Of a stretch of DNA of 64,000 bases, positions 1-64,000 are shown one piece after another; position 1 is the stretch's first letter, and every line of letters starts with the position of its first letter. The notes beneath the pieces were generated by a model, which was given only the letters and a program-made list of their open reading frames with translations, was not told where the DNA came from and did not search any database. The DNA comes from Octopus bimaculoides (Eukaryota). The stretch spans positions 123,380,878 through 123,444,877 of the forward strand of contig NC_068985.1 in NCBI RefSeq assembly GCF_001194135.2, given 5' to 3'. The translations under genes and the position numbers were made by a program.

Positions 1-589
1 ATGAGTTCAAGTTGAACTCATCCTGAGTAAGCATCCATGGTTAAGTAGACATTTTATTTAAAGAAAAATTACGAGAGATATGGCGGCAGCAATTACTAAA
101 CAAGGATAATAGTTTGTCTAACTTCTCTTTTACTTAACGAATTGTTTTACTGTTCGCATGTGGTTGTTGCGTTGTTGTTGTTTTGTTGTTGTTGCTGTTG
201 TTGTTTTGTTGTTGTTGCTGTTGTTGTTGTTTGACCTCATGTCAGTCCTGGTCGATCAAACCTATTACCATCAAGTCCTTCTTATCCTATGCAAATATGG
301 TGTGATTCAAGATTTAGTTACTATTTCTGGAATATCGAACTGCCACATAGAGGCTCTCTCATGAGCTTTTCTTATTGGATCAGATGTGCATGTATACATG
401 TGTGAGCGCGAGTATATCTGAGTGCGTCTGTATGTCTGCGTGTGAGGCAAAGTCATTTCACTTGCCTTCATTATTACAGTGCAGCCAGCTGCAATAGATT
501 ACATGTTAAGAGTACAAACAGCTGATGCATTATATAATTATGACTTTTCCGTAAACTTGCGGTATTAGTACAGATATTACCATAGATAA

Positions 590-820
590 AGCCTACTATT
601 GACACAAACTAACGAGGGAGCTCCTAAGCAGTCACTCAACCAGCTAGAAATAACATCTACATCTCTCTAAAATTACATCCTGGTCTCTTTAAAAAAGGAC
701 TCATTGAACAAAATAATCAAAGGTACACTATGTCAGGAAAGAACCTAACTGTTCATGTGTGGAATGCTTGTAAATGTAGATCTACGCAGACCAGGTGCTA
801 AACAACAAAAACACCATACT
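590..820 (+). mobile_element. Dispersed repeat family D with (AAC)n tail
   Basis: accagctagaaata...aaaaaagga...aaacaacaa; related pieces at 160-290(-), 21885-21950(-), 26700-26760(-), 41420-41570, 48896-48960(-), 49300-49470. Confidence 0.6.
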
Positions 821-1439
821 ATAAACAGACATCGTATACATGGAAAACGGTGTAGGTTAACAGATTAACGTCTTGAACCCTAAGTTAACCTCAAACTCAA
901 CAGATAATTTTTGTGTAAGTTTGGTGCATAGATAACTTCTGATAATGGCGTCAGATGAAGATAATTTACGACAAAATTAATCAAATATGAAAATTAATTC
1001 TGCTATAGACACAATGCCTTAAGTCTGAGGGAAGGAGACAATTAATGACATCAACCTCAACACCCAACTGATTCTTATTTTATCGGCTCCGAATGGATGA
1101 ACGACACGCTCAACCTCGGCGAAAGTTGAACACTGAACGTAAAGCCAGAAAAGTTGCCGCTCAGCACTTTGTCCGGCATGCTAACGATCTTATCAGCTCA
1201 CCGCCTTTGATCAAATATGAAATGATAAAACGAAATATAGCAATAAATGATAATGTATTATGTAAATTTGTTATGATTAAAGCTATGATTAAAGGCAGGA
1301 AGAATACCAGAAAGAAAGTCTTATAGTATTTAGTTACCTCTATGTACATTCTGAATTCAATTCGTATCAGCGGAAATTGAAAGCATTCAAAGCATTTGTT
1401 AGACAGCTACTAGATAAGTTCTTTGTTAAAGAATGACTG

Positions 1440-2060
1440 CTTTGCTTTGCATTTGCTAATAAACGGCCTGGATGTCTTCAACAGGATTTCATCCCCGTAG
1501 TGTGAATATTGTAAGCAATGCGAGAATTGGCAGCAAATTCAATGGAGAAGTTAGCTTCATGTGAAGGTGTACACCAAGGTTCTGTACTTAACACTGTTCT
1601 ATGCATAACAGTTGTTGAGATGAAAGTACGAGGCGATTATCTTTATAAACAGATCACATGGTGCTCATTACCGAACAGCAACATCAGAATTTTGAAACCT
1701 GGAGTCTTATTTTTGAGATTAAGTTTAAACAACAAAGTAGTGTCTCTCGTAGGAGTAGTTAGTAGATCGTGCGTTCATGAAAATCTAACATGCGCATATG
1801 CGTTGAATGCGGAAAATTTGCAGAAGCTAGATATGTTAAGCTACGTGAATGGCTGGATATTAGATTCGACTGTTTAACGGTGTGCAGCAGAACGGGCTGC
1901 ATTGTTAAGAATAGCTGATGCAAATATATGAATGGAGGGGAATGTGACGATGGAGTGAGAGTTATGGCAGGAGAGTACCAGGAGGTTAATGAAAAGTGAT
2001 GAGGTAGAACAAATCCCGCTTTATAGACGAGAAGATAACGAAGAGATGAGTAGCTATGAG
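1440..2060 (+). mobile_element. Decayed RTE-type LINE RT fragment
   Basis: GVHQGSVL motif in ORF 1518-1877; downstream RTE-like remnants. Confidence 0.6.
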
Positions 2061-3392
2061 CTCTATGACAGACATATCAAACCCATGACAAAACGGAGAT
2101 GATTAAATGAGATTAAAATTTGATTGTACGTGTGTATTTCAGTGTGTACGTGTTCTGCTGTTTCTTTATGTATGTATATGAATGAGAGTGCATGTATGTA
2201 TGTGTAATGTTTGCACCGTAGATTAGTGCTCATAAATAACTTATAGTTGTATATTAACCGCAAATACACAATGTGTGTACCAATGCCTTATCGAAAATTT
2301 CTATCAGTAACCTTGTCTTCATTGTGTCACTCATACTTCCTGTGCTGGTCATTCGAGAAAAGCGATATATGTGTGTATTTCAGTGTGCTTACCTGTGTAT
2401 ATGAGTATATGAGTGTATGCCTGTGCCTGTGTGTGCATGTGTGTGTGTTCATATATACGTTCAGATATAAATACTAATGTTTTGAAGCAGTAATAAAATG
2501 TTGTGGTGATGTATACTTGGAAACTGAAGAATCTGCCATTTCCATTCAGTTTACTTACTCAGATAAGCTATCAATTAACGATTTACTCGATATTATATGA
2601 CCAGCGCCTGCTAAAATGCTAAAGAAAGAAAACGAACAATATGGCTGGTGAAAACAAGAAATAATAAAAGAATACACAGTGTTTACGCTTCCCCTCTAAT
2701 TGATGTATGTGGCATTTCTGTTAGCAAGAAGAAAATCAATAAAAGCGTTTTGTGGCTACAAATGATGAAGGAAAGGATAAGCTAATAAATTTCTTATTGC
2801 CATTGTTTTGTAGGAAAATTTTACTGCTTAGTCAAGGAAGGATGAGAAATGCTCATGATTTTCAAGTTTTTTATCTTTTCCTTGATTAGAAAATAGATAG
2901 AAGGGAAATATCCTCAAACCGGAGACTAACAACAGAGTGAACTCTAGAAAAGATACCTAAGTATTAGATAGTGGTGGGTAAACCGGGATACGAATTAAGT
3001 CTACCATCCAAGAACTCGGAACACAAAAAGCCGGAATAAATACTGCTCCAGAATTTTTGTCTGTCTGCTTAGCTTGGCAGGTAATTTATTTCATCGGTCC
3101 CAAAAGAAAGAGTTCACCTCAGTGGGATTTGAACTCAGAGAGCAGACAGCTGAACAAATACCATTAGATATTTAGTCTCACTCTCTAACGACTGTCACAT
3201 CATTTGTAGGTTTTTTAACAGATTTATGATATGAAGTAAAGATCGTGGATGGTCTCGTCGACTGGATATTGAACAGCTAAAACAGTAATTGATGGTTCGT
3301 ATCATATTATTGGTGATGCGTTGTCTTTTTGGCCAAGCACTTAACCTTCATAGAACAAGTTCTACATATCACTGTGTTCATTGACTAAACTG

Positions 3393-3443
<51 letters not shown>

Positions 3444-3959
3444 ATATACTTTATTATTAAAGCTGCAAAAGCATCACATAATGGTATTAAACCGGGCCAT
3501 GAATTACATCTTTCAAATACACCAGGACGAGATTTGAAATAGAAGAGAGGTTTAGACAATGAAGGGATTGTTAAGGATGATATTACAAAGAATAAGTGCA
3601 GCACCTCAACAATCGTAACAATCAAATAACAACACAATATATACCTCAGACATTGAACAACTGGAAAACACAACCAACTGAATAAATAGCAAATTTCTGG
3701 TTAAAATATTTAACAGTCATACAAAGTGCTTATGAAAACGTAAGGCTTAGGATTTTCGGGGTATTGAATTCGCGATCATTAGGTTGTATGTTCGATTTTC
3801 GAAACAAATGCAGAATTGTATTCTTGAGCAAAAGACTTCATTTCATATCACTTCAGCCAACTCAACTGAAAATGAATACCAGTAGTATTCTGGGGTTTAT
3901 TCCTGTGACGGATTGACGTCCCGTTTAGAGGAGATTCTTCAACTCTTTGTACTTAAACA

Positions 3960-4280
3960 TCACAAAACCGGTTAAGCTCTGATTTAATGGGTTTGTTGGC
4001 TCAAAACAGACTTTAACTAAAATATTTAATGCTTTATTGAAAGATCCAGGAATAATATCTGAATTATTCACAGCGGATAAAACAATCTTAATCTCCAATA
4101 CTACAAATATAACTAGAAAACCCAAAAACCCATACCTTGCCCTTCTACACTATACAAAAGACCACATGGTAAGCATCAACTCGCTACCAGAACAGAATAT
4201 TCTGAAAAACTCGTATGGCCAGAAGGATCAATTTCTGTTTAAAAAAGCTGTCATCAGACTGTAAAAGGAGGTAAAAAAAA
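3960..4280 (+). mobile_element. Decayed R4/Dong-like RT fragment
   Basis: ELFTADKTILISNTTNITRKPKN resembles W.T.G.T.LLPK....PKNYRPI; similar to 19010-19352. Confidence 0.55.
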
Positions 4281-4359
4281 TTAGTATAGCGAATATTGGA
4301 TGTCTTTTGACAATATTCCTCACATGTGGACTGTGGAAGCATTTGCATAAGGCAGCACT

Positions 4360-4563
4360 TTTTTTCTACTCTAGACACTAGGCCCGAAATTTAGGGGGAG
4401 GGGCCAGTCGATTAGATCAACCCCAGTACGCAACTAGTACTTAATTTATCGACCCAGAAAGGTTGAAAGGCAAAGTCGACCTCGGCGGAATTTGAACTCA
4501 GACAGACGAAATACCGCTAAGCAGTTTGCCCAGCGTGCTAACGTTTCTGCCAGTTCGCCGTCT
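4360..4563 (-). mobile_element. SINE family A (representative young copy)
   Basis: ggcgaactggcagaaacgttagc...gagttcaaattcc (B box)...ggtcgataaattaagtac. Other copies at ~1000-1207, 3040-3200, 11190-11375, 14055-14230, 21700-21870, 26590-26690, 32590-32800, 37320-37430, 37610-37820, 42915-43132, 56100-56495, 59880-60065. Confidence 0.85.
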
Positions 4564-4627
4564 AAAAGCATTGATAACAAGCAGGTACATCAAGCATACT
4601 CAGAATGAATGTCAAGCAATTCCTCAA

Positions 4628-4632
<5 letters not shown>

Positions 4633-4720
<88 letters not shown>
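4633..4720. repeat. (GA)n microsatellite
   Basis: Direct reading. Confidence 0.98.
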
Positions 4721-5357
4721 AATATGAAAAAGATGTTCATTCCTATCAAAAGAGAAATATTTCCAATGTTTCTGATACTCTCTTCATTTCTCAATTCATA
4801 CTTTTCTGCTTGACGTCAACAAACATGCTAAAGCAGATTGGATTCGAATATAAATGCTGTAGACGTACAATCAGACATCGTTTGTATAGGGTCGACTCCT
4901 AATTTGTACGCTGCAGATGTTTACAAATAGAATCCTTATTACAGACTAAGAAATTTACATCAAATTCGGTTTACAAAAATGTGCCTAGGCAAACTTGTAG
5001 AATGGAAAATTAATAAAATACTAATGGTATCTTGAAAGAAATGCTATAGAAATAGAAATAAGAGAATTATAGCAATAACAGGCTGACAAATACGTAGAAA
5101 ATAATGAACTAGATAGAGCATAATGCAAAAAATGAAATATAAGAGTTTAGGAATGAATATGAAAGATGCACTACTAACTAGTTAACCTTCTCTCTCCCAA
5201 TGGGTCCAATAGCTTCAGTTTTTTTAGTTGCTATTTCCTACTGTTTATATTATTTGATTCTGCTGAATTCTCGTAACTCATATTGTTTTTTACTCTCTTT
5301 TATTTGTCAAATGGAAAATTTTCCGTATGTTTATAAAAGCTACAAAATTTCACCTTA

Positions 5358-7560
5358 TACATTAATTACCGCATGGGTCCATTAGACCCTCGAATTAAAT
5401 TCAGACAATACTCTTGCCATTCTAAACAATATTATTTTCCAAGATATAAAATAGATATATCAGATATAAAATAGATAAAATTGTATTCAATTTACTTGCT
5501 GAATTTTAGATAAAATAGGAAAAATTATGAAAATATTCTTGTAAATTTGTGTGTTATTGCATCACCTTCAATCTGCTAGGTTATAGGGGGATGCAATATT
5601 CCTATGTGATGACACAATTCTTACAATATAGTGCATCATCTTTCAGGAGAGTATAGATATGAGAGAGATCAATATCTGCCTTTAGTCTGCTATCAAGTTT
5701 CATATAGTTCAGTTGTGTTTTTCAATATGCCTAGATTCGAAAACTTGAGTGAAGACCAAATATCGAAAAGGTTATTGGAATTAGATGAAGAATTGGAAGA
5801 AGATAGTAGTGATTCCTTCTATTGCTCTGAAGATGATGGTGAAAGTGATTGTGTGCTGGACAGTTTAGGTTCTGTGTCATCAGATGATGAAGATACTCAA
5901 AAACAATTATCTGCAAGCCACCCAGTTATGCATGAACGAAGCTATATGCTTCTAGAGACAGACAAGAAGTATGGCATTTTAATCATCTTACTCAAGCAGC
6001 AGTAAGAACTTCATCTTGCAGTGTTGTGTGCCAACAATGTGGACCTTCTCCTTTTGATAAAAGGTCTTGCGATAGCATTGAAACATGTTTTACTATCTTT
6101 ATGCGCCAGAATTTTCTTGAAGTAATTCGTAACTGGAAAAATGTTGAAGGCCAGGTTGTTTACAAAGATAAATGGAAGGAAATTGATCACTCTGAACTGA
6201 AGAAATTTTTTGGACTGATTATTCTTATAGGTGTTACAGTTGTGGAGCCAAGAAGATGGCCGCCCAATATTCAACAAAATTATGATCCGGGGAAGTTTTC
6301 AACAGATTTTATTGTGCTTTGATGATGTTAGTGTAAGAAGAAAAAAGAGAAATGATAAATTGGTATTTGAAATGTCGAATCATAATTTGCAAGATGGATA
6401 TGTTCCAAGTTCATGCATGACAGTTGATGAACAATCAGTTTCATTCGGAGGGCGCTGCCCATTCCAGATATTCATTCCTTCAAAACCATGGAAATATGGA
6501 ATTAAAATTTGGGCAATGTGCGAAAGTGAAACATCTCATGCCTGGAAAATGCAAATCTACACTGGAAAAGACCCAGTAAAAGTTAGAGAGACAAGTCAAG
6601 GTTCAGGAGTTGTTGAAGACCTAGTAAAAGAACTTGAAAATACTGGTTGCAATATAATTTGTGATAATTTTTTTACAAGTCTAGGATTGGCTCGAAAGCT
6701 GTTTAGCGAGAAAACTCTTTCAGCTGGAACAATTAGAAAGAAAAGAGTTGAACTTCCAAGTACTTTCACAAATGGATAAAAAAGAGAAATCAACAGCACA
6801 ATATTTGGATTTCAAAAGGATTCTATGATCCTATCTTATTGTCCCAAGGAAAATTATGGAGTCACACTTATGAGTACAATGTACTCTCAGCCTTCAATTG
6901 ATTCAAAAAGGGCTGAAAAGAAATCTGAAGTTATTACATATGTTACAACAAAACAAAAGGAGGAGTAGATACCCTAGATAAGATGGTAAGGATATACACT
7001 TGCAAAAGAATGACTCGAAGATGGCCTATGGTTATATTCTGCAACATGATTGATATAAGTGCAGTGAATGCTTGCAGAGTTTCAAGGATAAAAGAAGACA
7101 GTGCTTAATTCAGTTAGGAAAGGAACATGCTGAAGTGAATGCTAAACAAGAACATGACAAACAATCTTCTAGTTCCGCTAATATTTCTCAACCAAACAAG
7201 AAAAGAAGATGATCTTCAACTTCATTTAAGATTCTTCAGCCAAAGTAAAAAGGAAGATGTTCTTTGTGTGGTCAAAAAAAAAAAAAAAAAAAAAGACAGG
7301 AAAACTCGGACTACATGTAAGAATTGTAATATCCATGTTTGCCAAGAACATTCTAATGTTATTTGCATTCACTGCCATGAAGAGCTGTAATTCTGTACTT
7401 TTGTAATTTTTCTTAATTTATAATATATTCTGTAAGCTATAATTCGTTATTCACCTGATAGCATATATAATGTAGCAAAGAAATAGTAGTAGCATGAATA
7501 AAATTTAATTAAAAGAAAAATATTGGGTCCATTGAACCCAGTTGGTAATTAGTGATGTAC
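5358..7560 (+). mobile_element. piggyBac (PGBD4-like) transposon, near full length, inactivated
   Basis: ATG at 5727 with acidic N-terminus; VDEQ, CDNFFTS and GVDTLD catalytic Asp motifs; Cys-rich C-terminus to 7390; frameshifts and stops. Imperfect TIRs (aattacc...tgggt(c/t)ca(t/a)t(a/g)gaccc) at ~5358-5389 and ~7525-7560. Confidence 0.9.
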
Positions 7561-7564
7561 ATTT

Positions 7565-8572
7565 TCTCACATGATTCTGCTCAGGCCAGTGACCTAATCG
7601 GAATACATACCCTTTCATTAATCCAGTCTTCCTTTCCGGAAATAACAGGGGTCTATATAGGGATGACGCCTTATTTTTTCTAAACAGAAGTAGTAAAATA
7701 CAGTTAGAAAGGCATGGGGAAAATTTCTTTAGACTTTTCAAAAATTTAGGACTAAATATTACTAGAGGTAAAGATTATCGTAGAGTGAATTTTCTTGACG
7801 CTACCTTCCGTCTTGATTCTGGATTATTTGAACCATTTCATAAGCTGAATGATCATATTAAGTACATTAACGTATCATCCAACCATCCACCCTCGATTAT
7901 ACGGGGCCTAGTTAAGAATATTTCTACTAGAATCTCTAGATTATCTGCTAACAATAAACTTTTCGAATTTCATGCATCTTATTATAATGATGTTGTAGCT
8001 AGGGCTGGGTACCGTGATAAAATTCAGTATATACAAGAAGCAGGCATAAGCAACACTGGTAATTCCTACAACTGCGATGCACATCGTATACCATCACAAC
8101 GTTACCGTTTGAGAAATTACTCGGATAAAGAATACAGACCAGAAAGAATTGATTATGTCAATGGACTACCAACGAAAACTCAGACACATGCGATATAGTA
8201 GTTCAACTGCTTGTTCCAATCCTGTACAACACACTCGATCAAATAAACCAAACAATATATATAGGAATCGGGATGTCGGTTGGTTCAACCCAATTTTCGG
8301 TTTGCATGTTTCAACAAGGATCGCTGGAAAATTTTTTGCTGCTTTGGACAAGTATTTTCCTAAATCTAATCGGCATCATGCTATTTTTAATCGTCACACC
8401 ATGAAGGTATCCTACGCCAACTCTGCTAATTTATAGCATCTTATGCATCGCATAAGCTATAGTAAAATGCGACAAAGGTTCAATAACCCACCTACTGGAT
8501 CTAGCAAACATTTGCATCTAAATATCAATCAAGATGTAAACCGCATTGATAAACATCAACTTCGACCAATTT

Positions 8573-8622
<50 letters not shown>

Positions 8623-9130
8623 CATAGTACAGCTAGCACGATAACAACGCCGGTAAATTGAGTCGGGACTGCCTTACATACAAATAAATACGATAAATGC
8701 TCACGCAGAGATAAATCAAAATGTCCTTTGATGAATCTTTGTATGAGTACAAATCTTGTATATAAATGTACCGTCCACAGAAGGGGAGGGCTCTATGTTT
8801 ACATTGGGCAGACGGCTGATTCATTTAAGAATCGTTATCGTAACCATGTTGCCAGCTTTAAGTCAATCAATAAGAGACATTCAGCATCTTTGGCAGATTT
8901 TATATGGCGACTGAAGGAGGGTTAAACGAAGTGCAACATTAATTGGTCCATAGTTAGACATGCAAAACCATACAATATAATTTCCAGGCGATGCCGTCTC
9001 TGCTCCGAGGAATCTCTATCTATTCTGTGGACTAACGAGAAGATACTTAATAGAATTTCTGAATGACTCTCGAGATGCCCACACCCATATAAATGTATTT
9101 TTGCACAATGCAGTGAGAATGAATTTTGAG
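7565..9130 (+). mobile_element. Penelope-like element (RT + GIY-YIG), 5'-truncated, disrupted; probably Naiad-type
   Basis: GLYRDDAL, VNFLDATF, SNHPPSI, WFNP, CPL..C, VYKC..YIGQT..FKNRYRNH, CRLC, CPH motifs across frames. Confidence 0.9.
8575..8621. repeat. (AGT)n inside the Penelope-like linker
   Basis: Direct reading; in frame as poly-Ser. Confidence 0.95.
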
Positions 9131-9713
9131 TAACCGTTAGATTGGTGTAATTTAATTTACTTTAAGGTATGAATTAAGTTTATTTTTAACCTCCCCATTC
9201 TTATAAACACCAAGTAAATAACTAACTCGCTTTGTGATCATGAGTGCACCAAACCTCACGTGTGCCTATGCTCACATTTTGCGGTTGCTTGTATGAGCGA
9301 GTGTACTCGCGTTATGCAGCTTGCCCGAGGGCGTTTTATACATCCATATCTGTTAACGGTTATTTTCAATTCTTTTCTCTCTAGATTACGTGTTCGTTTC
9401 TCTTTTTATCATTTGCAATTTTAGTTTTGATCTTTTATTTTTGATCTATATATATATGAAGATTTCCCCTCCGTCTGGTTGTTTTTCTCTCTACAAAACA
9501 GAAAGTTACATTATGGAACAGCCTGAAAACCTATAACTTAGCAGTTCGGCAAAAGAAGCCAATAGTATAAGTACCAGGCTTACAAAACAAGCAGAAAATA
9601 ATGATAATAAGTACTGAGGTCAATTCATCTGACTAAAAATTCTTCAAGGTGATGCCCCAGCATGACCGCAATCTAATGACTGAAACAAGTAAGAGATAAA
9701 AGATAAACAATTA

Positions 9714-9875
9714 GGCGCAGGAGTGGCTGTGTGGTAAGTAGCTTGCTTACTAACCACATGGTTCCAGGTTCAGTCCCACTGCATGACATATTCAGCAATT
9801 GTCTGCTACCATAGCCTCTGGTCAAGCAACGCCTGGTGAGTGGATTTGGTAGACGGAAACTGAAAGATGTCCGTC

Positions 9876-9909
<34 letters not shown>

Positions 9910-10378
9910 NNNNNNNNNNNNNNNNNNNNNNNNNNNNNNNNNNNNNNNNNNNNNNNNNNNNNNNNNNNNNNNNNNNNNNNNNNNNNNNNNNNNNNNNNNN
10001 NNNNNNNNNNNNNNNNNNNNNNNNNNNNNNNNNNNNNNNNNNNNNNNNNNNNNNNNNNNNNNNNNNNNNNNNNNNNNNNNNNNNNNNNNNNNNNNNNNNN
10101 NNNNNNNNNNNNNNNNNNNNNNNNNNNNNNNNNNNNNNTGTGTGTATGTATGTATGTATGTATGTATTTGTATTCTGTATTTGTCCCGCCGCCACCATCG
10201 CTTGACAACTAACGTTGGTGCGTTTACATTCCCGTAACTTAGCGGTTCGACAAAACAGACCGATAGAATAAGTACTAGACTTACAAAGAATAAGACCTGG
10301 AGTCGATTTGTTCGACTAAAGGCGGTGCTTCAGCATGGCCGCAGTCAAATGACTAAAACAGATAAAAGAGTAAAATAG
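9714..10378 (+). mobile_element. SINE family B (tRNA-like head, CORE-like body, internal microsatellite, LINE-like tail)
   Basis: ggcgcaggagtggctgtgtggtaag...ggttcagtcccact head; tail ggtgctccagcatggccgcag..gactgaaacaagt. Other copies 14898-15364, 23375-23725, 30293-30515, 51560-51925; partial at 39480-39630, 50410-50570, 61560-61700. Confidence 0.85.
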
Positions 10379-10953
10379 AGAATTATAAAATATCCACAGA
10401 AAAGAAATGGAATGAGCATACACTTCAATAGGTCCAAGAATATAACAAAGCGTCCATATTCTGGAAGAAGATAATTCATGCACAAAAAGAGATTAAGGTT
10501 AATCATCCAGATAGTACTGCCAAAGACTATCAGGATAAGGAATGTCTTCTCGATATATCACTTTTGACAAATGATAATATAGCATTTCAGAAAGAAATTC
10601 AGTTTAGATCTAGAGAAATAGAGATAGCCAGAATGTAGAGATTAAAAGACAGAAATGATCCTCCAAACAATAGGAGATATTATAAAATAGAATGCAAACA
10701 ATGACACAACCATCACTCTAGAACTTAGTCCGATATGTATGGATGGAAATAAGTATCAAGCATGTATGTGTGTGTATATGTTTGTGTGCAGTGTGTGTAG
10801 TATGTGTGCACACATGTGTACATGCATATGTGCACACACACACTCACACTCACGCACGCACGCACGCACACACACACACACACACACATGCATACATACT
10901 TATGTGTGCGTGCGTGTGTGTGTGTGTGTGCATGTGAGCGTGTGTGTGCGTGT

Positions 10954-10994
<41 letters not shown>

Positions 10995-11376
10995 ATGTGT
11001 GTGTATGAGCATAAACACACACAAAGCATTAAAGTATCACAATAAGACAGAGGTGCAGTTATGCGTTTTTGTAAAGTAAATTTATTAAGATGCAAAAAAT
11101 AAAAGACATAAAATCAAATCTAAGCACTGGACATAATCCAAAAATAAGATTACTAACGTGATAATAATGATTTCAAATTTTAGCATAAGGCCAGTAATTT
11201 CAGGAAGGGTACAAATCGATTATATCGACCCCAGTGTTCAACTGCTACTTATTTTATCAACCTCCAAAAGGATGAACGGCAAAGTCGACCTCGGTGGCGT
11301 TTGAACTCAGAAAGCAGAAACGGACGAAATACCGCTAAACATTTTGTCCGCCGTACTAACGATTCTGCCAGCTCGA

Positions 11377-11412
11377 ATAATAATAATAATAATAGTAATA
11401 GTAATAATAATG

Positions 11413-11501
<89 letters not shown>
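11377..11501. repeat. (AAT)n microsatellite
   Basis: Direct reading. Confidence 0.98.
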
Positions 11502-11502
<1 letters not shown>

Positions 11503-12305
11503 TAGCGGTGAAAGAATTTGACAATAGAAATTAAAAAAATAGAAATAAAAAAAATGTGGCACCTCAAGGCGACTACCGTACCAGTGATTGTAGGATCTCT
11601 AGGAATGGTAAAAAAAAAGGTACTGAAACCTATTTGAAAATGATACCAGGCTTACCATCCCTGCAGGAAGTGCAAAATATCGTGTTAACTGGAACGACTT
11701 ATGTACTGAGAAGAGCATTATCGCTGTGAAAACAACATCCATTCATGAATTTATCTATTTATTTATTTTTTTTTAAATACATATTTTACCTGTGAATTTG
11801 CGTGTGTAAACTGGGAATGCATACAATGAACTTCTTTGNNNNNNNNNNNNNNNNNNNNNNNNNNNNNNNNNNNNNNNNNNNNNNNNNNNNNNNNNNNNNN
11901 NNNNNNNNNNNNNNNNNNNNNNNNNNNNNNNNNNNNNNNNNNNNNNNNNNNNNNNNNNNNNNNNNNNNNNNNNNNNNNNNNNNNNNNNNNNNNNNNNNNN
12001 NNNNNNNNNNNNNNNNNNNNNNNNNNNNNNNNNNNNNNNNNNNNNNNNNNNNNNNNNNNNNNNNNNNNNNNNNNNNNNNNNNNNNNNNNNNNNNNNNNNN
12101 NNNNNNNNNNNNNNNNNNNNNNNNNNNNNNNNNNNNNNNNNNNNNNNNNNNNNNNNNNNNNNNNNNNNNNNNNNNNNNNNNNNNNNNNNNNNNNNNNNNN
12201 NNNNNNNNNNNNNNNNNNNNNNNNNNNNNNNNNNNNNNNNGAAGAAGAAGAAGAAGAAGAAGAAGAAGAAGAAGAAGAAGAAGAAGAAGAAGAAGAAGAA
12301 GAAGA
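11502..12305 (+). mobile_element. R4/Dong-like LINE 3' end (REL-domain C-terminus, 3' UTR, probable (GAA)n tail across gap)
   Basis: IAVKEFD...MWHLKATTVPVIVGSLGMVKKGTETYLKMIPGLPSLQEVQNIVLTGTTYVLRRALSL*; preceded directly by (AAT)n. Confidence 0.75.
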
Positions 12306-13258
12306 AATTTTTATCGGTTCTAAACAGTTAAACACAGAAGTGTTTGTGTACCCAGATACACAGAAATAATGAAGAAACAAGAAAATTTTAACAATGAAAA
12401 ATTCCTCAGCTGGTGCGAGGCATTCCACAAATTCCACAAAAATACGGTCACCCTGATCTTTTAGGCATGCACCTTCCCCGTTCAGTCCTCATCCTATTTA
12501 AAAAGGCCGGCATAGATCAGGTCTGGTCATTGGTACCATGTTCTCCACGGCCATCTACTTTTCAATGAATTTTCTGGAAGGCAACAGTTCCCTCTCCATC
12601 CTCAGTTTTCTTTACGCGTAACACCTGGAAAGGTTGATGAGAGCTTGTCCAAAGAGGTAAGTACTTCTCTTCAACTCTTTCAGTCTTGTCCACTTTACAA
12701 CTTCTTTCGGTATGGCTATTAAACATATAAAACTGCCCACCTTTCCCTCAGTGCATGTCTGGGCATCAACAATGTCTAGATCTCCATGCAGTGGTATTCA
12801 CAACAAATAGAACACCTGACCAGTTAAATGCGTCCCATACACAAAATGCAGAAATGCAGGTGTTCAAGTCCGGTGAGACGTGAACTAGGGCAGGCCACAA
12901 CGGTCAGGCGGAATATATGACGGAGGCGACATGAGCATTCTGGATGTCTGGAAGAGATTGAAAATGCAGTGCTTTTTTATGTTTATCCCTACTCCCAAGA
13001 GTTTCAATATTCAAGAACTCTATATCTGATTTCCAGTCTCGTATTTCTGGAATCTAACACCAGAACATTCTATTTGTATACCTTTTCCTCTACTTTCTTT
13101 ATAAACAATGTTGGTCGCGGGGGATACATATATATATATCAATTAGGGTATTCATAATATTTATTTTAGTCTTTATTTGGTATGTCTAGTCCGTTCGATT
13201 TTGTTTTCATCTTTTGCAATTTGTTGATACCTCAGAGGATTTCCTCCATCCTTAATGA

Positions 13259-13333
<75 letters not shown>

Positions 13334-14742
13334 CTCACAAACACACACATACACATAGCAAAAATAGTAAATGGATGTTCCGTCGGTTTTGATGATTATC
13401 ATTTCGGTTGTTAGATCAACTGAACGACCTATCCTTGTAATACTCAAGTATATAATCAGTGAAACACTGACTCTTTCATTATATGTACAGTCCATCCGAC
13501 GGACCTGCAAATAATTTCCTTGGGTTCAACTTTAGGAATAAAATTTGGATCGACCTCTAAGGTTAAGGCTGTGCTAATAAAGCAAGATAAAAAGAAAATG
13601 TTGTCATAACACCAGATATCATACAGTGGGATCGGACAGGGGCTTCATGAGTGCAGACCAAATTACTTCACTTCTCGATCATATCACCTCCCCTCAACAA
13701 ACATACACAACGCATCATATACCACAACACACATTCATTTTTTTCTCGTTCTTTCGCTTTACTCCCCCTTTAGGGTATGCTCGTTCCACTTATTTAAGGA
13801 GTAAATCTGGTTGTAGATGCAGATATTCTAATGTATATCAGCATCCACCCTCTCTGTTAAACTTCTGTAAACACTGATGTAACCCACAAATGAGCCATAA
13901 AATACACTTGACTTCATCTGGAGAGATGAAGTAAAATATATTTTGGCATCGTAGTTATCACACTAGTTTCTATATTATTTTGAGATTCGAACTTCTGACC
14001 CTGATATCTATTATTATTCTGGAGTCGATATAATTGATTATTATCCTTTGCCTAATTCCCTTATCGTGTGCCAATGCTAAAAAAACATCATAGCTGTAAT
14101 TAATAAAGAGTGGATTGGCAGAATCGTTAGCAACGTCGGACAAACTAATCGTGGTATTTGTTCCGGCAGTTTAGGTTCTGCATTCGTATCCCACTGAAGT
14201 TAATACTGTTTGTCATTCCTCTTAGGTTGGTAGGAAGCCTGCCAGTTAACTACACGAGACCCATTTAAACAACTAACGCCCGGCCCAAATTACTGACCTT
14301 ATACCTAAGTTAGAAATTAACATAGAGCGATGAAGAGGCAAAATAGTAAAGGGATTGGATAAAAATGACTAGCGGTATTTCTTTCTACACTTTTCTTTCT
14401 GAGTTCAAATTCCAGAAATCAACTTTGCCTTCCATTCTTTCAGGTTTGATAATTTAATGCACAAGTTGGTATATATCTTTTGCCGATGCATATCGGCGAA
14501 GGATATGAAGAAATCGAAAAAATGGTGCTTTACGAGTAAAGCTATGTGCTCTGCATCGAGTTACACACACTCCCTTGTCTAAGCTTGCGGTTGATAGTGG
14601 ACACTTGCTATTGATGACCTGCAAAGACCCATAAATCTAGATTTTCCAATTTCATCGCTGCTACTGGACACTTTTCGTCTGCTACTAATATTTTTCTTTG
14701 CTATTTAGCATTATACGTCTATACGAGAAACTCTCTCTAGAG

Positions 14743-15504
<762 letters not shown>

Positions 15505-15610
15505 CTCTAGACGAATAGTGCAGTATTTTGGCTTTCGACAGAATATGCTTGTTAAATAAGATTTTCAAAATGATATTCTGAACCACTTCTGCTTCCATCA
15601 CTCGTAATGA

Positions 15611-15647
<37 letters not shown>

Positions 15648-15677
15648 TATATATACATATATATATACACACGCACG

Positions 15678-15766
<89 letters not shown>

Positions 15767-16556
15767 AACTGTTTGTAGACGTGATGATAAATAAATATAG
15801 GAACGAAACTAAATAATGCTAAGGCGTAAATTCAACACCGTTACATTTCTTCTGAGAATTCCACACTATCACCACCATCGTCGTGTTTATGGCTATAAGA
15901 TAAATGATTATACACAGACACATTTGATGCATTTGCACATACATACGTTTATGCACACGTTACTGTCCAGTTCAGCTTCGTAGAAACCTTTAAAATACAA
16001 TTCAAGAAAAACATTGTTTGTTTCTCAAAATTACTAATGCTTGAAAAGACATTGATAAAAGATCGCAAGAAACCTGCAGCGCAGCGCTGATGGTAAATGA
16101 CGTTATAAGGAGAAAATAACTGCGACCTAGTGAAGCAATAAACACTACGAACAGCTCAACACCTGTTCGTATTCCACAACTGTTATTTCCAAGTAGTAAC
16201 TTGGACGTAAAAGTAAAGGGAAATAAGTATTTGTAATACACCGTATTTCAAAATACCAAAACGTCTGGAGCTTCTACTTGGTCATATGGTCTGCAAAAAT
16301 AGTAGCCAAGCCTCCCTTTAAAATCTGCCTGTTCTATGCATCATATATGATAGATATTCCCCTTTTTTTTTTATCTAGCAGAGTAACTTGGTACTTATGA
16401 AAAGAAAGGTTTTTATCTCTCAGAATATTTAAAACAAGGGCTAATTAAAAGTTTGAAAATGTTTTGGACAGGCAAAGCAATAAGAGGTGAGAAAACGTAA
16501 GATAATATAGTCATAATCATAAGTAGGAATAGTCACGTCTAGAATGTCTCCGATTA

Positions 16557-17064
16557 CACTGTGCAACAATTTTTTAATTTTTAATTTTATTTCATTTATT
16601 TATTTTTGTTTTTGGTTAGTAAATGTTATTTCCTGCTTGCTTCTATCTAGAAATCAAAGGAAATGACTATTATTCCCTTCAAACTTTGCTTTCGTAACCT
16701 GGACATCAATGTTTTCAAACTGACCTATTTTCCATTACATTTCAGACAGATTCAGCACTGAGTTGCTGAAGCAGGAATATCGTTATAGCAAATATTCTGC
16801 TCAATACCACAGATTTACTTGTCAGTTGCTGGACCTTAACCACTTGAGCATATCGCTTAGTGGCTGACAATATGTGCACCTCTGATTATGAGCAGGAGTA
16901 GTGGGGGTACATCATATCCATGTATTGATAGGGATTCTTCGGGGTTTGTATAAATGTAACAAAAGTAAAGTTTGAAGAAAATATTAGCCATTTTTCACAC
17001 TTTCTAGGTGTAAGCAAATAGGAAATAACAGTTGCTACCCAAGGACAAAAATCGTGAGACAGCG
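16557..17064. mobile_element. Tc1/mariner-type MITE with long imperfect TIRs
   Basis: 16557-16698 is an imperfect inverted repeat of ~16957-17064; left end TA|CACTGTG. Confidence 0.6.
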
Positions 17065-17129
17065 TTATATGTCAGCTCAGTCGGAGCTGATCAGAGTTTG
17101 AACAACAACCAGGATGTTTGATGCGCCTA

Positions 17130-17300
17130 AAATCTTAGTGAAGATTATCACCTGTTCTACTCACCTGTAATGAGTACTAACCAGATGTTGTTGCGGCATT
17201 ATCTCCCCCACACCTGTCAGACCATAAATGTTCTATTACGTCAAGATTAGGAGGGCCGATAGAATGTCCATGTCTGCTCGCAACTACATGGACACCTAAT
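17130..17300 (-). mobile_element. Possible Tc1 transposase remnant
   Basis: PPNLDVIEHLWS resembles SPDLNPIEHLW. Confidence 0.4.
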
Positions 17301-17484
17301 AAAATTAATGAATGTATTGTACACACTACAAAACTACCACTCGTTCGAAGTTTTGTCAGTGAACAAGTCGCGGTTTCAAAGCGACGAAAATATTTTGACA
17401 CAAATTAAATTTAAATGTTGAAGTGAATCTAATGGTTTTTTTGTGTGTTATTAAATGGCTTATAACCAACTGTCACGCTGCAAA

Positions 17485-17522
<38 letters not shown>

Positions 17523-17659
17523 AAATACAAAATGGGACAAGAACGCAAAACATCCGGACAGTTAGGCGATACAAAAATCGGACAGCAAAACATCCAGTTA
17601 GACGATACAAATAAAACAAGGACGGGTCATTCGAAGTTTTCTTTCTTCAGTCGAGTATC

Positions 17660-17706
<47 letters not shown>

Positions 17707-19009
17707 AATGTAACACAGGATCGAATCCAGGACCACGTAGTGACGAAGCGAACTGCTTAACTTTTTGAGTTCGCCTGCATAAATATAGGTGATTATTGAA
17801 GTGTATTGTTTGTGTCCGATCAAAATCGTTGGATATGCTTTTTACCTTTTTATATATGCATACGTATACGCACGCACGTGTGTGAGTGCGAGTGTGTATA
17901 CAGGTATATGCGCATGAACGTGCTTATATAAAATGCTCTAAGTGTGAGTGTGAATGTGTATCTGTATGTCTTTGTGTGTATGATTGCGTACTATGTTTCT
18001 TTGTTGCGTGTGTGAGACAATATCCATTTGCCCCGTGTTCATCTTTCAGTCATGTAATATCTATAAAATGTGTGCATGCGAGGATGTCAATAAGTGTACG
18101 TGTGCGCGTGTGCATGAGTGCATGCGTGTGTGCGTATGTGCGTGTGTGTCAGTGTGCGTGTGTGTGTCGGTGCGTGCGTGGGTGTATGTGTGTATGCGCG
18201 CGCGTGCACACGCATGTGCATGGAGTATCTCTGCGTGTATGACTATGTGATTCTGCGCGTTTATTTTGCTACTGGTGATTTAAGTTGAAAATATCACGTC
18301 TTTGCCATTCTGTCTTTTAATCATTCCAAATGCCAACTACCTTCTGGGACAGACACCAGTTTCTCCACTCGTTTTTTTTTTTTCCATCTCAAAATGTTCA
18401 TTTTTATATTATATATTATTTTCATATATTAATTATATTTTCTTAATGCTTTCGATTCACACTGCATTAGAGCTCTTAGTAAACTATTACAATATTCGTT
18501 ATAGTATCTTTGGGGACAGGACAATGCGTACACATGCAAACTCATATACATATATTCATGTGTGTGCGTGTGCGTGTGTGTGCGTGTGCGTGTGTGTGTG
18601 TATGTGTATGTGCGTGTGTGTATCACCATATGTATGCAGCTATTTGTGTATGTGTGCGTTCGTGCGCGCGTGTATGTGTGTGTATCACTATATGTATGCA
18701 GCTATTTGTGTGTGCATCATGTGTGGGGTTGTGTGTGTGTATGTGTGTGTGTGCATGTTTGGGGTTGTGTGCGCGCGCGCGTCTGCTGTGTGCACGTGCG
18801 CGCATCATCACTCTTAGTGCTACTGATAACATATAACCCAGTACAAACTGTTGCTTCGTCGGGCCATTGGTAACTTGAACCGGCAACCCGACCAAACCTG
18901 CTTGGTAAGGAGGATGGTTTTCGTTGGACAGCCTGCAAAACGAAACGCAAGTTGAAGTTGAAGAGAGAAATGAGAAGCAATAGGAGTAGAAGAGCTAAGA
19001 TGTATTCTT

Positions 19010-19347
19010 AGAAAGTCTCACAAACGGAAAACCCTAGGACTCAACCGGATCCCTAACTTCTAACTGAATTGCTTGACAGAAGTACACCAAAGTTTTGCCA
19101 CATCTGTCATCTCGAACCCAGAGCAAATACCTGCCTGGCTAGCCGACTGAACAACATGCCTTCTACCAAAATATGAAGACATGAAAAATCCAAAGAACTA
19201 CCGACCAATTACATGTCTCAACGCCATCTACAAGATCCTCACATCGATACTAACTGAAAGAATATACACTTTCCTAGAACAGAACTCTATCCTTCCACAA
19301 ACTCAAAAAGGTTGTGAAAGGAATTCTTATGGATTCAAAACACAATT

Positions 19348-19352
<5 letters not shown>
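19010..19352 (+). mobile_element. R4/Dong-like RT fragment
   Basis: LLPKYEDMKNPKNYRPITCLNAIYKILTSILTERIYTFLEQNSILPQTQKGC. Confidence 0.85.
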
Positions 19353-19405
<53 letters not shown>

Positions 19406-20395
19406 CAAACTATTATTACTCCTGCACCAGCATTGTTCCTGGTAGCCTTTTTCTTTTCACAGGCAACGCTTTTCACAGCCAAAACACAACAGTTATTGAA
19501 ACAAAGTTCAAAACGTCTTAAAGATTTTTTTCTCAAAAGTAGAAAAGAAAGTTTTATGAATTGATAGAAAGTAAAGTATATAAAATGCCAATAAGGGATC
19601 TACAAACGAAGAAGAAATTCCCAGCATAGCAGTAGTTAATGAATTAAATGACGACAGTCTGAAAGCGACACACCAAATATCAATCGAACAGCTTGAGGCA
19701 AAAAGGGTCTTGGTCAGGTTCACAATCTCGAGAAATATCTTGAGCACACTGTAAGTTTCCTCGTTGCCTTGATGTTGGAGAAACAAGTTTTAAATGCCCC
19801 CAAATGACGATTTGTCCACTCCCTGTTCATTCTAAACAACACGCAGGAGCACATTTTCCCCTCTGTGTAGATCACTGCTATAATGTACACTGGATGTGAA
19901 TGTAATTGTAATTGAAGACTAGGAAACTAGCCAAATTGTATGGAGCAAGTCTACAAGAATTTTTAAAGTATCATTTATTGAAAGAAATAATGAAATACGG
20001 TACACATTAAATTACTGAAGGCTATACATTAAATATATTGAATTACTGACGGCTTAAACAGTGTTTTTGGTGATTGCTTTTAGAGACAATTTGAAACATT
20101 TAAAACTTGTGCAATACTATGATGAAGAAAGCAGAATTATTTGATACGAAATATATTTCGTCTTCTCATTGATAAATAGGGAAAGAAAATTCTTATATTT
20201 CAGTATAAGTTGGTTGGGGAGAGAGAGCTTGACAACTTTGTTGGCACATTCCTTATCGCAGTTAGGAGAATGACCATATTTAGAAAATCGGCGAGGAAGG
20301 GGAGATTTAAAAAAGTGGAATTTCGCATAGATAATTTTTCAGAGTTTTAATTATTATCTATAGCATGTCGTCTTTTAAAATAACAGAGATATGAT

Positions 20396-20472
20396 GTTAT
20401 AAAACATTATAACATCATACGTTATAAAACATTATAACATATAAAACATTATAAGACGTTATAAAACATTAT
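20396..20472 (+). repeat. Short minisatellite (tataaaacattataac units)
   Basis: Four near-identical ataaaacattat units in tandem. Confidence 0.8.
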
Positions 20473-20959
20473 TCTCTTCGCAGTTTGACCATTTGGTCTG
20501 TGAAGTGACGTTGTTCAGGCAGTAATAGCTAGTTTTGAAATTGTTGCTATTGAATACTGTGTGAAATTTGTGTGTGGCTGCGAAGTATTTATCTAATAAC
20601 GACAGGAATGTTTTAGTTAGGTTATTTTAATGCTATTTATTTGGAATGAACCAAATTATATTCCTTTTCTGTTTTTTGAATGAGCACTCCTGGTAAACTA
20701 TTTTCCTATTAAAGCTGCTTTCAGATGCAGCAGAATTGTTGTCCGTAAGCAAGCAAGATTATTTCCTTATCCCTAGAGGTTTCGTATAATAGAGTCTTAC
20801 TGCCAACCTCGCTGTGTGTGTGGGGGGGGGGCAGATTTCAAGTGTGAGGTACTCTTTTTGTAAACATAAAATTTAACCCTTTAAAATTTAACATATATAC
20901 ATCTTAGCCACTGTGATACCATGATTTGGTGTCCACAGCAACACATTACTCACAAGTTC

Positions 20960-21690
20960 TTTTTTTATTTTAAAGAACTACTCTAAAGAACTGTCTCTTC
21001 AGTTTATCTGGTAGGGTTGACTTCCATATTGTTCTAAGACCGTCTATAGCTGCCCAAGCCTTAGCAACGCGAGATTTAATATCATTTTCAGTGGACACGA
21101 TATTGATGCCTAGGTAAGTAAATTCGTTGACATTTTTCAAGGACTTCTGTTTGAATGTCCTGATTTCACCTGTTGTGTTCAGGATGATAAGCTCTGTCTT
21201 TTTTTCATTCACATACAGTCTTATGTTAGTAGCAGCATTTTCCAGGCGATGGAGTAAACGTTCAGCATCTTTCGTGTTGTCTGCGAAGAGTGCTATGTCA
21301 TCAGCATAATCGGCGTCAGTCAAGTAGGTGGCCAGATATCTTCTGCTTCTAGACTTCTGTAAAGTGAAACCCAGATCATTTTGTTGATCTACTGAGGTAC
21401 GCAATACATAATCGAGATACAGGATGAACATGTAAAGAGCTAATGTGTCACACTGCAGTACTCCGACACATACATCGAAGAAGTGAGTATCTCCATCTGG
21501 TGGCAGCACTATCGCTCGGGTGTTTTCTACAGCATCATTACTGCCTTTATTGTTTCATCGGGGATTCCATGTGCTTAAAGGATTTCTGCCATCTTATCTG
21601 TGTACAGAGTCAAAAGGCCTTGGAGAAATCAACAAAGAGAAGAACTGATTATTACATCAAGTTACTTTCTGAAAGCCAACCAATAATCCT
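20960..21690 (-). mobile_element. RTE-clade LINE RT fragment
   Basis: FVDFSKAFDSVHR, GVLQCDTLALYMF, DYADDIAL, FTYLG motifs. Confidence 0.9.
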
Positions 21691-22754
21691 TTCTACTACA
21701 GGCACACAGACTGAAAATTTGATAGGAGCGGGGCTAGTCAATTGCATCGACTCCAGTGGTCACCTGGAAGAAAGGAAAAGTCGGCCTCGAAAGAATTTGA
21801 ACTCAAAACGCAAAGAAGGACAAAAGTATTTTGTTCGGCGTTTTAACGATTCTGACAGCTCGTGGCCTTCATCAGAACAATAACTGTTGTTGTTGTTGTT
21901 GTTTAGCCCATCTCAGCACTCGTTGAGAAGAACTACGAACAAAGATATTACGTTTTATTCTCGTTGTCATCACAATATAATTCAATAATGGTGTAAAGCA
22001 ATGACATCATAAGCCATGTACACACTGGGTAATTACTAGGTGGTGGTTGGTGTGGCGGAGTGGGGGCACAGATCAGGGAATCCAAAGCTAATCTATCAAT
22101 GCTTTGGTTGTGTATGTAGGGACAACATTGCTTTGTTCGAGATGTTACGACGGCTTCGGATGTAAACCCTTGACAGTCAGAGACTAGAATAAGAAGAGAC
22201 CACCCCGTATATATTAGCGTATATTTTAGAGTTGTTTTCTAACCGAAACATCTCAATGGAAATAGAGCTAATTATTAAATGACTGTGATAACGTGTGGCT
22301 ATTATGATAAATGTGATTGGGGAATTAAGTGACAGACAAACAATTTGGTTGATTAGCAACGAAGCCATGATAAAGATGACGTGAACATTATCATATATAT
22401 AAGTACATGCCTTCCTTTCACTAGCTATGACACGTGGTTTACATACACACACACATACATATACACGTACAACAATACACATACGCAAACATACACATAC
22501 ACACACAAGAAATATGTGTACGTGTTTGTATGTCTGTGTGAGTTTGCAAGGTTGAATATTTAATAGCATAAGTCCGTGTGAGCGTTTGTGTGTGCGTGTA
22601 TGTGTGTGTAATATGTATGTGTATGTATGTGTGTATGTGTACGTATATATATTTGCATGCAAATGTATGTGTATATATATATACTATGTTAACAGTATTT
22701 ATACATATATGCATACATATGTGTGTACTATATATATATATAGTTGAAATTTAT

Positions 22755-22910
22755 AGAAAAACAAAAGACGAAAACAGGTGTATGAACAACAAGCAAGTGT
22801 ATTAGTTTGACGCTCGGGAAAAATGAAAAAGCCTTTACGTTTCGAGCCTACGCTCTTGAACAGAAAGGAATAAGAGAAGGTAAACAGAGAGAATGAAAAG
22901 CACTTCTAGA
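22755..22910 (-). repeat. Dispersed repeat carrying a degenerate minimal hammerhead (probable Penelope pLTR piece)
   Basis: Related to 36520-36597; hammerhead-like motif at 22832-22868. Confidence 0.55.
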
Positions 22911-22924
22911 TTTCAGCAGTTCAG

Positions 22925-23020
<96 letters not shown>

Positions 23021-23030
23021 ATGTATGTAT

Positions 23031-23363
23031 GTTGCTGAGATCCCCCTTCGGTCATGACTGACCATAGGATTGCACCTACAAAGGCACAAGTCCGGGCAAG
23101 GTTGTTTCTATGGAAGACCAGCAGTCGCCCATGCATACCAGCCTCCCTTCTCCACGTTACTGATGTTATCCAAGGGAAAGGTAAAGGCTGATACAGTTTG
23201 GCACCAGTGACGTCGCAACTCATTTCTACAGCTGAGTGAACTGGAGCAATGTGAAATAAAGTGTCTTGCTCAAGAAAACAACACGCAGCCCGGTCCGGGA
23301 TTCGAACTCACAACCTCACGATCGTAAGCTCGACGCTCTAACCACTGAGCCATGCGCCTTCAC
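23031..23363 (-). mobile_element. SINE family C, young tRNA-derived copy
   Basis: Intact A box TGGCTCAGTGG and B box GTTCGAATCC followed by ~250 bp of non-tRNA body. Confidence 0.85.
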
Positions 23364-23777
23364 GTATGTATAATAGGCAAGTGTCTTCTACTATTCTACT
23401 ACAGTCTCGGGCCGACCAAGGCCTTGTGATTGGATTTGGTACGCGGAAACTGAAAGAAGCCCGTCGTATATATATCTGTGTGTGTATGTGTGTGTGTATG
23501 TGCATGTGTTTGTTTATTTGTTTGTGTTTGTCCTCCCACCATCACTTGACAACCGATGCTAGTGTGCTTACTTCCCCGTTATATAGCGGTTCGGCAAAAG
23601 CGACCGATAGTATAAGTACTAGGCTTACAAAGAATAAATCTTGGGGTCGATTTGTTCGACTAAATGCGATGCTCCAGCATGGACGCAGTCAGATAACTGA
23701 AACAAGTAATAGAATAAGAAGAAAAACAATATATATACATATATATATATGTAATATAATATGTGACAATTATTCAG

Positions 23778-23850
23778 TTGCCATAATAAAACTTGAGTTT
23801 CGGGTGTCGGGGCGAAACCTGCACCGGCATCTCTTCAGTTATCGAGGCAA
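23778..23850 (-). ncRNA. Candidate type I hammerhead ribozyme
   Basis: Minus strand: UUGCC-UCG-AUAA CUGAAGA [helix II, partly mismatched] GAAAC UCAA GUU / UUAU-UAU-GGCAA. All core nucleotides present; helix I pairs. Confidence 0.65.
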
Positions 23851-23989
23851 TTAAAATATGCTATGAAAATGACCATTAAACAAAGGGAAATTATTATGAA
23901 ATTGACCATAATTAAGACAAAAGAGCTATTAGAATGACCGTTAAATAAGGGGAAAAATTGAAGGCGAGGAAGTAAACAGTAAAAGGAGT

Positions 23990-24128
23990 AAAAATGTACA
24001 TACATATAGATGCGCGCATGCACGCACACCCACGTACATGTGCCTATATGCATATGTTCACTCAGACTCGCATGAAACAGATATATACGCACCAACCAGG
24101 TATGCACACGTATACAAATCCACGCACA

Positions 24129-24161
<33 letters not shown>

Positions 24162-24610
24162 ATACGTGCACATACCCATGTGCGCACAGTTATATTCACA
24201 AATACACGTCTAAAAATACGCACGTGCTATATGCTCGTTCACACTCGCGTGGAACACATGCTTGTACACCCACACATACATGCAACCATACGCATGTACA
24301 TATACACTACATATATACACACACGCACACACAGACGCACGATGCACACATGTATATCCAGACACACGCGCGTACACACACACACATACACACACGTGCA
24401 CGTACCCATACGCGCACAGTTATATTCAAATGCACGTCTAAAATACATACATGCTATATATGCACATGCTCACTTATACTCGCGTAGTACACTCGCATGT
24501 ACACCCACGTATATTAGTAACCATACACACGTACATATATACATACCCGCACACACGCACACACACACACACACACACACGCACAAAAAATTCATATACA
24601 CGTCTATATA
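23990..24610. repeat. Long degenerate (CA/TA/CG)n tract
   Basis: Direct reading; similar tracts at 10730-11030, 13260-13350, 15055-15215, 15612-15765, 17860-18250, 18530-18790, 22430-22745, 22925-23030, 30940-31080, 31445-31540. Confidence 0.9.
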
Positions 24611-26549
24611 CGCACATATACAAGAAAAATGCAGGGTGGAAGGTAAAATACAGGAAAAATGTGTAAAAATATATAAAGTAATAAAAATATAAAATATATC
24701 TCTATAAATATGTAAAAAAAAATATGTAAGAAATATATAAGAAATATATATAAAAGATATAGAAAGATAAAAAGCTTGTGCGTGGACAATATAAAAAGGA
24801 AGTTCTATCTGTGATCTTGGGGGACCAAAAACATAACAAATATTTAGCTAAATGTGGACATGACCCAAAAAGTTTAGTTCTTAAATTTAGACATGTAGCG
24901 GGTCTAAGTTACTTTTCCAAATGAGCCATCTTTCCATATCACAAAGACCGCACTTTCCACTGCCGTTGGTGTAAGGCTTACACTTGGCTTAGATCTTCCA
25001 ATGGATATTGTAACTGACACCTCTTTCTTTTAAGGAGCATATGTGACTGGATAATTTGGTCGTTTACCTTTTATCCCTGAAGCTCAAGGTGTGATTGTTG
25101 AACCTGGTCTTGAAATGCCCCTCTGTAAGGCCCACATATTTCTTTGTCAAAACTGTGCCCTTAGTAGTCTCGGACATGCAAGCTCCATTTAGAGGGCACA
25201 AATTTTTATCCCTGCATGAACAGCTGGTTTCATTTTGTGGTTTTTGTGTGTTGTGTGCGATTATGGTTTTAAAATTAGTAGTTGAGATGAAACTGATTTT
25301 TAAGTTATGTCTATTGAAGAGTTTTCTGTAACTATGGTTGACTGGAAAATGTCTATCTATCAGTGCTAAGAAACATTTGCCTATATTAAAGGTCACTTCG
25401 GGGGAGTAGGGGTGTGTGAACCAGACGGTTTTCCTATTCCTATGCTTCCTTTTCTTCATTATTGGACTGGTGACAGGTGTATAGGTTATTTCTTCGCTAA
25501 AACCACTATCTTTTAGAGCCTTATTATTTACTGGGGTAACGCTATTAAAAATGTCCATATCGGAGGAGAGTCTAGAAATTATTTTGCTAATGTTTCTAAC
25601 TAAATTTTTAAACACAAGGGGTAGGGGCATGGCAGGAACTCACATTAATATAACTAAGTCTATCGTTGGGCTTCCTGTAAGGTTTATAAATATTCTTATT
25701 TAGATCTAAGGATACACCTAGGAAATTGACAACCGTCAGGTTGGTGTCTGTAGTTATACTAAGACCGAAAGTTTTCATCAGTTGGATAATTTCCTTCCTA
25801 AACCGATCTTGTGCTAGTCCATTGGTATTTGCGGTTAAAACTAGGAATTTTATTATGGCAACCGAATAATTGTCACATTATATTACAAATAAATTCCTCT
25901 ATTTACATAATATCGAGGTCCCTTTCATTCTTTTGTTGTCTTACCATTACTATTAATATATATATATATATATATATANNNNNNNNNNNNNNNNNNNNNN
26001 NNNNNNNNNNNNNNNNNNNNNNNNNNNNNNNNNNNNNNNNNNNNNNNNNNNNNNNNNNNNNNNNNNNNNNNNNNNNNNNNNNNNNNNNNNNNNNNNNNNN
26101 NNNNNNNNNNNNNNNNNNNNNNNNNNNNNNNNNNNNNNNNNNNNNNNNNNNNNNNNNNNNNNNNNNNNNNNNNNNNNNNNNNNNNNNNNNNNNNNNNNNN
26201 NNNNNNNNNNNNNNNNNNNNNNNNNNNNNNNNNNNNNNNNNNNNNNNNNNNNNNNNNNNNNNNNNNNNNNNNNNNNNNNNNNNNNAGGAAAAAAACTTAG
26301 TTTACGATCTATATATGTGATATGTATGTTTTCCCCTTAGTCAGCATATGGGCGCGCCCACGCCTATAATGGCCGGCTCAAGTATGCAATGGTTTCATTT
26401 GATCTTTTTTTTTTCTTAAACAATGCAATTTCCTATTTTTTATGAGAAGAGTTTGGTAGGTTCTTGCTTAATCTGTCTATTTCACCCGGCTTTGGAAACG
26501 GGTGACATAATAATTTGGATTACAATAACAAGGCAGAGAAAGAAGGGGA

Positions 26550-26585
<36 letters not shown>

Positions 26586-26799
26586 AAATCATGGTCCCTT
26601 GCACTTGAGTTGTACTTTATTTTATCGACCACGGAAAAATGAAAGGCAAAGTTGACTTCGGCAGGATTCGAATTCAAAGTAAACTCTTTACTCACAGATA
26701 CATTATCCAATGTATCTTATTTCTTTTCTCTTTGGTGACGGTAGTATGAAATTTGGCAAGGATTTTGGTAGGGAACAACCTGATCCTTCACACTTACGG

Positions 26800-28760
26800 T
26801 ACAGTCGGCCAGTTTACTAAACTATACCTGCACTCGTGATGACATGTGATAAGAACTTCTCGTTTAAAGTGTTTAATTAGGCTTCTTGTCAAAGAGAGTT
26901 CTTTCATGATCATTTTCTCTGTCAAGCACCTTTTGAACCTTCTGCTGCTGTTTAGTTAAGGGCTGGAATTTTTGTAGTACATTCCACTTTACTTTGTAAT
27001 GTGCGGCGTTTTCTTTCAGCGTCCATACTGTCTTACTGGACATCGCGTCTCTCTTAGATATTAAACGAGGACTAGTAGATTTTGAACCTGGTCCTGAAGG
27101 GTCTTCCTCAGCGTTCACATGTTTCCGTACGTTTGTTTCTCTACTGGGATCTTTCGACACTATCTCTGCTTCATACATGGTTTCTGAATTGCATGGCAGT
27201 TTAGTGGGCACGTGACGTTACTCCTGAATTAGCAACCTGCTTCTGTGCTAGGCTTGGGCCTATTTAGAAATATTTTATTTATGCTTAGTGCACAGCTGAG
27301 AGAAACCCTCAAAGTATCTCTATTGGAGATTTTTCTGCATATATATACATGTCCAGGGAAAACAATTATCGAACAAGTTAAGATTTCCATTAAGAGAAAA
27401 CGGGGGTGTAAACAACATCACCATTTCCGTGGGATTTTCTCTTGGTGAGATTAGTGTCGAACATCTAACTAATTTTACTTCTAAATCTACTTGCAGCCTT
27501 GTTGTATTACGGGTCTGTGGAGTCGGAGAGCTTCTTCTTCGACGATAGGTTAAGATTCTTCTTCTAAATTCTTTGTCAGGTCTTTGAAAACTATGGCCGG
27601 ATGGCAGGAAGCTGTGTTTATATATGTCAGCCTCTTATATGGTTTCTGGAAAAGTTTATAGTCACCAATGTCTAACTTTAATGTCACATCCAGGAAATTA
27701 ACCACTTTCAAATTAATCTCTATTGTGATTTTGAGCCCAAGAGAATTAAGGGTGTGAGCTAAGTCCTTCATGAGCCTATTGAGAGTGTGGCCGTTTCTCC
27801 CTCCATTTAGGGCCAAGGCATTGTACCTATGTAAGCCAAAGCTAGTTGATGGGAAGTTCTTTCTTATATCCAGCAAAAAGGCCCATAAGGTTACATATAT
27901 CAAATGCTGTCATTGCAACATCGAAGAAGCTACTCGGGTCACTTTGCTTAATGCAGGTCGAACACTGTTAAATAGATGGAGTTTTCTGGGTACATCATGA
28001 TGTTAATGTCCCCATTGCTAATTTCAGTATAGCCCCTAGCAATGCTGAGTGTCCTATATAACAAATTCTTCGATATGGATGGATAAAAAGTGCACGATGA
28101 TGAATTGGGTGAATTATGCTCTGCTTCAGCCGCTGTTGCTTTTAAACCTTGAGATGACCTTATTGGTGTTGCGTCATAGGGAGAGACCAGAAGTTCTTCT
28201 AATGTCGCATATGATATTTCTGAGCAGGTGTTTGCTTACCAAGACGGTTTCCAATTTCACAAGGTTAATCAGCTGAAAATTGTGAGCTGTTGACAAATTT
28301 AGATTTGTGGTATTCGATGGTTATAAAGACACTTTCCTTTGCCAGAGCTTCTATCCAATCTTCTATGCTTAATCTAAAAGCTAGCTCTTTGATCGCATGG
28401 TTAATGTTATTATAGACCTGAGAATCAGCCTTCCTGTAAGTCTGTGCGATACAATTGACTAATAGTTGTATTTATGCTTCGTTATCTAATCTATATAAAT
28501 TCTTAGATTTGTCCAAAAAGAGTCAAGTTCTCTTTGAATTCTTAGGTTTTCATATATCTGCGTTTAGTAAATTCTGGAAAGGAATAGAGGGCACAGAATC
28601 TCTGGAAAGGAGTACAGGAAATACAGAATCCCAGCTTTAGTATGATGTCGAAATGTATCAGTGTCTGACCAGTTCATCCGTAGACTCCCTGCTGGTAATA
28701 AATTCTTTGATAGTTGGCGATCATTGTCGTCAAGCAGACGCACTGGGCTAGAATGAGTTC
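26800..28760 (-). mobile_element. Penelope-like element, near-complete ORF, heavily disrupted
   Basis: LDKSKNLY, FITIEYHK, FDVAM, VVNFLDVTL, SCHPAIVF, FTPPFS, CPLN, terminal TCHH motifs across frames. Confidence 0.85.
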
Positions 28761-28959
28761 AGGATGTCGTTCGGATCATAAAACTTAATGACTATTAGGC
28801 AAACATCAATAACACAACATACGCTCATATACACATATACATATACGTACACACGCATATACATACCCAATTATACACGCACATGCGCCGTTCTACATTT
28901 ATACACAGACTCATCAATTCACACACAGACTCATCAATTCACACACACACACACACACA

Positions 28960-29858
28960 CGAGAAGGTACCCCCAAAGAAACCAGAATTTTGCATTATTA
29001 TTCTATTCACTTCGTTTTACATGTTTACATTTTCATTGCCTTCAAGATATTTTCAATTTGAAGTAATGCATCGGTCCAGACGCGTTTTCCACTGTTCGAA
29101 GCAGCCCTGGAACCCATGCGAAGTGATCCTTTTTAACGCCTCAATCGGTTCTTTTCTTCACCTCTTCCACATCTACAAATACCGTAGGACCAGTTTTCGT
29201 CACCATTGATGACATTCAGAAAAAAGGTCCGGATCAACTTCCAACTGTTCTTTCTGTTCACGACACGCATTCAGTCGTGACTGCTTTTGATCTTCCGTGA
29301 GCAAGCGAGGCACGAATTTTGCTGCAATACTTTTCATTCGCAACTCCGCGCTCAAAATTCGTTAGCAGGAGCTTCAGGAAACACTAACTATATAAACAAG
29401 TTCGTCAATTGTTCGGCGACGGTCTTCCAAGATCAGTTCATGAATTTTCATGTTTTCATTCGTTTGTGAGGTCGACGGTCGCCCTGGATGAGGTTGGTCT
29501 TCAAGCGACAAGTGACCATTCCTAAAGTGTGAAAAACACTCATAAACTTATGTTTTTTTTTGTTTTTTTTTTACTCATAGCAGCGTGCTTGTAAGCTGTT
29601 TGAAGCATGACAACTGTTTCGGCCTCCGTTCTCCCCATAAGAAAACAAAATTTCACGGAGGCACGTTAAAATCGACGAACAGGGGAGAAGCACTGCAAAA
29701 CAAAGACACACCACGTAGCAGTACGACTCCATAGGAGGACGCAGTTGGCAGACTGTTGCCTGAGGGTTGCATCAAGTGGCTTCTAGCGACGGAAGCTTGA
29801 ACTACAACGGGCTTGTCCCACAGAGAACTTTCTGGTTACTTTTGGGTACCTCCATCAA
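28960..29858 (-). mobile_element. Internally deleted mariner element
   Basis: TIRs g(a/g)aggtaccc..aaag(a/t)aaccagaa at both ends; transposase remnant jumps from INGDENWSYG directly to DVEEVKK...CFEQWKTRLDRCITSN, so most of the DDD core is missing. Confidence 0.85.
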
Positions 29859-31445
29859 TACACATCAACAGGCATGTAAATGCCTATACGTCCACATATA
29901 CATATATACGGTCAAATACGTGCACTCACACATACACTTATATATATNNNNNNNNNNNNNNNNNNNNNNNNNNNNNNNNNNNNNNNNNNNNNNNNNNNNN
30001 NNNNNNNNNNNNNNNNNNNNNNNNNNNNNNNNNNNNNNNNNNNNNNNNNNNNNNNNNNNNNNNNNNNNNNNNNNNNNNNNNNNNNNNNNNNNNNNNNNNN
30101 NNNNNNNNNNNNNNNNNNNNNNNNNNNNNNNNNNNNNNNNNNNNNNNNNNNNNNNNNNNNNNNNNNNNNNNNNNNNNNNNNNNNNNNNNNNNNNNNNNNN
30201 NNNNNNNNNNNNNNNNNNNNNNNNNNNNNNNNNNNNNNNNNNNNNNNNNNNNNNNNNNNNNNNNNNNNNNNNNNNNNNNNNNNNNNNNNNNNATATATGT
30301 GTGTGTGTATATATGTTTGTCCCCCCAACATCGGTTGACAACCGATGCTGGTGTGTTTATGTCCCCGTAACTTAGCGGTAAAAGAGACCGATAAGTACTA
30401 GGCTTCCAAAGAATAAGTCCTGGGGGCGTTTTGCTCGGCTAAAGGCGGTGCTCCAGCATGGCCGCAGTCCAATGACTGAAACAAGTACATACATACATAC
30501 ATACATACATACATCAAGTAGTTTTGTAAGTAAATGCCTAACTGTCTCTCTGGATAAGCTTGGATTTCCAGAAAAACAAATCAACTGATTCGCACATTTC
30601 AAATACAATCTGTAAGCGGAGCAATAAAACTATGCAAGACTTTTCTCAGTTTTCAAGATGTGACGTTATTTTCATTATCTCCATTCCATCGATGGAGCTT
30701 TACATCTTTGTTAGAAACCAGTTCCTTTCGCAAAGAAAGACTTTAAATAATTAAAAACAGAAAAGAACGTGAGAGTGCGCGCGCGCACACACGCATGAGC
30801 ACACACACACACGCACACATTCTTGACGTCATAAGAATTTAATAAGCTATGAAGGAGGGCGTCAAATAATTGTTTGGTGGGGAGGGGGAATAGTATATCA
30901 TGAAGCACAAACATGAAACTATCCAAATAGAGTTACCTACATACGTACATACATAATACATACATACATACAACACACACACACGCACATATATATGTAT
31001 TATGTATGTATTTATACACACACATATACATACATGCACACACTAATATATACACCTGCCGAATATATAAGTACATCTGTGAACCTGTGCATCTTTGTGT
31101 GTTTGCTGCCATCAATGTCACAATATTGACATCTCGGCTGAGTCAATTTAGGTATTTATAAAATATCTCGTCGTGTATCGTAGTTTGATTCGGTATGACA
31201 AGTTTTAATCGATAAACTGCTTCTTATAATAAGGTGGCCATCAACGTTACGAATGCCAACATCACGTGTGAAAAGCAACCTTTTATAAGTGACAAACAAA
31301 ACAAACACTTACTTTTCGATCCATGTGAAACTGATTCACGTTTACATATATGTATATCGTATATTTATGTATAAAAGAATAACAACTGTATTTATCAAGA
31401 TATTTTTAATGTATAGCTAGACATTAACGGTGTATATGTATACGC

Positions 31446-31513
<68 letters not shown>

Positions 31514-31549
31514 GTATATGTATATGTGTGTGTGTGTGTAATTGAGACA

Positions 31550-32050
31550 ATTGGAGTCAACAAGAAGTACGGTTGGACATTTATTTTTTAATCACTACAA
31601 TTGTTTCCACGTAACGTAGTTCTCCAGACTTACAGGTACTTGATTATGCAACCACTTCCCTGCATTATGAGATCTAATTGTGTTTCCGCGGGCGATATGT
31701 AAATATTGTCTCCGTAAGTTCAAATTCTTGGCTTCAAGAACATCCTCTCTGTTTGTCGTACCTAAATTTAGTAGAAGTCACTGGGTATACCAGGGTGTGT
31801 TGTACCTGAAGGACTGTTGGTAAACTGCTTTGAATGTGTAGATGTAGTGGGATAGTGATTCTACTACTGTTAAAGTGGTTGCCGTTTTAAAGAGATTGGT
31901 ATTTGATTTCTTTGTACTCTTGATTTGTTCTTCATTGTTGGTTACATATGCGATTGTCCTTAGCTGACCTTTTTTCAATTATCTTATTCAAACACGACAG
32001 ATGCCCAAATGTAACCCTGAAAATACGTCTAATACTACTACTGGATAGCA
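31550..32050 (-). mobile_element. Possible Penelope-like 3' remnant with decayed hammerhead
   Basis: Hammerhead-like fold at 31589-31646; upstream coding remnant only weakly recognisable. Confidence 0.4.
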
Positions 32051-32137
32051 CAGGATGAAATATGAAGGCGGACACGCTTTATACTGTACTCTATTACGTT
32101 CTTAACAATATACCAAAACTCTGTGTGTGTGTGTGTA

Positions 32138-32168
32138 TTGGGTTGACAAGAAAGTAATTTCGGTTTTT
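32138..32168 (+). mobile_element. Isolated mariner (Hsmar1/MADE-like) TIR
   Basis: TA|TTGGGTTGACAAGAAAGTAATTTCGGTTTT resembles TTAGGTTGGTGCAAAAGTAATTGCGGTTTT. Confidence 0.5.
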
Positions 32169-32549
32169 TAATGTGAAGTCGTCTTTCTTTTTCATACACA
32201 GAATGAATTTTAATACATATATATTTGTTCTTTTACTCTTTTACATGTTTCAGTCATTTGACTGTGGATAAAACTGAACCAGCACACACTAAAACATATA
32301 ATTATTGGCAAACCAACACACTCAGACGCGCATATATGAATGTGTCTTTGTGTGAATGTATTTGTTGTGGTTGATTTGAGGCATTAAGAGATTTGAAAAT
32401 AAATCTTATTCAGAACTGGGGTCGATGTCAACGACTTACTCCCTTTTTCGAAATTGCTGGTCTTCTACCAAAATTTGAAACCATATTATTATTATTTTTA
32501 TCATTATTATAATTATTATTATCATCATCATCATCAGCAGCAGCAGTAG

Positions 32550-32585
<36 letters not shown>

Positions 32586-32820
32586 TTGCCTAAAGGTGGC
32601 GAGCTGGCAGAATTGTTTGCATGCTGGGCAAAATGCTTAGCTGCATTTCACCCATCTTAATAGTCAGGGTTCAAATTCTGCCGAAGTCGACTTAGCCTTT
32701 CGGGGTCGATGAAATAAATGCCAGTTGAACACTGAGATTGATGTAATCGACTGACAAACCCTCCGAAATTGCTGGCCTTGTGCCAAAATTTGAAACCATT
32801 ATTATTATTATTATAGTTAA

Positions 32821-32871
<51 letters not shown>

Positions 32872-32872
<1 letters not shown>

Positions 32873-33574
32873 TGCTTTTACTTAAATTTATACAAGCTGC
32901 ACCCAAGTTTCACTCAGAGACGTCAAGATACAACAGGTTTTGTATCTAAAGATGTAAACATGTAAGTTGTCATGCAATTGAAAAAACTGATGTGTGTGTC
33001 TTATGAAATAGAAATCTCTTTACAAAATGTACAAGTCTGACTAAGATTGTACCGATAGGTATGATCTTTTGGGACTCACTTATTTTGGGGCTGCCAGGAA
33101 TTTGGACTACATATTTGTTTGTTCCGTTTGATATCATACCGAGTACCATTAATAAAAATAGGTAACGTTACTTTGAGATGCTATTCTCTCTCCAACTTCT
33201 TATGCTTATTCAATTTTTCAAGCGTTTTCAGTGATATGTTTTTTGTAGCATGCAGCAAAAGATATGTATTTTCAACATGATTTTTCACAATAATATCAGG
33301 TCGGTTAGTCAGAATTTCCTGATCAGACTGAAATCTGGAATTCCAAGAATTTAGCATTCTGGGTTACTTGTGTAATTTATTTTCCCACCATTTTTCTTTG
33401 TGACAGAGGTTGTATGTTGACCAGTTTATGCTTGTCGTTTCGTTGCAAGTACTCTGTTGGTACTATTTTGCCGTCGACTGGTACTGGATGTTCTCTGCAC
33501 ACGCGACACGATGAACTACTTCCATGTTTCAGAATACTACGCTAGTAATTCCTAGATAGCAAAGTGTAAGCCTG

Positions 33575-33580
<6 letters not shown>
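32872..33580 (-). mobile_element. R4/Dong-like LINE 3' part ending in (AAT)n
   Basis: AAQ..L.SRNY..ILKHG...CRVC..TEYLQR.D, RPDIIVKN, LGMISNGTNKYVVQIPG; 3' UTR runs into (AAT)n at 32800-32871. Confidence 0.75.
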
Positions 33581-33605
<25 letters not shown>

Positions 33606-33619
33606 GCAGCAATGGCAAG

Positions 33620-34225
33620 AGCAACAAAATAAGCCATTGTATTTTATGTGGATGACTTGAAACTCTGTGGTGCAGACATCGATGAGCTTGAACGCCTATT
33701 TCGTACTGCGAAAGCATTCAATGCATTCAGTATTGACATCGGTATGGTGTTTGGTCTTGAAATTGGAAACCTCAAATTCAGTCATGCTGACCCAGTTATA
33801 AAAGAACTTGAGCAGGAACAAGCCTATAAATACCTAGGAATAAAATAAGAATCTGGCATTCAGCATGCAAGCACGAAAGAGAAGATCATGAAGGAATGTT
33901 ATAGGAGAGTTCGAGCAGTTATGAAATCTGGACTAAATGCACTTAACTAGGCGTTAGCCATAAATTCATTAGCCGTTCTAGTTGTTACTTATAGCTTCAA
34001 TGTGTTGAACTGGATTATCAGTAAAATAAACAAAATTGATAGAAAAATCCGTAACTTTCTGACATGTAATAAGATGCACCACCCAAACCCAGACGTGTAT
34101 CGTCTTCTTTGCCTTCCCTGAGCCCCAGGAGGTCGAGGCTTGATCCAGTTTGAACTTTCTTACAAAACTACAATTGGACTAGTCAAATATCTTGAAACAA
34201 CTAACGACTGGATGCTTAAAACTGA
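33620..34225 (+). mobile_element. R4/Dong-like RT/thumb segment
   Basis: YVDDLKL, AYKYLGI, AINSLAV, HHPNPDVYRL, GGRGLIQ motifs. Confidence 0.85.
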
Positions 34226-34231
34226 TAAACA

Positions 34232-36360
34232 AGATTCACAGGGACAGAAAACCCCTTTATGAGACGTAGGTCAACGGTCTCAAAGTGGATGAATAGGTAA
34301 CTGAAGGATAAGGAGAAGTCTGTCTTAATACAGACATTTCTAGAAATCGAAAACAAGATCAAACTCTCTCATGAAAGAGAAAGAGCAGAGAGAGAGAGAG
34401 AAGGGAACTGAAACAAGCATAAACACAAATCCCAAAGCTTTCTATATATTCGCAAAGGAAACAACCACAATACAATATAAAATAGGGCCATTGCTCCAAG
34501 GGAATGACTCACTGAAAGCTGACCCAGTGAACAATTTTAAAGTGTCTTCACTTCCACCTCGGACACATGCAGATAAAAAATTCGGCTGAATTCTTTAATA
34601 TTGCAGCTCTAAAGAAGGAGGCGCTAGCCATGGATTACATCAACATTGAGGAGACAGATGTAACAACAGCCATAGATGAAATGAGCTCATGCTCCACAAC
34701 TGGTCCTGTTGGCTTCCTACCTGTTGTCCTGAAGTCATGTAAGCAGGCTTTAGTGAAACCACTTCAGATACTTTTCCAAAGTTTCCTTCCAAGTGGTAAA
34801 CTTCGTAAAAAGCTGAAAGAAGGCATTATATACCCTATCCACAAAGGTGGAAGCAAAGCAGAGGCCAAAAGCTACAGGCCACTCTCTATGACCTCACATG
34901 CCAATAAAGTCATGGAGCAAATCATCAGAAAGAAGTTTATAATGTTTCTAGAAGAAAATGACCCACTGGACAATACACAGCATGGCTTCCATTCAAGAAG
35001 AAGCTACCTCACACAATTCCTACAGCACTGACTGGGTTTTGAAACAGCTGCTTGACCATTCAGCTGTCAGCGTGATATACCTTGACTTTACAAAGGCATT
35101 TGATAAGATAGATCATGGCTTGATATATCATGAGCTACAAGACCTTGGCATTGCTGGTAAACTGGGAGAGTGGCTGCATGACTTCCTTAAAGACAGAAGT
35201 CAAGTAGCTGCAGCCAATGGTGCTCTTTCTGAGGAAACTCAAATCCCAAGTAGTGTCCCCCTTCGAACTGCTCTGAGGCCATTACTGTTCATAATAGTTC
35301 TCTTTGACATGCCCATGGTCACTCAGACAGCCACTGTCACTAGCTATGTTGATGGTACAAAATTATCACCAGCAATAAAAACTAAGATGATGTTGCAAGC
35401 TTACAGCAGGAGCTGAATTCGATATATAAGTGGGCTGAAATAAACCACATGCAATTTAATGCTGGAAAATTTCAAGCAATGCACTATTAACTCACGAATG
35501 TACTACAGACTGCATATACAGGACTTAAAGACTACAATCCTAGTGTCACAGGTAGTGAAAGACTTGGGGATCAGTATATGCAATGATGCATCATTTTATA
35601 TGCACATTGCCAAGATGGCAGCAAAGTTCAGACAACTGGTAGGATGGATACTGAGGTCCTTCAAGACAAGAGACCAAGAAATTATGTTGACTCTGTAGAG
35701 AACCTTTTTTCTCAGCTGCCTGGACTACTGCTCCCAGTTATGGTCACCATATAGTGCCAAACTAACAGCAGAGCTTGAAATAATCCAATGCCACTACACT
35801 AAAAAGATTGAAGTGGATGAAAAACAGTGAAGTGGGTGAGCTACAGGGATAAGCTGAGAAAACTGCAACTTTACTCCCTGGAGTGAAGGTGTGAGAAATA
35901 TGCAATAATCTACATATGGAAAACTCTAGAGGGCTAGTACCTAATTTTGGCATTGAGTGTTAGACAAATGTCAGAATTGGCTGCCATTGCATTGTACTAA
36001 AAGTATCATCTGCTCCATCTGAATTCATGACCAAGTACTGCAATAATCTAAGGTTCAAAGGCCCACAGCTCTTCAACGTTCTACCACAAAAAATAAGAAA
36101 TCTGCATAAGGTGGAAGTAGATTTCTTCAAAAAGGAACTAGACATTCTCCTCACCACAATACCAGATGAACAAACAGCCTGACATGAGGTGCACATGAGG
36201 ACAAAGGAATCAAACTCCCTTATACACCAAATGACAAAGGTACATGCAGGAGTGGTGATGTGAAATGCCCCAGATGGAGGAAATCAGAAACACCATGGTG
36301 GTGCTCCAGCATGACCACAGCTGCATGGCTGAAACAAGTAAAAGAATAGAAGAATATTAT
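34232..36360 (+). mobile_element. CR1/L2-group LINE, 5'-truncated, decayed, with 3' tail
   Basis: NPKAFY, YRPLSMTS, QHGF, YLDFTKAFDKIDH, KDLGI, WSPY motifs across frames; 3' UTR ends gaaacaagtaaaagaatagaagaat. Confidence 0.9.
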
Positions 36361-37959
36361 ATATATATATATATATATAATCAAGGTTCAGGGAAGGCAG
36401 ATCCAACAGGAACAGTAATCCAAGGTAACAAGAGATTCCGGCAGTTGGGTACATCAAATCCAGTTGAAAGGCCAGGGTCCGTGTGAGCGTACGTTATATA
36501 AGTTCAAAAAAACAATAACAAAAAAAACAACAAAGTGAGGACGTGATACGGATAGTGTTATTGGACGCTCGGGAAAGGAAATCTCTCTTTCCTTTCCNNN
36601 NNNNNNNGCTCCAGCATGACCACAGCTGCATGGCTGAAACAAGTAAAAGAATAGAAGAATATTATATATATATATATATATATAATATATATATATAATA
36701 TATAAGCTAGATTCATGTACTGGCTACAGTCTTGGACTGTAGAGATAGCATATATGGTAATTATTTCAGGTACAGATTTTAGCTTCATAGATTTTAAGAG
36801 TCACTATATATTTTGACACACACACACTTACATAGATTCCAGCATACATATGCATGAATAAGTAACCTAACTTCATCTACTTTATTGTTAATAATTTTAA
36901 AGGAATACAGCCATTCCAAGAAAGAAAACCAGTGGATATTGAAAAGTACTGTTCTTAATGGAAGAATGTATTCAAAGAGAAAGTGATGAATGTTTATGTG
37001 TCAAAATTGCTCTGCTCATAACACAGCATTCTGACAGTCATTATTGGGCAGACTCCCAAGACAAAAGGATTTGCGAGCTGTCACACTTCACTGTACCTGT
37101 CACTAAATCCCTGAATTATTGTCTGCCATTAAAATTCCTTTTCTCTAGTCTTCAAATATGGTCTCTTTTAATGAGCTCCAGAACGAATCTGACTTGATAG
37201 ATCTTTGGTGGCATCATCACATGAAAGATTAGACTGTATTTTATTATTTGATATGTCAGATTTTTGCTGACTTCTCTACTCAATCTAATAAATCTTACTT
37301 GTTTGCACAACACGTCCTGGATTAATACCATATTTTATTGATTTGCAAAGATGAATGGCAATGTTGACTTCAGCATGATGTGAATTCCAGGCATCAAGTG
37401 TTGGAACAAATACTGCCAAGGAATTTTGTCCTATGATCCATAAACTCAGCCAATTTACTAAATAATTTAATAGTAGGCTGCTTTCAGTACCCTATAATGG
37501 ATTAGCAAATTTCTGTTAGATGTAATACTGATTTCTGTAGATTAATTGGAAGTAAAGATTTGTATAAATGATGTAACAGTCAAATATTATAAAATATTGC
37601 AGAAATTAGGACAGAGGATTGGCAGGATCATTAGGGCATTGGACAAAAGGGACTGTGGTATTTAGTTGCACTGTTCTACTTTCTGAACTCGAATCTCACC
37701 AAGATCAACTTTGGCTTTCATCCCCCTGGAGTTAATAAAATACCAGTCATGTACTGGGATTAATAATATTGACTAATCTCCTCCTTCAAATTTTCAAGAC
37801 TTGTACCTATGTCAAAAACAATTTTCTTCTTGCAAATATTTATACTTTTTATTAGATATTGTTATTGGTAATTAATGGTTAGTAAGAATTTACTTTTTCT
37901 CAGATGATTGCTGATGCATGAAATTAACTTCTGCAGTTACTAACAACAACAACAACAAA

Positions 37960-38617
37960 AGACCTATTGGTACAAGTTCTTAGGAGCAAGTAGATATTTG
38001 TATATTGAAGTAAGGTATGAATGTATACATCTTATTTGTAAATATTCAGTTACAGTTAAGAAAAAGTAAAATCTTGGCTACAGCTATCAAGCCAGAACCA
38101 AAACTGCTCTGCTTTTAAACAAGCAAGCAATTTTAGAAGACACTTTATGCAAACAGCAATCTATTTTTGAAAGACATAAATAAAAATTCTTCTATATAAC
38201 ACAAGGTATAAAGTGTGTGAGCTAATGACAGAAAGTGAAGCCACACACATCAAAGGGGAGTTTATCAAAGTGTGTATAGTTATTGCCAAAGATAGTCAGA
38301 TTGTTGCATAAATATAGCACAGAAGGTTATAATTGCCCATGGGATGCTGGCAAAATATACATTACAAATAGATTTTTCTTTAGAAAAAGATTTATGTTTA
38401 GAGCAGAGGTGAAGACTGATTTTCCTCAGCTCAAATCAGAAATAAGTAATTTCAATTTATTTATTCTACAGAAAAACTGAGCAGTATAGTTACAGATTCT
38501 GTATCATGTACAGTAGGATATCATAAAAGGATTTTAAGTGTTAATCAAGAAAGAATTGGAAAACTTAACAGGAATCAAATACCTTAATTGGGTGCCATTG
38601 TCTTATTCATGAACACA

Positions 38618-38673
<56 letters not shown>

Positions 38674-39470
38674 ATGTGCACATTTTTATAAATAAACAAT
38701 ACAAATGTGATAACAAAATGTATTCATGAAAAAATAAGTAATTCAACAACAGAAACTTTAATGAACCTTGAAACAGAATATGGTGGGGTCATGCTCAAAT
38801 GTTATTTCTCAAAAAGCAAGTGAAGCTCTTTTAGGATGTTAAAAGTTTTCTATCATGGGAATCAAGGGACAAAGAAGAAAATGGTTTCTGACTGAGTATC
38901 TTCAGTTGATCTCACAAGTAACACAAGTTGACATCAAAAGGAGTGAATCAGCTATTTGCTTATCTTCTTGTCAACATCAGAAGTTTTGTATAAAAGCTGC
39001 TATTGTTTATAAATCTATTGGTAGATTTACGAATAAAATAAAAACGGCATGGAATATTTTCCGGTACCTAAAGAACCAATGGCAAAGTATGCTACAAAGT
39101 GCTTCGATCTTTCAGGTCAATTTCAAGAGGCTGAGATTTTTTGAAATCATAAATTCAAACTTTGAACATGAGCAACTACTCTTGATCTGCAGAAAATTCC
39201 AGTTCATTAATAATCAGATAAATTGTATTAAAAAAAAACAGTAAAATTTGGATAACAATGCATTATCTATTTTGGAATTTTATAAATCATATGTAGAGAT
39301 TGAAAAATATTCATATTTGAGGAACCATAGATTGAAAATGCATCACTGCTTTCTACTACTAAACTGGCTGAGAAAATTAGAGATGATTATCTTGCAAATC
39401 AAGTCAGACATTTTGGATTATCTTTGTGCTTACCAAAACAAAGTAGAACCAACCATATTATTGAGATGTG
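37960..39470 (+). mobile_element. hAT transposase relic (SPIN/GTF2IRD2-like)
   Basis: Remnants in the expected order: CIHLIC.YSVTVKK, QQSIF, KGEFIKVC, IVTDS, HCLIHE, ETEYG, FYKSYVEIEKYSYLRNH.LKM; many stops; (TG)n expanded at ~38597-38670. Confidence 0.65.
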
Positions 39471-39844
39471 AGGTAAGTCTTATTCAATTTAAAACACAGG
39501 CAATATGGTTTCAGGTTCAGTTCCATTGTTTGGCACTTTGGGAAAGTGACTTCTAATCCTATGCTAACCTATGCTTCATGAATGTATTTGGTAGATGGAA
39601 ACTGTAAGGAAGCCTATTGTGTGTGTGTAAATATTTACATTCTGGTATTGTTTGTTGGAAATCCCTCAGCAAATCATCTGGTAGTTCCACACTTTTCAAA
39701 AGAAGCGGATTAAAAGATCCCTTACAATGAAAATCGTCATAGATTAGTGACTAGAAGGGTATTTGGTTGTAAAACAAATGAATGAACTTTGTGATATCTT
39801 GCTATTTAAAGCATTTCAAAGTTTTGATATTGCTAAGAGTAAGA

Positions 39845-40725
39845 CAGTGAGCTGGCAGAATTGTCAACACAGCCCTGCTCAATCTGTGGAAAAGGCATAG
39901 GCAGAAACTCGATAAAACCTAGCTGGTGTAAAATATGGACACATAAGAGGTGCAGCAATATCAGAGGAAGGTTAAGAGGGAAAATAGTTTTTGTGTGTGA
40001 AAGATGCACAGGTACAATTAGCATTAAAAATATAAAGAAAATCACATGCCAGGGGGAGAAAAATAGCTTTCATTGCCTAGGTAATTACCTAGGTTGATAG
40101 CGTCCATTATCTAGGTAACCAAGTCAGTAGTGGGGGTGGATGCTCCGAGAGCATAGTTACTAAATAAGAATAGGCTGGGCAAAGTTCAGAGAGCTCCTTC
40201 CTCTGCTGGTAACAAAGGGTATCTCTCTCAGAGTGAAAAGCAGACTGTATAATACCTGTGTGTGAACAGGCATGCTACATGGCAGATAAACATGGGCTGT
40301 GACAGCCAAAGACATGCATAGACTTGTAAGAAATAAAGCTAGTATGCTTTGCTGGATGTATAATATCAGTACGCATGCACATCAGAGTGTAAACATCCTG
40401 AGAGAAAAGTTGGGCATAAGAGGCATCATTTGTAGTGCACGAGAGACATCTGCGTTGGTATGATCATTACCATCATCATCATCGTTTAACGTCTGCTTTC
40501 CATGCTAGCATGGGTTGGACGATTTGACTGAGGACTGGTGAAACCGGATGGCAACACCAGGCTCCAATCTAAATTTGGCAGAGTTTCTATAGCTGGATGC
40601 CCTTCCTAACGCCAACCACTCAGAGAGTGTAGTAGGTGCTTTTACGTGTCACCTGCACGAATGCGTATGAATAAGCACAGCTGTGTGAAAATGTGCCACA
40701 CTCTAAAAGTAGAGGGAACCTGTGG
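39845..40725 (+). mobile_element. Older RTE LINE C-terminal fragment, interrupted by a younger RTE 3' end
   Basis: CSICGKGIGRNSI..C..WTHKRCS zinc-finger-like segment; RIGWAKFRELLPLL; LRWY; VEGTCGRG. Confidence 0.85.
40471..40658 (-). mobile_element. Young RTE 3' end (tail ...gttaaacgatgatgatg)
   Basis: Homologous to 59640-59790; 179/181 identical to 56500-56680. Confidence 0.85.
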
Positions 40726-40862
40726 AAGAGGTAGCAGCATTTCATCCATCCTTACATTCTAAATTCAAATTCTGCCAAGCTCAACTTTGCTTTTCATTCT
40801 TTCAGGGTCAATTAAATAAATACCAGTTGAATACTGGGGTTGCATTGCAAAGACCTGTTGAG

Positions 40863-41280
40863 GCAAGTGAAATCGAAATCAAATTCGATGACTGGCATCC
40901 GTGCTAGTGGAGCGCTAAGAGCACCATCCGATCGTGATCATTGTCAGAGCAGCCGACTGGCTTCTGTGCCGGTGGCACATAAAAAGCACCATTTGAACAT
41001 GATCGTTACCAGCATTGCCTTACTGGCAAGTGAAAAAATATTTGAGTGAGGTCGTTGCCAGTGCCACTGGACTGGCTCCTGTGCAGGTGGCATGTAAAAA
41101 ACACCATTTGAGCATGGCTTTTGCCAGTACCCGCCTGACTGGCCCTCGTGCCGGTGGCACATAAAACCACCCACTACGCTCTTGGAGTAGTTGGCATTAG
41201 GAAGGGCATCCGGTTCACCAGTCCTCAGTCAAATCGTCCAACCCATGCCAGCATGGAAAGCGGACGTTAAACGATGATGA
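40863..41280 (+). mobile_element. RTE 3' UTR copy inserted in a family-A SINE
   Basis: ggtggcacataaaaagcacc repeats and catggaaagcggacgttaaacgatgatga end; SINE halves at ~40735-40862 and ~41281-41335. Confidence 0.8.
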
Positions 41281-43616
41281 TTTACCCAGTGCATCTAAAT
41301 TGTTGGCCTTGTACCAAAATTTGAACTCAATATTGCTTAGAGTGATTGCATACTTACCACTGAATTTGGTAGAGTCAAAGATTCATTATTTGATCATTAC
41401 AGGTGTACCCTGCAGGTTCTTAAGCACTTACAAAATTCCACTCCCACACACACCGAAAGGATTCTTCCCCCCTGATCTACAGGACCACTTGACCTGCTAG
41501 AAATAGTAATATCTCAAATTATAACCCACAGCCATAAAAAGAAACGGAAGGACATATTGTACCTGGAACTTAAAAGACAATCTAAATCACCTAATGCTAT
41601 ATTTATTTCCTTATTCTTTCTTTCACTTGTACATACTATACACAAATATGTCATCCATGAGAGAGAGAGGTGGGAGGCTAAACTAGAAGGTGGCAAAGAG
41701 AGAAAGAGAGCTAGAAATAGAATTACTAAGATAGAGAATGCCAGGTAAATAGAATAGAATACCTTAATGATTCCGCTTTTAAACCACCTATTTTATGTCC
41801 TTTCATCCTTTCCATACATCTCCATCCATATATAATTTTCTCATTCACTCACATTCCCTCTAAATTACCATTCCTGAGATTTTCCTAATTCAAAATCCGT
41901 CTTCATTGCTCCCACACCCTACACACACATTTATTGTTTCACACTCCTCCCACCCGCAACACTTTTCTTACTTGGTCAATGACTCCTTTTTCATTTTCCC
42001 CTTTGTGTACTATTTCTCCTCTTTCTCGTTTTCCCTCTCATTGATTTCAGAATGCATTTCCCTCCTTCTTTCAATCTACCTATTTAATGTCTATCTGTCA
42101 GAGGTGACAAGAATTGCAAGAGTGCAAGTGTATATACATTTGTGTGTGTGTGTGTGTGTGTGCACGTGCGTGCCTGTGTTTGTATGTATGCATGTGCTTG
42201 TCATAGAAAAGCATCGAGAAGAATTCTGAATTATATCAACTGTAAGGTTTCATTTTACATTAACTGAAACCTTTAAAATTATTTAAACACACACACACAC
42301 ACAAACGAGAGTGCATAAACTTGAACGCAGATGCAACTTTCTCTGTGAAGACACACACAATACACGTCTGTATTATACATATGTATAAACACACACACAC
42401 ACAGGGGCAAGAATAATTAGTGAGAATATTCCAGATATAAACATCAGGGCTGTAATTATTTATCCTCACAAATATGGCTATAAATGAGAATCTAATCATT
42501 AAAACAGTAACTCATTTGAGCATCAGACTGCATGTAGGTTTCGTCCTTACTTTCAGGATCAATTGTTATATTAACAATTTATCCATATTTGTTATGTTAT
42601 CAATCTATATTGAGGCTGTGAACAAGTAAAAATAACATGAACTACATTTCTTGCATTTAAAAGAACAAAATAAAATGAACTTAGTACCAGGTCAGTAAAA
42701 AAATATTGGAAAAGTGAGGGAAACACTCAAGAATAAGAGTGGAAGAAATAATGGTGAGAAAAAAAAAAGACAAAGAAAGACTCAGTAAGAAGAAAATAAA
42801 TAATATACAATTGAGACCCATTCAGACAGATTATAGTTTGTTTAGCCCTAGGTTATAACTGATAGAATAGAGATGATCCAAGGTATGCCAGTTAGTATTA
42901 TTAATTTTCCTTCTTAAGGCTGTGAGCTGGTAGAATCGTTAGCATGCCGGCTGAAATGCTTAGCAGCATTTTGTCTGTCTTTACGTTCTGAGTTCAAATT
43001 CCGCCAAGGTTGACTTTGCCTTTCATCCTTTCGGGATCAATAAATTAAGTACTAGTTGCATACTTGGATGGATTAATGTAATCGGCTGGCCCCCTCCCCA
43101 GAAATTTCGGGCCTTCTGCCTAGAATAGAAAAGAAACCGTTAGTATGCTGGACTAAATGCTTAATAGCATTTCATCTGTCATTATATTCTGTGTTCAAAC
43201 TCTACCAAGGTCAAATTTGCCTTTCATCCTTTTGGGGTTTATAAAACAGTACCAGTTGAGCATTGTGATTGATGCTGAAACCAATATTCCTTCCTTCCTA
43301 TTCTAAAAGTGTAGGCTCTGATTTGCAATTTGGCTGCTATATACCCAGGGAGAAGAGTTGAGCAACTACTTGAGAAGAAGAGAGAAGAAACTATGTGAAA
43401 AAAAGAGGTGAGGAAATACAAAACTGTGAAGTGTTGTAAATAGCTTTTCATTTGGGTAATTTAAAATTATTGCATGTAAATTTATTCCAAAACTATGTTT
43501 GCTCAAACATATAAAAATAGATATTTGAATATTTTATAATGAACAATTATATACATACACACATGCATGTTACATACATAAGTGTGTGTGCATATATACC
43601 TACAATAGAAACTGTA

Positions 43617-43730
43617 CAGGGTGTCCACAAAGTCTGGGTACAAGGAGAAAATAAAATCGTAACAGACAATAGAATATAACAAATAATTACTTTTTTTAAT
43701 CCCATGTACCCAGACTTTGTGGACACCCTG
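43617..43730. mobile_element. 114-bp Tc1/mariner MITE
   Basis: Perfect 26-bp TIR cagggtgtccacaaagtctgggtaca; TA on both sides. Confidence 0.93.
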
Positions 43731-43989
43731 TAGAATGTCTCCCAAATTACTTAATAGTGTTTGGTTACATGTCTTTACATTCCAAGTTCAAATCCAGAGT
43801 GTAGACTTTGCTTTTCACCTTCCAAAGGAAATAGGTACGTCTACAAATACAGGGGTTAATATACAGAGCATGCCAATTATTTTTGAACAAACTTTAATGA
43901 GCCATAACTAGCAGATGCCTTAATGTAATCTATTCAGTTCTTTTTCAGTAACAACTTGACAGCTTCAAGTCTGACAAAGAAAATGAAAA

Positions 43990-44198
43990 AGTAAGTCCAT
44001 CTTGGTTCCACTGGTCATATTTCAATGAAATAGCATCAGAAACATTTGAACCATCTTGTTTTTCACATACCTTAAATATTTCAATTTTAGCTTCTCCAGA
44101 CTCGTTATTGTTACCCTAACCCTAACCCTAACCCTCACCCACTTCAGATGATTCTGAAAGTTCTATAGACATCTTGTCATTACACTGGTTGTTATGGT
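43990..44198 (-). pseudogene. Duplicated fragment of the DDX20 last exon with (TTAGGG)3 insertion
   Basis: 44034-44198 matches 46961-47107 at 145/147 nt plus an 18-bp insert that puts three TAG stops in the DDX20 frame; 43990-44001 matches 46953-46964. Confidence 0.9.
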
Positions 44199-44237
44199 GC
44201 TCATATATTAGCTGTAGGCTCATATATACATACTGTG

Positions 44238-44273
<36 letters not shown>

Positions 44274-45338
44274 NNNNNNNNNNNNNNNNNNNNNNNNNNN
44301 NNNNNNNNNNNNNNNNNNNNNNNNNNNNNNNNNNNNNNNNNNNNNNNNNNNNNNNNNNNNNNNNNNNNNNNNNNNNNNNNNNNNNNNNNNNNNNNNNNNN
44401 NNNNNNNNNNNNNNNNNNNNNNNNNNNNNNNNNNNNNNNNNNNNNNNNNNNNNNNNNNNNNNNNNNNNNNNNNNNNNNNNNNNNNNNNNNNNNNNNNNNN
44501 NNNNNNNNNNNNNNNNNNNNNNNNNNNNNNNNNNNNNNNNNNNNNNNATATTAGTTTTAGGGTAAAGAACCAAGGTTCATGAACTCATAGTGTGAAACTT
44601 AATTTAATTTTAATTTTTAATAAATTGAATTTAATTGAGTTTTTACCTGTAAATTTGGATTTTTATCCCTAATAATATTATTATTATTATATATATGACG
44701 ATGATGATGATGATGATATACATATATACTGTGCTCATATATAAGTTGTAGGTTCATATATACTGTGCTCATATATGTAGTTGCTAACCATAATGACTCA
44801 AATCCCCAGGTTTTCGTAAGTGACAAGGACTTTCATTTAGGGTTGGGAAAGAGCTAGAGGCCTCTAGTGAAGAAATATTCTCTATGATGAAGAGAAAAAA
44901 TATTCTCAGCAAGTCAGACATCACCAGGACAATCAAGTTCAACCAGCAGATCCTGGACAACATCAACAATAGCCTCAGTGGATCAATGAAGACTAGTAAC
45001 AAGCAGCTCAAAGTAGCAGAATTTACTACCAGATATAAAGATAGGTAAAAGTCCTACATCGTCAATAAAGCCAACAACCCACAACGTCAAAATTTCAATG
45101 GGGGCTGTTATGGTAGGTTTGATGAGTTGTGAGGAACTCTTCACCATGGCATGAAATCACTTCCATGTCCACAGAGTAAATTTGCTTTGTGTCTTACTTT
45201 TGTACATGGTTACACAATGCATTCTGTATAATTCATGTATTGATTTATATAAAATTTAGAAATTTAATAAACAGACAGAACCAAATATTATTAAACATTT
45301 TGCAAGTAATCAAGACAGAGATGAGAGGAAAAAAATGT

Positions 45339-47494
45339 TTATTTATTCTGCAAAACAGAATTCCTAACCATCCACTGAATGTAGTTGTATTGTTGAAAAT
45401 ATGAATGAGCAAATTGTTGCTGAGTTAATGAAGCAGGTGGAGTTATGAGAGAAGAGTGAAATGGATTTGGAACAGGTAACACAGGTCGTCTTTGTGAAAC
45501 GGACTGACAAGCTTGAGGAACCCAATTGGCCCATGTATACTGATAGGGATATGAGGGATAAAATAAAGGATAACCAGTCAGGGATTGCCATGGAAAACTG
45601 GGGTTGTGACCAGCAGAAGTTTTGTGATGTGGCTCATTTATATTGGAGGATATGGAAGAAAGAGAATCAGAAAAACTATATTCTGCTGGAGAAAAATACT
45701 CAGAGAAGTCTTCTTCTTCTGAATAGGAACTTGAAATATCTGAAGTTGTTGAAGAATCACTGTCCTCACTTAAAGAGAAGTCCTCCTTTAATCGATCAGG
45801 TTGTACATGGACCGAACCAAATTTCAAGTTGTTGCTCTTATTCTTTACAGGAACAGACTTCTGTGGCACATCAATGGACTGAGACCTCAAAGAGCCTGCA
45901 TTGCTTGCTGTCTTTTGATTCTCAGTTTTGAGTTTAGATACGGAATCATTTGGACTAAGTTCACGACTGACTTGATCTCTTTTTAAAGAAACTTGGAATT
46001 TGGCAGAAGTATTGGTTTTCTCAAAGTCTAAATTATAACGTCGTCTTTCACCCTTATTAACCAATGTGTTTGCATCATCAGTAATGCAAACATCTTTGGA
46101 AAGGTTCTCTTCAGCACACTGCACATTTGTCACAGCATTCAGAGGCAACACCACAGCAGATGCTTCTTCACCATCTGATGACAACATTTTTGGCTCTGAG
46201 ATATCATCCTTGTTGTTGACATTGTTCTGATTTTGCAGCTTACTGGAAGAGGTAGCTTGGTTATCACAAATTTCATTCAGCAGTTTGGCTGAAGATTGTC
46301 TGTAAAACTTGTTCAGTATGCCACCTACATTTGGGACTGATTCCAAGCATAAAGGGGCAGTTGTAGGCATAAGAGATTCTATATTTTCACACTTAGGCTC
46401 ATTGTCATTAATTTGGAAAGACTTGAAATTTTTACAAAGTTCAGAATATTCACCAACTTTCTTTGATTTCTTGTACTGAGGAATCGTTCCCCAAGGCCAA
46501 AGGCCATCGACTTGATTGTTCAAAAAGGAGCTTGAGGATTTTTGTGACATAGATGTTTGGTGGTGGTTATTGTCTGATACAAAATCAGCATCTACTGATA
46601 AAACATGGGGAGTACCATTGGTAGCTCTAATACAAGAAACATCTGAAATATGTCCTTCTACAAGAAGTTCATCAGTATTTTCTGTTGATGTTACATAAGT
46701 ATCATGTTTCTCTATGGGACTCCCGACAGCAGTAATTGCTGCAGTAGCAACATGACTGTGTTCTTGTTGGAACTCATTGCTTTCTGTTGGAATGACAGCA
46801 GTTAGATTTCTTTGTGAATGGCACTCATGATGATCTCCTGTATATTTAACAATATCATAGTGTGTCTGTTCATGAAATAGAACATCATTTGCTGATGCAA
46901 TTTTAGGCTCAGGTTTTTGTTCATAACACTCAGTATCATTCAATGTATCTAGAGTAAGTCCATCAGAAACATTCGAACTATCTTGTTTTTCACATACCTT
47001 AAATATTTCAATTTTAGCTTCTCCAGACTCGTTATTGTTACCCTCACCCACTTCAGATGATTCTGAAAGTTCTATAGACATCTTGTCATTACACTGGTTG
47101 TTATGGTTAATAGATCTTCCATGAGTTTCCTCTGTTATTAAGTCTTTATTGGCAGTTTTCTCTGCTTCAAATAAAACTCTACCCGTGGATGCTTCCAAAT
47201 GAACATACCCGGAATTTTGGTCAGAAAAGTAATGTAATTCTTGATCAGAATTTGATTTGATTTCTATTTCTGGAGATGGAAACACTGGATGATTATTAAG
47301 TTTATCGGAATGATTGGAATACTTCACAGGATTGCTTTCTGAGAAATCTTTTACAGATGTTAAAGAAGATTCTGTGTCCAGATTGTTACAATTTCTGTCT
47401 TGTTTGGTTGGAATGGTTTCTGAGAGAACAAGATCATCCAGAGAAACATTTGGAGAAGAGGTCTTTTCCGATATAAGTTCATGTGGTATAGGAT
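45339..47494 (-). CDS. DDX20: DDX20 terminal coding exon (long low-complexity C-terminal tail)
   Basis: 2156 bp open from acceptor ttttag; G|AT completes Asp of LP-DPIP as in DDX20 orthologues; ends in a Y/Q/W-rich motif (HSYFQQYNYIQWMVRN) resembling the Gemin3 C-terminus; stop TAA. Confidence 0.88.
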
Positions 47495-49804
47495 CTAAAA
47501 TAATAATATAATAAAACACAAAGAATAAATCATAGCATAAATATATACATAAGTACAGAAATACATATGCTGTTTTACTCCAACACCCATTTTTTTCACA
47601 CAGACAATCTCAGTTTGACAGACCTCACAATCCTGCATTACCGTATCAACAAGTTCCAGAATAGGGCCCGATGTGGCATTGGTTGAATCAAACACCACAG
47701 ATCTACTATTAAGCATAGTTCTCTGAGGCATTTGAGACATGGCGTCATTAATTATGAAGTCAAACATAAGTGATAAAAGTGCCTGCATCACCATATCAAA
47801 TGTAGGTGATAGGCTCTTCTGCCTTGGTTAGAAACCATCTAGAAATGTTATCTCAATAAAAACAGGAGCTGGTTGGAGGTAAATCTTACATCACACATGA
47901 ATAGTCAAACAAATGAATGTGCTCAGTGAGTGTAACAGTATACAGCTACCTTTCTATGTGTGTCTGCCTATCTTATTACATACATGCATTGCTATATCAG
48001 AAAGTATTCATTAGTGTCTACATATTTGTGAACGTGAGAGTGTTTGAATATTGAACAAACGGGAGGGGGGGGGAAGACAAACAAAAACAAAGATACATAT
48101 AGTGAGACAGATAAAGAAATGGGACAAAAAGGAGAGACAGACAGACTGACAGCATACACACGCATGTGCATGTGTGCATACATGTACTTCTGACAGTTTG
48201 TGTATGTGAAGCCCATGTGCAAATTTTTTGTCTCAAGAAGGCAGATACACATCCAGAGAGACACATATACTCTCTACATCATATATCAGGCTCCAAAACC
48301 ATAAAAAAATAATAGATATTTTCATGGCTGTAGGTGAAGCTGGGAACAACACAGCTGACGTTTCAATACCTGACTACAATACTCAATTTTGTCCAACTAC
48401 TTTTTGGGACCAAATCCCTTGCGATTATACTTTGTTTTACAAATCATATTTTGAGGGTTAAAACTTGCAGAAGACAGTACATTTGGAGTAACCATACACT
48501 TCCTTTATGAATTTGTAAATAATTGCTAATGGAAGAAATTGATATAGGAATGATTCGGTAATCTAATTTTTTCTAGTTAGTCATCCATTACTTCAAACTA
48601 GCAAGTACAATAAAGGTTATACTTTGCTGATGTGATCAGAATAAGGCAGAAAGATGTACAAACTTATCGCTCATATTTTCAAAAAAAAATTTTTTAAAAA
48701 AACAAAAATACTTGTCACTGACTATCATTTTTCCATCATTACATAATTATTTTTTTCCTTTACAGCATGGTAATAATTATATATTTTGATTCTTGTTTCA
48801 TTAAGTTTGTTAACATTAATTTGCCTCCTGTTCTTTATTTTCATGCTAATAGTGTCTGGATTATCTAATCTCCAAATACACTCTTAACCTTAACCAGTTG
48901 TTGTTTAACCCTGAGTAAGCCCTGATTAAGCAAACTTATGATCAAAAGTTTTTATCCTAACTAATGTACTTGTTTTTTTATTATTTCTTTTATCAAACAG
49001 TAAAGTGTTGTTTGAGGTAGATTTTGAGGCTACTTCTAGCAGGTGGAGCAACCACATAGTGTTTCTCTCACTGGTGTATATTTTTAGACCTTTTGCAACT
49101 TTGTAATATGGCAAAGATGAAACGCAAATATAATTTTGAATCACAAAACAACAGCTTGTGAACTTGGTGCTGACGTGACAATTTTTTTTTTAAGAGGGAA
49201 GGACAGCGTTTAAGTTTTTAAGACAAATGGGAAGAGAAGGCATATTCCTCAAACCTCGCCTAAGTCAAGTCTAGTACTCAAACAGTATTATTTTAAAACA
49301 AATTAAGAGCCTAGAGGGAAAAAAGCAGCCAAATTTCTTCCAGATAAAACCCTACAATCTTAAAAAAGGAATGACATATCAGTCCATGTCATCCAGGATA
49401 TAGGAAAAGGTCATTGATGAAATAAATTTGATCATGGATTTGCTTGATCAGGGCTGAATAGAAGCTAGAGTAACAATTCTTCACAGGTAAATTAGGTGAA
49501 GGGTTAGTTAACCCTTGTACTAACATATTTTTGTGAAATATAACTGCATTTGTTGCAACTAATTTCAATAATAATGAAAACTTTAATAAAATAACTGTTA
49601 TTATTAAGCTGGTATTTGGAACATAAATTAACACAAAATTTTGATGGAAGATTTTCATTCAGATCGCTTTAAAACGAGAAATTTGTATCATAGAACCAGA
49701 AGATAATTCAGACAGGTTAGAATAAAAATAAATAACCATTAGTTATACCAGTTTGTGAATTATCTCCCCTAATGTCATTGTCAAAATAATTGGAATAATT
49801 TTAA

Positions 49805-50024
49805 CTTATCAGCATTTAGATTTCTCTGTAAAATGTAATGCTTATTTATTAACATTGATACATATTGGTCATGCATTACCTTGTAGATCTGAGGTTTCAA
49901 TGACATGATTGTTTACTTTTAGAATAATATTGTAAGGTAGCCGTAAGGGGCTGGATTTGGCCAGTTTGAAGATAAAATAGGTAGAATAGTTTGGCCAGAT
50001 ATAGCCGGATTAAATATTAAAGGG
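49805..50024. mobile_element. piggyBac-type MITE, decayed
   Basis: TTAA at 49801-49804 and 50025-50028; right end aaatattaaaggg, left end degenerate cttatcagcattta. Confidence 0.55.
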
Positions 50025-50649
50025 TTAAAGTTTGGGGGTGCTGAATTTGAATATGGCACTGGTTTGCTAGACTGGCTACAGCTAAGATAGTCGAAGACCC
50101 CATATTTGAGAATCCACCATGCTTAATCTCTTAAGCCTCTGTTATCTTTATGATATACAATAGTTGCAGAATTGATTTTTTAACATCAGGTTGGCTAATT
50201 TATTTCATATTAAATGTTGCAATAAAAAATACTTTTATTTTTATTACAAAGAATTAGAGCATATCAACATAAAATATGAAAAAAAATGTACCACACTGTA
50301 ACACTAAAAAAATAAACACAAAATATTTGATGGTAACTTAACCAATAATAGTGCACAAGACAATACAGTAGCATTGGCTAATTAAGTAACTTTTATCTTT
50401 TTCTTTTAATTTGTTTCAGTCATTGGATCCACTCGCAAGGCTTTGGTTGGCCTGAAGTTGTAGAATAAACAACACTTGTCCAAGGTGCCACACAGTAAGA
50501 CTGAACCTGAAATCATTTGGTTGGAAAGCAAGCTTCTTACCACAGAGCCATGCTTGTGCCTCTTACCATACAGCTACACCTCTTTTACGTGGTTTAACAA
50601 GGACATTCATGCTGCAGCTTCCAGCAATAGTCTGCTATCAAGTGGCTGT

Positions 50650-51290
50650 TCAAGATGTCTTGATACTTTCCCTCCTTATTTCCTCTTGTTTCCTCACTGA
50701 AATCTTCTGAAAACCTATCCAAGTGGCTATGGAGGGAGTGTACTTTTATTTTCAAATTAGCATCCATATTTTAAAAATCTTTCAGCATTCTTTCCACCAA
50801 TTCTTCATATTTTTGTGCTTTCATGCTCCCCAAGAAATGTTCAATGACTGAGAACTTCACCAAGCAGAAACCTTCACATCATTCATATATTACAAAAAAC
50901 TAGAATCTGTGAATTTACAAATATGACGATCAGTATGAAGTTCTCTTGCAACGATCTTCAAATATACTTGAAGTAATCACCATCTCTGTCCAAAGCTTTA
51001 ACAAACTGCTTTGTGAGTCTAATACAGAGGTGAGAGAAAATGTTTTCTCTTTGAACTAATGGTTTGTTAATGATGGTCATTGTTCCGACAGCCATTGTCT
51101 CCCTTAAACGCCATGTCACTTTTTCTCCCCAATGATCTTGCCTTGTTTGACTGCCCTATAAGCACATGAAACGCTTTGGTGTCCAACCAATAAATTCACC
51201 ATCTTCAAGTCAAAGCAAATAGAGCGCAAATACGAATGATGGTAGAGCTTCTGCAAAACAATTTTCAGGTTTTCACATTCTTCTTTAAGC
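50650..51290 (-). mobile_element. DDE DNA-transposon relic (possibly Sola-type; superfamily uncertain)
   Basis: KQFVKALDRDGDYFKYI and FLGSMKAQKYEELVERML...KVHSLHSHLDRF remnants. Confidence 0.65.
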
Positions 51291-52133
51291 AGGATCGTTG
51301 CCGGTGCCCCTGGACTGGCTCATGTGCGGGCAACACATGAAATCCTTCGAGCGAGATCGTTGCCAGTGCCCCTGGATCAGCTCGGACTATTATTAAAGGT
51401 GTTCTAGCTGGGATAATCCATCTTTTCTAAGTTCCCTCACTGGTTCGAAGAATATCAGTTTTCTAAAATATCAATCACAACAGCAAAAACTATAAGGCAC
51501 CAACACAGTAAAAGCATTACAGTTATTCTGATTACAGTAATATGGATTTAATTTATTTATGACAGTATGGTTAAAAAGCTCGCTTTGCAATTATGTGGTT
51601 TCGGGTTCAATCTCACTATGCAACACCTTGAACAAGTGTCTTCTACAAGTTCTATGCCTTATGAGTGCATTTAGATGGAAACTGTATATATGTATGCATG
51701 TCTGTGTTTGTCCCCAAACCCAACAACCATTCTACAACTAATGATGGTTTATTTATGTTCCTGTAACTTCATGGATCAGCAAAAGAGACTAGTAGAATAA
51801 GTACAAGACTATAAAAAAAGGGCAAAGAAGGAAGTACTGGTCTTGATTTATAATACTAAACCCTTCGAAGTGGTGTCCCAGCATGGCCACAGTCCAATGA
51901 GTGAAACAAGTAAAAGATAAAAGATACTTCATCCCAATCAGTAATGGTCTTATCCTTATGATTCAGTTTCATAAAAATTATACATTAGCCTAGTCTTGTT
52001 CCATTTTTGCAGTCTCTTGTATTTTCAGAACAGAGTTAAATTCTTATGGAAAGGAGACAAGAAAAAATTAGGCAGGTAAGAGGAAGAATTCAATGAAGGA
52101 AGTTAAAAATCGTAAAAATGAAGATTTTCTAAC

Positions 52134-52235
52134 CTGGAAGTGGTTTCAGAGATGTATTACAAACACCCTCAACCTTTTTCAGACATTTCATGCCAACATC
52201 TCCAGCAACCAAAGTTATTGCAGCACCAAAGCTCC
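52134..52235 (-). CDS. DDX20: DDX20 exon (end of helicase core)
   Basis: GSFGAAITLVAGDVGMKCLKKVEGVCNTSLKPLP(D); acceptor atttcag, donor gttaga; 102 bp, phase 1-1. Confidence 0.88.
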
Positions 52236-55052
52236 CTGAAATAAATAGAGAAATTCTGCAGCTGTGCCACTATTAGCATATAAAATAACAGACGTCACTA
52301 ATTTTTCCATGGATAAGGGTTGAAATTGGATTCAGCATTGTACACTGGTGAATCATTCAACTGTACAGGTCAACTACTATTTACAATGATAAATTATATC
52401 ACCTGTAGTACCTACTAAGTACTAGTTAAGTATCTTGGTAATGGACAATATACACTATCATCATCATTTAATACCCATTTTCCATCCTGGCACGGATTGT
52501 ACAGATCAACAGGAACCAGCAGGTCAAAAGACAACACCAAGCTCTGCTGTCTGCTTTGGCATGGTTTCTTATGACTGGATGCCCTTCCTAACACTAGTCA
52601 TTTTGCAGAATGTCCAGGTACAGACTATGGACCTCTAGGATATTTGTCCAATATTCTTTTGACTTGGCCCATAAACACACAAAATTGGGAAAGTGTTAAA
52701 GAACATAAAAGGGAAATGAAAAAAATTCAGTTAATTTGATGCAGCAAAGGAAAATCTATGTTAAGTTAGTGTCATCATATTTATCATACTGAAGGAAAAA
52801 AATCTCATTAATTGTATGTATGCAATAAAAAGAAGAAAACAGCTCAACAACTAATATCTGATGTTGACGAGTGCGGACTACAACTTTAAATATGCTTCAG
52901 TCTCATTAGACCTCTTCGGCAACACAAAGTCTTATCCATATTGGATAGATAACTGATAAGAGAATCTCTATTTTGAGGTAGAATAATATATATATAAGTA
53001 GACATCAAAAGAAATATAATGACTGTGAAAAATAAATCACCCTGCTACAGTATGATAATGAAAGACAATATTGTTGAGGGTGGTATGGTTACTACATTGT
53101 TCTTTTATTTCTAAGTAGTAGGCCAACTTGGTCAACAAAATCTATCATAATGATCTCCCCAAAATTTTTTAAAATGACAGCTCATATTCAAGTCCTTAAA
53201 CTTTCTTTGAACAGCCTTTCCACATTAAAGGTGACATGAACACAGCTAGAACATGGTCCAATGCTAAATCATGGCACAAGCAAACATGCTACACATCATA
53301 TATTTTCAGTAAGTCAATAGGGTACCAGGCATCTAGTACCAGGCATCTAGTAGAGGAGTTTGTGGTTCATAAAAGATAGTGTCAGATTATTCAGGAATAG
53401 GTTTGTCAAAATTTGGTCATGAGAAAGGGTTGATGACTATGATCTTATTAGACCTCCAAGACAACTGATATCAATGCAGATGAGGTTTGTTTTGAACAGT
53501 TCAAAGAAAAACTTAACATGAGAGGGAATTTCAGAGGGAACAAATTGGGAAGAGCAGGTCTGCAGCATAAACAAAATAAAGGTGACAAGAAATTTAGATG
53601 GGACTGGGTGAAAAGTGGCAGGATACCAGCAAGCTTGAGGAACAGAGACCAAACTCGTAATGTTAAAAAGGGCAGCACACCTGTAGGCCAACGTTTGCAA
53701 TATGCTGGTCAACAAAACCATGCCAATCAACAGGGTACATTTTTTGCATGAGAATACTTAGGATGTTCATATTCAGCAATAATTTTTTTTCTGCAAGAGA
53801 AGCTACACATGATATAGTAGTACTTTATCCAGTGAAATATTTATCTCCCATTCATTTGATACGATAGAGACTAACTTGTGCATCATCCCAAATACTAATA
53901 AGCAGTTGACTTTAAGGGAGGCAATTTTGAGTTGGGCAGTTAAAGAACAAAAATCTATCAATTCTGTTTTATTTCATTCATATTGTTAAGTTAAACATCT
54001 TCTACGAGATCTACAACTTGGATCTAATTACTGCTACAATGTCATGACTCTAGCAATGACATTGAACCTTCAGTAGCTCAGATAACAGTGAGCTTATAAT
54101 TGACAAGAGTTTTGCAGCATAGAGGTTAAAATCTCAAAATCATAACAAATTCAGTCTTAACTAATGAGATGTTTCAGTGGAAATTCTGCTGAAAATTCTC
54201 AACATTATCATTATTCTGATATCTTAATGATCAATTGTACAAGAGTCATCACACATTAATTGATATTTCTAGATAAAGACAAAATACATTTGGGGATATC
54301 AAACTTCATCTCTCACATTTTGTAACATCTTAGGTAAAAAAAAAAAAATGAAAAATCCAACTGGAATGATAAAATGAGTGTCTTTGAATGATGAACAACC
54401 CCGTCCTTGAGTAACAAAAAAGCCTTGACCAAAAAGGTGAAACAAGCATATTATGTGTGATGGAACAAGAGCAGGTAGAAGTAAAGAAACAAGCTCTGGC
54501 ATGTATGATATGAATATACATTAAAAATTAATGTCATGGCAATAATTCATCTCAGAATTTTAAATATTTAATTGTTTATCAAATTCCACTACAGTAAACT
54601 GTTGCAACAATAACAATGCCAAATTAATTTTCAGTAAGAATACAGACAAAAATCAGCATCAGAACCAGACTCCATCACTTGACAGACAGAAGATCATAAG
54701 CTGACAAAATACCAGTTTTTCTTCGATGGGCTTCTTTTTAAATCTACAGTAGAAACATTCAGCTATTGGGCCTCCAATCTACCTTCTTAGGAATAAATAG
54801 GAATAAATATCGCTATTCACAGGAATGATCTGTGATATAGAATGGTTCTTTTAGTACATCTTTCTTGCCACTTTTTGGAGTATAACATTCATCATTTTAT
54901 ATGCTGTGACAACAAAACATTTGCATTACTCTATAATATACTAAAGTTTTTAATAAAGTGTCCCTTTTACAATAAGAGACAAAAAAACAGCTTATACAAT
55001 GCTATAAGCAATGTATGCATGTGTAATTTTAGTGTACATAAATATGACTTAC

Positions 55053-55158
55053 CATATCGACCAGCACGCCCAATACGATGAAGATACACTCTAGGATTTT
55101 TTGGCAGGTCTAAGTTTATCACAAGATTTACATTCTCAGCATCAATTCCACGCGAAGT
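55053..55158 (-). CDS. DDX20: DDX20 exon with motifs V/VI
   Basis: [35 protein letters not shown](G); [11 protein letters not shown] is characteristic of DDX20; acceptor ttacag, donor gtaagt; 106 bp, phase 0-1. Confidence 0.95.
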
Positions 55159-55270
55159 CTGTAAAGAGATCAACAGGAAATATATATAAATACATACAAT
55201 ATACATATATAAAAAATGTGACAATATAAAGTGTGTGTATATTGTCAAGTAGGATATTTCTGATCAGTTA

Positions 55271-56060
55271 CGAGAGCAAGCTGAAAAGTTCAGAGGCTGA
55301 CTATAAAGGAATGATGCTAACAATGTAAAACCTTGCATGCATTAATTTCAACTCTTCTTAATAACTGCACTGTTTCTTTACAGGTAAACTGATATCTCAC
55401 TGTTCAAAGACTTCAAAAGTAACTAGTAGCAATTTCTCTTCAAAATGGATAAAATTTGGCATCATGGTGTTATCAAGTACTTGTAGAAAACAGTTTTAGC
55501 TCCCGAGGACACCTATGCTGACATTAGGGGATTATACACTAGCTTTATGACCAGTGCAAAAGTGGGCAGCTGAATTTAGGAGGGGAAAGGAGAGTCTCGA
55601 AGGCGGCCCAAAGTCTGGACATCCTGCAACCGCAACCACTGAGGAAAACATTGATTGTGCTGTCCACATGGTGATGGATGACAGGCAATTGACTTTAAAT
55701 CAAATAGCCAATGTTATTAGCATATCCCTTAAGAGAGTTGAGAATATTCTGCACAATGAACTTGGTATGACGAATGTTTCTGCTCAGTGGGTGTCATCTA
55801 ATACCAGATCAAAAGTGCACCAGGTTGATCACATCACAGCAAAACTTGACATTGTTTAAAGCAGATCTAGCTGGTTTATTTGAACATTTCATAAGCCAGG
55901 ATGAAAATTGGTTTCATCACTTTGAGCCAAAGACAAAGAGACAATCCATGCATTGGAAATATCCCCTCTCCACCTGCTCCAAAGAAGGTCACGGTCATTT
56001 CGTCTACAGGGAAGTTGATGGCCTCAGTTTTTAGAGATGCAGAAGGCATTGTGTTTGTAA
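55271..56060 (+). mobile_element. Mariner transposon 5' portion, decayed, antisense in a DDX20 intron
   Basis: TA|CGAGAGCAAGCTGAAAAGTTC TIR; KWAAEFRRG.ESLE, ELGM.NVSAQWV, QDENWFHHFEP, KLMASVF.DAEG. Confidence 0.85.
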
Positions 56061-56499
56061 ACACTCCACCAATCCACATTTCTGGATTAGTTTCTTTTTT
56101 ATCAACTCTGAATGAATGAAAGACAAAGTTGATCGTAGCAAGATTTGAACTTGGTGCAGAGTTGGAATAACTGGCACAAGGCATTCTATCTCGTACTCTA
56201 ACAACTCTGCCAATCCACTGCTTAAAATTCAACAGAAATATTCCAAAGCTTTTGCAGTCATTTCTGCAACTCACTACTTCACAAATAATAATAATCCTTT
56301 CTTGTTTTGGCACAAAGTCAGTAATTTTGAGAGGATGGGGAAGTCCATTATATTGACCCCAGGGCTTAACTGGTACTTATTTTATTAACCCCAAAATGAT
56401 GAAAGTTGACATTAGTGGAATTTGAACTCAGAACGTATGCCAAGTGAAATGCTAAGCATTTTGTCCAGTGTGCTAACAATTCTACCAACTTGCTGCTAT

Positions 56500-56790
56500 A
56501 TCATCGTTTAACGTCCGCTTTCCATGCTAGCATGGGTTGGACGATTTGACTGAGGACTGGTGAAACCGGATGGCAACACCAGGCTCCAATCTAAATTTGG
56601 CAGAGTTTCTACAGCTGGATGCCCTTCCTAACGCCAACCACTCAGAGAGTGTAGTAGGTGCTTTTACGTGTCACCTGCACAAAGGCCAGTCAGGCGATAC
56701 TGGCAACTGCCACGCTCGAAATGGTGTCTTTTATGTGCCACCCACACAAGCCAGTCCAGGGGCACTGGCAACGATCTCGCTCGAAAATAT
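56500..56790 (-). mobile_element. Young RTE 3' end in a DDX20 intron
   Basis: Same family as 40471-40658 and 61285-61490. Confidence 0.85.
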
Positions 56791-57264
56791 AATAAAATCA
56801 AAAGATACATTCTCTTTGTTTAGGAAGAGAATAAGCATAGATGTTAAAGTGTCGGCTAAACTACTTCACTGTATTTGTTGTAGCACTCTGCATTTTTAGT
56901 AAAAATTTAACCGAGGTGTACTTTGCATTGTTATATTTTGGGATTGATAAATTATCAGTCCAGGACAGCAGACTGCCAGAATTAGACTCTTGGATAAGAA
57001 GCAATGCAATATCTGTTCTGGATGTCTGTGTTCTTAATTCAAATTCTGAGATAACAATGGCCAAGGCTAATCACCGAACCAAAGAAATATCCCTTCCAAC
57101 ACACATTTGCCCATCATGGACAGGCAGGCTTGCAAACCATTATACATAAGTCAGCAACGATATACTGAGACTTAATCCAGCAGAACTTTGTAAAAGTCAG
57201 AATAAAATGGAATTGTCTTTTTAAGTGGAGAGCATAAAAGGAGTGATATTTAATTAACCCTTAC

Positions 57265-57406
57265 CAAATCAGTTGAGACTAAAACACGGCACTGGAATGA
57301 TTTCAAACTAGCCATTGCTTCATTACGTTCTTTCTGATCTAAAGAACCAGCAATACAGCAAGTTGGCCAACCTTGTTCTTCTAGTTGAACTGCCAAACTC
57401 TGAGCA
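57265..57406 (-). CDS. DDX20: DDX20 exon
   Basis: AQSLAVQLEEQGWPTCCIAGSLDQKERNEAMASLKSFQCRVLVSTDL; acceptor ctgcag, donor gtaagg; 142 bp, phase 2-0. Confidence 0.92.
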
Positions 57407-57749
57407 CTGCAGAATTAAAAAGAAAAACGTATAAACAAGTAATTTTAGTAGAATAATGTAATTATAAATGGCATAAAACTAATGTTAATAGCTGATATCC
57501 CAGCTAGAAGTACCTGTTTTATTTTACTTGGTATAAAATCTCTCAAACTGAAAAAGAAAAGTAATGTTATGATATCAATGCACGTCCTAAAGGAAATTAG
57601 CAAATGGTTCCAAGTGAAAATTTAGTTGTTTTACAAAATAATCATTAACATTGTGTAAAGTATGATAAAGTTGTTTGTTGATATTTGAATTAAATAAACA
57701 ATATAAAAAATATCTTTCGCTTGATAGCCAACAACACTCAAAATTTCTC

Positions 57750-57990
57750 AACTACCAACTAGAGCCAAAATTTTCTACCCACATTGGCCAACCAAAGCTG
57801 AGATTCTTTTCCCACAATGGCCAACCAGAGTCAAAATTTTATGCCCACTACCAGAACCAATCTTCTTTAATTACAATAACCGACCACAAGACCATACCAG
57901 CTGACTAGAGCCAAGATTCTTCACCTACACTGGTCAACCAGACTCAAGATTTCTTGCTTGTCTTAATGTCCCAGAATCAAGATTTTTTTT
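57750..57990 (+). repeat. Degenerate ~33-bp minisatellite in a DDX20 intron
   Basis: Units such as aactagagccaaaattttctacccacattggcc / aaccaaagctgagattcttttcccacaatggcc. Confidence 0.75.
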
Positions 57991-58111
57991 TACTTTTGAA
58001 GATCAGTTAAGCTTAATCCAAAGAATAACCTTATCTTAGTAGTTGATTTCTGTAGAAAAATTTCAAGAGGAAAACAAAATTCTTTGAATATTATAAAACA
58101 TGGAAACTTAC

Positions 58112-58250
58112 CCAGATTGAAGGTTCGAGAATACAAGACACTGGTTAAACACTACTGAAGACAGAATCTTAATAGCAGCTTTCGCACTATATTCAGCAAC
58201 TTTTTGCACAAGTGGGTGGTAGGGGATCTTCAAATAATATTGTTTGATAC
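58112..58250 (-). CDS. DDX20: DDX20 exon (start of second RecA domain, motif IV)
   Basis: GIKQYYLKIPYHPLVQKVAEYSAKAAIKILSSVVFNQCLVFSNLQS(G); acceptor ttttag, donor gtaagt; 139 bp, phase 1-2. Not in the ORF track. Confidence 0.9.
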
Positions 58251-58439
58251 CTAAAAACAAGAACAATTTCCAAGATGTATAATATTAATAAAGCTGTGCA
58301 AAAGACTAAGAATAAATAAATCACAATAGTTTATCCGAGTTTTATTTAACTAATGAGTAGAAAGGCGAACCAATCACAAATCCCTTTAGTTAGATAGCCC
58401 TGCTTGATCTGTAGAAAAGGGATAGGTAGACACTCCATA

Positions 58440-59790
58440 AGATGTGCCCGGTGTAAGCTATAGACACAAGAGGTGCAGCAATATCAGAGAGGGTTAACAG
58501 GGAAGATAGTTTTTGTGTGAGGAAGGTGCTCAGGTACAATAAACACCAAAAACGTACAGAAAATAGATTCCATCACATGCCAGCTTCTGTTAACAAGTCA
58601 GTAGTAGGGGTGGATGCTCTGAGAGCATAGCTGCTAGAACAAGAATAGGCTGGGCAAAGTTCAGAGAGCTCCTACCTCTGTTGGTAACAAAGGGTTTCTT
58701 GGTCAGAGTGAAAGGCAGACTGTATGATGACTGTGTGCAAAAAGCCATGCTACATGACAGTGAAACATAGGTTATGACTGCTGAGGTTATGCACAGGCTT
58801 GTAAGAAATGAAGCTAATATGCTCTGCTGGATGTGTAATGTCAGTGTGCATGCACGACAGTGTAAGCATCCTGGGAGAAAAGTTGGACATAAGAAGCATC
58901 AGATGTGGTGTGCAAATGATACGACTGCATTGGCATGGTCATGTGATGAGGACAGCTGTGTGAAGAAGTGTTGCACTCTAATGGTGGAGGGAACCTGTGG
59001 AAGAGGTAGACCCAGGAAGAAATGGGATGAAGTAGTGAAGCACGATCTTTGAATGTTGGGCCTTACAGATGCAATGACAAGCGACCGAGACCTTTCGAGA
59101 TATGCCATGCTTGAGAAGACCTGTCAAGCCAAGTGAGATTGTAGTTGTGGTTGATGCCAGTGTTGTCCAACTGACCCTTTAAAAAGCACCCTCCAATCGT
59201 TGGGCAACATGCTTGTGAAGATGTGTCGAACTGAGTGAAATCCTAGTCGTGGATGATGCAAGTACCGTTCATATGTTGGGCCTCATGGAGACAGTGACAT
59301 CAAGCTGAGTGAGATTGTAGTCGTGGCCAATGTCAGTGTCATGTAATTGGCCTGTTAAAAGCACTCTTCAATTGTTGGGCAACATGCTGTGCTTGTGATG
59401 ACCTGTTGAACTGAGTGAGATTGTAGTTGTGACTGATGCCAGTGCCGTCTGACTGGCACCTATGCTGGTGGCACATAAAAAGCACCATTCAAGCATTAGA
59501 TCTCATGGAGGCAGTGACAGGTGACCAAGACGCTACGTGACATACCGTGCTTGTGTTGATCTGTCAAGTCAAGTGAGACCATAGTTGTGGCCAATGCTGG
59601 TGTCAGGTTGATGGCACCTGTGCTGATGGCATGTAAAAGGCACCTACTACACTCTCAGAGTGCTTGGCATTAGGAAGGGCATCCAGCCATAGAAACCTTG
59701 CCAAATCAAATTGGAACCTGGTGCAGCCCCCCAGCTTGCCAGTTTTCAGTCAAACTGTCCAACCCATGCTAGCATGGAAAGTGGACATAT
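58440..59790 (+). mobile_element. RTE LINE 3' portion (ORF end + repetitive 3' UTR), antisense in a DDX20 intron
   Basis: HKRCSNIRG, RIGWAKFRELLPLL, CCTLMVEGTCGRGRPRKKWDEVVKHDL; 3' UTR ends catgctagcatggaaagtggac..gatgat. Confidence 0.9.
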
Positions 59791-60722
59791 GATGATAATC
59801 TTGACAGGGCAAAGTTAACTGAAGCAAACAGAAAAGCAAAACTGTTCCAATACATTTGGCTTACAAGTTATTTGGACCAGCATAACATGGGGGTGGGTGG
59901 GGGGTATTGCCAATTATACTGACCCTCAATATTTGGCTGAACTTTGTCTCCAGAGTGATGAAAAGCAAAATTGACCATGGCAAGATTTGAACTCAGAATG
60001 TAAAGGACTATAATAGTATACAATAGTTTGTCAGAAGCTTTAGTGATTCTGCCAATCCAACATCCTATTTTCAACAACAATAATACTACCATGCTGAAAT
60101 TATTGTGAAATAGTTATGGATGATGGAAATTCCCATCAAATGGCAGATATATTTATGACTTTAATTTAGAAAAGGTTGCACAGCTTTGACACACAGCATG
60201 TAAATCAGAACAAAAGTCCATTCACAAAACAACTAGAAAAATTAAATCTTTGACAGAGCATTATCAGATCTATAAATGACTTTGAACCTATAAATAACAG
60301 GGAGAAAAACTGAGGCACAGGTAGAATATTGCATTCTGCTCACACACAAAAAATATCAGTAGATTTGAAATCATGGTTCATGAACATATATATAATCCAA
60401 AACCTTATCCATCAGGTCATAACAATTCTACATTGTGTATACAAACATATATCAACATTGATATTTCATTAGCTACTGTTTCAGAAAAGTGGTATTGATG
60501 TTGATATGTCTTATTTACATTATGACCAAGTCATTTTGTGTTTTCAAAGAGTGGAATATATGGGTATGACTGTTTGAGTCTTGGGACTCATCGGGCCAAT
60601 TACCCAGTTTCCATGACATATAAGTTACTGAGATCACAACAGTCCTTCTGAACAGGTTGCCTGCCCATTGCATAGAAATTTTTGAGACCAGAAATTAAGG
60701 AGATAAACTTTGGACCATTTAC

Positions 60723-60865
60723 CTAACAAAGCCAGGTGTGATGTATTGAGTCTGATATAAGTAGGGTTCCGCATGTAATGCATCAAGTGTTTGGCAAGGT
60801 ATTCTGGATAAGTTGCAGACAGAGCAAGCATCTGTTTATTTTCAGGTAAAACTGAATATATCCAA
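60723..60865 (-). CDS. DDX20: DDX20 exon with motif III (SAT)
   Basis: [48 protein letters not shown]; acceptor ttttag, donor gtaaat; 143 bp, phase 2-1. Confidence 0.93.
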
Positions 60866-61276
60866 CTAAAAACAAGCAAAAAAAATGAAAACAAGAGAAA
60901 ATTATCAAGTAAGAAATAAAATGCAGATGAGGTAATCAAAAATATTTGGAAACATGTTATTTCATATTTATTTGCTAACACCAAATTTAGTATGTATATA
61001 TGTATGCATAAAGAACACTGTTGCATCAACTGACCACCAAATCCCATAACTGTAAAGGACTATCTTGAATTCTCTTATCTCTTCTTTGTGATTTTCATGT
61101 ATGAAATCTTAATATTCATCTATCTACTGTGAATTATTTTCCAGCTTTCTGCATTATTATATTTATAAATACATTTGTATAGTTTATTTATAAATGCTTT
61201 GAAGCCATTAACAACCACCTGTCCACCTTTTAATTTATTTTTGACCTCATGAATATAAAATTGTAACAGTTAAATC

Positions 61277-61490
61277 ATCATCATTGTTTAACATCCGCTT
61301 TCCATGCTAGCATGGGTTGGACGATTTGACTGAGGACTGGTGAACCAGATGGTTACACCAGGCTCCAATCAGATTTGGCAGAGTTTCTACAGCTGGATAC
61401 CCTTCCTAACGCCAACCACTCCGAGAGTGTAGTGGGTGCTTTTACGTGCCACTGGCACGAGGGCCAGTCACACGGTACTGGCAACAGTAA
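61277..61490 (-). mobile_element. RTE 3' end in a DDX20 intron
   Basis: catcatcattgtttaacatccgctttccatgctagcatggg...ggcacga. Confidence 0.8.
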
Positions 61491-62004
61491 ATTATAGACT
61501 TTATCCATCACCTGGTTTAACATCAATTACTTGGTTCTTAGATGCTTTCCACATGGTTTACTGCTTCTTACTTCACTCAGGAGGTTTTGGTCAACCCTGG
61601 GCTATGGTAGAAGATGGTTGCCCAAGGTGCTATGGGTTGAACTGAATCTGAAATCATGTGGTTGGGAAGAGAACTTTTTAACCAAATAACCACACCTGTG
61701 CTTATATTCTTATTAACTGAACTGGAAAAAGTTATTTAGATTGTTGTAAGAATTACAAAGAAAAAAAAGGCTGAGAGATGGTACAGTATTAAAGAGTTTA
61801 AAGTAGAGGTTGTTGAAATGTTTTGGGGAAGATCATTACTTTTTTTCATTTCTGATGAATTTTAATGATTGGAAGAGAGTAAAAAAAGATGCAGGTTACA
61901 ACTGCAAATGCTTTGCATGTACATTTATAATTAGCCAAAATTTAGTCACAACTAAGAATAAAACAAGCAAAATAACATGTAATAAAAGAAAAATCTGAGC
62001 CCAC

Positions 62005-62116
62005 TTAATGTCTGCTTGGAACTGTTCATCTAATAACTGGTCAGCTTCATCAAGGACAAACAAACGAATACTTTTGGTTCTCAGGTAGCCTTTTTCAATC
62101 AAGAACTTAATTCTTC
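62005..62116 (-). CDS. DDX20: DDX20 exon with DEAD motif
   Basis: [37 protein letters not shown](N); acceptor ttgtag, donor gtgggc; 112 bp, phase 1-2. Confidence 0.93.
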
Positions 62117-62539
62117 CTACAACATAATCAAGTATAATGATTTTAATATCACAGAAAAATTAGATTTAATTAAAAGATAAAGTAAATTGAAAGGAAACAA
62201 AAATAATTTTTATCTCCTGCTCTTGTTCATTATTCACCTCTTACCATCACCATTTTGTCTACCACAAGACTTGAACATTTCATTATGAATTTTAGCCATA
62301 CACTTAATTATAAATCCCTCAGTTCATCCAGCATAAGAAACAGAGAATAGGATCATCTGAGAATACTAGCTGAGATATATAATCTTATTCAGCAAGTAGA
62401 GAATATCTATAACAAACTGAAATGAAGAAGCAGCCCTTTTAAATATTGCTTGGAAATGAAAAATATTTTAATTTTATATTTTATTAATTTAAACAAATTT
62501 AGAAATAAAATCAATATCTAAGAAACGAAATCTACCAAC

Positions 62540-62708
62540 CTGGAGTTCCAACTGCTATATGGCAGATCTTCAGATTATTCTTATCATCAATTACAGACAA
62601 GCCACCAATGAAAGTGGCACACTTGAGGCCAGTTACACAGCTACCAATACTGGTTATCACCTGCCATATTTGGAAAGCAATCTCACGAGTTGGAGCCAAA
62701 ACAAGGAC
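62540..62708 (-). CDS. DDX20: DDX20/Gemin3 coding exon (first in window; helicase motifs Ia/Ib)
   Basis: Manual translation [57 protein letters not shown]; acceptor ctacag, donor gttggt; 169 bp, phase 0-1. Confidence 0.93.
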
Positions 62709-63916
62709 CTGTAGATTTGAAGAAAATTATTTTTAAAAAACTTCGTATATGAGGAATTTTGTTTTGGTTTTAGTATTAACATTGTCAACATTATCAAAGT
62801 CGTTTGCAAATATTATTTTGAATACTGACATTAGTTGGATTAATTGATCTGCAGTAGACTATACCACTATTATTAATTAGCTTGTATCAATGTAAGATAT
62901 CAATTATACAACATCAGCTGTCACCAACATTCAACCGTGAGTACCTTACAGCAGGAGATCGTCATTGCTTTACATTTACTTCTGATACTGGTTTGAGTTG
63001 TCATAAACCTAGTCAGTTATTATCCAGTTACTTCCCCTTTTAGACAAGTCGAGGATGTCTTGCATATAGCTTTTATTTTTGACAGGATTTCTTTAGCTGA
63101 ATGTCCTTACAAACACAAATCACTTTACAAGATGTAGTTATTGTGGTATCTGAACATAGAGGTGCTGTGTTCTAGGATGACAAAAAGAAAAAAAAAAAAT
63201 GGAGCCTCCTGACTCTTGTCTCTACTTGTTAGCATTTTACATATTTGTATAATTGCATGTCATCATCATTTCATGTCTGTTTATTTAATGCTGGTATGGG
63301 TTGGGTAAGTGATGACAGACCAATCGTTTCTTATTTGGAGCTGCTGTTCCCAAAGACTGAGGTTCGTATGTGTCATTTGGTTTGATATCATCAAGTATAT
63401 GCCCTTCCTATTGACAACAACTTTACAACAAAGTGTACTAAGTGCCCTTTTTTCATGGAATCAACATTAGAAAGGTTAAATAGTTTTCAGTGAGATAGGA
63501 CTAAAGAGACTTCACAACCTTATATGTTCTCTGCTCACTTGCCAACCACTTCAGAGAGCATTGGGTGAATTTTTCATGGCACTGATACAAGAGAAGTATT
63601 TCACATCACTGGAGAATGTTTTCCGATGACTTAACACTGAACTATAAAAAAAAAGAATGGAATGTGTTCATTAGTAAAACTAATTGACCTTGTTACAGGT
63701 ATCGCCATGACAACTTTCTCTGTCATAGTCAATGCAATGATCACATGCTACACACCTTCCTTCCAAGCACTATTGTAAACAGCAGAAGTGAGCTAGAATG
63801 TTAAAACTTAGTGCACATGCACACCAGAGTCCAAGGTCAATCTGTGCCAAGCGGCTTCACTCTGCATGCTTTAGCTTCATTATTATGGCAACAGTCCGGA
63901 TACTTATTGACCAGAC

Positions 63917-63961
<45 letters not shown>

Positions 63962-64000
63962 ATATATATAAGGGCATTATTATAAAATAAAGCCTCACGC

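What the first reader, a model, noticed from the sequence alone, without database searches (positions are those of the whole stretch)
44034..44198. Telomere repeats inserted in register into a recent duplicate of a DDX20 exon fragment
Seen: 147 bp of the DDX20 last exon (46961-47107) is duplicated in direct orientation about 2.9 kb away with only 2 substitutions. The copy carries (AACCCT)3 at 44118-44135. On the G strand the parent reads GAGGGT|AAC and the copy reads GAGGGT|TAGGGTTAGGGTTAGGGT|AAC. The AACCCT unit is absent from the parent, so slippage alone would give TACCCT or ACCCTC units. Known: TTAGGG is the molluscan telomere repeat, and short in-register TTAGGG insertions are the described signature of telomerase acting at double-strand breaks in mammalian interstitial telomeric sites. 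Inference: a telomerase-healed break with the pre-insertion state preserved next door, which is rarely visible in an invertebrate.
Basis: partly seen in the sequence, partly recalled or inferred. Interest (0 to 1): 0.78.

Follow-up and report, generated by a model that had tools for sequence, protein, structure and literature searches.

The report
Telomere-repeat scar in copied exon patch
A roughly 190-base piece of the octopus DDX20 gene was pasted 2.9 kb downstream during DNA break repair and carries three telomere repeats at its most telomere-like spot, a repair scar well documented in mammals and here seen in a mollusc with the untouched site preserved nearby and in related species.

Summary
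Window 44034-44198 copies 46961-47107, part of the last exon of Octopus bimaculoides DDX20 on the minus strand. There are 2 substitutions plus an exact 18-nt (TTAGGG)3 insertion.

The copy is larger than reported, at 43991-44198. It keeps a 36-nt stretch that O. sinensis, O. vulgaris, another octopod and Argonauta all have, but that the O. bimaculoides gene has since lost as an in-frame deletion of 12 residues.

No outgroup has the telomeric insertion, and the two sister species lack the whole patch. Both are therefore derived in the O. bimaculoides lineage.

The patch junctions show 2-4 nt of microhomology, about 4 nt lost, no target-site duplication and no poly(A). That is a templated break-repair patch.

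The hexamers sit at the best telomerase-primer-like 3' end among 360 possible ends in the patch (GGGTGAGGGT, 5 nt in register). This matches the vertebrate model of short interstitial telomeric sequences. Telomerase involvement is inferred, not shown.

The two scars may come from one repair episode or from two. Read-level support could not be checked, because the only other assembly uses the same contigs.

Verdict: a real, non-functional scar and a new member of a known kind.

The parts
43991..44198 (-). Templated patch: a copy of a DDX20 last-exon fragment, 190 templated nt plus 18 telomeric nt. It is non-coding, because the insertion puts three in-frame TAG codons into the DDX20 frame.
   Evidence: It aligns to the parent and, over its full length, to the O. 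sinensis and O. vulgaris exon. It shares 7 O. bimaculoides-specific substitutions with the parent.
44118..44135 (-). (TTAGGG)3 insertion, written as (AACCCT)3 on the + strand. Exactly 18 nt. Placement is ambiguous over 5 nt: 44113-44117 is equivalent to 44131-44135.
   Evidence: It is absent from the parent and from all four outgroups.
44131..44140 (-). Telomere-like seed GGGTGAGGGT immediately 5' of the insertion on the G strand. It has 5 nt perfectly in register, and 9 of 10 overall.
   Evidence: It is the single best in-register 3' end among 360 possible ends in the patch. Only 0.37% of ends across the window reach 5 nt or more.
44002..44037 (-). 36-nt ancestral exon segment, encoding AISLKYDQWNQD. 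It is kept in the patch but deleted from the present O. bimaculoides gene.
43990..43993 (.). Downstream junction of the patch (3' end in gene orientation). Microhomology is 2-4 nt (A)GTA with the pre-insertion sequence, which is inferred from the sister species.
44197..44198 (.). Upstream junction of the patch (5' end in gene orientation). Microhomology is 2 nt, GT on the + strand or AC in gene orientation, with the local unit ACTGTGCTCATATAT.
46954..47107 (-). Parent (donor) segment in the DDX20 last exon. The empty insertion site lies between 47044 and 47045, the seed at 47040-47049, and the 36-nt deletion junction within catc at 46961-46964.
45339..47495 (-). DDX20 last coding exon, covering residues of about 402 to 1119 and the stop codon.
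44199..44768 (.). O. bimaculoides-specific low-complexity block next to the patch. It contains two direct repeats of about 50 nt (44197-44246 and 44728-44776), (AT)n, the 274-N assembly gap at 44274-44547, (ATG)n and (ATT)n runs, and about 130 nt of unique A/T-rich DNA. It is absent in O. sinensis and O. vulgaris, which have a single ACTGCACTCATATAT unit here.

Best explanation

Step 1 (shown by comparison). A break occurred in the AT-rich microsatellite region about 1.1 kb downstream of the DDX20 stop codon. It was patched with about 190 nt copied from the DDX20 last exon 2.9 kb away. The junctions have 2-4 nt of microhomology, about 4 nt of target were lost, and there is no target-site duplication and no poly(A).

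Step 2 (inferred). A 3' end terminating in ...GGGTGAGGGT paired with the telomerase RNA template through AGGGT. Telomerase added three TTAGGG units, and the strand was rejoined or re-annealed in register, again through AGGGT, with no base lost.

I lean about 55:45 towards both steps belonging to one repair episode. In that reading the nascent sense strand was primed from the ...GAGCAC-3' break end on the antisense DNA strand of the exon. It dissociated after 68 nt at the seed, was extended by telomerase, re-annealed and was completed. The alternative is a second, clean break in the finished patch.

Strand logic excludes one variant. The G-rich repeats lie on the sense strand, so a single reverse transcriptase copying DDX20 mRNA and then the telomerase RNA cannot have made one continuous strand.

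After the duplication the donor exon lost 36 nt in frame between GATG repeats, so the patch is now a fossil of the older exon. No function is predicted for the patch or the repeats.
For: - Patch and insertion are present as described.
- Polarity. The O. sinensis and O. vulgaris exon DNA, and the proteins of two further octopods, read ...EVGEGNNN... with no insertion and keep the 12-residue segment.
- The patch shares 7 O. bimaculoides-derived substitutions with the parent, so it arose late in that lineage.
- The sister species lack the entire 43994-44768 block. L003 47432 and 47440 are nearly adjacent.
- Junction anatomy fits class-2 templated sequence insertions as described in PMC5110952. 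That paper also reports (TTAGGG)n patches at I-SceI breaks.
- The insertion sits at the one best telomere-register end out of 360 in the patch, and the window-wide frequency of such ends is 0.37%.
- Clean insertions (17% of loci) and 5 or more in-register nucleotides (5% observed against 0.16% expected) are documented for vertebrate short interstitial telomeric sequences (PMC7215372; PMC2246262).
- Telomeric sequence insertion at breaks requires telomerase activity in human cells (PMC5388398).
- Only one run of three or more TTAGGG units occurs in about 205 kb. It falls inside the only templated patch seen, which favours linkage of the two scars.
Against: - Telomerase involvement is inferred from register alone. 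The same 5-nt microhomology on both sides would also guide a template switch.
- The telomere motif of O. bimaculoides itself was not verified here. The only evidence is FISH in Amphioctopus areolatus, via PMC13218726 and PMC6160780.
- No independent reads or assembly could be obtained. GCA_001194135.2 has the same contigs and the same 274-N gap, and look-ups of patch-specific ORFs found nothing.
- The patch lies 75 nt from a contig end.
- The single-episode reading rests on parsimony and could be inflated by how the window came to be flagged.
Confidence: 0.62

Rival explanations
1. The repair scar is the same, but without telomerase. The repair polymerase (Pol theta-type end joining or microhomology-mediated break-induced replication, or a reverse transcriptase copying TERRA) switched template at AGGGT to telomeric DNA or RNA, copied 18 nt and switched back. 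Alternatively, a short telomeric DNA fragment was captured.
For: There is 5 nt of microhomology (AGGGT) on both sides of the insertion. The patch sits in a block that looks like a chain of templated pieces, with 50-nt local direct repeats, microsatellites and a unique insert. Authors of the vertebrate work also mention alternatives to telomerase (PMC7215372; PMC5110952).
Against: It needs two precise switches to an unlinked template and back to the exact next base. Capture of a free fragment would not be expected to land in register on both sides with no base lost or added. Experimental telomeric insertions at breaks depend on telomerase (PMC5388398).
Confidence: 0.2
2. Ordinary microsatellite birth. 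A duplication of the native AGGGTA or GAGGGT unit, a point mutation creating AGGGTT, then slippage expansion.
For: The ancestral site is already telomere-like, with GGGTGAGGGT matching 9 of 10. Hexamer arrays can expand by slippage.
Against: The ancestral sequence contains no TTAGGG unit in the parent or in any outgroup. At least one duplication, one specific substitution and one or two expansions would be needed, in a patch that has accumulated only about 3 substitutions in 187 nt. Yet the three units are perfect and the flanking GGGTGA and GGGTAA are unchanged.
Confidence: 0.04
3. Assembly artefact. The 'copy' is a divergent allele or mis-walked gap closure of the exon, placed next to the 44274 gap, so the duplicate does not exist at this position.
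For: The patch lies 75 nt from a contig end that stops in (AT)n. About 50 nt of direct repeat flank the gap, which can signal a false duplication. The second assembly is not independent. From my own knowledge, the O. bimaculoides reference is a short-read assembly.
Against: The patch cannot be re-used parent reads. It carries 36 nt that the parent lacks, 18 nt of hexamers and private substitutions. Its junctions share only 2-4 nt with the flanks, too little for a k-mer graph to join falsely. The downstream junction lies inside a 7.6-kb contig that is collinear with the sister species. As an allele of the gene it would put three stop codons into an essential helicase. Even in this scenario the telomeric insertion would still be real.
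Confidence: 0.08

Closest known systems
Short interstitial telomeric sequences inserted at double-strand breaks in primates, rodents and horse (Nergadze et al. 2004, 2007, PMC2246262; Santagostino et al. 2020, PMC7215372)
   Same: Exact TTAGGG units appear suddenly at a site that is empty in relatives. The insertion is clean, with no flank modification. Nucleotides are in register with the repeats at the 3' end of the inferred break. The sequence is neutral and non-coding.
   Different: The host is a mollusc. In the literature I could search, all sequence-level empty-site analyses were in vertebrates. The empty state is preserved in a paralogous donor 2.9 kb away as well as in orthologues. The target is itself a young repair patch. 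The array has only 3 units.
Class-2 templated sequence insertions (Onozawa et al. 2014, 2015; review PMC5110952)
   Same: A stretch of about 190 nt was copied from elsewhere with the donor retained. Junctions show microhomology and a microdeletion, with no target-site duplication and no poly(A). That work also recorded telomere-repeat patches at induced breaks.
   Different: The donor is only 2.9 kb away on the same strand, whereas the human cases are mostly distant and thought to be RNA-derived. An RNA intermediate cannot be tested here, because the patch lies within one exon. If the hexamers were added to the same nascent strand, an mRNA template is excluded.
De novo telomere addition (chromosome healing, neotelomeres)
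   Same: Telomerase is primed by a short G-rich, TG-rich or telomere-like 3' end at a break.
   Different: Both flanks are retained and only 18 nt were added. The chromosome was not truncated or capped.
Pol theta-mediated end joining and microhomology-mediated break-induced replication with templated insertions
   Same: Microhomology junctions, locally templated filler, and a possible chain of several templated pieces in the 0.8-kb block.
   Different: Typical Pol theta filler is tens of nt, and here it is about 190 nt. Enzyme identity cannot be tested from sequence.

Membership tests
Short interstitial telomeric sequence inserted at a break (Nergadze type) | Tandem exact telomeric hexamers at an internal chromosomal site | tested here: met
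   (TTAGGG)3 at 44118-44135, with 3.8 units counting the in-register flank. The locus is 1.5-4 Mb from the chromosome ends in the chromosome-scale assemblies.
Short interstitial telomeric sequence inserted at a break (Nergadze type) | Sudden appearance: related sequences show an empty site with no pre-existing repeat units | tested here: met
   The parent exon and the O. sinensis and O. vulgaris exon DNA read GTGAGGGTAAC. Proteins of two further octopods lack it.
Short interstitial telomeric sequence inserted at a break (Nergadze type) | Nucleotides in register with the repeats at the 3' end of the ancestral break site | tested here: met
   5 nt (AGGGT), or 9 of 10 for GGGTGAGGGT. It is the best of 360 ends in the patch, and 0.37% of ends window-wide reach this.
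Short interstitial telomeric sequence inserted at a break (Nergadze type) | The inserted motif is the species' own telomere repeat | not testable with these tools
   No chromosome ends of O. bimaculoides could be read. The literature offers FISH evidence for TTAGGG in Amphioctopus areolatus only.
Short interstitial telomeric sequence inserted at a break (Nergadze type) | Dependence on telomerase, or co-inserted telomerase RNA sequence | not testable with these tools
   The octopus telomerase RNA is not available here. No extra nucleotides accompany the hexamers.
Class-2 templated sequence insertion | Inserted sequence templated from another locus, with the donor retained | tested here: met
   The donor at 46954-47107 is retained, and the patch is absent at the orthologous position in two sister species.
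Class-2 templated sequence insertion | End-joining features at the junctions (microhomology, microdeletion), with no target-site duplication and no poly(A) | tested here: met
   Microhomology of 2-4 nt and 2 nt, with about 4 nt (CACT) missing relative to the sister sequence. There is no duplication of the target and no A-tract beyond the native GAAAAA. The pre-insertion state is inferred from sister species, not from an O. bimaculoides allele.
Class-2 templated sequence insertion | RNA intermediate | not testable with these tools
   The patch lies within a single exon, so there is no splice junction to inspect.
De novo telomere addition (chromosome healing) | Terminal array capping a truncated chromosome, with distal sequence lost | tested here: not met
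   The sequence continues in register on both sides of the 18 nt.
Slippage-born microsatellite | Ancestral proto-repeat of the same unit that expands stepwise | tested here: not met
   No TTAGGG unit in any phase is present in the ancestral GGGTGAGGGTAAC.

The most novel reading that the evidence does not exclude
Both scars are one event. During synthesis-dependent patch repair of a germline break, the nascent strand dissociated from its donor exactly where it ended in a telomere-like seed. It was briefly extended by telomerase, then re-annealed to the same donor through the newly made AGGGT and finished copying. That would be a natural record of telomerase intruding on an ongoing templated repair reaction, in an invertebrate, with donor, product and empty orthologous sites all available.
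Probability: 0.33. Interest if true: 0.6.

Novelty: new member of a known kind. Interest (0 to 1): 0.4.

Why it matters
Short telomeric insertions at break sites have been worked out at sequence level in vertebrates. This locus suggests the same footprint exists in a cephalopod: clean insertion, an in-register seed, and an empty ancestral site.

The configuration is unusually informative. The donor paralogue, two orthologous empty sites and the target all align base for base.

It gives a concrete template for a genome-wide census in molluscs. It also raises a testable question: can telomerase act on intermediates of templated patch repair?

As a by-product, it shows that the O. bimaculoides DDX20 reference has lost 12 residues that are conserved in other octopods.

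It remains one neutral locus with no predicted function, so its value is as an example and a lead.

Tried and rejected
1. Independent support for the patch.
- Look-ups of isoform X2 proteins failed. Isoform X1 and other cluster members worked.
- The O. bimaculoides v2 locus has identical contigs and the same gap, so it is not independent.
- Three ORFs spanning the junction or the hexamers, or lying next to the patch, are not on record in any assembly collection.

2. Transposable-element origin of the patch or block.
- The unique part of the block, 44548-44730, has no other copy in the window or in the three loci.
- There is no target-site duplication, no poly(A) and no terminal repeat around the patch.
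- Rfam finds nothing in the window.

3. Tandem duplication of about 2.9 kb followed by a 2.7 kb deletion. This needs two large events and does not explain the block between the parent and the patch. I rejected it in favour of a templated patch.

4. An mRNA-templated patch with hexamers made by the same reverse transcriptase. The polarity is wrong, because the G strand is the sense strand.

5. A first gapped alignment suggested diverged homology left of 44034. Comparison with the orthologues showed that this region is instead the 36-nt ancestral segment.

6. A second, 2-unit CCCTAA run lies upstream of the gene at L001 7978, outside the window. No orthologous alignment was found, so it is uninformative.

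7. A 15-nt inverted match between the hexamers and 44551-44565 across the gap (I15). I judged it to be chance, since it involves a single TTAGGGTAA.

Full report
**Observation**

The window is Octopus bimaculoides DNA. The long minus-strand ORF at 45339-47519 is the C-terminal exon of XP_014775615.1, annotated as probable ATP-dependent RNA helicase DDX20, with DEAD and Helicase_C domains encoded upstream. The coding part of the exon starts near 47495. The parent segment encodes residues 532-579.

Self-comparison confirms the duplicate. Window 44034-44198 matches 46961-47107 in direct orientation (E=3e-46), with 145 of 147 shared positions identical and one 18-nt gap. In the copy the gap is filled by aaccct x3 at exactly 44118-44135.

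On the G strand the parent reads GGGTGAGGGT|AAC. The copy reads GGGTGAGGGT|TAGGGTTAGGGTTAGGGT|AAC, and the placement is ambiguous over the 5 nt AGGGT.

It is the only run of three or more TTAGGG units in about 205 kb of octopus sequence that I could examine.

I fetched the orthologous loci of O. sinensis (L002) and O. vulgaris (L003), and the chromosome-scale O. bimaculoides record (L001). Three things follow.

1. The copy is longer than reported. It aligns to the sister-species exon over 43992-44196. That span includes a 36-nt stretch (44002-44037) present in O. sinensis and O. vulgaris but absent from the O. bimaculoides parent.
   - At protein level the 12 residues (D/A)ISLKYDQWNQ are present in O. 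sinensis, O. vulgaris, an unnamed octopod from a Logan assembly and, in diverged form, Argonauta hians.
   - So the present O. bimaculoides gene has an in-frame deletion between GATG repeats, and the copy preserves the older state.

2. None of the outgroups has the hexamers. All read ...EVGEGNNN... or a close variant. The insertion is therefore derived in the copy.

3. The copy shares 7 O. bimaculoides-specific substitutions with the parent. It has about 3 private ones, and the parent has 1. It arose late in the O. bimaculoides lineage.

**Context**

The sister species lack the whole of 43994-44768. L003 47432 and 47440 are nearly adjacent.

Where they read GAAAAC-GTACACTGCACTCATATAT-CTTGTTGCTAACC on the + strand, O. 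bimaculoides has, in order:
- the flank GAAAAA;
- the patch;
- a repeat of about 50 nt;
- (AT)n;
- the 274-N gap;
- about 130 nt of unique A/T-rich DNA;
- (ATT)n and (ATG)n;
- a second copy of the 50-nt repeat;
- GTAGTTGCTAACC.

The patch junctions show 2-4 nt ((A)GTA) and 2 nt (GT) of microhomology. About 4 nt (CACT) of target are missing. There is no target-site duplication and no poly(A).

This is the anatomy of a templated break-repair patch, the class-2 templated sequence insertion of PMC5110952. It sits at the edge of an unstable microsatellite region.

In the DDX20 frame the hexamers introduce three TAG stops. The patch is non-coding, and I predict no function.

**Is it an artefact?**

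I could not obtain independent reads. L001 has the same contigs and the same gap. Patch-specific ORFs are not on record elsewhere. The patch lies 75 nt from a contig end.

Internal evidence argues that the sequence is real:
- It carries 36 nt, 18 nt and private substitutions that parent reads could not supply.
- Its junctions share too few bases with the flanks for a graph assembler to create them.
- Its downstream junction lies inside a 7.6-kb contig that is collinear with the sister species.
- As an allele of the gene it would truncate an essential helicase.

I give about 8% to misplacement. Even then the hexamer insertion would be genuine.

**Mechanism of the hexamer insertion**

The ancestral site contains no TTAGGG unit in any phase. 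Slippage would therefore need a duplication, a specific substitution and further expansions, within a patch that has only about 3 substitutions. Yet the units are perfect.

The insertion site is strikingly non-random. Of 360 possible 3' ends on the two strands of the 191-nt pre-insertion patch, it is the single one with 5 nt in register with the telomere repeat. It has 9 of 10 if GGGTGAGGGT is counted. Window-wide, only 0.37% of ends reach 5 nt.

This is the criterion used in vertebrates to implicate telomerase. There, 75-80% of species-specific short interstitial telomeric sequences have in-register nucleotides. Five or more occur in 5% of loci against 0.16% expected, and 17% of insertions are clean (PMC2246262; PMC7215372). 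In human cells, telomeric sequence insertion at breaks requires telomerase activity (PMC5388398).

I therefore take telomerase extension of a ...GGGTGAGGGT-3' end as the most likely source (about 0.6). A non-telomerase template switch or fragment capture guided by the same microhomology is the main rival (about 0.2).

**One episode or two?**

The alternative is one episode, which would run as follows:
1. The break end ...GAGCAC-3' anneals by AC to the antisense strand of the exon.
2. It copies 68 nt and dissociates at the seed.
3. Telomerase extends it by three repeats.
4. It re-anneals through AGGGT and copies 123 nt more.
5. It joins the other end through AC(T).

The evidence for this is that two rare repair footprints coincide in the same 190 nt, and that the only such hexamer run in about 205 kb lies in the only patch. 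That favours linkage. How the window came to be selected weakens the argument, so I put it at about 55:45.

Strand polarity gives one firm exclusion. The G-rich repeats are on the sense strand, so a single reverse transcriptase copying DDX20 mRNA and then the telomerase RNA cannot have made one continuous strand.

**Comparison with what is known, and novelty**

The locus meets the testable defining features of Nergadze-type short interstitial telomeric sequences and of class-2 templated insertions. It fails those of chromosome healing and of slippage-born microsatellites.

Three things were not testable here: the species' own telomere motif, telomerase dependence, and an RNA intermediate. On the motif, the literature offers only FISH in Amphioctopus areolatus, via PMC13218726 and PMC6160780.

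In the literature I could search, sequence-level empty-site analyses are all in vertebrates. I therefore file this as a new member of a known kind. It is a clean and unusually well-documented example in a mollusc, of moderate interest, and it prompts a genome-wide census and a specific mechanistic question.

Noticed in passing
window 46961-46964 (deletion junction); retained copy of the lost segment at 44002-44037: The O. bimaculoides DDX20 reference lacks 36 nt (12 residues, (D/A)ISLKYDQWNQ, between residues 575 and 576). These residues are present in O. sinensis, O. vulgaris, another octopod and, in diverged form, Argonauta. The deletion is in frame and lies between GATG microhomologies. Whether it is fixed, polymorphic or an assembly collapse is unknown.
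   Followed up: yes
window 44197-44246 and 44728-44776, flanking the gap at 44274-44547: Two direct repeats of about 50 nt (86-91% identical), built from the local unit ACTGTGCTCATATAT, bracket (AT)n, the assembly gap and about 130 nt of unique A/T-rich DNA. The whole block is absent in the sister species. It could be a chain of templated repair pieces, a tandem duplication or partly a false duplication around the gap.
   Followed up: partly
window 43617-43730 (TA at 43615-43616 and 43731-43732): An O. bimaculoides-specific 114-nt element with terminal inverted repeats of about 25-50 nt (CAGGGTGTCCACAAAGTCTGGGTAC...), flanked by a duplicated TA. O. sinensis and O. vulgaris have the empty site ATTCTACAGTTTC. 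It looks like a Tc1/mariner-type miniature inverted-repeat element, 260 nt from the patch.
   Followed up: partly
window 9877-9909, 25951-25978, 44241-44273: Three of the six assembly gaps (9910, 25979, 44274) begin directly after an (AT)n run. Contigs in this assembly tend to end in AT microsatellites.
   Followed up: no
window 45339-45350, minus strand: The DDX20 stop codon is embedded in AATAAATAA, so a canonical AATAAA signal overlaps the last codons. If it is used, the 3' UTR is very short and the patch, 1.1 kb further on, would lie outside the transcript.
   Followed up: no
L001 7978-7989 (upstream of DDX20, outside the window): A two-unit CCCTAACCCTAA run in O. bimaculoides. No orthologous alignment was found in the O. 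sinensis or O. vulgaris loci, so its origin could not be judged.
   Followed up: partly
L001 and L003 record coordinates: The DDX20 locus lies about 4 Mb from one end of the 127.5-Mb O. bimaculoides chromosome record, and about 1.5 Mb from the end of the 147.5-Mb O. vulgaris record. It is distal but not subtelomeric.
   Followed up: no
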